Source of the DNA: Cladosporium halotolerans
Taxonomy: Eukaryota
Reading direction: 5' to 3'
Length of the DNA stretch: 64,000 bases
Assembly: GCF_011745625.1 (NCBI RefSeq)
Contig: NW_027191474.1
Span: 186,001-250,000, forward strand
The first letter of the stretch is position 1. The number at the start of each line of letters is the position of its first letter. The notes under the pieces are model-generated. The model had not been told where the DNA came from and searched no databases. It was given only the letters and a program-made list of their open reading frames with translations. This document shows, one piece after another, positions 1 to 64,000 of this stretch. The position numbers and the translations under genes were made by a program.

Positions 1-1861
1 AATGGTCAGCTTAGCAGGCATATTTGCTACATAGCCAAGCTTACTAGGGCTGGTCACTTTGATCCTCTCCAGCGTCTCGACACAAAATTTGAGGCTGTCC
101 ATGGCTTGAGAAGTGAAGTCTCTCGTAGCTTGCACTTGAAGCAAGAAGACAGATGCTGCGATGTAGACTGCATACGCCTGAGATGTAATAACATGGCCGT
201 GACCGAAGGACCTTGTGAAAAAGCTGAAAAGTACAAGGATAGCGTTGGCAGCTTCGAGACATTGCCGGAGGTGATGTCCGCTCTGCGAATCGCTAGCCTC
301 TTCGTGCTTGCCGTAAGTCGTGAGCAAGGGTCTATGCAGGAGTATCCGTGTAGTATGATATAGGAGGCTGTGCCATGTTAGTTGAGATGTCTGGCAGGCT
401 GCCCAAACTAGTATGCTCACTTCAAGGTTACAATGTGGCTCGGCGGGCACTGCGTGGGCAGTGACTGAACCGATATTGTGAGATGAGCCGGAAGTCGTTC
501 ATGCCATGTCGCAAGCCTTCTCTCTTCGTCAAAAGCGCATTTGGCCACCTCTGCAAGAGTGCTCTCTTTCACCGGATTGTACATCGTGACCAATACAGCG
601 TTCAAGATCTTGGACAGAGCGCATGTATTAATGAAACAGGATGTGGTATGGGCCTGCATTGGCGGATAGTTGTCAACGTAAGATTGATCCAGCCCTTGTG
701 GTACCCACGTTTCGATCTCTCCAGTATCATCCAACACGTGAAGCGGTGGACTTTCCGAAGTCTCGTGTAGCGCCGGCAGCCGACCCAGATAGAGTGAGAT
801 TATTTTGTCCCAAAAGTAGCACGACCAGAAGAGACGATTTCGGATCTCGATTTCCTCAACAGAGAGTTGAACGGTCTTTGCGTATTTCCGCCCGTCAAAA
901 ATGATACCCAAATCGACAATCAGTCTGAAGGCCATGCCACTGTAGAGCCACGCTTGAGAGAGATTGCCTGCGCCGCATTCCTGGGCACTGAGTAGTAGCA
1001 AGGCCTGTACTGTAGGAATGGAAGGAGCGCCAGTTTGCAGAGCGGTCATGAGATCAGCTCGCGCCTGACGGCCAAAGTACGCACCGCCTTCGAAGGGTTC
1101 CAGGAGAGGTAGGATACGCTCGTTTGCCTTAGCCCATCTCACAGAGTGTGCGAGAACAGCATTCAGCAGTAAGACCGAGCAATACGGGCCATTACTTTGT
1201 AAATCACGGGTAAAGGTAGGCCGGTAGACGAAATTGAAGACAGGCTGTATCCAGCACCAGTGGAGATCCAAGAGGATTTGTATTACCTCGGGTAGATTAG
1301 ACAACTTTTCGAGAGCACGCTCCGTCCAGGCACTGTTGATGAGTTCCTGCTTCGCCTGCTCGGGATTATGCTCCGAGCCAGATGCTGCAGCATAATGGTC
1401 ATTGGGTCCTGCAACACCCAAATTCATGAAGCTAGTACGGCCATGGAACGAGATGTGACCACCATCGCGCCTGGTCAGACTGGGCAAGTTCCTCGATGAC
1501 TCTGAGCGTTCGTCTACCGGGGATTGAACGGATCCACTTTGCTCAGAGCCAGGCGACTGATTTGGCAGACCTTGAGCTTTCGCCAGAGCCGTCTCAAGCT
1601 CCGATATACGACTTTCTAGCCTTTGAATGTGGGACAAAGATGGTGCTCTAGACCGATACCGTTAGAATGCGAATGGGGTACAGCCATTGAATCTTCTTAC
1701 AATTTATAGACACACGAATGGTCGCCTCTAGCCAAGCAACGAGCACAAATGGGATGGCCTCCATCGCATTTGACCTTTCTGCGCCGACATGATTCACAGG
1801 AGAATGCGCTCTTTTTACGGATACCGCCGTCTGGGACCGGAGGGCTGCTTGGCGGTGCCAT
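1..1861 (-). CDS. Zn(II)2Cys6 transcription factor with fungal-specific TF (Fungal_trans) domain, NirA-like; 3' end runs off the window start
   Basis: ATG at 1861. Exon 1 (1861-1701) gives MAPPSSPPVPDGGIRKKSAFSCESCRRRKVKCDGGHPICARCLARGDHSCVY, a six-Cys binuclear cluster. GT-AG introns at 1700-1648 and 420-368, and one starting at 44. The middle domain has SQAWLYSGMAFRLIVDLG and RNRLFWSCYFWDKIISLYLGR; exon 3 has YHTTRILLHRP. Confidence 0.9.
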
Positions 1862-2208
1862 AGCAGTGAAATCAGAAGATAGGTATATACAGCAAACGAT
1901 GCAACGAAAGCATGATGTCTGTCTGAATCGCGCGAAACGATTCCGACCGGTCGGGTGCTTCTAACGAAGATGCGGAGGGCATAGAGGATGGCGAATGGAA
2001 GCGAAGGAAGCGAACCGATCGGCGCGGTCTTCTCCGCACTCGCGTGACTCGCGTGACGGGAAGACCCGCCGGTCGGGGAGGCAGCCAGGCACCTCCGAGA
2101 GTCCAAGCTCTGACGAACGAGCTGGAGACACACGGACTGCCGCGGACAGCGTCTTCCAGAAGACCACGCCAGACCTCCACCGCGCATCAATCGGCGAGGA
2201 TCCTCACC

Positions 2209-3015
2209 ATGGCCACCGCATCGATCGCCAGAAGCAGCTGCTTCCGCGCAGCAACCCTGTTCAGCCGCCCGTTCGCCGCGCCCGCTCCCTCGAAAGCCTT
2301 CTTCACCACCTCCGCACCATTGAAACAGCTTCGCACAACCTCCAGACCAGCGACTCCTTCTCTCTCGATACTCTCCAGCATAGCCCGCAACCCCGTGGCT
2401 GTCCGCGCACACACTCAAGCAATCAGACATGCATCCACAAGCGGCCAGCCCGCGCAAAAAGCCGCCCCAGCACAAGGAGCCTCGCCCGAGATCCTGACCT
2501 GGAACCGCTTTTTCGACCTCAGGCGCAAGCGCCGCTTCATCAACCTCGGCGCCTCCGTCGTCACCGCCTTCATCACCGTCAGTCTCGCGGCGCCGATGAT
2601 CGCCCAGCAGGACATCGACACCTGGGGCGCGCAGATCTCCGGCATGGACCCCTTCGTGGTGCTCGGCGTGACCACTTTCACAGTAGCCATCTGCGGCTGG
2701 ATGTGCGGCCCTACTTTCGGGACGGCCGCTTTCAAGATATGGGCGGGAAGGAGAGGATGGAACGCTGCTATTGCGCACGTGAGTACTTTTCGGCGCAAGG
2801 ATCACCACGGAACGAGGTGTACTGACGAACAATCACAGAAAGAGAAGAGCTTCTACGCTCGCATCAAGCGCTACCGCGCCGACCCGTCTGCCAGCAGCCC
2901 TCAGAACCCAATCCCGGATTACTACGGCGAGAAGATCGCGAGCGTGAAGGACTACAGGCGCTGGCTGAAGGACCAGCGGACCTTCAACCGCAAGAAGAAC
3001 AGAAGCTTCATCTGA
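2209..3015 (+). CDS. PAM17: Mitochondrial presequence translocase-associated motor subunit Pam17
   Basis: Arg/Ser/Ala-rich presequence from ATG 2209, LTWNRFFDLRRKRR, two hydrophobic segments, and C-terminal RADPSASSPQNPIPDYYGEKIASVKDYRRWLKDQ. One 60-nt intron at 2779-2838 (GTGAGT...ACTGAC...CAG). Confidence 0.92.
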   Translation: MATASIARSSCFRAATLFSRPFAAPAPSKAFFTTSAPLKQLRTTSRPATPSLSILSSIARNPVAVRAHTQAIRHASTSGQPAQKAAPAQGASPEILTWNRFFDLRRKRRFINLGASVVTAFITVSLAAPMIAQQDIDTWGAQISGMDPFVVLGVTTFTVAICGWMCGPTFGTAAFKIWAGRRGWNAAIAHVSTFRRKDHHGTRCTDEQSQKEKSFYARIKRYRADPSASSPQNPIPDYYGEKIASVKDYRRWLKDQRTFNRKKNRSFI

Positions 3016-3278
3016 AGGATCCGATGAGCGGTCAGGGAAAGAGAGGCGGTCATGATGCGAAGTTCGGTCGCACGGAAGGAGTGTGGTTTGCATTATGGCA
3101 GGAAAACGTTGGAGCATGGCGAAAGAGGCGTTATCGATTTGAATATTTCCACGCAGTTGGACGGCCATCATCGATTGAGCTGGATAAAGTTGTTCATATG
3201 TACGACTACGGCTAAGTTATACAAACAATTTTCTCCTGTCCAAAAGTATCGTCCAATAATCCACTCCACCAGATCCAA

Positions 3279-4355
3279 TCAGTACTTGGCGCCCAACTCC
3301 TTCTCCCTCCTGATCTGCTCCTCGTCAACAACAATGATCGCCTTGCCCTGAATCTTGCCACCATGAACCATCTCAACCAACTCCCCGATCTTATGAAGAC
3401 CGTAAAACGGATTCGTCTTGACCGTCACCCCGTGCTCCGCAATACACTTCAGCATACTCTTGGACTCCTCCGGCGAACAAATCAACGACCCCCTAATCCT
3501 GATGTCCCGGAAAATGATCTCCGGGAACGGGATCTCCACCACGTCCGGCTGCGCAATCTGCACCATCAGCCCATGCATCTTCGTCACCGCGCACGCCAGC
3601 CCCGCCGCGCTCGGCGCATCGCTCAGATTCACCGTCGCGTCCGCGCCCATCCCGCCCGTAACCCCCTGCACCGCCCGCACAGCCTCCTCCTTTCCCTCCC
3701 GCGCATCGACAACCACGTCCGCCCCGTGCTCCCGCGTCAACGCCAGCCCCTCATCCCGCGCATCGACGCCCACAACCTTCAGCCCCAGCGCCTTCGCAAA
3801 CTGGATCCCCAAGTGCCCCAGCCCGCCTCCGCTCCCGACGAAACAAACCCACTCGCCGGCCTTCAGCTCCGTCTCCAGCACGGCGCGCCAGACCGTCCTG
3901 CCCGCGCACGCCAGCGGCGCCGCGCTCATGAAGCTCACCGCGTCCGGCAGCGCCGTGGTACTCCGCGAATCAGCCTTCACGTACTCGGCGAAACAGCCCT
4001 GCGCCGTGACACCAATGTGGCCTTCGATATTAGTGCAGTACTGCAACTGCTTCTCCGGGCCGAGACAATCGGGGCATGCGCCGCACGGGTGCAGCGGCAG
4101 GCCGCACATGACTCTGTCGCCGTTGGCGAAGTTCTTGACAGCGGATCCAACAGCGACGACGGTCCCCGCGCCCTCGTGCGAGGCCGTGACGGGCAGCTTG
4201 GTGCCGAAGACGCCGGCCTGCACCATGCTGTCTGTGTGGCAGTTGGAGGCGACGGCGACTTTGACGAGGAGGTCGTGCGGGGCTAGGTCGGCGGGGACGG
4301 GGACGGAGTTGATTTTGTAGGGCGTGTTGTAGGCTTCGACTTGGATTGCGCGCAT
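3279..4355 (-). CDS. Zinc-binding alcohol dehydrogenase (MDR family, GroES-like)
   Basis: Intronless 358 aa ORF with CHTD, SHEGAG, structural-zinc CGACPDC...C, and Rossmann GSGGGLGHLGIQFAKA. Confidence 0.92.
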   Translation of the reverse strand: MRAIQVEAYNTPYKINSVPVPADLAPHDLLVKVAVASNCHTDSMVQAGVFGTKLPVTASHEGAGTVVAVGSAVKNFANGDRVMCGLPLHPCGACPDCLGPEKQLQYCTNIEGHIGVTAQGCFAEYVKADSRSTTALPDAVSFMSAAPLACAGRTVWRAVLETELKAGEWVCFVGSGGGLGHLGIQFAKALGLKVVGVDARDEGLALTREHGADVVVDAREGKEEAVRAVQGVTGGMGADATVNLSDAPSAAGLACAVTKMHGLMVQIAQPDVVEIPFPEIIFRDIRIRGSLICSPEESKSMLKCIAEHGVTVKTNPFYGLHKIGELVEMVHGGKIQGKAIIVVDEEQIRREKELGAKY

Positions 4356-5700
4356 TTTGGAGGGGAGGGAGGGGAGGCCATTTTGGGTGCGTTGGAGAGG
4401 AGTGTGTTGCTCAAAGGAAGGTGGGTGGTGCTGTCGGTGAGCTGTGGGTGGAGCTGGTTCTGGAAGGTGTTGCTGAGGGGAGGTCCGAGAGGAGCATCTT
4501 GGAGCTTTTCAATGCTCCGGTGGAGCTCGAATGATTTGTGTTCTGACGTTTGTTATTCGGGAATAATCAAGATAGGCTTCGAGATGGAGGTGGGGTTGGT
4601 CGAGATCCGACGGGCTGTCGTCATGCCGGTTGAAGCATGGCTGGCGGTCGATCAGGGTCCACGGTGTGGACATTGCTTTGCGAACATGTCAAATTGATCT
4701 GTGTCTGCTGAAGTCTTGCTCACAGTGCTTGAACCTTTGTGCTTCAAGACAAGGTCTGGATCTTCGATGGCCTGACGTCAGCGACAAGCAGCGGGGCATG
4801 CTGAAAACAATAACATCACCTCGAACACCTTCATACCGCTGGATACTTGACGGTGCAAGATTGTTATTGCTGGCAATGGAAGCTGAGCCGGAACTTGGCC
4901 AGTAGCGTTCATTGCACTGTGGATGAGAACAAGCATGTCGACTACGTTGTCCCGGCTCATGCAGATCCAGACGCATGAGAGTCTATCTGTCGAGGAAAGT
5001 AACAGTTTCGCCTTGCTCGAAGAGGTTGATCCCTCGACCAAGGGACCCAACTCGACACAATTGGAGTATCGACTTCGAGTAGGTCAAGAAGAAACGGTAC
5101 GTACCTGTCTCAGAGACAGGACAAGGATTAGATGCAGATTGCCACGTGTTTACCTCCTATCGTCCTGGAACACGGTCCTCGACGGGAAGAGCGCCCCGGA
5201 TTCACACGTGCGGGTAGTTTGAAGACATCAAGAGCCGTATCCGCCCAGATATGCTAATCGGACACTTTGAAAGATTATCGAGGAAATCCTGCTGGTTCGA
5301 AGCAGACTTCTCGTCGAGGTACATGGCCCGATAGAGGCGGAAAGGGAGGCTGAAGTGACCCAACCGGAGCGCGATACATCATGGCCAAATCGAGCGAGCA
5401 TTGAACTTTCAAGCCAGCCACGATTCTGGCCTCATCTTCTGTCACGTGCACGCGCGTGTGATGAATGCGATGGTATGAGCAAGTAAATGTCTTGGCGCAG
5501 CAGCCACCGCAGCTTTCGATGCAGCGAAGCGTGTGCAACCAACCAGCAGATGCGGATACCTGCTCACTCTTCAGCAAACACCCCGAAAGCGCGTTCACGT
5601 GTCCGAAGCCATGTGTGAGCGACGTGGGTGCGGCGTGGGAGCGGTGGCCAGACCGACTGGAATGTGGACTCTGGCATCCACACCACCACTCGTCCAGCCG

Positions 5701-5706
5701 TATAAA
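5701..5706 (+). promoter_or_regulatory. Candidate TATA box of the reductase gene
   Basis: TATAAA about 80 nt upstream of ATG 5783. Confidence 0.5.
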
Positions 5707-5782
5707 GTGATTGACAACCGACCACCACCTTGAGCCTCTCGACCTCTCTGCTGAATTCTTCGTCGTCACAACAACCCCGACG

Positions 5783-7971
5783 ATGAAAACCGCCGCTATC
5801 ATCGCCGCCGGCATCAGTCTGGCCTCGCCCGCCTCTGCTTCCACCGGCAGGGAAGGCCACGGACTCATCGGTTATGGCATCCAGATGTACAATCCGACCT
5901 GCGCCTTCGCCTGCCAATCATCCATCAGCAACCCCTTGGACTGCCCAGATGCCCATCACGACATGGAAGGCATGGTCATGAAGCGTATGTCCGGCATGCA
6001 CGAGGAGAAGCCTTCGCCCGAATGCTACGCCAACAACGTCCCGTACTTGCAAACACTCGCATACTGCATGTATCAATACTGCGCGGATGATGTGGCCAAC
6101 TCGACTCGCGACAAATTCTTCGAGATGAGCATTGGAGGTCGCATGAAGCAACCGCCGAAGCCGCTGTACTCCTACTCTGAAGCGTTGCTCAGGATCGATC
6201 GTGCGCCGACGAACACCACGCCGGCAGAGGAAATGCTGATGGAGGTCAGCTTGGTGGCGGAAGAGGACTATCTCCCGAACTTCAACGGCAACTATGGCTT
6301 CGAGAGGGCTGAGGGTGTCCACTCTCGCTATGGGTGAGTCTATGATGATGCTTCATGCATTATCCTGTTTCTCAGCTGACAGATACCAGAATCATCGTCA
6401 TGGCCACTGGCATCGCGATCCCAATCGCAGCATCCCTCCTCCGATTCCTGCCCCTACCAAAGCGTCTCGGAAATCGCCTCAATGCCTACTTCAACTACCC
6501 ACCCGCTATGGGGTCCCGGCACAGCACTCCGCTTCTGAATCTGATGATCATGCCGACTCGCGGACAGTCTCTGTTCTTATTCTATCTGGTGGCCGTCAAC
6601 GTCATCCTATGTTCGGTCGGTTTCGAATCTCGCCAGCCCAATTCCTGGTTTGCTTCATCCGCAGAAGAGATCAGATCGCTTGTTGCGAATCGCACGGGTG
6701 TGCTGAGTCTGGTCAATCTCGCACTCTCTGTACTATACGCTGGCCGCAACAACTTTCTCATCTTTCTCACCGACTGGCCGCAGTCTACTTACCTTCTGCT
6801 CCATCGCTGGACGGCTGGTATCGCTACCTTACAAGCTTGCATCCACTCAGCGATCTACCTGCACAACTACCTGCAATCTGGCGATCATGCAACGGAAGCC
6901 AAGCTCGACTACTGGGTCTGGGGTGTCGTCGCAACGCTCGCCATGACTATTCTTCTGCCGACTTCAATACTTCCTCTTAGACAGAAAGCCTACGAGATCT
7001 TCCTCGCCTGGCATGTGATCGTGGCTTTCTTCGCCATCCTCGGCTGCTATTTGCACATCTTCCTCCGCTTCGAGCGTCAGTGGGGCTACGAGTTGTGGGT
7101 ATACCTGGCATTCGCTTTCTGGGCCTTCGATCGACTTATGAGATTCGCCCGTCTCGCCAGAAACGGCATCTGCAAAGCCAAAGTCACCGTCATCGACGAA
7201 GACTACATCCGCCTCGACGTCCCCGGCGTAACAGGCGAAGGACAAGCCTACCTCTACTTCCCCACCCTCACCTGGCGAGTATGGGAAAACCACCCCTTCT
7301 CCATCGCCGGCGGCTTCCTGCACATCAACCCCGACGCCAAACCCACCGAGACCCACGTCTCCTCCAGCGCCAGCTCCGCCCACGCCTCCACAACCACCGA
7401 CATCGAAAAACACCCCACCGTCTCAGTCAGCCCCACAACCAAACCACACACTCCCACCCCATACTCAAACCCCCACCAAAACCTAACCTTCATAATCCGC
7501 ACCCACACCGGCACCACCTCCCTCCTGCGCTCGCGCGCCTCCCTCCCCCTCCTCCTCGAATCCCCCTACCCCGGCTCCCTCCTCCACCCCACCCCCGCAG
7601 CCCTAAACGCCCACCCCCGCCTCCTCTGCATCGCCGGCGGCGTCGGCATCACCGCCCTCCTGCCCTTGCTCGCCTCGCACCGCGGCGCCCGCAAACTCGC
7701 CTGGGGCGTGCGCAACGCGAGTTTGCTCGCCGGCTTGCGCGATCTGACCGAGGGGCCGGGCATGGCGGGCGTGCATGTGCGGACGAGCGTGGGGGCGAGG
7801 TTGGATGTGCGGGCGCTTGTGGAGGGGGAGGCCGGGAGGGTTGGAGAGGGCAGTCTGGCGGTTGTTGTCAGTGGGCCGCCGGGGATGGCGGATGAGGTGC
7901 GCGCGGCTGTTGTGCGGGTTGTGGGGAGGGGAGGGGTGGTGGGGTTTTGGGAGGAGAGCTATAGTTGGTGA
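5783..7971 (+). CDS. Ferric/cupric reductase transmembrane component (FRE family) with signal peptide and Cys-rich extracellular N-terminus
   Basis: ATG 5783 with signal peptide; intron 6334-6389. Motifs GRNNFLIFLTDW, heme-ligand His pairs (LLHRW...IHS, AWHVI...YLH), FAD-binding ENHPFS, NADPH-binding IAGGVGIT, SGPPGMADEVR, and terminal EESYSW. Confidence 0.92.
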
Positions 7972-9090
7972 GGTTGGGTGGGAGGGAGGGGAAGTGGGGT
8001 TGGGGAGCGAGGTTGGCGTGCTTTTTGTGGCTGCTTAGATGTCAGTACAGTAAACGCATTTCTGGAATCATTCCGCGTGTTCATGTCAATTTCTCAAGCG
8101 ACGTTTATCGCCGCAGCATGCCTTGCAAACTTTCCTCCGTTGGCTTGATCGCTCTAGCGCCCGAGCACCGCTTCAGAGTTGGTAAGGTAGGCAGTGGAGG
8201 CAGTGCAATACGTCTGACTCAGATGAGGAGCACGTCCGGGATAGCCAAGCACGCCACATTTGTCGTCATGATACTCTGCAACGATGTGGATATATCTGCA
8301 CTCGGGAATGCATACAGTCTGCAACACACGCCGGTCGAGTCCGTGCTCCCAACACGTCAAGGCACGTCTGGTCGTTCTGCGTTGAATGCGGACTGAGCGC
8401 GAAAACAGAGGCAGAGAGGCAGACTCGTGCTTAAATTGGCCTTGAAGCTTGAAGGGCGATTGAGGACTATAGTGCCATTCTGAGCAGATGCTTGAAAATG
8501 TACATCTTCATGTGGAATACAAAAAATAGACACGTATGGGTCCCAAACGACGTACGATGTCCGATCGATCTGGTGGGATATCATCGGGGAGGTCAATGGC
8601 TGCTGAGAACGGTATGCCCAGCGCGTTATGCGCGTCAAAGAAACAAGCATGGCTGAGGCGCGACGTAGGTCACTCGACGCTATGGAGGCACAAGTTTTCG
8701 ACATTAATAAATTATTTGACGGCGATGCTCGTGAAACGGACAAAGAGAGTCGTCACGAACACATACAGTAGCCTCGAAGACTTAACATCGAATCAGTCCA
8801 CCTCTACAATGGACGGTACAATTCCCAAGAGAACAAGATGTCGAAACGTCGGTAAGCACCGTTCAGCAGTAGACAGGGGAAAGTTTTTGTGAACGCAATC
8901 CAAGATACCTAAGCGTAGAATGTACGAAAAGACAAAGCATGCCATTAGATCCACTCCAATCCAAATCTCACTCGCAAGCCAATAACATCTCATCAATGAA
9001 CGTCGCGCATTCAGCGCCCAGGTGCAATACCAGGAGACCGACCTTTCGCCGTACGTATCCGCCCGCCTCGTCTTGGAGAAGGCGGTTCAA

Positions 9091-10461
9091 CTAGGTAGGA
9101 CGCGATGCAGACGTCCTGGCACTAACGAACGAAGAAGCCGAACTCGACTGCGGGTCCCTTGAGCTGGAAGCAGGACCGCTTGCCGCCTTCTTTGTCTTGT
9201 TCAGAGCTCGCTGTTCCGCGGCCTCGGCTCGCCGTCTCTCTTCTTCGGCGACCGCTTGAGCTTCGCGTTGCTGTTTCCTCTTTCCGTCTTCCTCGCGCTT
9301 TGCTGGAGAAAGGTCAGCCACCGTTTGGATCAAGTCGCGGCTGGACCTTACCTTTCGGCTTGTATGAGCTGAAGATCGGCAGAGCCACTCGCTTCTCAGA
9401 ACGCTGGAAGACCTTGGCTTCCTGGATGTAAGGGTTGCCGATGACGATGTCATACGGTGCATCGTCAACGACATAGAACTCAGTCAAGCTGTACTTGAAG
9501 GCGTCGCGAGCGCACCAGGAGAGTTTGATCTTGTGGCTCGGTAAGCAAGTCTGCTGATTGAGGCTCGTAAAACCACGGGACCCGATGTCCGTCTCGCTCA
9601 AGATCTCGAGCTGGGATTCCAGGCCCTGTGCTGTGATGAGGGTCTTCGTGATGAAATTGGCATCACTTCCAGTGTCGTATTTACCTCGCACGGGGAACCA
9701 GCTCGAGCCGGAAGGTTCTTGGTGCGTCTTTGCAATAACCGCGTCGAGCATGGAAAGATCTTGATCGAGTTCCCTAGACTCAGGGCTGTGGCTGGCAATT
9801 ACGCTATCACGCTTCGAGTTTGATGCGACTTTGGGTGTCGCCATACGCTCCGGACAGAATGAGTCGATGTCGTCGGCGCCGGACACCGAATCATTCAAAG
9901 CGCGCCTATGTTGCGGTCAATAGCCAGAAGGCGGTGGAGATTTGAGCAAATTTACCTCACCGAGGAATTGTCTTGTGCCCGCAGATTCGAGAGAGCTCCT
10001 TGCAAAGCTGTGGTGAGAGTTGTAAAGTCGCTTTGCATATCTGCCTGCTTTTGCTTTATCTCCTGCCATTCAAGGCTATGCTGATCAGCCTGCTGAAGAG
10101 CTGTTAAGGAACGGGGAACTCACTCTCGGCATAGATCGCGCATCAACACGACCGCGTTTCGGAATTCGTCCATCTCTTGCTTGCTCTTCTTACTGACCAC
10201 TCCAGGCCAAGAGTCGATACCGTGCTGCTTCAGATACTTACTCGCTTTCTCCGACATGGAAGACCCCAAGCTTTCACATCGTTCGTAGAACTCTTTGAGA
10301 ATGGACGTGGTGGAGCTCGGGCTCGCCTTAGCGATGATTTTGCCCGAATCTTCAAGCAGACCCAACAGCACATATAGGTCGGAGAACTCATTTGCCGGTG
10401 AATGGGCTTGCAGATAGCTCGGGAGAGCCGATATCCCGAGCGGTCTACTTGCTGGGTCCAT
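9091..10461 (-). CDS. Hypothetical 4-exon protein: N-terminal helical domain + retropepsin-like aspartic protease domain + charged coiled-coil tail
   Basis: Exons 10461-10124, 10075-9956, 9905-9352 and 9302-9091 join in frame through GT-AG introns of 48-50 nt. Exon 3 has VRGKYDTGSDANFIT and FYVVDDAPYDIVIGNPYI, matching the DTG and D-hh-h-G motifs of retropepsins. Confidence 0.7.
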
Positions 10462-11204
10462 TTCTTCTTATTGAATTCTTGCGATTTGGGCGGAGACAAA
10501 ATGTTATGGAAAGTGACGAGGTAAGTAACGATCGTGAACAGAACAATTCAGAGCGGACCGTCCATCTTTTTGTACCTTGTGGTGCTGAGGCTGACGCGGT
10601 TCGCTCGCGTGCAGTCAGGCGCCTAAAGCTGTTTCGATCTCATGTTGCGGCGCTTAACGGTGCCGCATACTTGCAGTAGTATGTTTGACGATTAGGAAGC
10701 GACTTCTGTTTGAGGGGACAGAGAGGGCATCTAGAATGCTTGCGTGTTCTTTCAGACAACATCGGATGCGACGCGACAAAGCGTGCCGTATCCTTTCCTG
10801 CTAAGCGCTGAGGAGCCCAGCCCGGCGTCGCAAGGCTATCACAAGCTCGCGAACCTCATAGGCCAGTAGCCCGGAGCAACAAGGCTATCTTTGTTGAAAT
10901 AGTCCTCGAACCTTCGTGAGCTCTGCTGTCAGTGTTATGCCAAACTCACCATCTGATCATCTCGGTGCTCAACTTTCCTTCTGCCGGCCAACTGTATTTT
11001 CTTCCTTCGACGAAACGTGTTGCACTCGAGCTCCGGGAGACTAATCGAACGTATAAAACCAAACTGAATGTTCAAACGAGTGTCGTGATTCGTAAATGCT
11101 ATGAAATGCTCCAATTATGTAAGGATCAAAAGAGAGAAAATGTGCTCTATGCGAAATCAGTGTTGATTACAGCAATCCCCCTAATAATGCTCATGCAAGA
11201 CCAT

Positions 11205-12512
11205 CTAGAAAAGGTACACAGGCTGCGGGCCGATGTTGCCATACTGGCCAGAGCCGAACGGGTTGGAAGGAGTGACCTCCTGGCCATTCACATTGGCGAC
11301 GCCGAAATAAGCCTTAGCCTTCTCCTGGTCGTTGACAACAGTCATGACGGCAAAAGCGTTCTCAGCACCGAACTGCGCGCTGTAGCCCCAGGAGACCTTG
11401 ATGGGGGAGTCGGCGGTGCAAGCGATGTCGGACCAGGACTCGACGGGGGCGTCCTTGACGTTCGTGCGGATGACGGTGCAGGCTTGCGAAGAGCGGTCGT
11501 CGCTGGCGGTCAGGTTGAAGTTGTAGTCGCAGCCGGAGCGGTCCTCGGCGCAGTAGCGGCTGAGGTTCTCGACGGTCCAGGTAAGGTCTTCGGCCTTGGT
11601 TTCGCCGGAGGTTGCGGCGCCGGTGGCGGCTGCGACGGCGGCGCTGGAGGCTGCGACTGAAGCTGCGGTGGAGGGAACGGAGGCGGCGGTTGCGGTGCAG
11701 TCGCCACGGGCGATGGCTGCAGCGTTGCAGAAGAGGAACGAGGAGCTCGAGGGGGTAGGGGTTACCAAGGAAAGAGCGCCGTTGGTGGAGACGCAAGAGG
11801 CGCCGTTAGGGTAGCTGTGCGCGGGGTTGCAGGCGTAGCCGGTGCTGGAGGGCGCGGGAGTGACCAGCGAGAGTGCGCCGTTGGTAGAGACACACTGGGC
11901 ACCGTTCGGGTAGCTGTGCGCCGGGTTGCAGGCGTAGCCGGTGCTCGAAGGAGCAGGAGTCACCAGCGAAAGAAGGCCATTAGTGGAGATGCAAGACGCT
12001 CCGTTGGGGTAGCTGTGCGCCGGGTTGCAGGCGTATCCAGTGCTCGACGGGGCGGGCGTCACGAGAGACAGGGCGCCGTTCGTAGAGATACACTGTGCAC
12101 CATTGGGATAGGCGTGAGCCGGATTGCAGGGGTATCCGGTGCTGGAAGGCGCGGGAGTGACCAGAGTAAGGGCACCGTTGGTAGAGACGCAAGAAGCTCC
12201 GTTCGGGTAGCTGTGGGCCGGGTTGCAAGCAAAGCCAGTGCTGGAGGGAGCAGGAGTGACCAGCGAGAGGGCGCCGTTGGTAGAGACGCATGAGGCTCCA
12301 TTGGGGTAGCTGTGGGCAGGGTTGCAAGCGAAGCCAGTGCTGGATGGCGCGGGAGTGATCAGAGTAAGGACACCGTTGGTAGAGACGCATGAGGCTCCAT
12401 TAGGGTAGCTATGAGCTGGGTTGCAGGCGTAGGAAGCGGAGGACGTCGCGATAGGACTGGCAAAAGCACCGGTGGCTCCGGCGGCCAGAGTAACGAACGT
12501 AGACTGGCGCAT
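11205..12512 (-). CDS. Secreted protein with seven tandem 33-aa Cys-containing repeats, Ala/Ser/Thr linker and C-terminal small secreted beta-type domain
   Basis: Intronless 435 aa ORF with signal peptide [18 protein letters not shown]. The C-terminal domain ([10 protein letters not shown]...CDYNF...VSWGY...FAVMTVV...AYFG, 4 Cys) resembles fungal surface/elicitor small secreted proteins. Confidence 0.88.
11736..12428 (-). repeat. Coding tandem repeat, 7 x 99 bp ([33 protein letters not shown])
   Basis: Seven units are directly visible in the translation. Protein units are near-identical while synonymous positions differ. Confidence 0.97.
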
Positions 12513-14861
12513 TGTGATCGATTTTCCCTGAGGTGCTGATTTCTGTTTCGATGGGCTGTATAGTCGTAGTGGATATGAGGAAGTGAGCTGGTGATTTCAG
12601 TGTTTCCTTGTCAGTCCAGACGGATCTATTATATATGCCATCGACATGGCATCGGTAGGCTTTATTCCGGACCATCTACGTCAGTGAAGCCCAAACTCGT
12701 ATTTTTGGATACGACCTAAACGACCGTCCACCGGATCGCCTAGCACCAGTGTTCAAATAGGGCGCTTTGACTTCAGGGTCTTGCTAACGAAATATGGCTT
12801 TGACATCTAGGGCTGAGGTCAACTTCAGTGCCATTGCACCGAAGATACTTGTCGTCATCCATCTCACAACTTGGCGAGTAAGCAGATCTGCCGCAGAGAT
12901 GCATGATGTTACATGCAGCCTACTCGCAGACGTCTCTTCGCAGTGATTTCGAAGATCATACTTTGAGATGCTACAGGTCCGCGCACTGTATAGATGGACG
13001 GAGACTGGCTCCGGCGGAAAGCCTCGGGAAGTGCATTTGGAGCGTGCGGATTGATCCCAAGAATAGAACGCAGTGGCGAAGAAGAAAGGTCAAAAGTCTT
13101 GTAACCGTGAAGCTTCAGAGGCGTCCTCCACAAACCGGGGATCCAATACGAGCGCTCGGGCTCCGGCTTTCCCGGCCGTGCCGCGGCTCCAGGCGCGCTT
13201 AATCCCGAACCTTGACCTTCCTCCGAGACCACGACCAGCACCAGACCGAACCCTAAAGCGATGCTGCAATCGAACCCTCTTCTTGTCTGCGCTTGAGAGC
13301 GATGCGCAGATCGCTAAGAAAAAACAAAGGAACGTGGGCTTCTGTGCTGGCTCGTATCGTCAAGCGCAAAAGCTCGACGGCCATGGATTGGGCCCTTGAG
13401 TTGACTTCCGTGACCAACGATACAACTTGTGTGAAACATTGACAGACCGGCCAAATCGAGGACAATGCAACGATAACATAGCGCAGAAGATGACAATCAA
13501 CCGGCAGAGAATCTTGCGCTGCATATCTCCTCAACAAGCAAAGCAGCCGCAACAATGAGGGCTTGAACCGGCTACAGTGCACAGTCAGCCACGAGGCCAA
13601 TGAAATGCATGCCCGTGGTCAAGCGAAGTATAGCGGCCTGGCTATTTTGGATTAAGTTCCCCACGTCTACTCAACTAGCTCAAAAGCCGGACCCAGGGCC
13701 TCGCCCTTGACGCATGCCAGACGCCTTCCTGTCGACCGAGGCGGAGCCCACCGCAGACCTTTAGAGGCGGATTTACTTTTATCACATTACTCTACAGTAA
13801 TCGCGTCAGCGAAAAATTGCCTCTGCAGTTCGTACTCCATGTCTTAGATAATCGAGGGTCCAGTCGTCCTGGATAGCTACATCGACAAAACGATGACTTA
13901 TCAGCATGTGATGCGCCATAAATACTGGCGACCTTCCTCTCTGATCAGGAAATTCCGAGACGCAGACATCCAAGCCGATGCAAATACTCAAATATTCCCA
14001 CCAAACCCAAACGACCATCCCAAACCCCGCCCTACCCTCCCAAGGTCCTGCCCTACCCTCTACACCACAAGCGAACAGGGCAGATCGACGCCCGCCTCGT
14101 ATCCGTATCCCCAGCCGCGCCGCAGCGTCGATCAGCATCATTGACAATCGGCAGTCGTGCGACGACGCCAACGACGCTGGAGTCCGGCGTCGTGCTGTTT
14201 GAGGAGTCTGTCGCAAGCGTCGGAGTCCGACCTCCCTATAACGATCTCAAAGTCTGCGTTCTCGTTCACCCGAAGCCTTCGTCCTCCGACTGCACGAGGG
14301 AAGACGACTTACAGTCCTCAAAACGCGCACGTCAGCATCGGTGCTCTGACGAGGGGTTGTGATCTAAATCGAGACTGGAAAACGGAAGCTTTTGATGTCG
14401 CTCGACGTGGGTATGTTGCATTCGACAAAGTGGTCTGTGGGCGTCATCTGGGACCTCGAACAACAATAAGCAACGCCATCGCGGAATCGGTGACCTGGCT
14501 GCGAATCATGCCTTGCTCGAAATTAGAGGGAGACCCAGACTCCATTGCTAAGATCGGATCGATCAGTGAGCGTTCGTTGGCACAGCTGCTGGGTGACAGA
14601 GACCGCAATAACGAATTGGCCATCCAGTATCGGATCGGACGGGCACGCGTGAGGTCTCCAGCTGATTGTCAGATCTTTCATTCATGCTAGAGGTATGTGC
14701 ATAGGATTGTCTCAGTCTCGACTGATGGTGTGTACACTAAATAAAAAATCGCCAGAACGCCCCGCTTACAGCAATAATATCCCACCCGATGCATGTGCTC
14801 CTAACCAAAACAAAATCGCTGCTTCAAAATTCCTTCAACGTGTTCCAATTTTTGTTTTCCC

Positions 14862-15653
14862 TCACATCAGCTCCACAGGCGGCCTAGAAGTATGCTGGAA
14901 CTTCGTCTCCGCCCCGCCCGCCGGGCTGATATCCCCCGGACTGTCCGTCATATCCTCAACCTCGATAGCCGGCAGTGCGGGCGAACCACCATGGTCCTCA
15001 GGATGGTACACAACGGTCCCCGTGCCGGACCTCGTCCGCGTCGCACTCGGCTTGTACTCCTCCTCCTCCTGCTGTGCTCCACCGGCGTCCCGCATCTGCG
15101 TGTCCGCCACCGCGGCGTCCATGGGCCCGGGCTTGGCCTGCAGCTTGCTCAGGGCGCTGGCCAGGTCCTCGGCGTGCACCTCCTTGTTGGGCGGGTCCTC
15201 GTCGCGCATCTGCCAGCCCATGGGCGGGGACGGCGGCGGCGAGATGAAGAAGAGCTTGTCGCTCTTGGGCAGGTGCAGGTGGCGGTCGGCGGCGTCGAGG
15301 TTGGTGTGCTGGCCGAAGTAGACGCGGACGCGGCAGCCGAGGACGGACTCGCCGTCGAGGACCTGGCGGATGGCGACGGCGTCGTCGACGGTGTGGAAGG
15401 AGACGACGATGCGGCGGAAGGACTTGAGCGGGGCGAAGGTGTGGATGGTGGCGTGCTCGTTGATGGCGCGGGAGATGTTCTCGAGCACGGAGGAGGTGAA
15501 GATCTCGAGGGATTGGAGGTTGGTGATCAGAAGAGTGTTGGTGGGCGGCGAGGGGTGCGAGAGGGGCGGGAGGTCGGAGAGGTCGAGCGACATGCTGGGG
15601 GTGTGGCGTTTGGAGGGCGAGGCGGTAGGCGGGGTTGAGATGTCCATGGCCAT
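14862..15653 (-). CDS. RCN1: Calcipressin / regulator of calcineurin (RCAN family)
   Basis: ATG 15653 (MAMDISTPP). RRM-like TNTLLITNL...FAPLKSFRRIVVSF, LxxP motif HLHLP, FFISPPPSPP, PxIxIT-like PAIEVE, and terminal HTSRPPV. Confidence 0.93.
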   Translation of the reverse strand: MAMDISTPPTASPSKRHTPSMSLDLSDLPPLSHPSPPTNTLLITNLQSLEIFTSSVLENISRAINEHATIHTFAPLKSFRRIVVSFHTVDDAVAIRQVLDGESVLGCRVRVYFGQHTNLDAADRHLHLPKSDKLFFISPPPSPPMGWQMRDEDPPNKEVHAEDLASALSKLQAKPGPMDAAVADTQMRDAGGAQQEEEEYKPSATRTRSGTGTVVYHPEDHGGSPALPAIEVEDMTDSPGDISPAGGAETKFQHTSRPPVELM

Positions 15654-16071
15654 GGTGGGTGGTGGAGTGTGTTTGGGTGGTGGTGGTGGTGAGTGTCGCG
15701 TGAGTGTTGGCGGAGAGGATGGGAGGATGCGCAGGGAGAAGGCAGACAGGTATGTATGGCCGCGGGGTCGAGAGGCTGTGCAGATGGTTCTGGAACAGAA
15801 GTCGGCGTGCAGCGATCGCGCATACCGCACCGCTGCTGCTGCGGCGGCGCAGACAGGCCGCTGACGTCTCGCCGAGCAGGGCTGAGCAGCGCGGGGAGGC
15901 GCAGGCGGGAGGCGCCGCGGGCCGGGCGGGAGAGAGGGTGTGACGAGACGAGACGAGAACAGCCTGAGGCAGAAACGCGAGCGTGGGGCAGTGAGCAGGC
16001 CACAATGGCACAAGCGGACTCCACCCGCGTGGCGTGTGGGCGTTCGTCGACGGGAGAGAGTATTGCCGGGA

Positions 16072-16115
16072 TGCCTTGCTGCCTTGCTGCCTTGCTGCCT
16101 CGCTGCCTGGCTGCC
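16072..16115. repeat. 8-bp tandem repeat (TGCCTTGC) x ~5.5
   Basis: Seen directly in the RCN1/methyltransferase intergenic region; the later copies are slightly degenerate. Confidence 0.85.
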
Positions 16116-16428
16116 AACCAGCAGATCGCGGATCACCACCAGCATGCACGCACGCACGCCATCGTGGCCATCCCCCAGCCGAGGCAGCGAGAGGCCTAAG
16201 CGAAGCAGCGCCGTTGAGCCCGCGTGCGTCACAACCCGGCTGTGCCACGCGATTGGCGAAGCCGCCCTCCCGCGCCGCAGCGGCCCGGCGTGCGATCTGC
16301 CGCGGCATCGCCCGCCCGCGCGCCGTCCGGCGATGATTGCACGACGGCGCCGGAAGGGCAACGGACGTCGCGTGGGCGGAGGCGGCGGAGGAAGGGCACA
16401 GAGGGCAGCAGGTGGTTAGGGCCCTCGA

Positions 16429-16443
16429 GAGGCTCAGAGCCAC
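16429..16443. promoter_or_regulatory. Candidate Crz1/CrzA calcineurin-dependent response elements (inverted pair)
   Basis: GAGGCTCA (16429-16436) is immediately followed by GAGCCAC (16437-16443, reverse complement GTGGCTC). Both fit the GNGGCKC core and lie upstream of a calcipressin gene. Confidence 0.5.
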
Positions 16444-16558
16444 TCCTAGCGCCCGCCGGCCGCTGCTCTCGCCAGATCCCCCACCCGCCACTACTCTTCC
16501 CTCGTCCTGGCCAAACGATCGCCTCCTCTGCTCGAACCGCCGCCGCTGTGCCTCTCTG

Positions 16559-16578
16559 CCTGTCCTGTCCTGTCCTGT
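16559..16578. repeat. (CCTGT)4 microsatellite
   Basis: Seen directly, upstream of the methyltransferase ATG. Confidence 0.85.
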
Positions 16579-16672
16579 CGCCACTCGCTACGCTGCACCG
16601 AAACTCTGCCCCAAGCGGCCGCCCACCCGTCCCTCCCCCCCCAAATCCTTCCCCCCTCACATCCCAACCCAC

Positions 16673-17745
16673 ATGCAGCAGCCGCTCGACCCCGAGCTGG
16701 GCGAGGAGGCCTTGGCCGCCCAGGACGACTTCAGCGAGTCTGACTCGGGCTACGGGGACGAGACGGCGCTGTCGACCGCCTCGCTGCAGTCCAGCGTCTT
16801 CGACTACGAGGAGGAGTACGGCCGCTCCTACCACGCCTTCCGCCGCGGCAAGTACTGCCTGCCCAACGACGAGCGCGAGCAGGAGCGCATGGACCTGCAC
16901 TACCACTCGCTGCGCCTGGCCCTGGGCAACCGCCACTGGATCGCGCCCACCGGCGACGCGAGGTCCATCCTCGACGTCGGCACCGGCACCGGCATCTGGG
17001 CCATGGACGTCGCCGACGACCACCCGGCCGCGCAGGTCGTGGGCGTCGACCTGTCGCCCATCCAGCCGACCGCCGTGCCGCCCAACCTGGAGTTCCAGAT
17101 CATGGACGCCGACGAGCCGTGGGCCGGCTTCGAGGAGCGGTTCGACTTCGTGCACACGCGGCTGATGAACGGCTTCAGCATCAAGTCGTGGGCCTTCTTC
17201 TACGAGCAGGCGTTCGCGGCCCTGCAGCCGGGCGGCTGGTGCGAGAACCAGGAGTTCGAGGTCGTCTTCGGCTGCGACGACGCCACCCTGCCCGCCGACA
17301 GCGCCTGCGTGCGCTGGGCCGACCTGTGGAACCAGGGCATCTCCAAATTCGGGCTGACCGGCCGCTGCTACCCGCAGGTGATGAAGGAGCAGATGGAGGC
17401 GGCGGGGTTTATCAATGTGACCACGCGCTTCTACCGCATGCCCATCGGCGCCTGGCCGAAGGACAAGGCGCTGCGGCAGAGCGGGCTGTTCAACGTCATC
17501 GGCTTGCTGGACGGGCTTTCCGGCCTGAGCCAGAGGGTCTTCACGCGCGGGCTGGAGTGGACCATCGAGGAGATGGAGGTGCTGCTGATGCAGGTCCGCG
17601 AAGAGTGCAAGAACAGGAGGATTCACACCTACTTCCCTATGTGAGTCGCGCCATTCCCATCCCGTACGCCAAGTGGCAATGCTAACAACGAGGTCGCAGA
17701 TACGTCGTCTACGGGCAAAAACCGCTGGAGGCGCCGACCGCGTGA
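16673..17745 (+). CDS. SAM-dependent methyltransferase (LaeA-like / TAM-type, Methyltransf_23)
   Basis: ATG 16673. YEEEYGRSYH, LPNDEREQERMDLHY, ILDVGTGTGIWAMD, GVDLSPIQP, LQPGGWCE, MPIGAWPKD. Intron 17641-17699, then last exon YVVYGQKP...TGA at 17745. Confidence 0.92.
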
Positions 17746-18444
17746 GATTTGAGAGACCTTGATACCCCCCCGCCCAAACCCAGGTCAGGCCACGACTTTC
17801 GGTTTGGGATGTTTTGTTGAGCGTTGCAGTTGAGTCGAGCTTTTGGCGATGATGTGTAAATAATGGCGCAGAAAGAAAAAAAATTATGGGAAATGAAGAG
17901 AACGAACGGATCTACTACTGTACAGACCTGTACATAAGCGACGGCACGGGGAAAATGAGAAGCGAGCATAGCGAATGGAAGTAATTACTTGGCTCTGGTA
18001 TGATAATATTGTCTGGCGTGTAATAAGCAAACGTGTGCACAAACAGTACATGCAAGCAATTTTGGAAAGGAATCCTTTCAACATTATTATTCAAGCCTTC
18101 ATCCCACTAGATACCACCGAAAAGAGATCGGCGGCCGATTGGGCGATCGCGCAGAGCCCCACAGCTTCACGCCTTCGAGCCGCCCGGGAGCCAGCTGAAA
18201 AGGTGAAACAGCAGATCGCCGGAGATCGTCGCCCGCGCGAGTCAAGACTTTCCGCTCGAACCGTCTCCGCTCTCAAATCTATCGATACTGTATAGATCGT
18301 TGCCGGAGATTTTCCGGCCGTCACATAGTGATATATCGCCTGTAGATGGCAGCACGCGTGCTCGTGCACCTCCACGCATCGCATCCGACTAACTCATCAC
18401 GACTTTTTCTCCTTTCCTTCTTCCAATACTTCGAGCCCGAGAGC

Positions 18445-19861
18445 TTACAACTTCGCGCTCAGCACGGCGCGCATGCGCTTCTCCACCGCCTCCAGGTACT
18501 CGCCGGTGGTGACGTAGTCGTCCTTCTTGCCGCACGCGATGGCCAGGTCCTTGGTCATGATGCCCTGCTGGTCGACGACGTGCACGCACGCCTCCTCCAG
18601 GCTCTCGGCGAACTTGATCACCTCGGGCTGGCCGTCGAGCTCGCCGCGCTTGGCGAGCCCGCGCGTCCACGCGAAGATGGACGCGATCGGGTTCGTCGAG
18701 GTCGGGTTGCCCTTCTGGTGCTCGCGGTAGTGGCGCGTCACGGTGCCGTGGGCGGCTTCCGCTTCGAAGGTTTTGCCGTCGGGGGTGACAAGGACGGAGG
18801 TCATGAGGCCGAGGGACCCGAAGCCTTGGGCGACGATGTCGGATTGCACGTCGCCGTCGTAGTCTGGGGAGGGCTGTTAGCTTGCTGTTTTGTGTGATTG
18901 CTTTCAATGTGTCGCGTCACTCACTCTTCATGGCGATGAGCATGCCGCCGTCGGACTTGATCATCTGCGCGACCATGTCGTCGATCAGGCGGTGCTCGTA
19001 CCACAAACCCTTGGACTCAAACTCCTTCCTGTACTCCTTCTCGTAGATCTCCTGGAAGATGTCCTTGAAGCGGCCGTCGTACTTCTTGAGGATGGTGTTC
19101 TTGGTCGACATGTACATGGGCAGCTTGAGCGACAGCGCGTGCTTGAAGGACGCGTGCGCGAAGCCCGCGATGCTCTCCGCCGTGTTGTACTGCGTCTGCG
19201 CCACGCCGCCCTGCGACTTCTCGCTGAACTCAAACACCTGGATCGCCTCGGGCTTGCCGCCCTTGGGCGTGAAGACCATCTCCAGCTTGCCCGGGCCGTC
19301 GATCACGCGGTCCTTGGCGCGGTACTGGTCGCCGAAGGCGTGGCGGCCGATGACGATGGGCTTCTTCCAGCCGGGCACGAGGCGCGGGACCTTGGGGATG
19401 ACGATGGGCTCGCGGAAGACGGTGCCGCCCAGGTGGTTGCGGATGGTGCCGTTGGGGCTGAGCCACATCTGCTTGAGCTTGAACTCCTCGACGCGCTGCT
19501 CGTCGGGCGTGATGGTGGCGCACTTGACGCCGACGCTGTACTTCTTGATCGCCTCGGCGGCGTCCAGGGTGACCTTGTCGTTGGTCTCGTCGCGGTAGGG
19601 CAGGCCCAGGTCGTAGTACTTGAGGTCGACGTCGAGGTAGGGGTGGATGAACTTGTCCTTGATGTCCTGCCAGATGATGCGGGTCATCTCGTCGCCGTCG
19701 AGCTCGACGATCGGGTTCTTGACCTTGATCTTGGGGATTTGGGAGGCCATGGTGCGGCGGTGGGCGATGCTGGCGGCGACGGGGCGGGAGAAGGAGGAGC
19801 GGGCGGAGAAGATGGGCTGCTGGTGGGCGGCGAGGCGGGTGAACTGGCGGAGGGAAGACAT
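18445..19861 (-). CDS. IDP1: NADP-dependent isocitrate dehydrogenase (mitochondrial presequence, second in-frame Met, C-terminal PTS1)
   Basis: [45 protein letters not shown]; intron 18924-18864 restores [22 protein letters not shown]; ends in AKL. Confidence 0.97.
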
Positions 19862-20182
19862 GGCGGCGGCGGCGGCGGCGGTGGAGGAGGAGGTGACGTG
19901 CTGCTGCCGGTGAGTTACCTAGGGACGGAACGGAAGGCTGGCGTAGCTCGGAGGCAGCTCTGTCGGCTTGGAGGCTGTCTGGGTGTCGGGCGTGGGCGAG
20001 GGACCTCGGTGTTCAAGAGCTGCAGGGCAGAGACGCGGGGAAGCGATGTCGGGGGAACGGCGCGCGAGGATTTGCTTGCCCGGCTGAATGACATTCGGTC
20101 ACCGCCGAGAAAGGGCCATAGGCACGACCGTGCTGCGCCCTTCACGTTGCGATATTACCAACTTTGACGATAAGAGCCGTGA

Positions 20183-20714
20183 CATTCCTTGGTAGAATGC
20201 GATCTCGCTTTGGCTACTGCGGAAATGGTGCCGTATACCACTGTACCGCTGGCCCGACTGCACGTCATCACCGCTGCAAGCAACCGCTGCACGACATCTT
20301 CACGCAAACAACTCCGGCTGAAGACAATATCACAATCACCTTGTCTTAGCATGTCTGACTGCATACCGCCGGATCACAGAGCTCGGACATTTGCGGTGGA
20401 AGCCGCTGGCTTGCGCAAACTATGCAGGAGGACCCAGAACATACCACAAGGCGACTCCCGCGCATCATCTTGCTCGGCGATGCCAATGTAGCGCCACTGA
20501 CATGACAGCACGGCTCGAAAAAATTATCGCGTTCGATCGAGGCGAACGACAAGAGCGCTGGAGATGCCGCGATCACGTGAGCAATCTGGACCTTACCCAT
20601 TCCACTCCACCCGGCTTGCGATGGAATGCAGCTCACTAGGTACAATGCGGCGCTGGTCGCCATGTGCTATCGGACCCTCCCGCCTGTCGGTCTCTTGGTC
20701 TACCACCTGGAATG
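20183..20714. promoter_or_regulatory. Cluster of five candidate AbaA response elements (CATTCY) upstream of wetA
   Basis: CATTCC at 20183, AGAATG at 20194, CATTCC at 20598, GGAATG at 20623 and GGAATG at 20709. Confidence 0.55.
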
Positions 20715-20980
20715 CGCCTCACAATTGGAAGTGGCTGGAGGTAAGTTACAATAGTCCTGTGCGATGGTAAGCGTACTGTTTCACTGTTTGCCTCCTTCTG
20801 CTCGTCTCCTTGCCCCAGTTCCTGCATTTTGAGCAAACTCCCGGCCTAGCAATCTGGTACCTTCAAGCTCACGGCACTTAACAACCCGCTGGCCTACCAG
20901 CCATCAAAGGCCCTGACAGCCGCAAGCCAACCAACGGATCTGCGCCTAATATCAAGAGGCCACAAGGCCTGCAGCAACCC

Positions 20981-22738
20981 ATGGCGTCCCTCCACCAGCA
21001 AACATCAGTCCCAATTCGGTCCTCGAACAAAGAATCCGACTGGTCGAGCTTCTGCAACAACGTCTTTGAAGAATACCTCGATGACGATGACCTCTTCGCC
21101 GTCGAACCCCGTCATTCGCGCGATCGAAGCAGCTCGGACGACTCAGGCCAGCATCTCTTTGACTTCTCAGGGTCTTCAGAACAAAGCAACCACACCACTG
21201 GCACCTCGCCTATTCCTTCCTGGGAACATGCTGGACTCCACACCCCAGTTTTGGAGGCACAGCAGCCCAAAGCACAGGAGAGCGTGGGTTTCTGGAAGCG
21301 CACGCTGAAGGCACTGGAGCAGAACGCGGCCGAATCTGAACAGAAGCAGCGTGTTCTGCGCACCACAAAATCACATCCAGACTTTCTGAGCCTTGGAGGC
21401 CATCCTTCACCACCAGCTATACCGTCTTCTCCCACCGACCAATCACTGTCCGTCCAACGCCGCCGCGTCTCCCGTCCCGGCGCCGCAAACGGAAATAAAC
21501 CATCAACTGCGTCAGCGATACGGTCTGTCTCACGTGGGAGACCCACGGGGGTGTGCAAAACTACCTCAGTAGCTGGGGCCGCCAATCCTTATGCCACTGT
21601 CCGCAAAGTCAGCACCTCCCCTCACAAGATGATGACTCCGTCGCGTTACCGCGCAGGCTTCAAGGATGTCTGGGCCGAAAAGATCGAGCAAAGCGGCGAC
21701 CGCGACAAGTATCACCTTCATATGCCATCACGTGCGCACGATCACCCCACCTTCCCGGCGTCGCCGCCGCCTTCGGCCAGAATGTCCCAGGATGCCTTTT
21801 CTGCATTCGGTTCGCCTTTGGCCCCGACCCAGCTCGCTCCCCTGCCGGCTTACGATCCGGAGTTGTCGCCGTTGACCGATTGCTTCCAACAACAGGCCAG
21901 GATCCATACACCGATTGCCTCGCCTTTGTTCGAACCGCAAGATGACACGCCTTACTTCGACGCTGTCCCAGCAGTCCCGTCAGTACCCGTCGATCCGTAT
22001 GCTCTTCACGCTGTACCGCTGAACGACACCAGTCCTGTGTTTCCGGATAGAACATCATCTCTCGTGGCAAATAGAATCGGCTTTTTCGACTTCGGTTTCG
22101 GGAGCACGACCACCGGAGTCGACAGCTGGGCACCGGACGCGCTGTCTCCACCCCCAACAACACAGTACTTCCACGACCCCTTCGCAGGCCTCCCTCACGC
22201 CGTCCTCCCCACGACAGAACACCACGAACCTCTCGTAACCGGCCTCGGCATCAGCTGCGACCCATCCCTCGTCTCAGCCCCACCCCACGCCACAGCCGAC
22301 TTCGCCCCTCTACCCCCAATCGACTACCAAACAATGCCCCTCCCCCACGGCCTCCCAACCACACCCCACAGACGCTCGCGCCTCCGCTCCGACTCTCCCT
22401 CCCCACCCCTCACCGAACCTCGCAGCGCCCGCCGCGCGACCCGCGGGCCCTCCGGCTCCCGCTCGCGCTGCACCTCCCGCCACCGCCGCGCGAAATCCAC
22501 AAACAGCACGCCGCGCCACCCGCCCGCGGCGGAGAAGAGCGGCTTCGTCAATTTCACGCCCCACGACAGTACCAAGATCCTCAGCGGCGTGGCGCCGTCG
22601 GGCAGCTCGAAGACGAAGGCTAGGCGGGAGAAGGAGGCGGCGGATAAGAGGAGGCGGTTGAGCCAGGCGGCTGTTAGGGCGGTTGTGGAGGCTGGGGGGG
22701 ATTTGGATGGGCTTGCTAAGGCGGGGTTGTTGGCGTGA
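20981..22738 (+). CDS. wetA: Developmental regulator WetA
   Basis: Intronless 585 aa Pro/Ser-rich ORF ending in the conserved ESC1/WetA domain GFVNFTPHDSTKILSGVAPSGSSKTKARREKEAADKRRRLSQAAVRAVVEAGGD; also has the HPDFLSLGG box. Confidence 0.9.
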   Translation: MASLHQQTSVPIRSSNKESDWSSFCNNVFEEYLDDDDLFAVEPRHSRDRSSSDDSGQHLFDFSGSSEQSNHTTGTSPIPSWEHAGLHTPVLEAQQPKAQESVGFWKRTLKALEQNAAESEQKQRVLRTTKSHPDFLSLGGHPSPPAIPSSPTDQSLSVQRRRVSRPGAANGNKPSTASAIRSVSRGRPTGVCKTTSVAGAANPYATVRKVSTSPHKMMTPSRYRAGFKDVWAEKIEQSGDRDKYHLHMPSRAHDHPTFPASPPPSARMSQDAFSAFGSPLAPTQLAPLPAYDPELSPLTDCFQQQARIHTPIASPLFEPQDDTPYFDAVPAVPSVPVDPYALHAVPLNDTSPVFPDRTSSLVANRIGFFDFGFGSTTTGVDSWAPDALSPPPTTQYFHDPFAGLPHAVLPTTEHHEPLVTGLGISCDPSLVSAPPHATADFAPLPPIDYQTMPLPHGLPTTPHRRSRLRSDSPSPPLTEPRSARRATRGPSGSRSRCTSRHRRAKSTNSTPRHPPAAEKSGFVNFTPHDSTKILSGVAPSGSSKTKARREKEAADKRRRLSQAAVRAVVEAGGDLDGLAKAGLLA

Positions 22739-22894
22739 ATGGACGTGTTTTGGGGGCTGGAGAGGGTGCTGAGGATAGGATGTGACTTGGAATGCTATGT
22801 CTGTACATGACTTTAGCTGTTCTGGGGCCAGTGCTAGAAGCCAGGAAAGCCCTCAGAGTTCAACAACGTGGATCACGAAATCCCTGCGCAAAGT

Positions 22895-24166
22895 CTAAAG
22901 CCAGAATGTGCCCACGGCGACAGCCACTACGAGACCCATGCCCGAGAACGACGGCGAACCCACCTGCAGCGCAGCCTTCGACGAACTCGTCGCCGACGCA
23001 GAAGACGACGTCTTCGACCCAGACCCCGAGGTCGGAGTGCCCGACCCCGATCCCCCAGTAGCAACGTTCCTCGCCGTCATGTTCCACCTCTCAAAGAACT
23101 TAATGAACACCCTCGTCGCGCTGAGATCCGACGCCGATTTCGTAGGCCACTTATGCCCCAGCTCCGGCAGATAATACGACTGCACCATGCCCGCCGTCTC
23201 GCCCTGCCCAAACGAATAGTGCGTGATATCCGTCCCCTCCACAGTCGAACTTTCGTTCTTCGAGTCCAGCCCATCCCGCTCCGCCCACGCAGTCACAAAG
23301 TGCGGCACAGAAGGCAGGCACGAGTTGCGCCGCTCGCCGCCCTCGTAGCTGATGACCTTATCGGAGCCACCATTCGTGAAGATCATCGGCACTTTCGTCC
23401 CGTTGTTGTCGCACGCCAATGGCACGGTGTCCGGCTCGCAGGCGCCCGTGACGTTGTTCTGGTAGTAGGCGCCGCTGGCGGCGGCGAAGGCGGCGAATTT
23501 CGTCGACGCCACGGCGTCGCACGCGAGGATGTTGGCTACGAAGCCGCCGCCGTTGCTGAGGCCCGAGGCGTAGATTCTCTCGGAGTCGATGCAGAGGCGG
23601 TCCGAGAGGCGGGCGAGGAGCTCGAGCGTGAAGGCGACGTCGTTGGCGTGGGACGTGGGGTCGCCTTGCCATTGTTGCTGGCCTGAGTCGGAGCTTGATG
23701 AGGAGTCGTCGTCGTACTCGTCGTACTCGTCGTCGTACTCGTCGTCGTTTTGGCGTCTGAGCCGCCGTCTGAGGTTGATGGAGTCCGAATCATCGTCTCC
23801 GGGATCGTCAATCTCGGACGTCGCCGTCCCATTACCCCTCTGAGCCTGCGGATACACAACGATATAGTCCGAGTTGTAGTCCTTATCCGACAACCTCGTG
23901 ATCTTCTCCTGGTGCTCCGCGTCCTTGCCCCGCCCCGCAAACGACCAGATCATCCCCGCCGGCGTGGCGACGTCGTACGTCTCGGGGATGTGCAGCAAGT
24001 AGCGCCTCTTCGGGCTGCCGGAGGGCCCGAACGTCATGGCATTGCTCTTGCCCTCTTCGCCCTTCGTGAGGCCTTTGGGCAGAGCTTTGCCGCAGCCGGC
24101 GGACTTCGATGCGTGCGTTGTCCCGGCGCTCGCCAGCAAGGCGGACACGAAAAGAGCGACATGCAT
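22895..24166 (-). CDS. Carbohydrate esterase family 1-like (feruloyl esterase/PHB-depolymerase-like) alpha/beta hydrolase, probably GPI-anchored
   Basis: ATG 24166 with signal peptide then SAGCGK. RRYLLHIPETY, DVAFTLELL...CIDSERIYASGLSNGGG (nucleophile elbow), D in GSDKVI, H in LGHKWP. Ser-rich stalk and hydrophobic C-terminus. Confidence 0.85.
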   Translation of the reverse strand: MHVALFVSALLASAGTTHASKSAGCGKALPKGLTKGEEGKSNAMTFGPSGSPKRRYLLHIPETYDVATPAGMIWSFAGRGKDAEHQEKITRLSDKDYNSDYIVVYPQAQRGNGTATSEIDDPGDDDSDSINLRRRLRRQNDDEYDDEYDEYDDDSSSSSDSGQQQWQGDPTSHANDVAFTLELLARLSDRLCIDSERIYASGLSNGGGFVANILACDAVASTKFAAFAAASGAYYQNNVTGACEPDTVPLACDNNGTKVPMIFTNGGSDKVISYEGGERRNSCLPSVPHFVTAWAERDGLDSKNESSTVEGTDITHYSFGQGETAGMVQSYYLPELGHKWPTKSASDLSATRVFIKFFERWNMTARNVATGGSGSGTPTSGSGSKTSSSASATSSSKAALQVGSPSFSGMGLVVAVAVGTFWL

Positions 24167-24822
24167 CGTGTGCAGAGTACGAGAAAGACCGAGATAGAAA
24201 AAGAAAAGAGCGGATCGAGCAGCGCGGTTTTTCCAAACCTCCCGGCCCGGATCTCGCACGATGTTATTATATCAACACTACGTCCCCCCATCCCACCTCC
24301 GTCCGGCATGCAGGAACCCGCGCGCCCGGGACCGCAGCCGCGATATATACACAGAGGCGCTGATTGGCCATGTTTACGAAGCGTCGAGTCGGTATCGGTA
24401 CGGAGTCATCAGTCGAAGTACCTCCGGGATACGAAGAGGAGCGCGTAACCGAAAGGTTAAATGTGAGGCTTAGCTGTTGGGCTGGAAGGCTAAGGATGTG
24501 ACAGAAGAGAGGTGACGCCCCTGGTGGCTTTGGATCAGAAACGCCGGGGCGGCGTTCTGGGCCGCGCGGCCGCGCGATTGTGCGCGGGGCGCCTTGATTC
24601 GCCGTTGTTACGATGGTTTTGCGGCGCTGCGACATTTGGACGCGTGGGCGGCTGGAAATAGAAAATGTGCTCGGCGCGCGCGATTTAGAGTCTGGGTTAA
24701 GCATTGACAAGCATTTTGCGGTGGGTGCTGGTGCCGGCGAGGAGGATGCGGATTCACGCGTGTGGTTGCACGTGCTTCGGAGTTCTCGGCATGTGAGGAT
24801 ACGTGCTTTTGCCTATCGATTG

Positions 24823-26662
24823 CTAATTTCTACGTAGGCTTTGCGTTTGATTGACACGGTCGACTGCGAACCAGCTCGAGCCCGTCTCCAGCATGCCTGT
24901 GTGAGGGTTGCAAGCAACATACACCAATCGGCCAAAGTCCTTCATGTAGAAAACTTCGCCTTCTTCCTCGGAGCATTGACACCAGCACATGCTTGTCTCT
25001 AGAAAACGGGCTTCTGTGGGAATGTCTTCGCAACCGAGTGACACGGAGGCTGCGTCGTTCAGGAGTCTCGCGCGAAACTCTTCTTGCTCGATGATATGCG
25101 TGTAGTGTGCGACGAGGTACGGCGTGTCAAAGACCCCGCGAAAGTCGAGCGACGAGAGGATGTGTATTGCTCGCCGTCTGATGCTAGACGACCGGCACTT
25201 TTCCACGACGAGACACATGCACGAAGCCAAATTGTTACCCACGTTAGGAAGGCAACGCAGACCGTGCGTCCGGGCTGTCTTGCAGCTGGACGTGGATTGC
25301 TCGAGAACGTACCGTTCGGCGACACTGACTGCTCGTTCGAACTCCGCTTCTAGCGTATCGCAGATCGTTTGGTCGTGATCCTGTATCGTCCGCAGAGCCA
25401 TCCAAGCTTGCAGGAATTGCACTTCGAGGAGCATGATCGGCTTTGACTCAGGCTTCGATTGTAGCAAGTAGGAGAAGGATGCCCGCCATTGCTCGAGAGC
25501 CGAAAGACCCTTGTTGACCTTGTGGGTGAAAGTCGGGTCGCTCTCTTCAATCGGTATTCGAGACATCGCAATGATCCAACAGTCGTCTATACATACGTGC
25601 GAGTTGAGTGCTCCTTGCTTCGGCGCGTGCAGACCGAAGCGGCGTTCGGAGGCGATGAACGACTCCTCTTCAAGCTTGTTGGTCTGGCTACACAGGGCGT
25701 CGAGATGGACCGAGGCGTCTCGGGCAGACTGGAAATGAGCCGGCAGGCTTTCGCCGCAAATGGCTTGCAGCGGCCAGGTCTCTCCGCCGTAGTAGTTGGG
25801 CCCTGAAACAAGCCAGTCCGAAGCGAGACGCAGGAAGACTTGGTTCAGCACGTCGCTTGCGCCATTCACTCTTGTTGATAGTACCAGTGTGCTGTAGCTT
25901 TGCGGGCTCGCTTGATCGGTGTCGCTACCGGACGTACGGACCAGACTCAAGGCTCCTTCGAGGTGCTTCATCGCAAGCTCGTCTTGGCCGCAAAGAATCT
26001 CGAAGCAAAACAGTAGCAGGGTGACAACGAGTGTCACATCTCTAGCATCGGCCAGTCCGGCCTGCGGAGCGGCCTCGATGCATTTGCGAAGCGCCACGAT
26101 GGCCCTTTGGTATCTCTCAAACGGGCCAGTGGATAGATTAGTGCCGACGCCTGATCCAGACTCCGATTCATTCAATGTGCGGTGCAAGCAGCCAAGAGCA
26201 GCTACTGCATGACCGACGGCCGGCTCTGAGGCTCCGTGGGGCAGGATGATGTTGGACCACGGAAGGCCGAGGTCGCTACCAGGAAGATCGTGCATGGTAT
26301 ACAGGCGGAAGAAATCTAGATGCATCGCATCAAGTTGCTGGAAGCCATTTGACTTCACCACTGGAGCGAAACATGGCTTTGGCAAGAGGACCGTGTTCTG
26401 CAGTGGGCGGCCGCCTCGCACGCCAGCCAGGCGATCAGTGTAGCCACCGCAGGCACGCTTTGAAACGGTGCATTTTCGACAAAATGGGCGTTGTTCATCG
26501 CATTTCAGATGGCGTGCCCTAAGCGAAATTAGACCGATAAATAAGCTGAAGATGGGAAATGCATGCAGTCAGATGCACAACTTACTTGCAGGTGCGGCAG
26601 CCCGTCCTGACTTTGGGCGCACTGGCGCGTGTGTGGATCTTGGCCGTAGAGGACATGGACAT
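24823..26662 (-). CDS. Zn(II)2Cys6 transcription factor (Fungal_trans_2-like C-terminal region)
   Basis: ATG 26662; intron 26585-26519 joins KVRTGCRTCK to ARHLKCDEQRPFCRKCTVSKRACGGY. Downstream EPAVGHAVAALGCLH, LLLFCFEILCG...AMKHLEGA, and KCRSSSIRRRAIHIL. Confidence 0.9.
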
Positions 26663-27376
26663 CGCAGTGATCTCGCGCACATCGCCTGTGTTGTCCCCGT
26701 GTGCTATGGAACATTTTGCGGGGATTTTTGCAGCAATGTAACCATTTGCCATGTGGTCAAATGAAGGACCTGGATGTCAACGGATGCCGCGGCCAACGTG
26801 AGGCGAAGTTGTTTCGGACACCGCCTCAGCCGAGTCCTGCCGGCAGCGCCGTAGGGCGAGACCACGCGGCGCAGCCGTCAATACGAAAAAGCTAGCCGCT
26901 AATTTTGCGCTACCGGTAAATACTGCTGCCCATTGCGCTCCTTCGTAAAACGGACCAATGGCGTGCGCTGGTGGGAACGGATGCCTCTAGCCACAGTCTA
27001 CCTACTGGACGGCCTCTCACATGCAGGATGGCAGGCTGCATCCTTCGTATACAAAGTTGCCGTTGGCTTACAGTGGTCATGTCGTAAAATAAGCTCACTT
27101 CAGCCGGCCAGCCAGCCTCGTGAGCGAGTTGTTCATTAAGACCAGCGTTCGCTTCTCATGTTGCGACGACGATCTCATGCCTGACGATACGACTTCACTT
27201 CTAGCACCCCTAAGCCTGCTGTTTAGAAAACATACCTGGCGCTGACCTGGAGCACCTGCTTGTGCCATCGACTAGCAAGAATGCCCGCATTGCAACTGCC
27301 CACAAGAGAGTGGATCGCGAAGATCGAGCCCAAGGCACTAGAAACACGCACGCCCAACGGCAAACAATCCATCGAC

Positions 27377-27715
27377 ATGCGGCGAGCGACAATGATCTGG
27401 ATCGACGAGTTCGACAACCCCGTGGAATTACCGACACCTCCAGAAACAATCACCCTTTCGCGAAAACAGCGCTGTCGCAACCAGCAAGGCTCAGCGATGT
27501 CTGGCTGGCTCACCAACGGCCGCCTTCCACCACACCGGCTCGGACAGTCCAGCACGCTCGTCATCGACGACTGTTACACCGAGGGACTGGTCGACGGGTT
27601 TGACTCTGTGTTGATGGCCGCCATGCTGTTTGCTGCAATTGCCATCATGGCCATGGGAATTGTTTGGTGGCTGAAGTCCTGGCAAGCAAGGCGAAAAGAC
27701 GTGGTAAAAGATTGA
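27377..27715 (+). CDS. Possible small protein with a single C-terminal transmembrane helix
   Basis: About 110 aa ORF (ATG 27377 or 27392) with hydrophobic VLMAAMLFAAIAIMAMGIVWWL followed by a basic tail. No family recognised. Confidence 0.35.
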   Translation: MRRATMIWIDEFDNPVELPTPPETITLSRKQRCRNQQGSAMSGWLTNGRLPPHRLGQSSTLVIDDCYTEGLVDGFDSVLMAAMLFAAIAIMAMGIVWWLKSWQARRKDVVKD

Positions 27716-28948
27716 TGGCGTCCTTGAAAAGCGGCCATTAAGACATGTGAGACGGATTCCGATGCTGCAGCCACCTAGAAGCTGGCTCGATGAAGAGCCG
27801 ATGTGGTGTCTGTGGGTCACTCATGGCGGCCAGGTCAACAGAGAACTCTCGCTCTACTCTCAACGATTCTCCCCAGGACAAAGTGCAAGCATGACTGCCA
27901 ACACTCTCCGATCAAACCTCACGAAGCACCATCGCCAGGCCTCAGAGTGATGGCGAGAGTACCGGCTTCACAGGCTAGCGTATTTCCGTTTTCTAGAATT
28001 GGGCACAGGTCATGCGTAACGCCGCGCTGCACATTTTGGTGTGGGCCGTGTCGCAAGGTCCGCTGCCATCAAAGCATGGTCGACAGAAATGGTGAGGCAA
28101 GCGGACTTTCGTCGCGTCCGTCAGCGAGATGCGTCCTTGCATTCTAAAAGCCAGTCTCGGCGGACTTTCGCAATCGGGTCAAAGAAGAAACATCCCGAAG
28201 ACGCGAATTCCTGGCCTCGGGGCCTGTTCTGGTCAAAGTGCATGCGACAAGTTGCCAGTCGGTGTCCAAGTCAGCAAGCCAAGAGATCATGAATCCGGGC
28301 TGCCGGGTCGGCGCGTGAGACGCTTCAGGCAGACAGACTTCGACCCAAGGGACGAGGCTTCATCGAAAGCCATTACTCTTCGCCAACTCCAACCCAGATC
28401 TCGAAGATCGTCGTCAAGTGCCAGCGGACAATACCGGAGTGTCTTTTGGGAAGCTGGAAGAGATGGTCGCAGAATACCAAGCCCGCTGGCGCCTTGGCTT
28501 CGGTGAGGGGTTGCGTACGCCAACAACTTCTGCCAATCATTGCTGGTTCGAGCGAAGACACATGCCATCGCTGTCACCAAATATTGACGCCCACGTGGAA
28601 GTAAGCAGCCGTCAATAACGCCAAATGGGCTCACGTCGACCACGATGAGCTTGTCGAAGCGTGCCAGCTTTGCGTTCCAACGCCGTCGGCACGCTATCGG
28701 TCACCAGAGCCTTCCATGTCCATGTTCTCAAAGCCAGGTCTTATCGGTAATGCCAATGATGGACACACCGAGCCAAGCATACAAACTCAAGGTTATCGGC
28801 ATGTCATTTCCCCAAGGTAGGCAGGTAGTGGGCCATTGTTGCATTCGTTATCCGAGAGCGGAGTATGTACATCCTCGCGTGGCAACCAGGATTGAGATAA
28901 AAGCCTGAATGATGAACCTCAACATATTCTTTCGATCAAGTGAAAACC

Positions 28949-30671
28949 ATGCTGCCACTTACAACGAAAGTGCACCTTGCGCTCCTCTGCCTAGGAGGTG
29001 CAGCCTCGGCGCAAAGTGCAGGAAGACCCGCTGGCACCTTTTACGGCGGCAACGATCTGGCGGTCAATTTTGATAGCGAAGCCGTGTCGCGAAACTTCGA
29101 GGATGTTGACATCCAGCTGTTGTCACCGGCTTTCACCAGCCCCGACACCATCCCATCCGGTTTCAGCAATGGCACTTCGGGCCCGACACCGGATCATGAA
29201 ATGGGTGAGACCCTTCCGTGTTGTTTGTTTCATCATTGAGGGTCGTACTGACATTCTACCAGATCACTTCATTCGATCAATTGCATTCCGCAACGACTGG
29301 ATCACTTACCATGGAGCGGAACTGCAGTCGGAGCAGGGCCGCGCGATTCCTTACCTTTTCTTGACACAGCCTTCTCATGCTGCAGCGGGTGGAAACTCCA
29401 CAGCGAACACCACGAGCAAGTCCGACAAGCTTCGTGTCTACTTCCAAGGTGCCATCCATGGAAACGAGCCCGCTGCCGACCAAGGCATTATGGCTCTGCT
29501 AGGCAAAATGGATGCCAACGCAACTTGGACCGCCAAACTTCTCGAGAAGCTGGACATCATGATCCTCCCTCGTTACAACCCTGACGGCGTCAGCTATTTC
29601 CAGCGCGAATTCGGCAGCAACATCGACCCCAATCGTGAGGGCACAAAGCTCGTTAAGCAACAGTCGCGAGACATCAGGACTCTGGTGTCCTCTTTCGACC
29701 CTCACGTTGTCGCCGACATGCACGAGTTCGGCGGTGCCAGCGTTTACGGCGGAGTCTACCGCCACGGCACAGATGCCATGATCGCGGGTGCGAAGAACCT
29801 CAACATCCACCCTGACATCCGCGAGCTCACGGAGCGGACGTTCTCCGACGGGGTCAGCGACTACCTCATTGCGAACGATATCCGCATCGAGCCATACGTC
29901 ACCGGCTCGACCAGCAGAGTTGAGGGTTCTCCGATCACGTTCGAAGAGGCTTCTGCGGCGCCGACAACTGGACGCAACGCTATGGGCCTCAGCCAGGCTG
30001 TGGTCATTCTGTGCGAGCTTCGAGGCATTGCCCTTGCCGACCAGCACTTCCAACGCCGCACAGTGTCCTCGCTGCTCATGCTGGAATCCATCCTTAACAT
30101 CGCCCACGACAACGCCCACCAAGTCCGCGAGACCATCGAGACCGCCGTCCAAGACTTCATCGACGGCGACGCCGAGATCGTCATCACAGACTCCCAGCCT
30201 AGCGAGAACCGCACCTTCACCATGGTCGACATCCGCAACGGCAGCCTCGTCCAAGCACCCATCGAGTTCCTCAGCTCCACGCCCGCTCTCGCAAACTTCA
30301 CTCGCCCCAAGCCCGAGGCCTACCTTATCCCGAAGGACTGGGAGACTGTCGTCGACCGCCTGCGCGTCATGGGCGTCGAGCTCGAGGAGCTGAAGGAGGA
30401 GTATCACGGTACCGTGCAGGCGTACAACATCACCACCTCGGAGCTGGACGGAGAGTACTACGAGGGCACCGTCTTGAACACGGTGACTACCAGCTTCTAC
30501 GAGACGGAGGTGGCCCTCCCCGCCGGCAGCTGGAGGGTCAGCACCAGGCAGAAGAACGCTGCTCAGGCGTTCGTTACTCTCGAGCCGGAGAGCCAGGTCT
30601 CGTATGTCAGCTTTGGCATTATTCCGGTCAGCGCTGGGTGGGAGTATCCTATCTTTAGGGAGATGGCTTGA
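28949..30671 (+). CDS. Secreted zinc carboxypeptidase (peptidase M14, carboxypeptidase 2-like)
   Basis: Signal peptide from ATG 28949; intron 29205-29262. GAIHGNEPA, PRYNPDG, DPNRE, DMHE, and ELRGIALADQHFQRR. Confidence 0.92.
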
Positions 30672-30914
30672 GGGATAAGGTGAATGTTGGAAAACTAGAT
30701 ATGAGCAATACAAAGCATTATCCGCACTTCTTTATTGGAGTCAGCATATCGCCGTGTTCTAGCCTTAGACGTCAATGTGGAATGCATGTCCCTGCCTGGA
30801 ATTACTCAAGTGGTTGAAGGTGTGGCACCCGGAAAATCTGATGATGCAAAATTTAGCAGGATCTATATTTTGTTGGCCCGCCGCAAGTAATAAGAATTGC
30901 GTGTTTCTTAAGTA

Positions 30915-31011
30915 GCATTGGTGGTTTAGTGGTAAAATTGGCCGTTGCCATTCGAGTGGACCTTCCACCGCATGATTCGGCCAGCCCCGGGTTCGATTCC
31001 CGGCCGATGCA
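30915..31011 (+). tRNA. tRNA-Gly(GCC) with 26-nt intron
   Basis: Acceptor stem GCATTGG/CCGATGC plus discriminator A; A box TGGTTTAGTGG; anticodon stem GGCCG/CGGCC with GCC at 30947-30949; intron 30951-30976 at the canonical 37/38 position; T-loop GGTTCGATTCC; TTTT terminator. Confidence 0.96.
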
Positions 31012-31216
31012 TTTTGCTCTGTGAGTCTCCCTGAGTCTCCCTTTTTGCTAGCAGTACCGCATGTTTACTACTACGCGAATTGAAAGATCTTATGCAATGC
31101 CATCGAAAAGCGTTCATGAAGTGGCAAGCTTCTTTTTGGTGGCTAATTCATGTCTAGCGGGACGCTTCTACACGCTCATACGACTGTCACTCTTCAATTC
31201 AGCTTATTGTTGTGTA

Positions 31217-32022
31217 TCATGTCCTGCCGCCAGTAATCTCGACGACACTTCCATTCATGTATCTTGCCTCGTCACTAATGGGAAACGAAATGTCAGCAGA
31301 CTTCCTGAAGCGACAGAACCTAAACCGGAACATAACACGTACCTGAACAAGAAGGCGACCACATCAGCAATCTCAGCAGCAGTGCCCATCCTTCCCATCC
31401 CGCTCTTCTCCTCCTGCTTCTTGACCGCGTCGCCGCCCGCTACAACGCCAGCATTGGTCGGCGTGTCGATGTAGCCCGGCGCCACAGCGTTGATCCTTAT
31501 CCCCTTTGGACCGAGCTCCAGAGCCATCGATTTGGTAAACCCGTTGATGCCGAATTTAGTCATGCAGTAGACCGACATGCGCGATGCGACTGAGACGCCC
31601 ATGATGGAGCTCACGTTGACGATGCTGGAGCCGGGCTTCAGATGAGGGATCGCCGCGCGGGTGATGGCGAAGGTGCCTTTGAGGTTTGTCGCGACGAGCT
31701 TGTCGAAATACTCGTCCGTGGTGTCTGTGAGGTCGATTCCTGTGGGGTTGATGCCTGCGCAATTGAAGACGAAATCTAGACGCCCTAAGGCTTTGATGGT
31801 GTTTTCGACGAATTTCGGGCAGGCTTCTGAGCTGGAGATGTCGGACTGCTCGGAGTATGTGTTCTCGCCGATCATGCGATGTGTTTCCGAGACGCTGTCA
31901 TGGTTGATATCCTGGATTGATAATGTGGCACCTAGAGATGCGATCTTGAGAGCTGTTGCGCGGCCGATGCCGGAGCCGGCGCCTGTGATTAGACAGACCT
32001 TTCCTTTGAAGTCGTAAGGCAT
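31217..32022 (-). CDS. Classical short-chain dehydrogenase/reductase (FabG-like)
   Basis: ATG 32022. TGAGSGIG, FNCAGI, NVSS, catalytic YCMTK, NAVAPG; intron 31342-31275; last exon SDEARYMNGSVVEITGGRT*. Confidence 0.93.
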
Positions 32023-32941
32023 GTTTAGCTTGAGATGAGGTAGTTTCAATAATGAAGAATGAGTAGTTGTTATATCTCGTATTGATTTGAAGGTGAAAGA
32101 TAGCCTTTCAAGATAACAGTATCACGATATGTACCGGGATCGGCTCCTGCGGGGCAGCTCCACCATGATGTATTTTATGACCAACTTCAACAGCTCCGAT
32201 TATCAATTCAGGAGGATCATTCATAACAATTCGAGCCAAGATCATTCGCTCTACTACATCAACCGTAATCGACGTGGGCTTCTCTCGTTGAACAAGTTCG
32301 AAGATTGCGGGTGTCCAGTCTCACAAAGCTTCCCTTACTTTTGTCGACTGACCAGATATAATTAGCCCTCAGACATGCCGTGGCCACAACTGTCGGTCTA
32401 TCCCATAATATAGGGAGAATATGAAAGAAACCTTTTGCAGAAGCTGCTGCAAGTGTGGCGCTGCCAGGTAACACACACAGCACACATGGCGTCGCCCCAA
32501 ACGGCAGGCGACGTCGAATTGCGAACCCGAGGTCTCAGTCCCGATAAAGACATGTGCAAGGGTCATTTGGGCTATCACCAGGTTTCGCTGCCACAATCAT
32601 TGTGGATGGAAAGGAAGGCACAAAGTCGTACCACCAACGCATCACGATATCTCAAGCCTCAGCTCCTTGTGGAAGCACCTTGAGACATGTTGCAGATTAT
32701 CAATGAGGGCTGATTTTACAGTTGTGTGTTCCAAACAACAGCTAATGCCAGTCCTTGTGAATAGGATAGTCATCGGAGGTGGTAGCACGGAGGAGGGTCC
32801 AGCAGTCACATTCCTTGCTTCTACGCAAGGGCGAGATCATGTCGATACCAACCCTTCGACAGGCTTCACTATTGGAATCCGACAGCTCACATTGATCAGG
32901 ACGTCTTCTCAGTGCACTCTTGAGAGCGCATTTGGAGCAGC

Positions 32942-34375
32942 ATGCATAGCGTGCAGCGTGTCGCCCTGGTCGCAAGCTGCTTGCTATGCCTCGCCTTCTT
33001 GGTGCATCTGCGGGACGGGATTTCAAGAGCACGAATATCACCCATCCTGGGAGGTGGTTCAGAAGCAGCAATACAATTTAGTAATGGAGATGCGTCGCAA
33101 AAGAAAGATCGCATCTTCAGCGGCCAAGACAAGACACACTGTTTAGACCTCCACGGGCTCGAGGACCTAGTCATCCTACTCAAGACCGGCTCAACGGAGA
33201 TCTACGAGAAGCTGCCCATACATTTCCAGACAACGTTCTCCTGCACAGAAGACTACATCATTTACTCCGATGTACAGCAAGATTTCGCCGGCGTGCCAGT
33301 TCGCGACGCGATTGCGCTGACATCGACGAAAGCTCGTAATGAGCGGTCAGATCTAGAGCAGCACAAGACCCTCAACGAGTGTTTCAAATCCGGCCGAGAT
33401 GCTGCGGAGCTGAAGGGTGAAAAGAGCTGGCACCTGGACAAGTGGAAGTTCCTGCCTATGATCAGCGACGCATACTCGACGTTCGAGCATCGCAAAAAGT
33501 GGTACTTCTTCATCGAAGCGGACACCTACGTCTCAATGCACAATCTATTGCCGTGGCTCTCCAAGCTGGATTCCAAGCAAGCCATCTACGCTGGAGCGCA
33601 AGTTGTTATTGGGGAAACTGAGTTCGGCCACGGCGGCAGCGGCTTCCTATTGTCCTCCACTACTGCTGAGGCATTGAACAGAACCTACAAGTCAGACCAG
33701 CATCGCTGGGAGAGTGTGATAAACAACGACTGCTGCGGCGACAAGGTCATGGCTGAAGTGCTGCTCGCGGCTGACCCACCCATCCGCTTACTTCACGCTT
33801 TCCCGCTCATCCAAGGCGAGACGCTGGCTTCGTTGGACTGGTCGGGGAAACATTGGTGTATGCCCGCAGTGACTTGGCATCACGTCGATGCCGCGGGTAT
33901 TGACAGGCTCTGGAAGTTCGATCGAGGTTGGAAGAAAGTGTATGGCGCTAGTGAGCCAATCCTCTTCCGAGACTACTACGAATCTTTCATCCACCCACGC
34001 CTGCTCGCAGCCAATGGCAGTATGCCAGATTGGGACAATCTCAGCAATGACTGGTCGAACTCGGCAGCCATGGGGGATACTGCCTCAGTCGGAAGTGCTC
34101 AAGCGTGTCAGCATTTCTGTGAGCAGCGAGACTCTTGTGTGCAATGGGCGTGGAGGCCAGGATCCTGCAAGGCAGGGAAAATAGTGCGTTTGGGTTGGGC
34201 TTTGAATAATCGGCCAGCACTTGGTTCAGCGGATAATCGTATCGAGAAGGCGGCAGGGAAGGCACTAGACGGGGCGGCCAGCGGGTGGATGCTGGACAGG
34301 ATCGCCAGCTTCCGGGAAAGGATGAGTTCATGTGATGAAAGCCAATTTTGGTTGACGAGAAACAAATATGACTGA
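32942..34375 (+). CDS. Glycosyltransferase family 31 protein (type II membrane)
   Basis: N-terminal TM segment; LKTGSTEIYEKLP, WHLDKWKFLPM, KWYFFIEADTY, FGHGGSGFLLS, CCGD, WCMPAVTWHH, WDNLS; Cys-rich C-terminus. Confidence 0.9.
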   Translation: MHSVQRVALVASCLLCLAFLVHLRDGISRARISPILGGGSEAAIQFSNGDASQKKDRIFSGQDKTHCLDLHGLEDLVILLKTGSTEIYEKLPIHFQTTFSCTEDYIIYSDVQQDFAGVPVRDAIALTSTKARNERSDLEQHKTLNECFKSGRDAAELKGEKSWHLDKWKFLPMISDAYSTFEHRKKWYFFIEADTYVSMHNLLPWLSKLDSKQAIYAGAQVVIGETEFGHGGSGFLLSSTTAEALNRTYKSDQHRWESVINNDCCGDKVMAEVLLAADPPIRLLHAFPLIQGETLASLDWSGKHWCMPAVTWHHVDAAGIDRLWKFDRGWKKVYGASEPILFRDYYESFIHPRLLAANGSMPDWDNLSNDWSNSAAMGDTASVGSAQACQHFCEQRDSCVQWAWRPGSCKAGKIVRLGWALNNRPALGSADNRIEKAAGKALDGAASGWMLDRIASFRERMSSCDESQFWLTRNKYD

Positions 34376-34709
34376 TTTCGATGGCTGTTTCGGCAGGGGC
34401 AGATTGAGCCATTCAACCAAGCAGAGTTCGGTTGGTGGCTATCACATCATCAGTCGTTGGTATGAACAGGAGCAATGTAGAAGTGAAGGAACAGTATACA
34501 AGGCTATGGGTTGCAGTTGCAAATTTCAATCATGAAGTCATCATCCCATTCTGTCCTCCAGGCATGCCGGATCTCACCAGTGTACGGTCACACACTATCC
34601 GTTCTATTCTCCATCCAGCTGCAGAAAACCATCAGCCACCGTCCAACCCTTCGATGTCCAACGAAAATCCACCATCAAAACAACTCACCTAGTGGCCGCA
34701 CGGGCAGAC

Positions 34710-35206
34710 TCACTCCATGACGCCCCGTCTCTCCTCCCGCTTCTTCTGCTCCATCATCTTGGCATCATTGCTCATGGCGGGCTTCTCGACGCCCTTGAAC
34801 GTCTTGTTGAACCAGCCGCTCACGAGACCGGGGCTGTTGCCCGCCATCTCGGTGTAGCTGGCTCTCCGCTCGTTGTAGTCTTGGCTGCCGCGCTTCTGGG
34901 CGTTGAGGTTGTTGAACAGGCCGGAGGACTGCGAGGACTGCCGCTTTGTCAGCAATCGTACGTCTTGTTGCCAGGTGGCCGCAGTGTGCGGATCCTGTGA
35001 TGCCAGAATGATGGACGTACCCTTCTCCTCTGGCCAGGCTCTTCGGTGGTCGGAGTCTTCTCCAGCGTGCTGCTTCCGGTGCTTCCGATGGAAGAACGAC
35101 GAAGAGGGTCGCCGAATTGGTTGGACAGCTTGCGGCCGGGCTGGTGCAGCTCCTTGCCCTTCTGGAACATGCCGCGTCGGTCTTGCCAGGTCTGATCGAT
35201 AGGCAT
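34710..35206 (-). CDS. Small hydrophilic fungal protein (2 exons) with several RRxS motifs
   Basis: ATG 35206; GTACGT donor at 35020, GCTGAC branch, in-frame acceptors at 34944 or 34938. Exon 2 has GLFNNLNAQKR...RRASYTEM...GLVSGWFNKTFKG, a pattern I recall from small conserved ascomycete proteins. Confidence 0.7.
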
Positions 35207-35670
35207 GATGGTTTGTGTGAGTGAGGTATTCGGTATGAAACGTTTACGTGTGTATTGGTTGCAATGGAGTGTGTAGTAACGAAGAAGGCGAGCGGAAGAG
35301 GGGAGAAGATAGCTATATCTGCCCAAGCTCCCTGGCGAGTCGGGCCTATTGATCAGCCCATCGAATGTGGGCAAGACGGCAGACGATCGGTGGCTGACAG
35401 CAATCGGTGTCTCATTGGGTGCCGTGACGTCGATAAGTCGAGACTCGATCGAGGAGGCGCGTGGGGAAGAGCTGGGGATGTGCGGGGTTGCGCTGAAGCT
35501 TGTGAAGCTTCGGTCACCAATGAGCACGTGAAGGTCGTATTTGGCTGGATACACTTGGCGCTGCCGATACTAGGGGTAAGAAGTGCGACGAGAGCAACCG
35601 TCTGTGATATCTCTCTATGCCTGTATGAAGATCACGACCTCATCCGCTCCATTGAAGCTCGCTCTTGTTC

Positions 35671-36788
35671 TCACCGCCTTCCAGGCCTCTTGGGTCTCGC
35701 GAAACCCTTCTTCTCCGCCTTCTCATCGACGCCGAACTCTTTCGCAAGTGCCTCTTCACTCAAGTCTTCGAATTCTGTGGCTTCCAGGCTCTTTGTGACC
35801 ACCACGCCGGCCTTTTGCTCGGCAATCATTTGTGTGAACTTCTTGCTCGTGCTGTACATCATACGCTCTTTTAGCTTCGAGGACGACGGGCAGGTGTAGA
35901 TGAAGACGATCTGAGGGCTGCTGCTGTTGCCGCCGGGGTAGGAGTAGAAGCTGAGACGCGGGTCGGACTGCGAGAGGGTAGTGCTCAGCTGCGCGGGAGA
36001 TACTGAGGGCGTGGACGAAGCGACGCGAAGGGTTTCGTCGGGAAGGTTGAAGTACTGAAAATTAGACTGTTAGCAAGTCCCTGGTCCTGCGGAATGTTCT
36101 CTTCTCTTTGACACTCACCAGCTGGACCAGGAGTCCACCCGATCCCTCCTTCATCAATTCCGCCAGTGCCTCTGGTAGCCCGTCTTCAGTGTTTATCGCG
36201 TCCACCTTGCTGCCGACGTGTCCCTTTCTTGCCGTTGTGCCACCGCTCTCCTGCGCCTCTGCTTCCCTCAAACCAGCCTGTCCAGCCTCTTCCTCAGTCA
36301 AGGGAGCATCCTGCTTGCTGTGCTTCTCGTGCCGCGCCCAGCCCTCAGCGGTCAGCTCCGACGCCTCGGTCGCAAAGAGAGTCTCCCTGAATCGCTCGAT
36401 ACCCAGCTCACGCACGAGTGTCAGACGGGTCGAAGCGAACAGCATCTTCTCGCGCACGGGAGCGCTGTTGGGTACGTATGTCACCGCGACGAATCCATCG
36501 GGCTCGCCGGGAGCGACCTTGAGGAGAACATAGCGGGCGGCGTTGGGCGACAGGTGCGATTGCAACTGTGACAGGTCGGCGTTGAAGTCGGATTGTAACG
36601 GGATGGTGTTCAGGGGGATGAGAGCCTCGTTCTCAATGCCAGCCAGCAGGCCGCGTTGGGATGGTGAGGAGACGAAGTCATTGAAGGCGGTCTGGAGCTC
36701 TTGGGAGGCTGATGGGGCTGTCAGTGAGACCCATGGTATGCCGCAGTAACAATTGTCGAGGACACAGACCTGATATGCCGGACTGCAT
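35671..36788 (-). CDS. TWF1: Twinfilin (two ADF-H/cofilin domains)
   Basis: Exons 36788-36770 (MQSGIS), 36708-36119 and 36054-35671. YVPNSAPVREKMLFASTRLTLVRELG, FIYTCPSSSKLKERMMYS, and C-terminal GFARPKRPGRR tail. Confidence 0.93.
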
Positions 36789-37413
36789 GATGATCGGGTT
36801 TTTTGGGTGTTGGCTGGAGGGGTCGGCGGGCAGGGTCGGGCGTGGAAGTGGTTGCCGAGCTCGGCTGCGTGGGGTGGCGGTGTTGTGTTCGTACGTCACT
36901 GGCGGAAACGAAAGTTGAACACGAACGCTTGAGGACTGAAGACCTGACGGGAGACACAGTTTGAGACTTCATTGAATACTATAAAACCACACTAAGTAGG
37001 CAACAGCAATGGCGACAACTCTCTTGTGCCGCGCAGGATCGTGGTGCTTACGTGGCGACAGCCTGGATAGTTTGGCAGCACGCCATGGGCGTTGACCACG
37101 CCCGCAGTGCCTAAAAGCATGCAGCTGCGAACAGGTCTTATGGTGTACGATAAGATGTACGTAGAGATGAGGCAGCATCACAATGCTATCAAACAGGGGT
37201 TTGAAGTCAAAATGTAGGCGGCAACGGACTCAGCAGCGCCGCCAGTCATTCGGCAACGATTCGGATGTGGACTTTCGAGCCGCCTTTCTCCCACCCAGCC
37301 CTCATCCGACCTCGCCGACCCAGAGCACTAGCATAGACATGTAACTTCAATGTTGGTAGGGCTGTTTCAATGATCATTCCCCACACCTTACCTTGTCAAA
37401 ATCTCCCATCATC

Positions 37414-38577
37414 ATGAATTTCATCGTGGGCACATTCAACACACCGGACCTTTTCACTTTCACCTTCTCCCCTCCAGCATCACGAAATCAAGAGGTCTCA
37501 CTCGCCGTTGCTCGCAGGTCTCAAGCCATTGGCAACCATTCCTGGCTGGGACTTTCTCCGAAGCGAGACTCCTCATCTGATCAACGCTACCTCTATGCAA
37601 CAGCCTGGACCGAGCCACCCTCGGTCGCTGCCTACAGTATCCAGGACTCAGGCAACACTATCCGTCCCATCAACTCGAAACCAGTCCGCGCTCGATCTGG
37701 ATATGTATGCGCTTCCAACACTCACGTATACTCCTGTGGCGGTCCAACTGGCGAAGCCTTCAGAATCGCTCCCGATGGTGGCGTTGGCGATCTAGTCCAG
37801 GAGCTCAACTTCGTCGACGATAAGGAGAGTGACAAGCCCACAGGCGCCCTCCATGGCGATTTTGGCGGTCTGCGCCACGGCTCGCACAGTGTGGATCTGA
37901 GCCCCGACATGCGCAGCTTGTACATCGCCGACATTGGCCGCAACTGCATCTTCACGTACTCCATCGACGACGCCCATGCCAGCAGCGGCAAGCAGCACCT
38001 GACCCTCGGGTCGAAACACATCGCGCCTCGCTCCAATGACGGTCCCCGCCACACCTGGCCACATCCATCAGGCAAAATCCTGTACAGCCTGCAGGAGCAC
38101 ACCAGCATGGTCGATCTCTTCTCCGTCGCCGACGACGGTGTCACCCTCACACACAAGGGCGGAGTGCGGATCATTCCTGAAGACAAGGACGCCAGCGACT
38201 ACTGGGCGGACGAAGTTCGCTTGAGCACCGCCTCGAAGACGCCACGATACATGTACGCCTCTACGCGCGGCCTCGCAGCAGAGACTAAGGGCTATGTCGC
38301 CGTCTTCGAGTTGCATCCTGACGGGACTGTGGCTTCTGAGGCACCCATTTGTATTTGGGAGACTCCGACGAGCGGTGGAATCGCGAATGCCATAGAGCCG
38401 GCGCCATACCATGAGAGCTTCGGAGGCATTGAGTATTTGGCCATGACTGACAGCCAGGAGGGTTGGGTGTTTATGCTTGGCTTTGATGGTAGGGAGGTCA
38501 AGGAGGTCGCGAGGGTAAACCTTGGGAAGACTGGTGATGGACAGGTTGTGCAAGCGGCTACGGCGGTTTGGCTGTAG
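37414..38577 (+). CDS. Seven-bladed beta-propeller lactonase, muconate cycloisomerase / carboxy-cis,cis-muconate cyclase-like
   Basis: HGSHSVDLSPD, LYIADIGRN, DGPRH, HPSGKILYSLQEH, YWADEV and ASTRG carry the His/Arg/Glu/Arg set typical of this family. Confidence 0.85.
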   Translation: MNFIVGTFNTPDLFTFTFSPPASRNQEVSLAVARRSQAIGNHSWLGLSPKRDSSSDQRYLYATAWTEPPSVAAYSIQDSGNTIRPINSKPVRARSGYVCASNTHVYSCGGPTGEAFRIAPDGGVGDLVQELNFVDDKESDKPTGALHGDFGGLRHGSHSVDLSPDMRSLYIADIGRNCIFTYSIDDAHASSGKQHLTLGSKHIAPRSNDGPRHTWPHPSGKILYSLQEHTSMVDLFSVADDGVTLTHKGGVRIIPEDKDASDYWADEVRLSTASKTPRYMYASTRGLAAETKGYVAVFELHPDGTVASEAPICIWETPTSGGIANAIEPAPYHESFGGIEYLAMTDSQEGWVFMLGFDGREVKEVARVNLGKTGDGQVVQAATAVWL

Positions 38578-39036
38578 ATCGAGGCTTTGGAGGCATTGAA
38601 GACATGTATTTACCACTTCACAATTTCCGACATTTTCGCGACCAGCGGCTATTACAGATTCTACATCATTCGTGTATGGTTGTCTGATAATATTATCTGT
38701 TATCTCTGATATGTAGATGCGCAACTAGAGCAGTTTGTGCCTGAGGCAGCATTTCGGACTTGCCCTGACTGTTGCTGCTGGCGGCTATCGTACTGCCGAC
38801 GATTACCTAAGACTCGGATTAATCCCAAGCCACATCACCCAGACGCGGGACGTGAGAACTTGTTGATTCTTTATTGTAGCGAGACAGCAGTACCGGTGTG
38901 AAAATTTTTTTTGAAAAGGGGAGGAATTCCAACGCAACAAGGCGAACGGATCTCAATCAAGGCGTTCATCAGTACATTACGAAGTCGACTCGTAACCGGA
39001 GAAATCTGTTTGGAGACTCGCGTGAATCAACCAACC

Positions 39037-39969
39037 ATGGAAACAGACGCAACTTACCCTCTCAACCTCACCAACGTCCCCTACTCCGATACTTCAAGTC
39101 TGAACACTCTCTCCGTCTATTTGCCCCGACCACCAGTTCCCAATGACCCCGAACGCCTCTTCCTAATCTACATACACGGCGGCGCCTGGCGAGACCCTCT
39201 CATCGAAGCATCTTCCTTCCAACAAACACAAGATAACCTGCTCTCTCTCGCCAGCCCCCAAATAACCGACTCCATCTCCGGCATCGCCACGATTAACTAC
39301 CGCCTCTCCCCCTACCCCTCCCACCCAACATCTCCAAGCAACCCTCACGACCCAGCGCGCAACGCCCGCCACCCAGACCACATCACCGACGTGCTCACGG
39401 CGATCCTCCACCTGCAAGAAAAGTACTCCTTCGGCAGCCGCTACCTCCTCATCGGCCACTCCTGCGGCGCCACGCTCGCGCTGCAAGTCGCCATGAAACG
39501 CTACTGGGGCTCGCAGTACGAATCGACTCTTGCGCTGGAGTTGAACGTCGAGCCGCCTATTGCTATCATGGGCGTTGAGGGGATCTACGATATCCTTGGG
39601 CTCGTGGAGGAGAACGCGGCGCAGCCTATCTATCGCGATCTGATGGTCAATGCTTTCGGGACGGATGCCAGGGTCTGGGAGGATGCGAGTCCGGCGAGGG
39701 GCGATTTGGAGGATGGGTGGCAGGAGGGAAGGTTGGTGGTTATTGTGCATTCGGAGGAGGACGAGTTGGTGGGTATGCAGCATGCTGAAGGGATGTGGAA
39801 GGCGCTTGGAGAGCAGGGATTTGCGGAGGAGATGGGAAGCGAGAGGCGGAGAGAATTTGTGAGACTGAACGGGTTGAAGCATGATGAAGTCTGGGAGGAT
39901 GGGAAGGAGTTCGCAAAGATTATCTTGAAGACAGTGGAGGATGTGCTCGAGCTCGACAGCAAGAATTAA
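39037..39969 (+). CDS. BNA7: Kynurenine formamidase (alpha/beta hydrolase)
   Basis: ATG 39037. YIHGGAWRDP, INYRLSP, ARHPDHITDV, GHSCGATL, VEGIYD, HSEEDELV, and KHDEVW. Confidence 0.85.
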   Translation: METDATYPLNLTNVPYSDTSSLNTLSVYLPRPPVPNDPERLFLIYIHGGAWRDPLIEASSFQQTQDNLLSLASPQITDSISGIATINYRLSPYPSHPTSPSNPHDPARNARHPDHITDVLTAILHLQEKYSFGSRYLLIGHSCGATLALQVAMKRYWGSQYESTLALELNVEPPIAIMGVEGIYDILGLVEENAAQPIYRDLMVNAFGTDARVWEDASPARGDLEDGWQEGRLVVIVHSEEDELVGMQHAEGMWKALGEQGFAEEMGSERRREFVRLNGLKHDEVWEDGKEFAKIILKTVEDVLELDSKN

Positions 39970-40135
39970 TAATGTAAAGGTGACATTCTCATTTCTCGTT
40001 AAGATACATGATGTCTATCTATTTCTAGAAAAGATTCTACTCTCCACCGTTCCGATTGGCGACCGTAAAAGTAATGCAAGATAGTATTCCCCAAGATCAT
40101 ACAACATCTTCAAGATGATGGCAAGTCTGCTCATG

Positions 40136-42775
40136 TCAGTCATCCAGAACAATGACCACGGGCTGACCGGGAGGACAACAGTTCCCCGCTGCCAACATGA
40201 GCTGATTGTGGAAGCCGCTGAGCAGCCACTCGGCCTTCGTGAGACTTTGAAGCGCCTCATCGCCCGTCATCTGACACCAACGCGACCACATGACGCTGAA
40301 CTTCGAAGCCCAATAGCAGTCACAACGGGACAGGATGTATTCAGCTTCATCAACCGTGGTACGGCGCCCAAAGTACAGCGTGCTCTTGTAGATGATCACA
40401 TTCGAGTCGTTGGGCGGTGGAGTCCAGTGGAGTGGATGACGACAAGGCTTTCCCGGCTTGCAGTCAGGATGCGTACTGCCGCGCGAGATTTGAGCATGGG
40501 TTGAATCGAAGCCGGCAGACAAAGCTGGCTGGCTGCTAGGTCCACTGGTCACCGCGGGTCGCGTTTCAGCGAAGGTGGTGCAACTCCGTGGTGTCTGAGT
40601 GAATGGATGAGGGCGTGGCTTTTCCGGCGATGGTGGCAGAGAAGCTGCCCGTTTTCTGTTTCGAATGGGAGCGAGTTCCTCGTCACGAACACTTGACAGC
40701 TTCTTTTGATCAAGTGGATTTGCTGAAACAGAAGTCGCGCGCAGCTGTGGAGACACATGGGTGCCATTGGGGATCGTGGTGGAAGCTCCCTCCTCCGACA
40801 CATCTTCCAAGGAGGCGACATCAGTAGTCGTCGTTTTGGATGGTGGTAGACCCCCGGGTGGAATTGAATATGGGTTGATATTGGCCGAGCCGGATGCCGG
40901 TGGGTTGTCTTCCAATTCCTGCCACAGAAGGCTCAGAGCATCCTCGGCGGGCCCGGGCAGGGTCGAGCCTTCTCCAGACTTTGGCGTCGATGATGAAGCC
41001 TGCAAAATTGTTGAGGTGCATTTGACAATCGACGAGTGAATAGCTTGCTCTCTTGATCCAGGTGGATCAGAAATCTCTGCCGCAGCAGAAGCGACACAGC
41101 TTGTCTGCGATGCGGTGGGATTAGGAGCGGGTAATGATGCTGCCGTAGTCGGACGGCTTTTCATCGAAGTGGTTGGCAGCGCTCCAGATGATGGTTCGTC
41201 GCAATTTCCGTTGGCTTCATTACCGTCAAATCTCTGTCGCACAGATGCAATCTGCGAACTCAAGCCATCCCGTGGGTGACGAGTGGAAGTCACCGAGGTC
41301 GGGTCCCAGAATGACTCGTCGTCAATAGCGCCTTCCTCGGCTGTGTCATTGATCCTATTGAGTACCTGGATATCCGAGTCACCTGAGTCGCTGGAGTCGG
41401 AATCGCTTTGGTCGTCATCGTTGAAGTGGTCGAACCATGTGTCTGTGTCCGAGGGTTGAACTTGATCTCGACGACGTTGACCGCCAACACCGTCAGTGAG
41501 GCCTGATGTGTGGCTCCCTATGCCTGGTCAGTGAATGATACCCTCAAGAAGATTGACAGACTTACGCTGTTGCGTCGGGCCCACTGTGTAATGATCACAA
41601 AGTACGTTCTCCTGTGTACCGCAGTTCGCACAGGCACCGTTGAACCACAACTCTTGTATGGGGCCGGAGCGCACACATTCTGCGAAGAACACAACTCGAT
41701 CTCCTAGGCACCTAGTACACTCATGGCTATGGGCCTCGGTGCCAGTGACCTGGAGAAGGATCGCGTTGCGTCTACGCCGAACGCATTTGTAAAGCCTCCT
41801 CGAATATTGGAATTGCCTGTGCCAGCGGAGTGGGCGAACCTGTGGTAGTTTCATGAGGTTGCGAAACGACTTACCACCATGGTCCGCTTGAGAGGTGATG
41901 CCTTTGACCTCCATCAAGATCCGGTAGATGGCTGGGTAGAGGTCCAACGTGGGGTGGGGCCGGATGAACGGCCAGGTTGAGGCGACATGCAGCTGCGCTG
42001 CATGATATTCTTCTTCTGTCTGAGGCAGAACACTTCCAGGAGGGAAACGTGACTCCGCGATGTTAAGGACCGGTCGTTGCTGCAAACCCCGGTAAGTGCG
42101 ACGTACTGCAGGCCTGTGAGCGGAAGCAGTCCCTTCGAACTCTGCTATGGCTGCTTGGGCGTTGGCAAGATGCTCGCTTGGTTCCAAAGTGTCGTCATGC
42201 CACCGAACTTTGCACATACTGACACCATGCCGCATTCTCCATTTGAGGGTTACCTCGATGTGCCAGATGTCGCCATTGATGATCACATGTGCCATCTGTT
42301 CCTCTTCGCCAGGTATAACGAGTTCCGTCGGGATCCATGTTGATTTCCAGCGGACAAGATACTCAACGCGGCCATCAACAACCCGTTTGTCGAGTATCTT
42401 GTCCACTTCGAAATCTTGTCGCTTCAACCCAGCTTTTGTCTTGGTACTACCAGCATTTGTACCTTGTCCAGAAGATGAGCAGCCTGTCAACGATGCTGTT
42501 TTGGAAGGCACTGGCATTGCCACGCTGGAACTGGTAACACCGTCCCGATGCGACACTGGAGACGATACTGGTGGCGTCGGAAGGCATGTTGCCACGTTCT
42601 CAGATGGCTGTCCTGTACTCTTGGTAAGAGTTGGTGAACACGAGACAGTCTTCGATGTGCCGTCCGTGTCGATGCATGCGCCAGACGTCGCCAACAGACC
42701 CTTATCGGTTGAGCTCGAAGAGGCAGCGCGAGACAGCGCGGGTGACCTTGGCTGGTCTGACTTCAGGTTGCTCAA
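40136..42775 (-). CDS. Large hypothetical protein: tandem chromodomain-like region + DUF3716-like Cys cluster + acidic/disordered linker + C-terminal Cys/His domain (5' end uncertain, possibly ATG 42915)
   Basis: ORFs 41528-42775 and 40136-41293 join in frame through a 48-nt intron at 41565-41518 (GTAAGT...ACTGAC...TAG). FEVDKILDKRVVDGRVEYLVRWK, KVRWHDDTLEPSEHLANAQAAIAEF, and CTRC...FAECV...NGACANC. Confidence 0.75.
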
Positions 42776-44721
42776 TCTGAAGGCGGTGCGCGACCCTCAT
42801 GACCACTGTCAGTTGCTAACTGTAACTAGGGTTCGGTAAGGGGCAATTATGTACCTGAAGAAGATTCGGTCTGACCATCGAGTGCGCTTTTGGAAGCTGC
42901 ACTGCTCTCCGGCATGAGTTTGTCTGATTGCCGATTAGTAAAGTGTCAACGTCCGGTCACGTTGTAAGTTTTGTGGCATACCTCCAACAAGTCTTGGCTC
43001 AGTCGTTCTGGTTGCCGATGCACTGTGATCTATCATAGGAGTCAGAAATGCATTCAGATACTTCGCGATTGATGACCCTATAACAATGGTACCTTTCAGT
43101 CGAATCGTAAATTTCGTATCTTGGAACGGCTTCCCGACGCGATCAATCGGTCGTCGCCAGCTCAGTTCTGTTAGAGTCAGACAACACCTTGCAACACGAA
43201 GATAGCGAAACGAACTTCTCAACTTCGCTTCAAGCTGCGAGTCTTTTCGCCGCTCTGCTTCTGCACGTAAGGCTGCTCTTACGGCTTTACGTTCTTCCTG
43301 GAACTCACGCAAGCCTTGCTGCCGGGTTTTGCGCCGTAAAAGGTCCTGATTTTCTGGGTCGGCGGTAACCTCACGGATGAAGAGCGGAAGAAGACTGTCG
43401 ATTGCGAGGTCGACGCGTCGAGAAGATATCGACATTGGTGAAAGCAGATGACGGGCTATACGAGAATGAGTGTGAAAATTGAGATAAGCCTCCGAGTGTA
43501 ATTGTAGTTTGTATGCACGTATCGCGTCAGGTTCGCGGCGCGCGCAAATTCTAGGGCATGTGGGACAAAACTCACTGTCTTTGCTCTGATGAACGCCCCA
43601 ACCAGACGGCGTGACAATCAGAGTGACGCAGCTTGACCTACCGTGTCGGAGTGCATTGGGCCGAGTGACACTGTTGACCATAGCCAGCGGCTAAGGTTTC
43701 CATGAATTTGGGGCACATTGCCATGGGTGACCTGGATGTAGCGCTGTCGTTTGCGTGCATACGGGGACCGCGCATGGAGTGAACGACTGCATTACGACGA
43801 CGCTTCCAAGCGAATTTGATTTTCGGGCGGAAGTGGCTGGCAATGAGCTTCATTGTCCGGTGGAAAAGCCCGCCGACTTTGAAGCATGTCAGCTTCCCAC
43901 GTATGCCTCCGAGCTCTATGAGTGACTCGGAAAGCGTGAGCTTGAAGAAGAATGACTTCGTGGAGCATCGAGCCCGTCGAATCCACGTCCGAGCTTGCGA
44001 GTCGTTCGCGTGTAACGTCAAGACATGCGGGCAGTTTCGAACATACGAAATACCCACTGTGAGATATTGCTGCAGCCACTGGCGGCAAAGCGGAATCAGC
44101 GACCAGGTCTCCAAGATTTCTCAAAAGAACTCCCTACAACGCAGCAAAGTAAGATCTGGGCCGAAAGGGGCCACGGCAGGCTCGAGAGAGATCCAGGTGT
44201 GCAGTTCCAGATGCCATCGTCGTGTTGGGAAGGGCGGCCAAAGACGCCATCGTTGCCGAAATGTGATCTCTCAGATGCGGCTCCGCGACGAATGTGGCGG
44301 GATCCCGGTCACCGCTTAGAAGCATGCAAACCCCCGTGCATCGCATTTACTGGCGCCCAGTAGGAGCTTTCCCATGGCAATGAGGGTGACGAGTCGACGC
44401 CGAGTTGATTCCTTGACACTGCTCTATCTGCAGTATTCCATGGACGTGTCAATGCTCTCGGCAAATTCTCAATTGACAGATGGCTATGGTGGGTTGCAGT
44501 TCTTCTGATCCTTCCACATTAGCTGAAGCCATGTTGTACTCTGCAATCCCTTTGTCAGTCTTGTAATCTGATTTTCGCGAGCATCCCACAATCTCATCTT
44601 CGTGGGCGTCCCGCACCTCGTCAATCAAGACTCAAAGTCGGAGCCCAAGGGGCCAGCACCACGCGGTTCCTGCCTGAGGCATCTCAGTTCGGACGGGTCC
44701 AGTTCTCCCTCACTCTCCAAA

Positions 44722-46896
44722 ATGGCAAAGGGCAGCGCCACCAGGTACGGCAAGAGAAAAGCCAGCGACAACTGGCCAGATGGTCGTGACGGCAGGATAC
44801 CATCCGCCACTTCCACTTCACTGCCGTCAAATGGTGAAGCTACTCTGAATCTGTTCAAGCGGAGTTATGCGCGCGACTTCGATCTCACTGTCACAGACGG
44901 GATCAAAGTCGAAAACGAGTCGGACGAAAGCAGTGTGGCTGTCTCCTCTCCTACTCCAGCTTTCCGACCGTCACGCCGCCAGCCATCATGGTCACCATCA
45001 ACGGCTCTGGTTCGCGCCCTCTCAGAGATGCCGCAACCCGAAACAAGGCGGGATGACGCAACTTGCACTTCGTCACAAGCGAGTGACAGTCGCGAAAATG
45101 CCTTCGTCCCCATTTTAGTTCATCAATTCGACGCTGAGGTGACCCAGCTTATTGTCAGTCGAGTGATCCAAAGCGCGAGGGAGTCCGCCGGCCCCGAGGA
45201 CGAGTTGGGGTTGAAGCGTGTTCAGAACATTGTTGCTCGACTTGATCAGGAGAATATCTCAAAGGCCCGTCGCAAAGAGGTCATCGATTTCCTCCAGCAA
45301 GGTTTGAAAGACATTTGCAATGGTCTTTATACGCGCATCAAAGCCCTGCACTCACCGACGCCATCCGGACATTGCTCGATCAAGGTTCGCGATCATGATC
45401 GTTTGGGAAGCCCCGAAACGACTGACCGACGCATCGCGATGGCATCTGAATCGGTTTTTGCCGATATCCCGCATTCCAGAAAGCAAGGTGCTTCGAAACT
45501 GACCGAAACATCTGGCCAAAGCGAAAGCTTGTCCGCAACAGCTGCCAGCGACAAAGAAGGCACGAGGGATGTCCATGATGATGACGGCTGCTCCAAACCA
45601 TCCGGTTCGCGAAGCGATCATGGATTCTCTGACCGAACTCGTACCCTGACTGCCGATAGAAGAACAGTGTCTGCGGCCACCACCGCAGCGCTCGCCCCTG
45701 CTAAGACGCAGCGAAGTCTTGACAACCTTCTTCTGTACGGGACTCTCAAGGCGAAGACTACGTTTGACATCTTCGCACGCTGTGCCATCACAGCGTGTGC
45801 CAACGGCCTAGGAGACGAGAAATCGTCCGTTGACATTCGTGGCTCAGCGCACAACGTCTGGCGGAAACTCACTCACAAAGACAAGAGCGTGTGGGAAGAG
45901 TTGTTCAAAGTCCGACGTACAGACGCAGCTGTTTTCGACAAGGGCCAGAAGCTACTGGAGTCGCAAGGTCACATTTCACGGATTTCGACAGAACGAGCGC
46001 GCGCAGATGCGGCGTCATCTCCAACTCGTCCAAGTCGACCCTCAGGCTTTGATAGTCCTAGCCGTGCCGCTGCGGCAGTTGCGGCGCAGAAGAATAAGCC
46101 CTGTAAGAAGAAGAAACCACCCACCATCTCACAGAAGCATGCTAACCGATCAGGCGCTACAATGGTCTCGAAAATTTTCCCGGCGATGACACACGCGACC
46201 TCATCCACACCTTCAAGCCAGCCGTGTTTCGTTCCCTTCTCTGGTCGATCCGGCAGAGCTCTCACTTGCATTTATGTCGTCAACACTCCTGACACGAACC
46301 CCGGTTCTCTGCTCTCAGAAATAGAAATACGTGCTGCTTGCAAGCGTGAAGCACTCCCAGGTTTTGTTGACGTGGTGCGCCACAATTACAATGTCTTCGA
46401 AGCGATCTTTGCAACATTTGCTCAAGCAAAGTCAGCCCGCGATCACAGCAGTATCTCCGTCATACCTGCAACTACAACCACATCGACACCGTTGCGTGGA
46501 GAACCTGCCATCGTGCGCGCTACCTTCCACTTGTTGAGAGCCCCGAGGGTGTTCGTTTGCTACGCCACTGACCTTGCCATCGACCATGACACGGTATCCA
46601 CGCGAGTGTTCCAAGCCTTGGCCGCTCCGGACGCTGTACCGTGCAAACTGTTCAGGCAAGAAAACTTCGACATGCAAGACGACAGGATACGCTACATTCT
46701 CCGCTTCTCGAGCGAAGTGCCCGCTCCGCATATGGAGCGCTTCTACATCCCACTCGACGCCGAAGACTCGAAAGGGAAGGTCTGGGCCATCTTCAAGCCC
46801 GCGAACACCATCCGGGCTTGCGACTTTTGCGAGGAGCTGTGCCAGCAGGGCATTGATAGCTCTTGTGCTTTCGCACATGAAGTTGGTAGTCAGTGA
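44722..46896 (+). CDS. Hypothetical ~724 aa intronless protein with weak HMG-box-like, RRM-like and terminal Cys-knuckle segments
   Basis: Long stop-free ORF in moderate-GC DNA from ATG 44722. Domain resemblances are by eye only. Confidence 0.7.
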   Translation: MAKGSATRYGKRKASDNWPDGRDGRIPSATSTSLPSNGEATLNLFKRSYARDFDLTVTDGIKVENESDESSVAVSSPTPAFRPSRRQPSWSPSTALVRALSEMPQPETRRDDATCTSSQASDSRENAFVPILVHQFDAEVTQLIVSRVIQSARESAGPEDELGLKRVQNIVARLDQENISKARRKEVIDFLQQGLKDICNGLYTRIKALHSPTPSGHCSIKVRDHDRLGSPETTDRRIAMASESVFADIPHSRKQGASKLTETSGQSESLSATAASDKEGTRDVHDDDGCSKPSGSRSDHGFSDRTRTLTADRRTVSAATTAALAPAKTQRSLDNLLLYGTLKAKTTFDIFARCAITACANGLGDEKSSVDIRGSAHNVWRKLTHKDKSVWEELFKVRRTDAAVFDKGQKLLESQGHISRISTERARADAASSPTRPSRPSGFDSPSRAAAAVAAQKNKPCKKKKPPTISQKHANRSGATMVSKIFPAMTHATSSTPSSQPCFVPFSGRSGRALTCIYVVNTPDTNPGSLLSEIEIRAACKREALPGFVDVVRHNYNVFEAIFATFAQAKSARDHSSISVIPATTTTSTPLRGEPAIVRATFHLLRAPRVFVCYATDLAIDHDTVSTRVFQALAAPDAVPCKLFRQENFDMQDDRIRYILRFSSEVPAPHMERFYIPLDAEDSKGKVWAIFKPANTIRACDFCEELCQQGIDSSCAFAHEVGSQ

Positions 46897-47803
46897 CGCG
46901 GCTTGACGGAGATGGTGGAATCCTGCTTTCTGTGCATGAATAGAGCTAATTAGATAGTCACCACGTCTTGTATCTGTTTATTTTCGGTTGACCCTCGAAT
47001 CGTTAGCTGTTGACACAGCCGCAAGTCAATGTCTAGCAATGTACCACAGGCAAACTCAGTCGTCGTGCTAGAAGGTCTTCCAAGACTACCTTCCATGTGC
47101 GCTTGGTTCAACCAACGTACTGATCGATCAACTGCGTGATCGTGACATTCCGCACGAGGCTGGAGCCGCTGGACACGGCTCGATGTGCTGCATCATCCAC
47201 GGATTCCGACAGCCGTGAGGACTTGTCAGGTGGCGCCGCACACATTCGAAACTCAACGCGGCTGCAAGCAGACTGTCACGGTTTGACAGGCGGCTGGCTG
47301 GCGCTGCAGACAAGGATCGAGACCTGGCGTCGCTGCAAGCCACACCTCTTCAGGCGATGCCGAGTAACATCGCTTGTGAGCGCGCCAGTCGCCGTGAACT
47401 GATCAAAAACCCATCTCCCAGGCGACCGATGGACGCCGGAGCCCGATATGCTGTAGCCTGTGTCTGATGTCTGTCGGCATCTGTCCATGGAGTGGCTGGC
47501 GATGGCAGGTGTCGTGCTGCAAGCTCCAGCCCTGCATGCATCTGCTGCACCCGTGGACAACCTCTCACCGCCTGTTGGGTGTGTGGAGTCGGCGCTTGCA
47601 AACGCAATGTCTGAAGCGTCCGGGGAGTGTGCTTGGGTTGTTGGAGATACAGTTGTGTTGATGAAGTGGATTGGTGTCGGACATTCCCCGATGGTGGCGG
47701 GATGAGCCGTCGGCGGCCGAGGCTCTCCGAAGCTTCGGCGACAGCATCTCAAGAAACACCATTGGAGGTGCCGGACTTTGCTATATACTCGAAAACAGGC
47801 AAA

Positions 47804-48727
47804 ATGGCCCCCGTGCGCCCTCAAAGCTTTCTCTCATTACCCGCTCCTCTTCGAAGAGCAGTCGCATCATATTCACTTGCACGCGCTGCCTACGCCCCAC
47901 CTCTGGCCAACTCCACCTCTATCCGCGCGCATTCGACAGAATCCAGCCCTCACAATGGCCACGCCGGCAGCTCTGTCAACGAGACCGAAGTCTCCCACTT
48001 CAACACCCTCGCCTCGTCATGGTGGGACCCTCATGGTTCCAGCCGCCTCCTCCACCTCATGAACCAACACCGCCATCCATTCATCAACCGCTGCCTGAGC
48101 ACCGCCCCGCCTCTCCCTCCAAACCACAAACGCAAATACCTCGACATCGGCTGCGGCGGAGGCATCTTCGCAGAGTCCGCTGCCCGACTAGCGACCACGC
48201 AGTCCGTGACCGCGGTCGACCCTACGCCGGAAGTCATCGCCGTCGCAAAACGTCACCAGCGAACAGACCCTCTACTCATGGAGCCCGGCCGTCTCACCTA
48301 CCACAACATCCCGATCGAAGCCCTCCCCCTACCCACCACACCTGCAGACGGCTTCGACATCGTCTCGTTGTTCGAGGTCATCGAGCACATCCAGCAGCCC
48401 GCGCCGTTCCTGCGCTCAATATTGCAGCACCTCAAGCCTGGCGGCTGGCTGATCGGCTCGACGATCGCTCGCACGGGCACCAGCTGGTTCACGACCAAGT
48501 TCATGGCGGAAGAGGTGCTGCAGATGGTGCCGAGAGGGACGCACGAGTGGAGCCAGTACATTCAGCCTCATGAGTTGAAGAGCTGGGCTGCCAAGCAGCC
48601 GGATTTGGAGGGGTGGCAGACGATGGGTGTTGTCTATGTGCCTGGGTTCGGTTGGAAAGAGGTGGATGGTAGCGAGAGCTGGGGCAACTATTTCTTTGGT
48701 GTTAGGAAGAAGAGCTTGGAAGAGTAA
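47804..48727 (+). CDS. COQ3: Ubiquinone biosynthesis O-methyltransferase, mitochondrial
   Basis: Presequence from ATG 47804. EVSHFNTLASSWWDPHGSSRLLHLMN, LDIGCGGGIFAES, LFEVIEH, STIART, and VPRGTHEW. Confidence 0.95.
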   Translation: MAPVRPQSFLSLPAPLRRAVASYSLARAAYAPPLANSTSIRAHSTESSPHNGHAGSSVNETEVSHFNTLASSWWDPHGSSRLLHLMNQHRHPFINRCLSTAPPLPPNHKRKYLDIGCGGGIFAESAARLATTQSVTAVDPTPEVIAVAKRHQRTDPLLMEPGRLTYHNIPIEALPLPTTPADGFDIVSLFEVIEHIQQPAPFLRSILQHLKPGGWLIGSTIARTGTSWFTTKFMAEEVLQMVPRGTHEWSQYIQPHELKSWAAKQPDLEGWQTMGVVYVPGFGWKEVDGSESWGNYFFGVRKKSLEE

Positions 48728-48941
48728 TTGTACAGTTGATGATGATGAGAGGAAGAGAAGAGAAGCCATGATACCACAGCTCCGGTCGAGAGCATAAACT
48801 GTACCATTACTGTCTGAATATCTAATCGCACGGTCGAAAGACGAGACCGCACCACCTCTCGCTTGCCCCTATTGCTCGTTCCAAATTGCCTCTCCGGCCG
48901 TACCTCACGATGCTCAAATCTCAGGCTGGCTCTCCGTCATC

Positions 48942-49979
48942 CTACCAATGACCGGCCTCTCTGCCACGATAGAACCCCTCCATCTCCGCTCGCTGCTCCA
49001 TCCACAAGGACTTCAACAGCGGATCGTGGCTGCTATCCCCATCCCAATACTTCGAATGGAAACTCCTCGCTCCGCCCCTCCAATCCTTCGACGTCGGCCA
49101 GTTCGCATTCCACCCGTACCAAATCGGCTTCCACGGCATATTGCCCTCTCGACGATGCGCGTAGTTCAGCAAGCTCTGCTCCATGTACCCCGGATCGAAG
49201 CGGCCCTCGATATGCAGGATCGAGACGTAGTAGTCGAACAGCACGCGCGACGGCGCGAAGATGAAGAACCCGGCGTTCATGTACGTCGAATCCGTCGGCG
49301 GCGGCCACGGGTGGTCGTAGCCGAAGAAGTCCCCGTGCGCCGCGAGCATGTAGGTGCGTGGCAGCGGCGCCTCGTCGGCCGCCACTTGCGCGCCGTTCGC
49401 CCCCGTCGCCTGCGTCTGCGCCGCCTCGTCGAAGAACACCCCGTCCAGCGGGGCCGTCACCAGGTGGTCCGCGTCGATGTATAGGATCTTGCTCCACTCC
49501 GTCATCTCGAACATCCGCAGCTTCGCCATCATGTCCGCCCAGCGCGCGGCGCCCGGATGCAGCCAGTGGGCTTCGAGGCGCTCGACGACGCGGATGATGG
49601 CGCCGTCTTTCTTGAGCCGGGCGAGTTTGCGCTTCGACACGTCCGCCGTGCAGACGACTATGAAGGGGATGGAATGGTTGGTGCCGGCGCTGCGGGAGTG
49701 CATGAGCTGGTAGGCCAGGACGCGGGTCGCGAGGTAGTAGCCGTCGTCTTCGTCGCCGGCCGCTTCGCTTTCTGCGTCCGTGGCCATCTTGTCCGGGTTT
49801 GTGTTGGCGCCTAAGAAAGTGGCGAAGGCGACTTTGGGTGCTTGCACGCCGCCTCCATTTGAGCCAGGGATTCCGGGCACGTAGGAGTGCCAGCGTGAGG
49901 ATCGGAGGGTGAGGGTTACCAGAGCGGAGGCCAGGAAGAGGAAGATGAACAGCGCGACGTTGCGCGGGTTCGTCGACAT
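48942..49979 (-). CDS. Glycosyltransferase family 8 protein (type II membrane)
   Basis: N-terminal TM segment; KLRMFEMTEWSKILYIDAD (DxD), MNAGFFIFAPS, MEQSLLNYAH, and FHSKYW. Confidence 0.92.
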   Translation of the reverse strand: MSTNPRNVALFIFLFLASALVTLTLRSSRWHSYVPGIPGSNGGGVQAPKVAFATFLGANTNPDKMATDAESEAAGDEDDGYYLATRVLAYQLMHSRSAGTNHSIPFIVVCTADVSKRKLARLKKDGAIIRVVERLEAHWLHPGAARWADMMAKLRMFEMTEWSKILYIDADHLVTAPLDGVFFDEAAQTQATGANGAQVAADEAPLPRTYMLAAHGDFFGYDHPWPPPTDSTYMNAGFFIFAPSRVLFDYYVSILHIEGRFDPGYMEQSLLNYAHRREGNMPWKPIWYGWNANWPTSKDWRGGARSFHSKYWDGDSSHDPLLKSLWMEQRAEMEGFYRGREAGHW

Positions 49980-50912
49980 CTTGCGAGATCCGATGGAGGC
50001 TCGTTCGAAAACAATGTCTTCTCAATTTCCATATACAATCATCATGCTCGCGACATGAAGTCTCGCGAACCCCGTGCATTCCACCTGGCGACATCATGCA
50101 AGGCTTCCATCCCTTTGTACCACGCCTGGCTTTGCGGGAGTGTCATCCTGGCGTCGCCACTGAAAAGGTAGGATCGTGTCTCAGAGCCACGCAATACCTT
50201 CGTGGCCCTGTGGCGGCGTCTACAGTTGCATTGTCCGTCATCCGCCAGCCAAGAATGGCAGCCGCGTTCCTGTCGTCTGACAAAGATAGATGAGGTAGCC
50301 TGATGTAAAGAACAATCTCACGGATTGGGCTCAACTGATTGACCTAGTTCAATTCACAAGATGCGATGTGAAAAGTTTATTGAGCACGGCTAGGTTTGCA
50401 TCGAAGCTAAACAGATCAAACAAGACCGTCGGATACGATCTCGACACAGGAATGAACTTGCTGCCGTATTCAGGAACGTCTCAGAACCCAGGCAACATCG
50501 AAATCACTCGCAAGGCCCCTGAAATATAGAAGTTTATTTAACGTTGTCAAGAATATTTGAAATTGATCTAGTACCTTCGAAGAATGGCTGTTGTTGAAAT
50601 TGCAGGTTATCGAAAGACGAGCGATTCTGGTCTCCCGAAGTCTGCTACCTTATGGCCAGATTGAAAGTTCTACACTACCTAAGTGAGATCCACATTAAGA
50701 ACCGCATCACATCTGTCTCAACACTGTAGTCGCCACGGAGAAAAAGATGGCACAATTAACTTCCTCATATAGAGCAGCAGAATTGATCAAACCGGATTGT
50801 CGACACCAGAGTGATCAAAAGAAGAAACACGAAGGCAAGCGTCTGATCATTAGCCGTATTATCATATCAATTCCCAGCACCCGTACGCCGCATACCCAAT
50901 ACTAACGCCACC

Positions 50913-51990
50913 TCACTTCTTCACACTACTCGACGTATCCGTACTGTCCTCCACGCTCCTCTCGCGCACAAGCACTTTCTTCCTCTTGGTCTGCCCCGAA
51001 GTCGTAGGCGTCTCTTCTCCCACGCCCTTCTCCAACTCACCCACTGGCGTGCCGCCTCGCGCCAAAGGACTCGATCTGCCGCTAGCAAGCGGCCCCGCGC
51101 CGATGACGGGCGGAGGGACCTGCTCGATCGCGTCGTCGGAGCCAGACGCGAGGCGCGGGTCCGAGCGCGTGTAGTTGTACCCGTACGGCATGAAGGCTTC
51201 CCTTGTCCGGGCGGGGCTGTTGCGGCCGGCGGATTTGGAGGTGAATGCGGGTGCGGCTGGCGGGGCGAGGGTTTCGCTCTTCTCTCCCGGGTTTTGGGGC
51301 GCGCTGCGGGTGGTGATGCCTTCGTTGAAAGAGGTGTTGATCTGGTCGCGCTTGCGGTCGTGGCGCTTTTTCAGCCAGGTACCGAGGATGGCGATGAGGG
51401 AAAGAGCGATTGCGAGGACGATGAGCATGACGACCCATTTCTGGAGACTGTTAGCTGGAATGTAGAGATCAATTGAGCAGCCTTTGGCTTACCCAGTGAT
51501 TGTGCCACCAGCCTCCCTCCTGAGGCTCTCTGTCGAAGCCCTGCGAGTCCGTGGAAGAAGAACCCGTAGCTGTGGCGCCTGCAGCTGCGGCATTGCTGGT
51601 GCTACTTGAGCTAGAAGAAGTGCTGGTCGAGGTCATCGTGACCGTAGTCTGCCCACCGCTGCCATTGTCCGCGTGCTCGCTCGCGCCGTTGTCTGTGCCG
51701 CAGTTGCCTTGGTACCAGGTCATGACCTGCTGGTTCTGGCTTGGATCCGTACAGAAAGCATCGCAAATGCCATTTGGAGTGGAATAGAGGGTGGACAAGT
51801 ATGCTGACTGGCAGAAGCATGCCCATATAGCTTGATTTGCACTCGCGGTGCCTCCGCAAGCTTGGGCGGCCTGATTGAGCAGAGTACATGATTGCGCGCA
51901 GGCAGGGAGACCTTGAGCGAGAAGCTGTGCTGACGCGATGGAGGCTGAGAGGAGGGAAACGAGTACCGCGGCGAACGGTGTCCAGATCAT
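50913..51990 (-). CDS. Single-pass membrane protein with Cys-rich (CFEM-like) extracellular domain and Ser/Thr stalk
   Basis: Signal peptide; LPACAQSC...C...CFC...CDAFC...C (8 Cys); Ser/Thr linker; intron 51492-51441 joins WWHNHW to KWVVMLIVLAIALSLIAILGTWLKKR. Confidence 0.85.
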
Positions 51991-53084
51991 CGTGGCGAGT
52001 AGCGGACTTTCATGCGCGGCGTGCGAGGTATATCGTCAATTCGGTGGAGGTCTTGTGATATATGCTGACGCGTCTGACTGACGGTCGTTTGGAGCAATGG
52101 TGAGATGTTTCTGGTGGACGCGAGCGCGCAAGGAATGCCGCAATCTCCTCCACGAAGCTCGCGGTTTCTGGCTTGGGTGGGTGTGTCGACTGGAGAGGAA
52201 GTGAGGTCGGGTCTGCGATGCCGTCCTCCGCGACTCAATCGATGTCGTCTGGTGGTCCAGTACGCCTCAGGCCGTCGCAGTCATCCTGAGCTGACGGCAG
52301 GGAGAAGGCAGGGAGAGACATTGGGAGGCGGCGGGCGGCGACGGCTGGCCTCGCTTGCGCTGCCAGGTGTGGTGGGACGGCGCAGGAACAGTCCAGCAGC
52401 TCCGGGCGGCGCAGGCCCAGAATCGTCTAGCGCGCGGGTCTGGCGCGGGGGTGGGCCGCAAACATTTCGTTCCTGGAGCCTGAGGCCCACCAGCCGAGCC
52501 GCGTGATGTCGCCGAGTGCCGAGCGTGTGGAGGACGTTGCGCGAACGGTGAACTCTGAAGTCTAAAGCGACCCATTCTGACTTCATCTTTGACTTGTTAC
52601 AGTTGGCAGCAAGTGCTCCACGGACACTGATTGATATGAGCGTGAGGAATATCGCGAATCTCTGGGGGAATTCAGCGTGAATGTGGTCGGTTCTCACCTG
52701 TTGAGACTGTAAGTGGAAGCGAAGCGGAATTTCTTATGGAGCATTATTCTTGATCGGAAGCTCACGTCTCCGTGGCGATTCAACCACGTCGTGGGGAAGA
52801 GGGGAGAGAAACTATTGTACACGAAGGTTCATCAGAAGCCCACATTTTCGTCGCAAGAAAATCACATTGTGGTGAGCAGTGGGGAGAAGATAGACAGAAT
52901 GAAACCCGTGACCCATTATCATCCGCAGTCGTTTCTTGTGTCTTGGTGTTAACAAGGTGATGTGCATAAGGATTCTGTTGGGCTCTGATCGTTTCTGTTT
53001 TGGCGGGATTGCACTTGGGAACAGGAAAATAAGAAACCACTGCGGCCAAGACACCTCTCCTTTCCGGTGACCAGTATTAATGCA

Positions 53085-53830
53085 TCACTGAATGACGTCG
53101 ATAGTCCGCCTAGCATCATTACCCTTCCTCAGCCTCGTGCGCATCCACAGCACGTCGTTGTTCAAGCAACGCGGCTCGATGCACTTCCCCCGACATCCTC
53201 TTTGTCTCCCTGAAACCAATTTGTCGGAGGGACGACCAAAGACTTGCCCGTCTTCAAGCCCACGATCTTTCTTGAACAGACCCGCGCGTTTCCCATTCAC
53301 GTTGGCGCCTTGATCGTTCTCGCTGTCCGTCATGGTTGACGCTCCGCTTAGGTGACAGCGGATCCCCTTGAATTTTGCTGGCGAGCTGAAGCGGTGCATG
53401 ATGCTGACGGCATAGAGGTCAAGGAGGCTCTCTGAGATGCTGGGCTCTTGCATAGCGACGATCACGCGCCTTGTGTTGTGGCGCCATTCGCGTACGGCGG
53501 TGTGCAGGGAGGAGGTGAAGGCTTCGGCGGTGGGGAGGACCTTGTCGAAGTATTTGTGGGTTTCGTCGAGCGCGACATTCAGGCCTGGGGAAACGGCTTT
53601 ATCCGTGACGGCCTCTTTGGGGCGCTTGAAGATGGCGGAAAGGCAGATGTCGAAGAGGACGCAGGCCGTTCCTGCGTCGACGAAAGGATCAGGGAGGTCA
53701 CGATCGCCAGCGATCCGGGCATGTTTTCGACACAGGCGTCGTTGAAGTCTAGGCCTTGCTCTTTCATTTTCTCTTCCAGCTTGCGGGGCTTCAACTGCGG
53801 GTGATCGCGCCCACGTGAAACGAGCAATCA
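53085..53830 (-). pseudogene. Truncated, frameshifted remnant of a fungal P-loop (AAA-like/HerA-type) ATPase gene
   Basis: PGSLAIV and DLPDPFVDAGTACVLFDICL lie in different frames (1-nt loss near 53700). Degenerate Walker B VALDETHKY, REWRHNTRRVIVAMQEPSISESLLDL and HRFSSP follow. No Walker A half is present. Confidence 0.7.
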
Positions 53831-53900
53831 TTACTCGGTTCGTGACGCTCAGTTTTACGACGATCATGAACCCGTTCGATGTTTGTCTGCGGCACTCCAA

Positions 53901-56452
53901 CTAATTTGTCTCTTTTTTGCTTGATGGCGAGTCAGCAAACGCTTGCTTTTGCTTCTTCCAACCTTCTATCTTCGTGATCATGCTAATGGTCATAGGATGA
54001 TCACTTCCTAATGACACGCTGGATCGAACAGCGGCCAACCGCAGCTGCTCAATAGCGTTCTCCGTGCGGCCGCTTCTGAAGAGACTAAGTGCCATATTAG
54101 CCGTGGCAAGAACAGTCCTAGGGTGCGTGAGCCCCAGCGCTTCTTCCATGATGATGATCCCCTGCAATTCAAGTTCGGCGGCTCGGTCATGCAGGCCTTG
54201 GGAAGAGTACACTGCCGCAAGGAGGTTTAGGCTGGCTGCCGTGTCCGGATGCTTTGAGCCGAGTACCTTCTTCTTGATGTCGATTGCCTGTTCATACAGC
54301 TCCTCTGCTTGCGCGAGCAGACCTTGCGCAAAGTATACCGATGCGAGGTTGCTCATGCTTAGCAGCGTCTCCGGATTTTCGGGTCCTTGTATTTTTTGTC
54401 TGATTTCGAGTGCCTGCTTGTGAAGTTCGGCCGCTTGCTCGTATAGCCCTTGCCGGAGATACACTCCAGCGAGGTTGGTCATGCTCGTCGCCGTATATTG
54501 GTTCTCCACGCCAAACAGCGTCTTCCTAACCTCGAGTGTCTGCGAGTGAAGTTCGATTGCTTGCTCGTGGAGGCCCATCTTGGAGTATACTACGCCGAGA
54601 TTATTCATGCTCGTCGCCGTATCTGGAGCTTCTAAGGCCAGTAGTGCCTTTCTGACCTCGAGTGCTTGCACATGCAGTTTGACTGACTGCTCGTAAAGGT
54701 TTTGCTCGTAGTAAACACTAGCCAGAACACCCATGCTATTCGCCGTGTCAAGATGCTTCGGGCCGAGCAAATTGTCCAACAGCGTCAATGAGCGTGACGC
54801 CGCGTTGTCTGCGAGTGCAAGATTGCCCCGGTCCTGTGCGTACCATCCAAGGTTTCGTAAAAGAGACGCGTGCTGCAAAGCCACTTCTCGCTTTCTAAAC
54901 TTTATAGCGACTGTCATAGCTGCATGGGGGAGGAGCATTTGGCAGTTCTCCCAGTCTTCGAAGGAGGCGTACTCAGGAAATGCATTGTCCAGACTTGAGA
55001 TGAAGTGTGATTGGTAGTTCTCCAGCGTTTTCTGAGATTCCAACCAACCTTGCGTCGCCAACTGTACGAGTCTGTGCATCTCGAAGGACGTCTGAGCTCC
55101 GGTCATGGAGATGAATGCATAGTCAAGTAGAGTCTGTATGCCCTCGGTGAATTCTTCATTCTCGGATTCGGAGGACGTCGACGAAACGCTTTCAGTCATG
55201 CTTGCACTGTCGTTCCCTCCAGTCGATTCAGTATCGTGTATTGACAGGTCCGTTGCAGCTTCGCCCCACCCCTTGCTCATGTCATTGAGCAGGGCTTCTG
55301 GAATCGATTGTCGATCGAAACAGCTCATCAAGGACAAAAGATCGGCTGCTGATGTCCTCTGCTCCTGGATATAGTCGAACGAGATTTGCCATGTCAGTAA
55401 TATAGAGTCCGTGGCCTCGCGGTCTCGCCTCGTGTCTCCATCATCGCGAGCCAGGAGGCGCACCATCGATTTGTCGCTCTTCCTCAATTTCTGCACGTAG
55501 TCGGAAATGGACGACCTTCGTGCCTGCTTTCTGATGTAAGCAGCTGCTTGTGCCATTGCTAGTGGCATGAAGTCCAACTCTTTGACCAGCTCGGCGCCAT
55601 GATCCTGGTCATACCCGGCCTGCAGCTTCCTTTGCAGAAGCAACAGCGCATGCGCCTCTCCCATGGGTTCGACCATGACGACGTTGCTTCTGTCCGTTAC
55701 CTGCAAAGCTGCGCTCAAACTCCTCGTCGTGAATAGGAATTTTCCATGCGATGATGGTGGCAGGTAGTCAATGCACCGGTCTCCCGACGGTGGCCGCGGA
55801 TCTTGGCCATCTGCGCGTTCGGAGGCTGGCGGTCGAAGAAGGAACCGTACATCATCGGCGTTGTCAAGCACGAGCACCCAGCTTCCGTTTTCTGGGTCAC
55901 GCAGCCAGCTACGGAACAGCTGGTAAACGTTCGCCCCAGTCTCTTTGTGACCCGGAATCTGTAGTTGGGCAACTACATCACGAACGCTGCTGTCGAATCG
56001 CGGCGCGCTGCTTGCGTGCAGCCAGAACACCCACGTCTCTGGTGACTCGTCTCGGATTTGATATGCGTAGTCGATGGCAATCTGAGTCTTCCTGTAGATT
56101 TGTCAGTGCTGAATGTGGTTGAAAGTCTAGTCGCACGCACCCAACCCCTCCGAGTCCAACCAGGGCGACTCTGGCAGTAGGGACCGATAGTTTGTCCCCA
56201 ATGTCTTTGATGACATTCTCGCGGCGGACGTAGTCGGGGTCTCTTGGGAACGGCACTGTGGAGACGGGCTTTGGTGACTTCTTTTGTTGGTCAGATGCTT
56301 TGATCTTGTAAGTATCTCATGTGGCAAGGGGATGATTGCACGGCTGGGTCACCTGTCGTGATGTTTATTACGTCCCCATAATGCGCTCGGGCACCGTCAC
56401 TTGTCGTGACATTCGTGAAAGAGTGCCCCGTTCGCAGGGGCAGTGCATCCAT
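53901..56452 (-). CDS. Fungal NLR: N-terminal HET-s-related amyloid motif + NB-ARC + TPR (kinesin-light-chain-like) repeats, 815 aa
   Basis: Exons 56452-56353, 56297-56141 and 56091-53901 total 2448 nt in frame. VPFPRDPDYVRR, Walker A GLGGVG/KTQ split by intron 2, Walker B WVLVLDNADD, FTTRS, FMPLAMAQAA, FEMHRLVQ, and about seven 42-aa TPRs. Confidence 0.9.
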
Positions 56453-57932
56453 GAAGTTGTAGTGGTTACCCAGGTAGAAAATGGATCATGATAAGGAACA
56501 GCTTCCTCAGCTGGGAGGGGCAGCTTTTCGGCGTTTGAGCATGAAGGCTGAGCACAACGTCGAGGCAGCCAGAACTGCAGTGTGATTTTTGATAGCCGAA
56601 CCAATCATCATTGCAGCCGCCTCGTCTGGCATTTCTGGCCTCATGGCGCAAGTAACACCTCGTTTGCCCAACTCATGATTCTCTCGCAACTCACCCGACT
56701 TCTAGAAAACGGGCGGATCTCTGTTCCAAGTCTCCGATTCTCACATCTGCATCGCAAATGGCAATCCGTTGGAATATCAAATCTTTCTGCCATCAGATAC
56801 AGAAGATTGCAGCGTCGTTGAATGCATGTTGCATGATTCCGCCCATTGCTGTACGCGTTTTATTCCCCCTGAGCTGGTAATGCAACCTGCGCGTTACCCG
56901 TTCACCCGACGTCCTGGTCTCTCAAGCGTAGCCTCTGTCCATCGATGAACATATGGCGGCAGAATTCTCTGATTCAAATGCGTCTCAAGTAGGCCGAGAT
57001 CACAGCGCCCCCGCCTATGTGAAGTGGATGTCTCCGGACAGACAAGACGCGTCTGTTGAAAAGGATTGCCCGAAGAGTTAGCGACTCGCAAAGAAAAACC
57101 TGAGCGCATGCTGTCGTTGATATATATTGGAGAATGGAAAAGTGGAAGAGGGGTGGAGGCGTTGTGACAGCGTTCTTTGGCGGCGTGATGTTGCTTCGAA
57201 GGCCTCATGAGCGTTGTTCCCATTGCAAGATCGTCGGGACCTCGCAACAAGCCCGAGCACGTGTCAGTCACGGCAGCGAGATGCCTCCGCCGCCGCCTTC
57301 CACCCAACAGGTTTGGTCGTCGCAGGTGGGAGTCCACCAGGCAGTACCGAGTGTCGCCGGACAGCACAAGGCGCCTGTCGCACAAGCCGAAGCCGAGGGT
57401 GCGGCTTTGTTGCCGATTCCACAACGGCCTGCCCTTCCCGAAGGAGCGCCGGCCGCGACCATCACTTCATCTGCGTAATACGAGGCTCGAGCACACGCCC
57501 TTGACTCGCAATGCCTGGCTGTCACGCCGACTTTGGAATATGCGAAACACCGCCCAGCCTCGCAAAGCACTTCCCCTCTCACGCTAGCACCGGCCAGGGC
57601 TTCGGCCGGACTCGCCCGCAAGTGCCGTGACGAGACTCCATGTCGTCCTTCATCTGTACGAAACGCGGAGGCTTCCTCATCCAACTAGCCCGCCGTCCAA
57701 CCACGACGATCATCGCCACAACGCCTTCGGGATCGCTCGTCCGGCGCTTGCGGTGGTCTCCTGTATATTGTGATCCCAAGACTTCGTCGTCGCGCAGACA
57801 GCTCCGGCCGCTGAGCACCCTCGCCCTGCTGACTTCTTGGCTCGCAGCCGGTTTGTCGCATCTACATCGGTTGGGTAAACCTTGCTTCTATGTTCGCAGT
57901 CATCCGAGCAAGCATGTTCGCCCAAGGTGAGA

Positions 57933-57939
57933 TATATAA
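57933..57939 (+). promoter_or_regulatory. Candidate TATA box of the CE1 esterase gene
   Basis: TATATAA about 125 nt upstream of ATG 58062. Confidence 0.5.
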
Positions 57940-58061
57940 GGCGATTGTCGCAGCCACAGCCGTGCCCTCGTTCTGCCCACAAAGCCCTACACTCTCTACC
58001 ACCCGCAAACCCTATTCCTTCATTGCAACTCGCTCGCTTGCTGGTCAAGCTTCTCTTCGCC

Positions 58062-59111
58062 ATGGCCCCTAAGACTCTTCTACCCATCGCAGCCCTGGCC
58101 ACTGCGGCTCTGGCCCAATCATCCAGCGGCTGCAATGGTCAAGCCACACTCACCTCCGGCGTGCAGAACATCAACAACCGTCAGTACACCCTGAAGATCC
58201 CCGACGGCTATGACTCCAGCAAGCCTTACCGCCTCATCTTTGGCTTCCACTGGCTCGGTGGTTCCATGGGCGATGTCGTGAACGGCAACAGCGTGCAGCC
58301 GTGGTACGGCCTTGACGCTCTCTCCGAGGGATCGGCCATCTTCGTCGCCCCGGACGGCATCGACAATGGCTGGGCCAACCAGGGCGGTTCCGACATCGAG
58401 TTCGTCGACTCGATCATCGAGCAAGTCGAGTCCGACCTCTGCGTCGACCAAGGCTCCCGCTTCGCCACCGGTTTCTCCTACGGCGGCGGCATGTCCTACG
58501 CCGTCGCCTGCGCTCGCGCCGGTGAATTCCGCGCCGTCGCCCCCATCGCCGGCGGTCTGATCAGCGGCTGCGACGGCGGCAATGACCCGATCGCCTACCT
58601 CGGCATCCACGGCGTGAGCGACAACGTCCTCCCCATCAGCGGCGGCATCGAGCTGGCCAACACCTTCGTCACCAACAACGGCTGCCAGCAGAAGAACATC
58701 GAGCAGGTCGCCGCCGGCAGCGGCCAGTCCGCCCGCACCGACTTCGAGGGCTGCTCGCAGCCCGTCTCTTTCATCTCCTGGGACGGCGGCCACAGCGGCG
58801 CCCCCTTCGGCACCAGCAGCCAGCTCGCCCCGGACGCCACCTGGGAGTTCTTCACCTCGCTCGACAACCAGGCCGCCACCTCCGCCAAGAACGCCAGCGC
58901 CAGCTCCAACTCCACCTCTTCGGCCGCTCCTGCTACTTCGCAGGCTTCCGGCTCTGGCTCGTCTCAGCAGTCTGGTGGAAACGCTGGCAGCCCTCCCATG
59001 TCCGGCGGCTCTGGCGCGCCTTCTTCCGGCTCGAACCCGTGGCAGGCTCCTCCCAGCAACAACCCTTGGGGTCCTCCCTCTGGCTCTGGCTGGAGGCCGT
59101 GGTCCGCTTAA
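58062..59111 (+). CDS. Secreted carbohydrate esterase family 1 feruloyl esterase (FaeC-like)
   Basis: Signal peptide then [67 protein letters not shown]; Ser/Gly/Pro-rich tail. Confidence 0.92.
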
Positions 59112-59518
59112 ATGCGACCAACCACGTCGTCTTGGGCTCTGTTGAGCTGTTGCAAGGTCATCAGATCTCGATGCCAGCAGGGTACCTTGAGGCGCCGACA
59201 CGAGTGACATTGGGCGGTGCAAAGCAAACAAACCCAGATCGTCTCCAAGTAAAGATCTGATTTGGTGGAGGCAGTCCATAGCCGCTTTCAATCGAAATGC
59301 TCCTTGCCTAGCACCAAAATGTCAACGTGCGTGATGTCAATCGGTATTTATGTTCTATTGCCATATGCAACGTCAACCTCGACCACGGCTGCACCGAATT
59401 CGTCGTGTCCAATGACTTCTGACACACATGTTTCCCACTCATCGGGCAAAAGCCATGCCCCATGAGCCTCCAGGTCTTGCGACATCGAGGCTGACAGGGC
59501 GGCAAAAGCAAAAGATCA

Positions 59519-59593
59519 TGGTCAATACGAGGGTCGAACTCGCGACCTTGGCGTTATTAGCACCACGCTCTAAACCAACTGAGCTAATCGACC
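59519..59593 (-). tRNA. tRNA-Ile(AAT), intronless
   Basis: Reverse complement GGTCGATTAGCTCAGTTGGTTTAGAGCGTGGTGCTAATAACGCCAAGGTCGCGAGTTCGACCCTCGTATTGACCA folds as a cloverleaf; anticodon AAT at 59558-59556; downstream T tracts. Confidence 0.96.
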
Positions 59594-60376
59594 TGATTAT
59601 CATGTAATTTGATAGAGTGGCCCTGTCTGTAGATGTCATATAATTATTTCCAAAGGCTCGAGACAGTATAAGATAGGAACACAGTCGCAAGAGATGAGGC
59701 AAGCTTGTCTGTTTCGAACCGCTCCGAATCTCGATGGTGGCGGGGTGGAGATGAGACTGTCGTCGAGTCAGTTGAGAAATTTCGCCTCCTCATGTTGTGA
59801 GTCCAGAAGCGCCCATGGCGCCGAAGCTGTAGTGAAGCTCGTGGTGTCCACATTGGTATACATCGCGTGTCGTGTGGAACGAATGCAGTGGGGTCGGCGA
59901 ACGTGAAGACGCAGAAGAATTAGGTGATACTGATTCACATGACCAGTCGCAGACGTTCAAAAATACCTTATGCATGTTGCAGTGACAGCGGCGGTCAGCA
60001 GCGACAAACACTCCCTGCTTTGTGTGAGAGCTTGCGGGCTGCTTGAGGATGATCGAAGAAAGCTTGAAGCGCGGATTCGCAGGCGACTTCGACCACGAGG
60101 TGGATGGAGTTGTGCCGCACTTGACATAGTCAAAAGAAGTTCCTGGAAGAATTCTACTTCGCTTCTCTGATGCGAATTGCACTTTTTCGCTCTCGTCCCA
60201 TTATCAAAACGATGATCAATGACACACGCATTCTGTCAGCCACGAGGTCGTCGGAAGCCTTGCGCCACAAGCACCCCATGCGCCACAAGACAGCGTGAGA
60301 CCCTGGCGCAACGCCACTCTCGCGCTGCCTTTCCGAACATTTGCAATCGCCGTCTCGCCCTGCGACACAACCCACA

Positions 60377-62494
60377 ATGCTGCTCCTCTCCGCCAGAGCG
60401 CGCGCACTTTGGGGCCATGCGCCCCGCGTGCGATCTGCGACGGCCGTCCGGCGCGGCCTGGCCTCCGTCGCAGATCAGATAGACGCTCGGTAGGCGATAC
60501 CTCATCCCCAATCCAGCACCGCCTTCTCACTGACACCTCTCAGACCACCAGTAGACGTCGTAGTCATCGGCGGTGGCCATGCTGGATGTGAAGCCTCGGC
60601 TGCCGCCGCCAGGACCGGTGCGCGCACGACTCTCGTCACTCCTTCGTACGACAACCTCGGCGTCTGCAGCTGCAACCCATCCTTCGGCGGAATCGGCAAG
60701 GGAACGATGATGCGCGAGATCGATGCGCTGGACGGGCTGGTCGGACGTATCACGGACAAGGCCGGGCTGCAGTTCAGGATGCTCAATCGCAAGAAGGGGC
60801 CGGCCGTGTGGGGACCCAGGGCACAAATCGATCGCAAACTGTACAAACGGCACATGCATGAAGAGATGATGGCGTACCCGGGCTTGACGGTCAAGGAAGG
60901 GAAGGTTGCGGACATCGTGGTGGACCAGTCACCCGAAGCCGCTGCTGAAGGCCGGCATGGAAGAATCACAGGAGTGCGGTTGGAGTCTGGAGAGGTGATA
61001 CCCACCAGCAACGTCGTCATTACGACAGGCACATTCTTGGGAGGCGAGATTCACATCGGATTGGACGCTTTTCCTTCTGGACGTATGGGCGAGGCTGCGA
61101 CTACCGGGCTGTCGAATTCATTACGGGCCGCGGGTTTCCAGCTAGGTCGTCTGAAGACCGGTACACCCCCTCGTATCGATAGAGCATCCATAGACTGGAA
61201 ACGATTGCAAGTGCAGCCTGGCGACAACCCTCCTACGCCCTTCTCTTACCTTAATGACCGCGTGGCTGTTGAGAAACAGCTTGACTGTCACAGCACACAT
61301 ACGAACCCCGTGGTTCACGACATCATCCGGGAGAACTTGGAAAAGAGCATACACATCCGGGAGACCATAAAAGGACCGCGGTACTGCCCATCACTGGAGA
61401 GTAAGGTCATTAGATTCACGGATAAGGACCAGCATTTGGTCTGGCTGGAACCGGAAGGCTTCGACAGCGATGTCGTCTACCCCAACGGCATCAGTATGAC
61501 AGTCCCTGCCGAAGTGCAGGAGCGTGTCATCCGCGCCATGGTTGGTCTTGAAGACGCCAAAATGGTGCAGCCTGGGTATGGCGTTGAATATGACTACGTC
61601 GACCCGCGCAGCCTCAAGCGCACTCTGGAGACAAAATCGATCAGTGGCCTTTTCCTCGCTGGACAGATCAACGGCACGACTGGGTACGAAGAAGCCGCGG
61701 CCCAAGGTATCCTCGCTGGAGTCAACGCAGGTAACCGCGCTCTGGACAGACCAGCCTTCACCATGAGCAGAGCGGACAGCTACATCGGCATCATGATCGA
61801 CGACCTCGTCACGAAAGGCGTCAGCGAGCCCTACCGCATGTTCACATCCCGCTCAGAATACCGCATGAGCGCCCGCGCCGACAACGCCGACCTCCGCCTC
61901 ACAGCCAGAGGCCGCGAAGCCGGCGTCGTAGGCGACACCCGCTGGCGAGCCTTCTCGGACGAGAAACAACAGCTCTCCGACCTGCGCGCGCTCCTCGACG
62001 CCAAAACCCTCAGCTCCCAAGCCTGGATCGCGCAAGGTCTCCCCGTGCGCAGCGACAGTGTCAAGCGCTCCGCTTTCGACCTCCTCCGTCACACCGCCGT
62101 CACCACCGCTTCCCTCCTGCCCGTCGTCCCCGAAATCGCCTCTTTCTCCCCCCGCATCCTGGCCCGTATGGACATCGAAGGAGCTTACGCGCCGTACATT
62201 ACGCAGCAAGCCGCGGCCGCGCTGTCTTTCGCGCGGGACGAGAACTTGCTGCTCCCTGCCGATCTCGACTACGAGGCGATTTTCGGCTTGAGCTTCGAGG
62301 AGAAGAAGGCTCTCGGCAGCACGAGGCCGGAGAGCTTGGGGCAGGCGAGGAGAGTCGAGGGCGTGACTCCTGCTGGCGCCTTGAGGTTGCTTGCTCATGT
62401 CAAGGGTGGGTATCGCAAGGCCAAGAGGGAGCAGATGGTCAAGGAGACGATGGAGGGCTTGCCGCCTGGTGCGGAGGCGGATGCTGTTGCTTGA
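60377..62494 (+). CDS. MTO1: Mitochondrial tRNA uridine modification enzyme Mto1 (GidA/MnmG family)
   Basis: Presequence exon 60377-60489; intron 60490-60543. [76 protein letters not shown], and [13 protein letters not shown]. Confidence 0.96.
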
Positions 62495-63355
62495 TTTTAG
62501 CGACGTTTCAGAGTAAGTGTCAGCACACACGGGCGTGCAGCTGCTCACGAGACACCCTTCGATGGGCCTTGTAAAATACATGTAAGATAAAAGATCCGAA
62601 TGAACAGCATCAAGATCATCTTCAGATCAAAGTTGCCCACGTTTCTGGCTGAGTGGAATCAAGCGAATCATCCACTGTATCGGCCCTCTCCCAGCAGTGT
62701 CACAGTCAACAGTAATACGGAAGTCGCATTGCGGGAGACTACGTCTCAAAGCGAATTATACGCACTATCTGCCTCCCTCGGATGCCATCAGCTAAGGCAC
62801 GTCCGAATCAACATTGCACCATGTTGATTTGCTCAATGCTCGGTTGCTGGACACCGCATCTGCCGAAGGTCCAGCATACGGAGAAGCTCTGGACTATGGC
62901 CGCAAAACCCGTCGACCTCGTTTAATCTTGTCTGTCTGGCCACTCTGGCAGCTTCCCTCAACTTCGGACCCTCTGGATTTTCGATGAGATCTGTCGGAAA
63001 TTCTAGACATACGAAAGAATGTGGCTGATCTGGTAGCATTAAAGGCTTTCTCGAATTTCCTCGGGCTCGATATGCAGTTCGCGCGCTCAGCTGCTGGGCT
63101 CTGTCGCACATGCAAGGCAGCGATGCCGTAGCGCATCTGGTGGTGTGCACGGTGGCGCTGCTGTATGTACCTTCAGCCCCACCTCGTCTCAGACGACGGC
63201 GAGGCTGAGCATATTACCTTACCAAGCACTCGCTCAAGTCGAACTCTATCCATCCCATGCACATCGTTTCTGGGAAGTGCGTACGCTTCGCATCGTTTCC
63301 GAAATCGACCAGCTGCTTCTAGGTGGACGAGGCGGGTTGCCACCGAGCGTGCAGC

Positions 63356-64000
63356 ATGACATCGCCGACGTCTTCAGGCACCATCAAACCCGCATTTTGG
63401 CGCATACAGAACATCAAGGCCAGTGAGAAAGATGATGCTATAGAGTGGCTGCGCGCGCAGACAGAAGAGCTGAGAACATCGGAAGGCCAGGGATTCAGCC
63501 TAGCGGCCGATAGCGACCGAACACTGTGCGCAACGCTCACGACCTACGAGCGGCCAACACCGGGCAACTACCGGTGGCGTGTGGACCAGGACTTCATCGG
63601 TTTCACGCCACTTTGCGATCCGGACGACGCGAGAGTCGACATCATCGCACTCACTGGGCTGGGCGGGCACGCTCTGGGGTCATTCCGCTCAACTGATGGC
63701 AAAACGGTCTGGCTGCGGGACTTCGCCCACGAAGACTTGCCACGAGCACGCTTTATCACATATGGCTACAAGACTGACGTCGCCGAAAGTAATAGCAACC
63801 AAGGTATTCGCGAGCTCGCGCACACTCTACTGGACGGACTCGCCAGCTTCCGCCGGCGTACACTCACGCAGCAACGCCCACTTTGCTTCGTCTGTCACAG
63901 TCTGGGCGGTGTCGTTCTGAAAGAAGCACTGGTTCTCTCGAGCAAAGCTAGTGAGCCGCATCGTCGAGAGCTACACGACGTCGTAATGGCTACCTACGGG
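63356..64000 (+). CDS. SesB-like/SERAC1-like alpha/beta hydrolase domain, 5' part of a gene running off the window (often an NLR N-terminal effector domain)
   Basis: Open frame from ATG 63356 to the window end, absent from the ORF track because it has no stop: VDQDFIGFTPL, DIIALTGLGGHALGSF, VWLRDF, RFITYGY, RPLCFVCHSLGGVVLKEAL. Confidence 0.85.
   Translation, partial: MTSPTSSGTIKPAFWRIQNIKASEKDDAIEWLRAQTEELRTSEGQGFSLAADSDRTLCATLTTYERPTPGNYRWRVDQDFIGFTPLCDPDDARVDIIALTGLGGHALGSFRSTDGKTVWLRDFAHEDLPRARFITYGYKTDVAESNSNQGIRELAHTLLDGLASFRRRTLTQQRPLCFVCHSLGGVVLKEALVLSSKASEPHRRELHDVVMATYG

Follow-up and report, generated by a model that had tools for sequence, protein, structure and literature searches.

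A short first exon predicted to give a fungal NB-ARC/TPR receptor an HRAM3-type amyloid signalling motif

Among the closest described systems is NWD2/HET-S of Podospora anserina, in which an NLR, through its r0 motif, templates r1/r2 repeats on a HeLo protein (PMC3321046). HET-s-related amyloid motifs (HRAMs) were defined from HeLo proteins together with the NLRs adjacent to them, and five subfamilies were described in 2015 (Daskalov et al., PMC4518210). By the rules stated there, all HRAMs have glycine at position 19 and hydrophobic residues at positions 5, 8, 10 (where threonine is tolerated), 16 and 18; arginine or lysine is preferred at position 15, and position 3 tells the subfamilies apart: canonical HET-s motifs (HRAM1) have N there, HRAM2 has Q and HRAM3 has H (PMC4518210). 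A G[DN] bigram in HRAMs and a location of most of them at positions 5-9 of NLR N-termini have also been reported (Wojciechowski et al., 2022, PMC9815663). The latter source describes an NLR12 class of NLRs with an N-terminal HRAM3-like motif, catalogued mainly in Sordariomycetes, on NACHT NLRs and, as single motifs, on PNP_UDP effectors. The NLR12 row of its Table 1 gives no experiment, and our full-text literature search on HRAM3 returned zero experimental studies of an HRAM3 motif.

A preliminary description of the locus studied here implied that an amyloid motif on an NB-ARC/TPR receptor was new. This did not hold. NB-ARC/TPR STAND proteins with PFD-like N-termini were described in 2012 (PMC3321046), and 'NB-ARC TPR' entries (EWZ28760.1 and EXL39767.1) stand among the first 30 of the 56 rows that supplementary file 2 of PMC9815663 gives to the HRAM3-like NLR12 class. 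NB-ARC/TPR NLRs with a PP motif (HELLP/PNT1 type) or a sigma/SesB-type motif belong to the same clade and follow the same logic (PMC3321046, PMC5485727). Their motifs are of another family, however, and the present gene lacks the G.Q.G core.

The gene occupies positions 53901-56452 on the minus strand of the window, the whole 64-kb stretch of DNA that was analysed, and is modelled with three exons and two short introns. Its features are as follows (positions within the window).

56353..56452, minus strand: exon 1; start codon ATG at 56452-56450; 100 nt, that is 33 codons plus one base, ending in phase 1
56369..56431, minus strand: putative HRAM3-type core within exon 1; 21 residues (residues 8-28, TGHSFTNVTTSDGARAHYGDV), recognized by the published position rules and by the HeLo-side profile described below
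56298..56352, minus strand: proposed intron 1; 55 nt, phase 1, GTGACC...ACTTAC...AAAG
56141..56297, minus strand: exon 2; 157 nt; linker SPKPVSTVPFPRDPDYV, followed by the beginning of the NB-ARC region with the opening P-loop residues (GLGGVG)
56092..56140, minus strand: intron 2; 49 nt, GTGCGT...CTGAC...CAG; splits the codons of the P-loop
53901..56091, minus strand: exon 3; about 2.2 kb; KT of the P-loop, Walker B (LVLDNADD), DUF7779 and the TPR array; stop codon at 53901-53903

Joining the three exons by these coordinates yields an open coding sequence of 2448 nt with one stop, at its end. Exon 1 translates as MDALPLRTGHSFTNVTTSDGARAHYGDVINITT plus one base and constitutes the entire N-terminal extension, including the amyloid-type motif. 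The preliminary description had claimed a 100-nt exon, missed by the ORF track, that joins the NB-ARC region in frame; both the sequence of this exon and the in-frame joining (815 codons) were borne out.

On exon 3, Pfam gave strong matches to TPR_10 (6.2e-56, seven stretches) and TPR_12 (2.3e-54) as well as DUF7779 (33.7 bits). NB-ARC reached a sub-threshold 13.7 bits on exon 3 alone, because the P-loop sits on exon 2, and homologues of the gene are annotated with PF00931. A P-loop (GLGGVG/KT) that runs across intron 2, the LVLDNADD sequence, a winged-helix region, a C-terminal TPR array and a single open frame are all present, as in fungal NB-ARC/TPR NLRs. The intact frame, the TPR and DUF7779 matches and the PF00931 homologues together identify the gene as an intact NB-ARC/TPR NLR, in agreement with the architecture first proposed for it and in contrast to the NACHT-WD architecture of NWD2. 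Its named nearest relatives are Dothideomycetes (Cladosporium, Elasticomyces and Teratosphaeriaceae), whereas the NLR12 class is known mainly from Sordariomycetes. The part that precedes NB-ARC is about 45 residues long and extends to VPFPRD, where the NB-ARC region starts. Exons 1 and 2 contain no Pfam domain at E ≤ 10, which agrees with the earlier claim that the receptor has no other N-terminal effector domain. As far as its sequence tells, the extension is devoid of a globular effector domain and holds one copy of an r0 motif.

We numbered the motif by setting Gly26 of the peptide as position 19, which gives H3, F5, V8, T10, R15, A16, Y18, G19 and D20. Gly26-Asp27 supplies the glycine followed by N/D, F12, V15, T17, A23 and Y25 occupy the hydrophobic positions (A23 being no more than a small hydrophobic residue), R22 provides the positive charge at position 15 and H10 the histidine at position 3. 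The motif occurs once, at the far N-terminal end of the NLR, and starts at residue 8. The HET-s/NWD2-type layout that had been noticed in the peptide accords with all of the published HRAM rules (PMC4518210), and the histidine at position 3 points to HRAM3. The resemblance to HRAM3, compared by the rules stated in PMC4518210, comprises H3, R15, G19 and hydrophobic residues at 5, 8, 10, 16 and 18. Like NWD2, the receptor has one motif of about 21 residues at its very N-terminus and is an NLR without another effector domain, and the two motifs agree in the G-[ND] turn, in an arginine at position 15 and in their hydrophobic pattern. They differ at position 3, where the canonical HET-s motif (HRAM1) has N and the window motif has H. 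The receptor also resembles the NLR12 class as that class is described in PMC9815663, with an HRAM3-like motif at the N-terminus of an NLR.

The HET-s prion-domain model of Pfam (HET-s_218-289, PF11558) and the 23-residue HET-S model (PF17108) gave no match at E ≤ 10 to either the 33-residue exon or a 53-residue read-through. Because the Pfam models were blank on exon 1, motif profiles had to be built in this analysis. HeLo proteins retrieved with them (see below) are themselves under the PF11558 cut-off (27.0 and 16.3 bits versus 32.2 bits).

Exon 1 might lie outside the mature mRNA, its motif might be truncated by splicing, or the gene might be a pseudogene without a usable start. The donor (GTGACC) and acceptor (AAG) of proposed intron 1 are both off-consensus, which favours such a reading; intron 2 has good fungal splice signals. 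Furthermore, 35 in-frame GT..AG pairs are possible between exons 1 and 2, some of which cut inside the motif. However, the frame of exon 2 (ORF 55978..56316) has zero methionines ahead of the P-loop, so that an upstream exon is required, and the frame of exon 1 has a stop 11 codons upstream of its ATG. The exon is also conserved. A close relative, known from ORF fragments only (P0122 and P0001), has an exon-3 counterpart that is 95% identical (P0001), and a 95-residue fragment from the same source (P0122) retains 30 of the 33 residues of exon 1. With the next three codons counted, 32 of 36 residues are identical by BLASTP. The conservation spans the entire 33-residue exon, and P0122 diverges completely just past the proposed donor. 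Upstream of its methionine P0122 is open in a frame other than that of the window, as expected of untranslated sequence. In P0001 and P0122, as in the window, exon 1 was overlooked by automatic ORF callers.

Paralogous loci have an intron of the same phase at the same place. Two metagenome loci of paralogues with the same motif type as exon 1 have a canonical phase-1 intron shortly after the G[DN] of the motif, 9 codons after it in L002 (GTAAGC...CAG) and 5 codons after it in L046 (GTAAGT...CTAAC...TAG). Window exon 1 likewise ends in phase 1, 6 codons past its GD. Both loci share the three-exon layout of the window gene, in which a linker exon is followed by an intron that splits the P-loop; the P-loop-splitting intron occurs in L001, L002, L028, L036 and L046. 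P0006, an annotated Cladosporium protein, and P0121, its counterpart as an unspliced ORF, place an intron at the same position, and the annotated model of P0006 joins a like motif to an NB-ARC domain. On the acceptor side, the exon-2 stretch SPKPVSTVPFPRDPDYV aligns with the ...PPSPLSTVPF.RDPDF... linker of many paralogues (SPKPVSTVPF in the window against PPSPLSTVPF), and this likeness puts the acceptor of intron 1 upstream of about 56278. Judging from these comparisons, exon 1 and its donor are very likely real, the proposed intron 1 (56298..56352) is the most likely candidate junction, and the exact position of its predicted acceptor (56298) is likely. We consider an erroneous gene model very unlikely.

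Four of the 120 relatives listed for the NB-ARC part (P0006, P0069, P0003 and P0091) begin with the layout of the motif, at residues 7-12. The conservation that had been suggested as a check was thus found both in P0122 and in these paralogues. Position 3 is His in P0006 and P0069 but not in P0003 or P0091. A G.Q.G-type (PP/sigma-like) motif stands at the start of many others in this set of 120. A search of 1.84 billion representative proteins with an N-terminal profile made from window exon 1 and the four paralogues found 86 at E ≤ 1e-3. The core pattern is present in 77 of these matches, His occupies position 3 in 59, and in 49 the core is within the first 90 residues. At least two cores fall within the last 90 residues in seven of the 86; one of these seven, P0160, is a repeat of low complexity. 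Pfam was run on 33 of the 86 matches, chiefly the longer and the evidently repetitive ones. HeLo domains were found in six of the 33 (P0148, P0166, P0182, P0192, P0131 and P0146), NACHT/NPHP3_N NTPase domains in 11, and six were evidently spurious repeat proteins, namely the bacterial LapA proteins P0126, P0127 and P0194, and P0125, P0133 and P0161. An NB-ARC-type P-loop is visible in several short matches (P0143, P0153 and P0199). P0148, P0166, P0182, P0192 and P0131 combine the HeLo domain with two C-terminal H-type repeats, which is the architecture of HET-S. The motif type is therefore found doubled on HeLo C-termini, at the level of the family only. A word-index search with the motif alignment returned six proteins from 183 candidates, P0121 and P0122 among them. 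Two further matches carry H-type motifs in other settings: the ankyrin-repeat protein P0137 has a single one at its C-terminus, and P0150, a protein with a ubiquitin-like domain, has one at both ends.

A second profile was built on the HeLo side, from 12 repeats of six proteins only. It was applied to 1,408 sequences: every ORF of the window with 30 residues or more, together with the spliced NLR and the set of 120 relatives. Of the 1,408, the exon-1 ORF took first place with 32.8 bits (E 3e-9), followed by the spliced NLR with 28.8 bits, although these reciprocal scores are not fully independent since the HeLo proteins had been retrieved with a profile that contained exon 1. On the paralogues the profile gave 24.1 bits for P0003, 14.1 bits for P0069 and 5.3 bits for P0006, a weak score even though P0006 has the closest paralogue motif. 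When the exon peptide was shuffled, none of 20,000 sequences reached the real score (maximum 12.2 versus 35.2 bits). Of the comparison with HRAM/HET-s profiles that the preliminary description had called for, the part that relies on HeLo-derived repeats gave a clear match (33-35 bits), while PF11558 and PF17108 had none at E ≤ 10.

These searches bear on whether the N-terminal peptide is a disordered leader without amyloid function that resembles an HRAM by chance. The motif is short, Pfam is blank on the exon, and nine of the 86 profile matches lack the core pattern, several of the matches being clearly spurious. On the other hand, the peptide agrees with every HRAM position rule and no shuffle attained the score of the real peptide. 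The matches are enriched for the C-termini of HeLo proteins and the N-termini of NLRs, which is independent evidence. We therefore regard a chance resemblance as highly improbable.

NWD2 adjoins het-S, whereas no partner of the NLR was found in the 64-kb window, which reaches about 54 kb beyond the gene in the 3' direction but no more than 7.5 kb in the 5' direction. A second copy of the motif is absent from the window: the next best tblastn hit had an E value of 0.55, and a regular expression and an HMM search of all ORFs returned exon 1 alone. The 30 long ORFs of the window are without HeLo, HeLo-like, SesA, PNP_UDP or patatin domains, and the short ORFs that flank the NLR gene are free of domains. 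A profile of four HeLo proteins likewise gave no sign of a HeLo gene split over short exons in this stretch. With neither a second motif nor a HeLo gene in these 64 kb, the locus is not an adjacent pair of the classical kind. The HRAM family was defined from HeLo proteins and adjacent NLRs (PMC4518210); here the NLR side alone is seen. The sole effector-like neighbour is a DUF676/SesB-like alpha/beta-hydrolase gene (63356-64000+) that runs past the end of the window. It was rejected as a partner, the motif being found in 0 of 113 relatives (best E 0.44). Among its closest relatives, at 73% identity, are NB-ARC/TPR proteins of Cladosporium with 845 and 932 residues, and by this similarity the gene is most likely a second, all-in-one NLR.

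A query with 400 residues of the NB-ARC part retrieved 62 metagenome paralogue loci, at no more than 53% identity and with no orthologues among them. At three of the 62 (L028, L001 and L038, the last two being alike in the ORFs compared) a HeLo gene transcribed divergently lies beside the NLR, and the HeLo protein's C-terminus has a G.Q.G-type motif that matches the N-terminus of the adjoining NLR. To judge by these matching termini, the receptor clade does use motif pairing. For the HRAM3-like NLR12 motifs, a ratio of NLR-side to effector-side motifs of 5.7:1 has been reported, with pairs rarely adjacent (PMC9815663), and the absence of a neighbouring partner in the window fits this published pattern.

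The same observations can be read to mean that the exon is of a genuine HRAM type in a genome without a cognate effector, the motif being a relic or serving an NLR-only decoy or modulator. The empty surroundings of the gene, the reported excess of receptor-side motifs and the N-terminal position of the core in most profile matches (49 of 86) would all suit such a case. This reading, however, is difficult to square with a motif that is near-intact in the 95%-identical relative while its flanks have diverged, or with the intact reading frame of the NLR, and HeLo proteins with doubled H-type repeats do exist in public data. We consider an orphan motif unlikely. One NLR-only form of it would be co-aggregation with other HRAM3-bearing NLRs.

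We favour, as probable, a model where the gene encodes an NB-ARC/TPR NLR that signals in an NWD2-like manner, through a single r0-type HRAM3 motif, to a separate execution protein. Its steps are modelled on NWD2/HET-S. Binding of a ligand to the TPR array would drive oligomerization of the NB-ARC domain, which would bring the r0 motifs of the oligomerized NLR together into an amyloid fold of beta-solenoid-like form, and this in turn would template the execution protein's matching motif. The partner would most likely be a pore-forming HeLo protein that ends in two HRAM3 repeats, although a PNP_UDP-type protein is possible, and it would be encoded elsewhere in the genome, unlinked to the NLR. 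It is by analogy that we infer amyloid formation and templating, as well as the existence and identity of the partner; the exact splice junction is a prediction. An extension of this model, 'many receptors, few executioners', has scattered HRAM3-tagged NB-ARC/TPR and NACHT receptors converging in trans on one or a few unlinked effectors. We put it forward tentatively and regard it as rather doubtful. Effectors of kinds so far unconnected with HRAMs might belong to such a network (cf. P0137 and P0150).

The architecture, the motif family and the situation of an unlinked effector are already published, and the gene is one more example of a catalogued receptor type. It raises no new question; what it offers in practice is a correction of the gene model and an HRAM3 example that can be tested. 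If the 100-nt first exon were left out of the model, the predicted signalling part of the receptor would be lost. With this exon included, the locus probably adds a dothideomycete NB-ARC/TPR case to the receptors of HRAM3-type amyloid signalling.

Besides the first NLR, the NB-ARC/TPR receptor gene with the HRAM3-type motif, these reading frames of the window were noted:

41531-42796, minus strand: ORF in which Pfam finds a chromo domain and DUF3716
57879-59108, plus strand: 410-residue ORF in the stretch that separates the NLR from the GidA/MTO1-like gene
60494-62491: GidA/MTO1-like gene
63356-64000, plus strand: DUF676/SesB-like alpha/beta-hydrolase ORF, extending past the window end (Pfam PF05057)

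The DUF676/SesB-like domain is N-terminal in its product (E 1.2e-4), whose closest relatives, at 73% identity, include NB-ARC/TPR proteins from Cladosporium that are 845-932 residues long. Given this kinship, another, all-in-one NLR is probably present some 7 kb away from the first. The chromo-domain ORF is possibly a chromatin protein or a mobile-element remnant. The 57879-59108 product has a tail rich in Ser, Gly and Pro and gave no Pfam match at E ≤ 1e-3.

In L002, a metagenome locus of an NB-ARC/TPR paralogue, the intron that splits the P-loop was read, in the region 2650-2720, as ending in an AAG acceptor. If this reading is right, AAG acceptors of the kind put forward for the window gene's first intron would be used in the gene family.

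Among the hits of the profile made from five N-terminal motifs, H-type motifs (HRAM with His at position 3) were also found in unusual positions. The ankyrin-repeat protein P0137 carries a single C-terminal copy, at residue 676 of its 719, that closely resembles the motif of the window gene; the ubiquitin-like-domain (ULD_2) protein P0150 has copies at both its N- and C-terminal ends, and the HeLo protein P0146 has a copy also close to its N-terminus. These could be additional effector classes, or else mis-joined gene models.

On three metagenome contigs, an NB-ARC/TPR paralogue has a divergently transcribed HeLo gene as its neighbour:

L028: HeLo gene 4579-5457, minus strand; paralogue 5569-7881, plus strand
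L001: HeLo gene 4385-5206, minus strand; paralogue 5512-8235, plus strand
L038: pair arranged like those of L001 and L028

At all three loci the HeLo C-terminus and the N-terminus of the paired NLR have a G.Q.G-type (PP-like) motif in common. These gene pairs are textbook amyloid-signalling pairs inside the same NB-ARC/TPR receptor clade.
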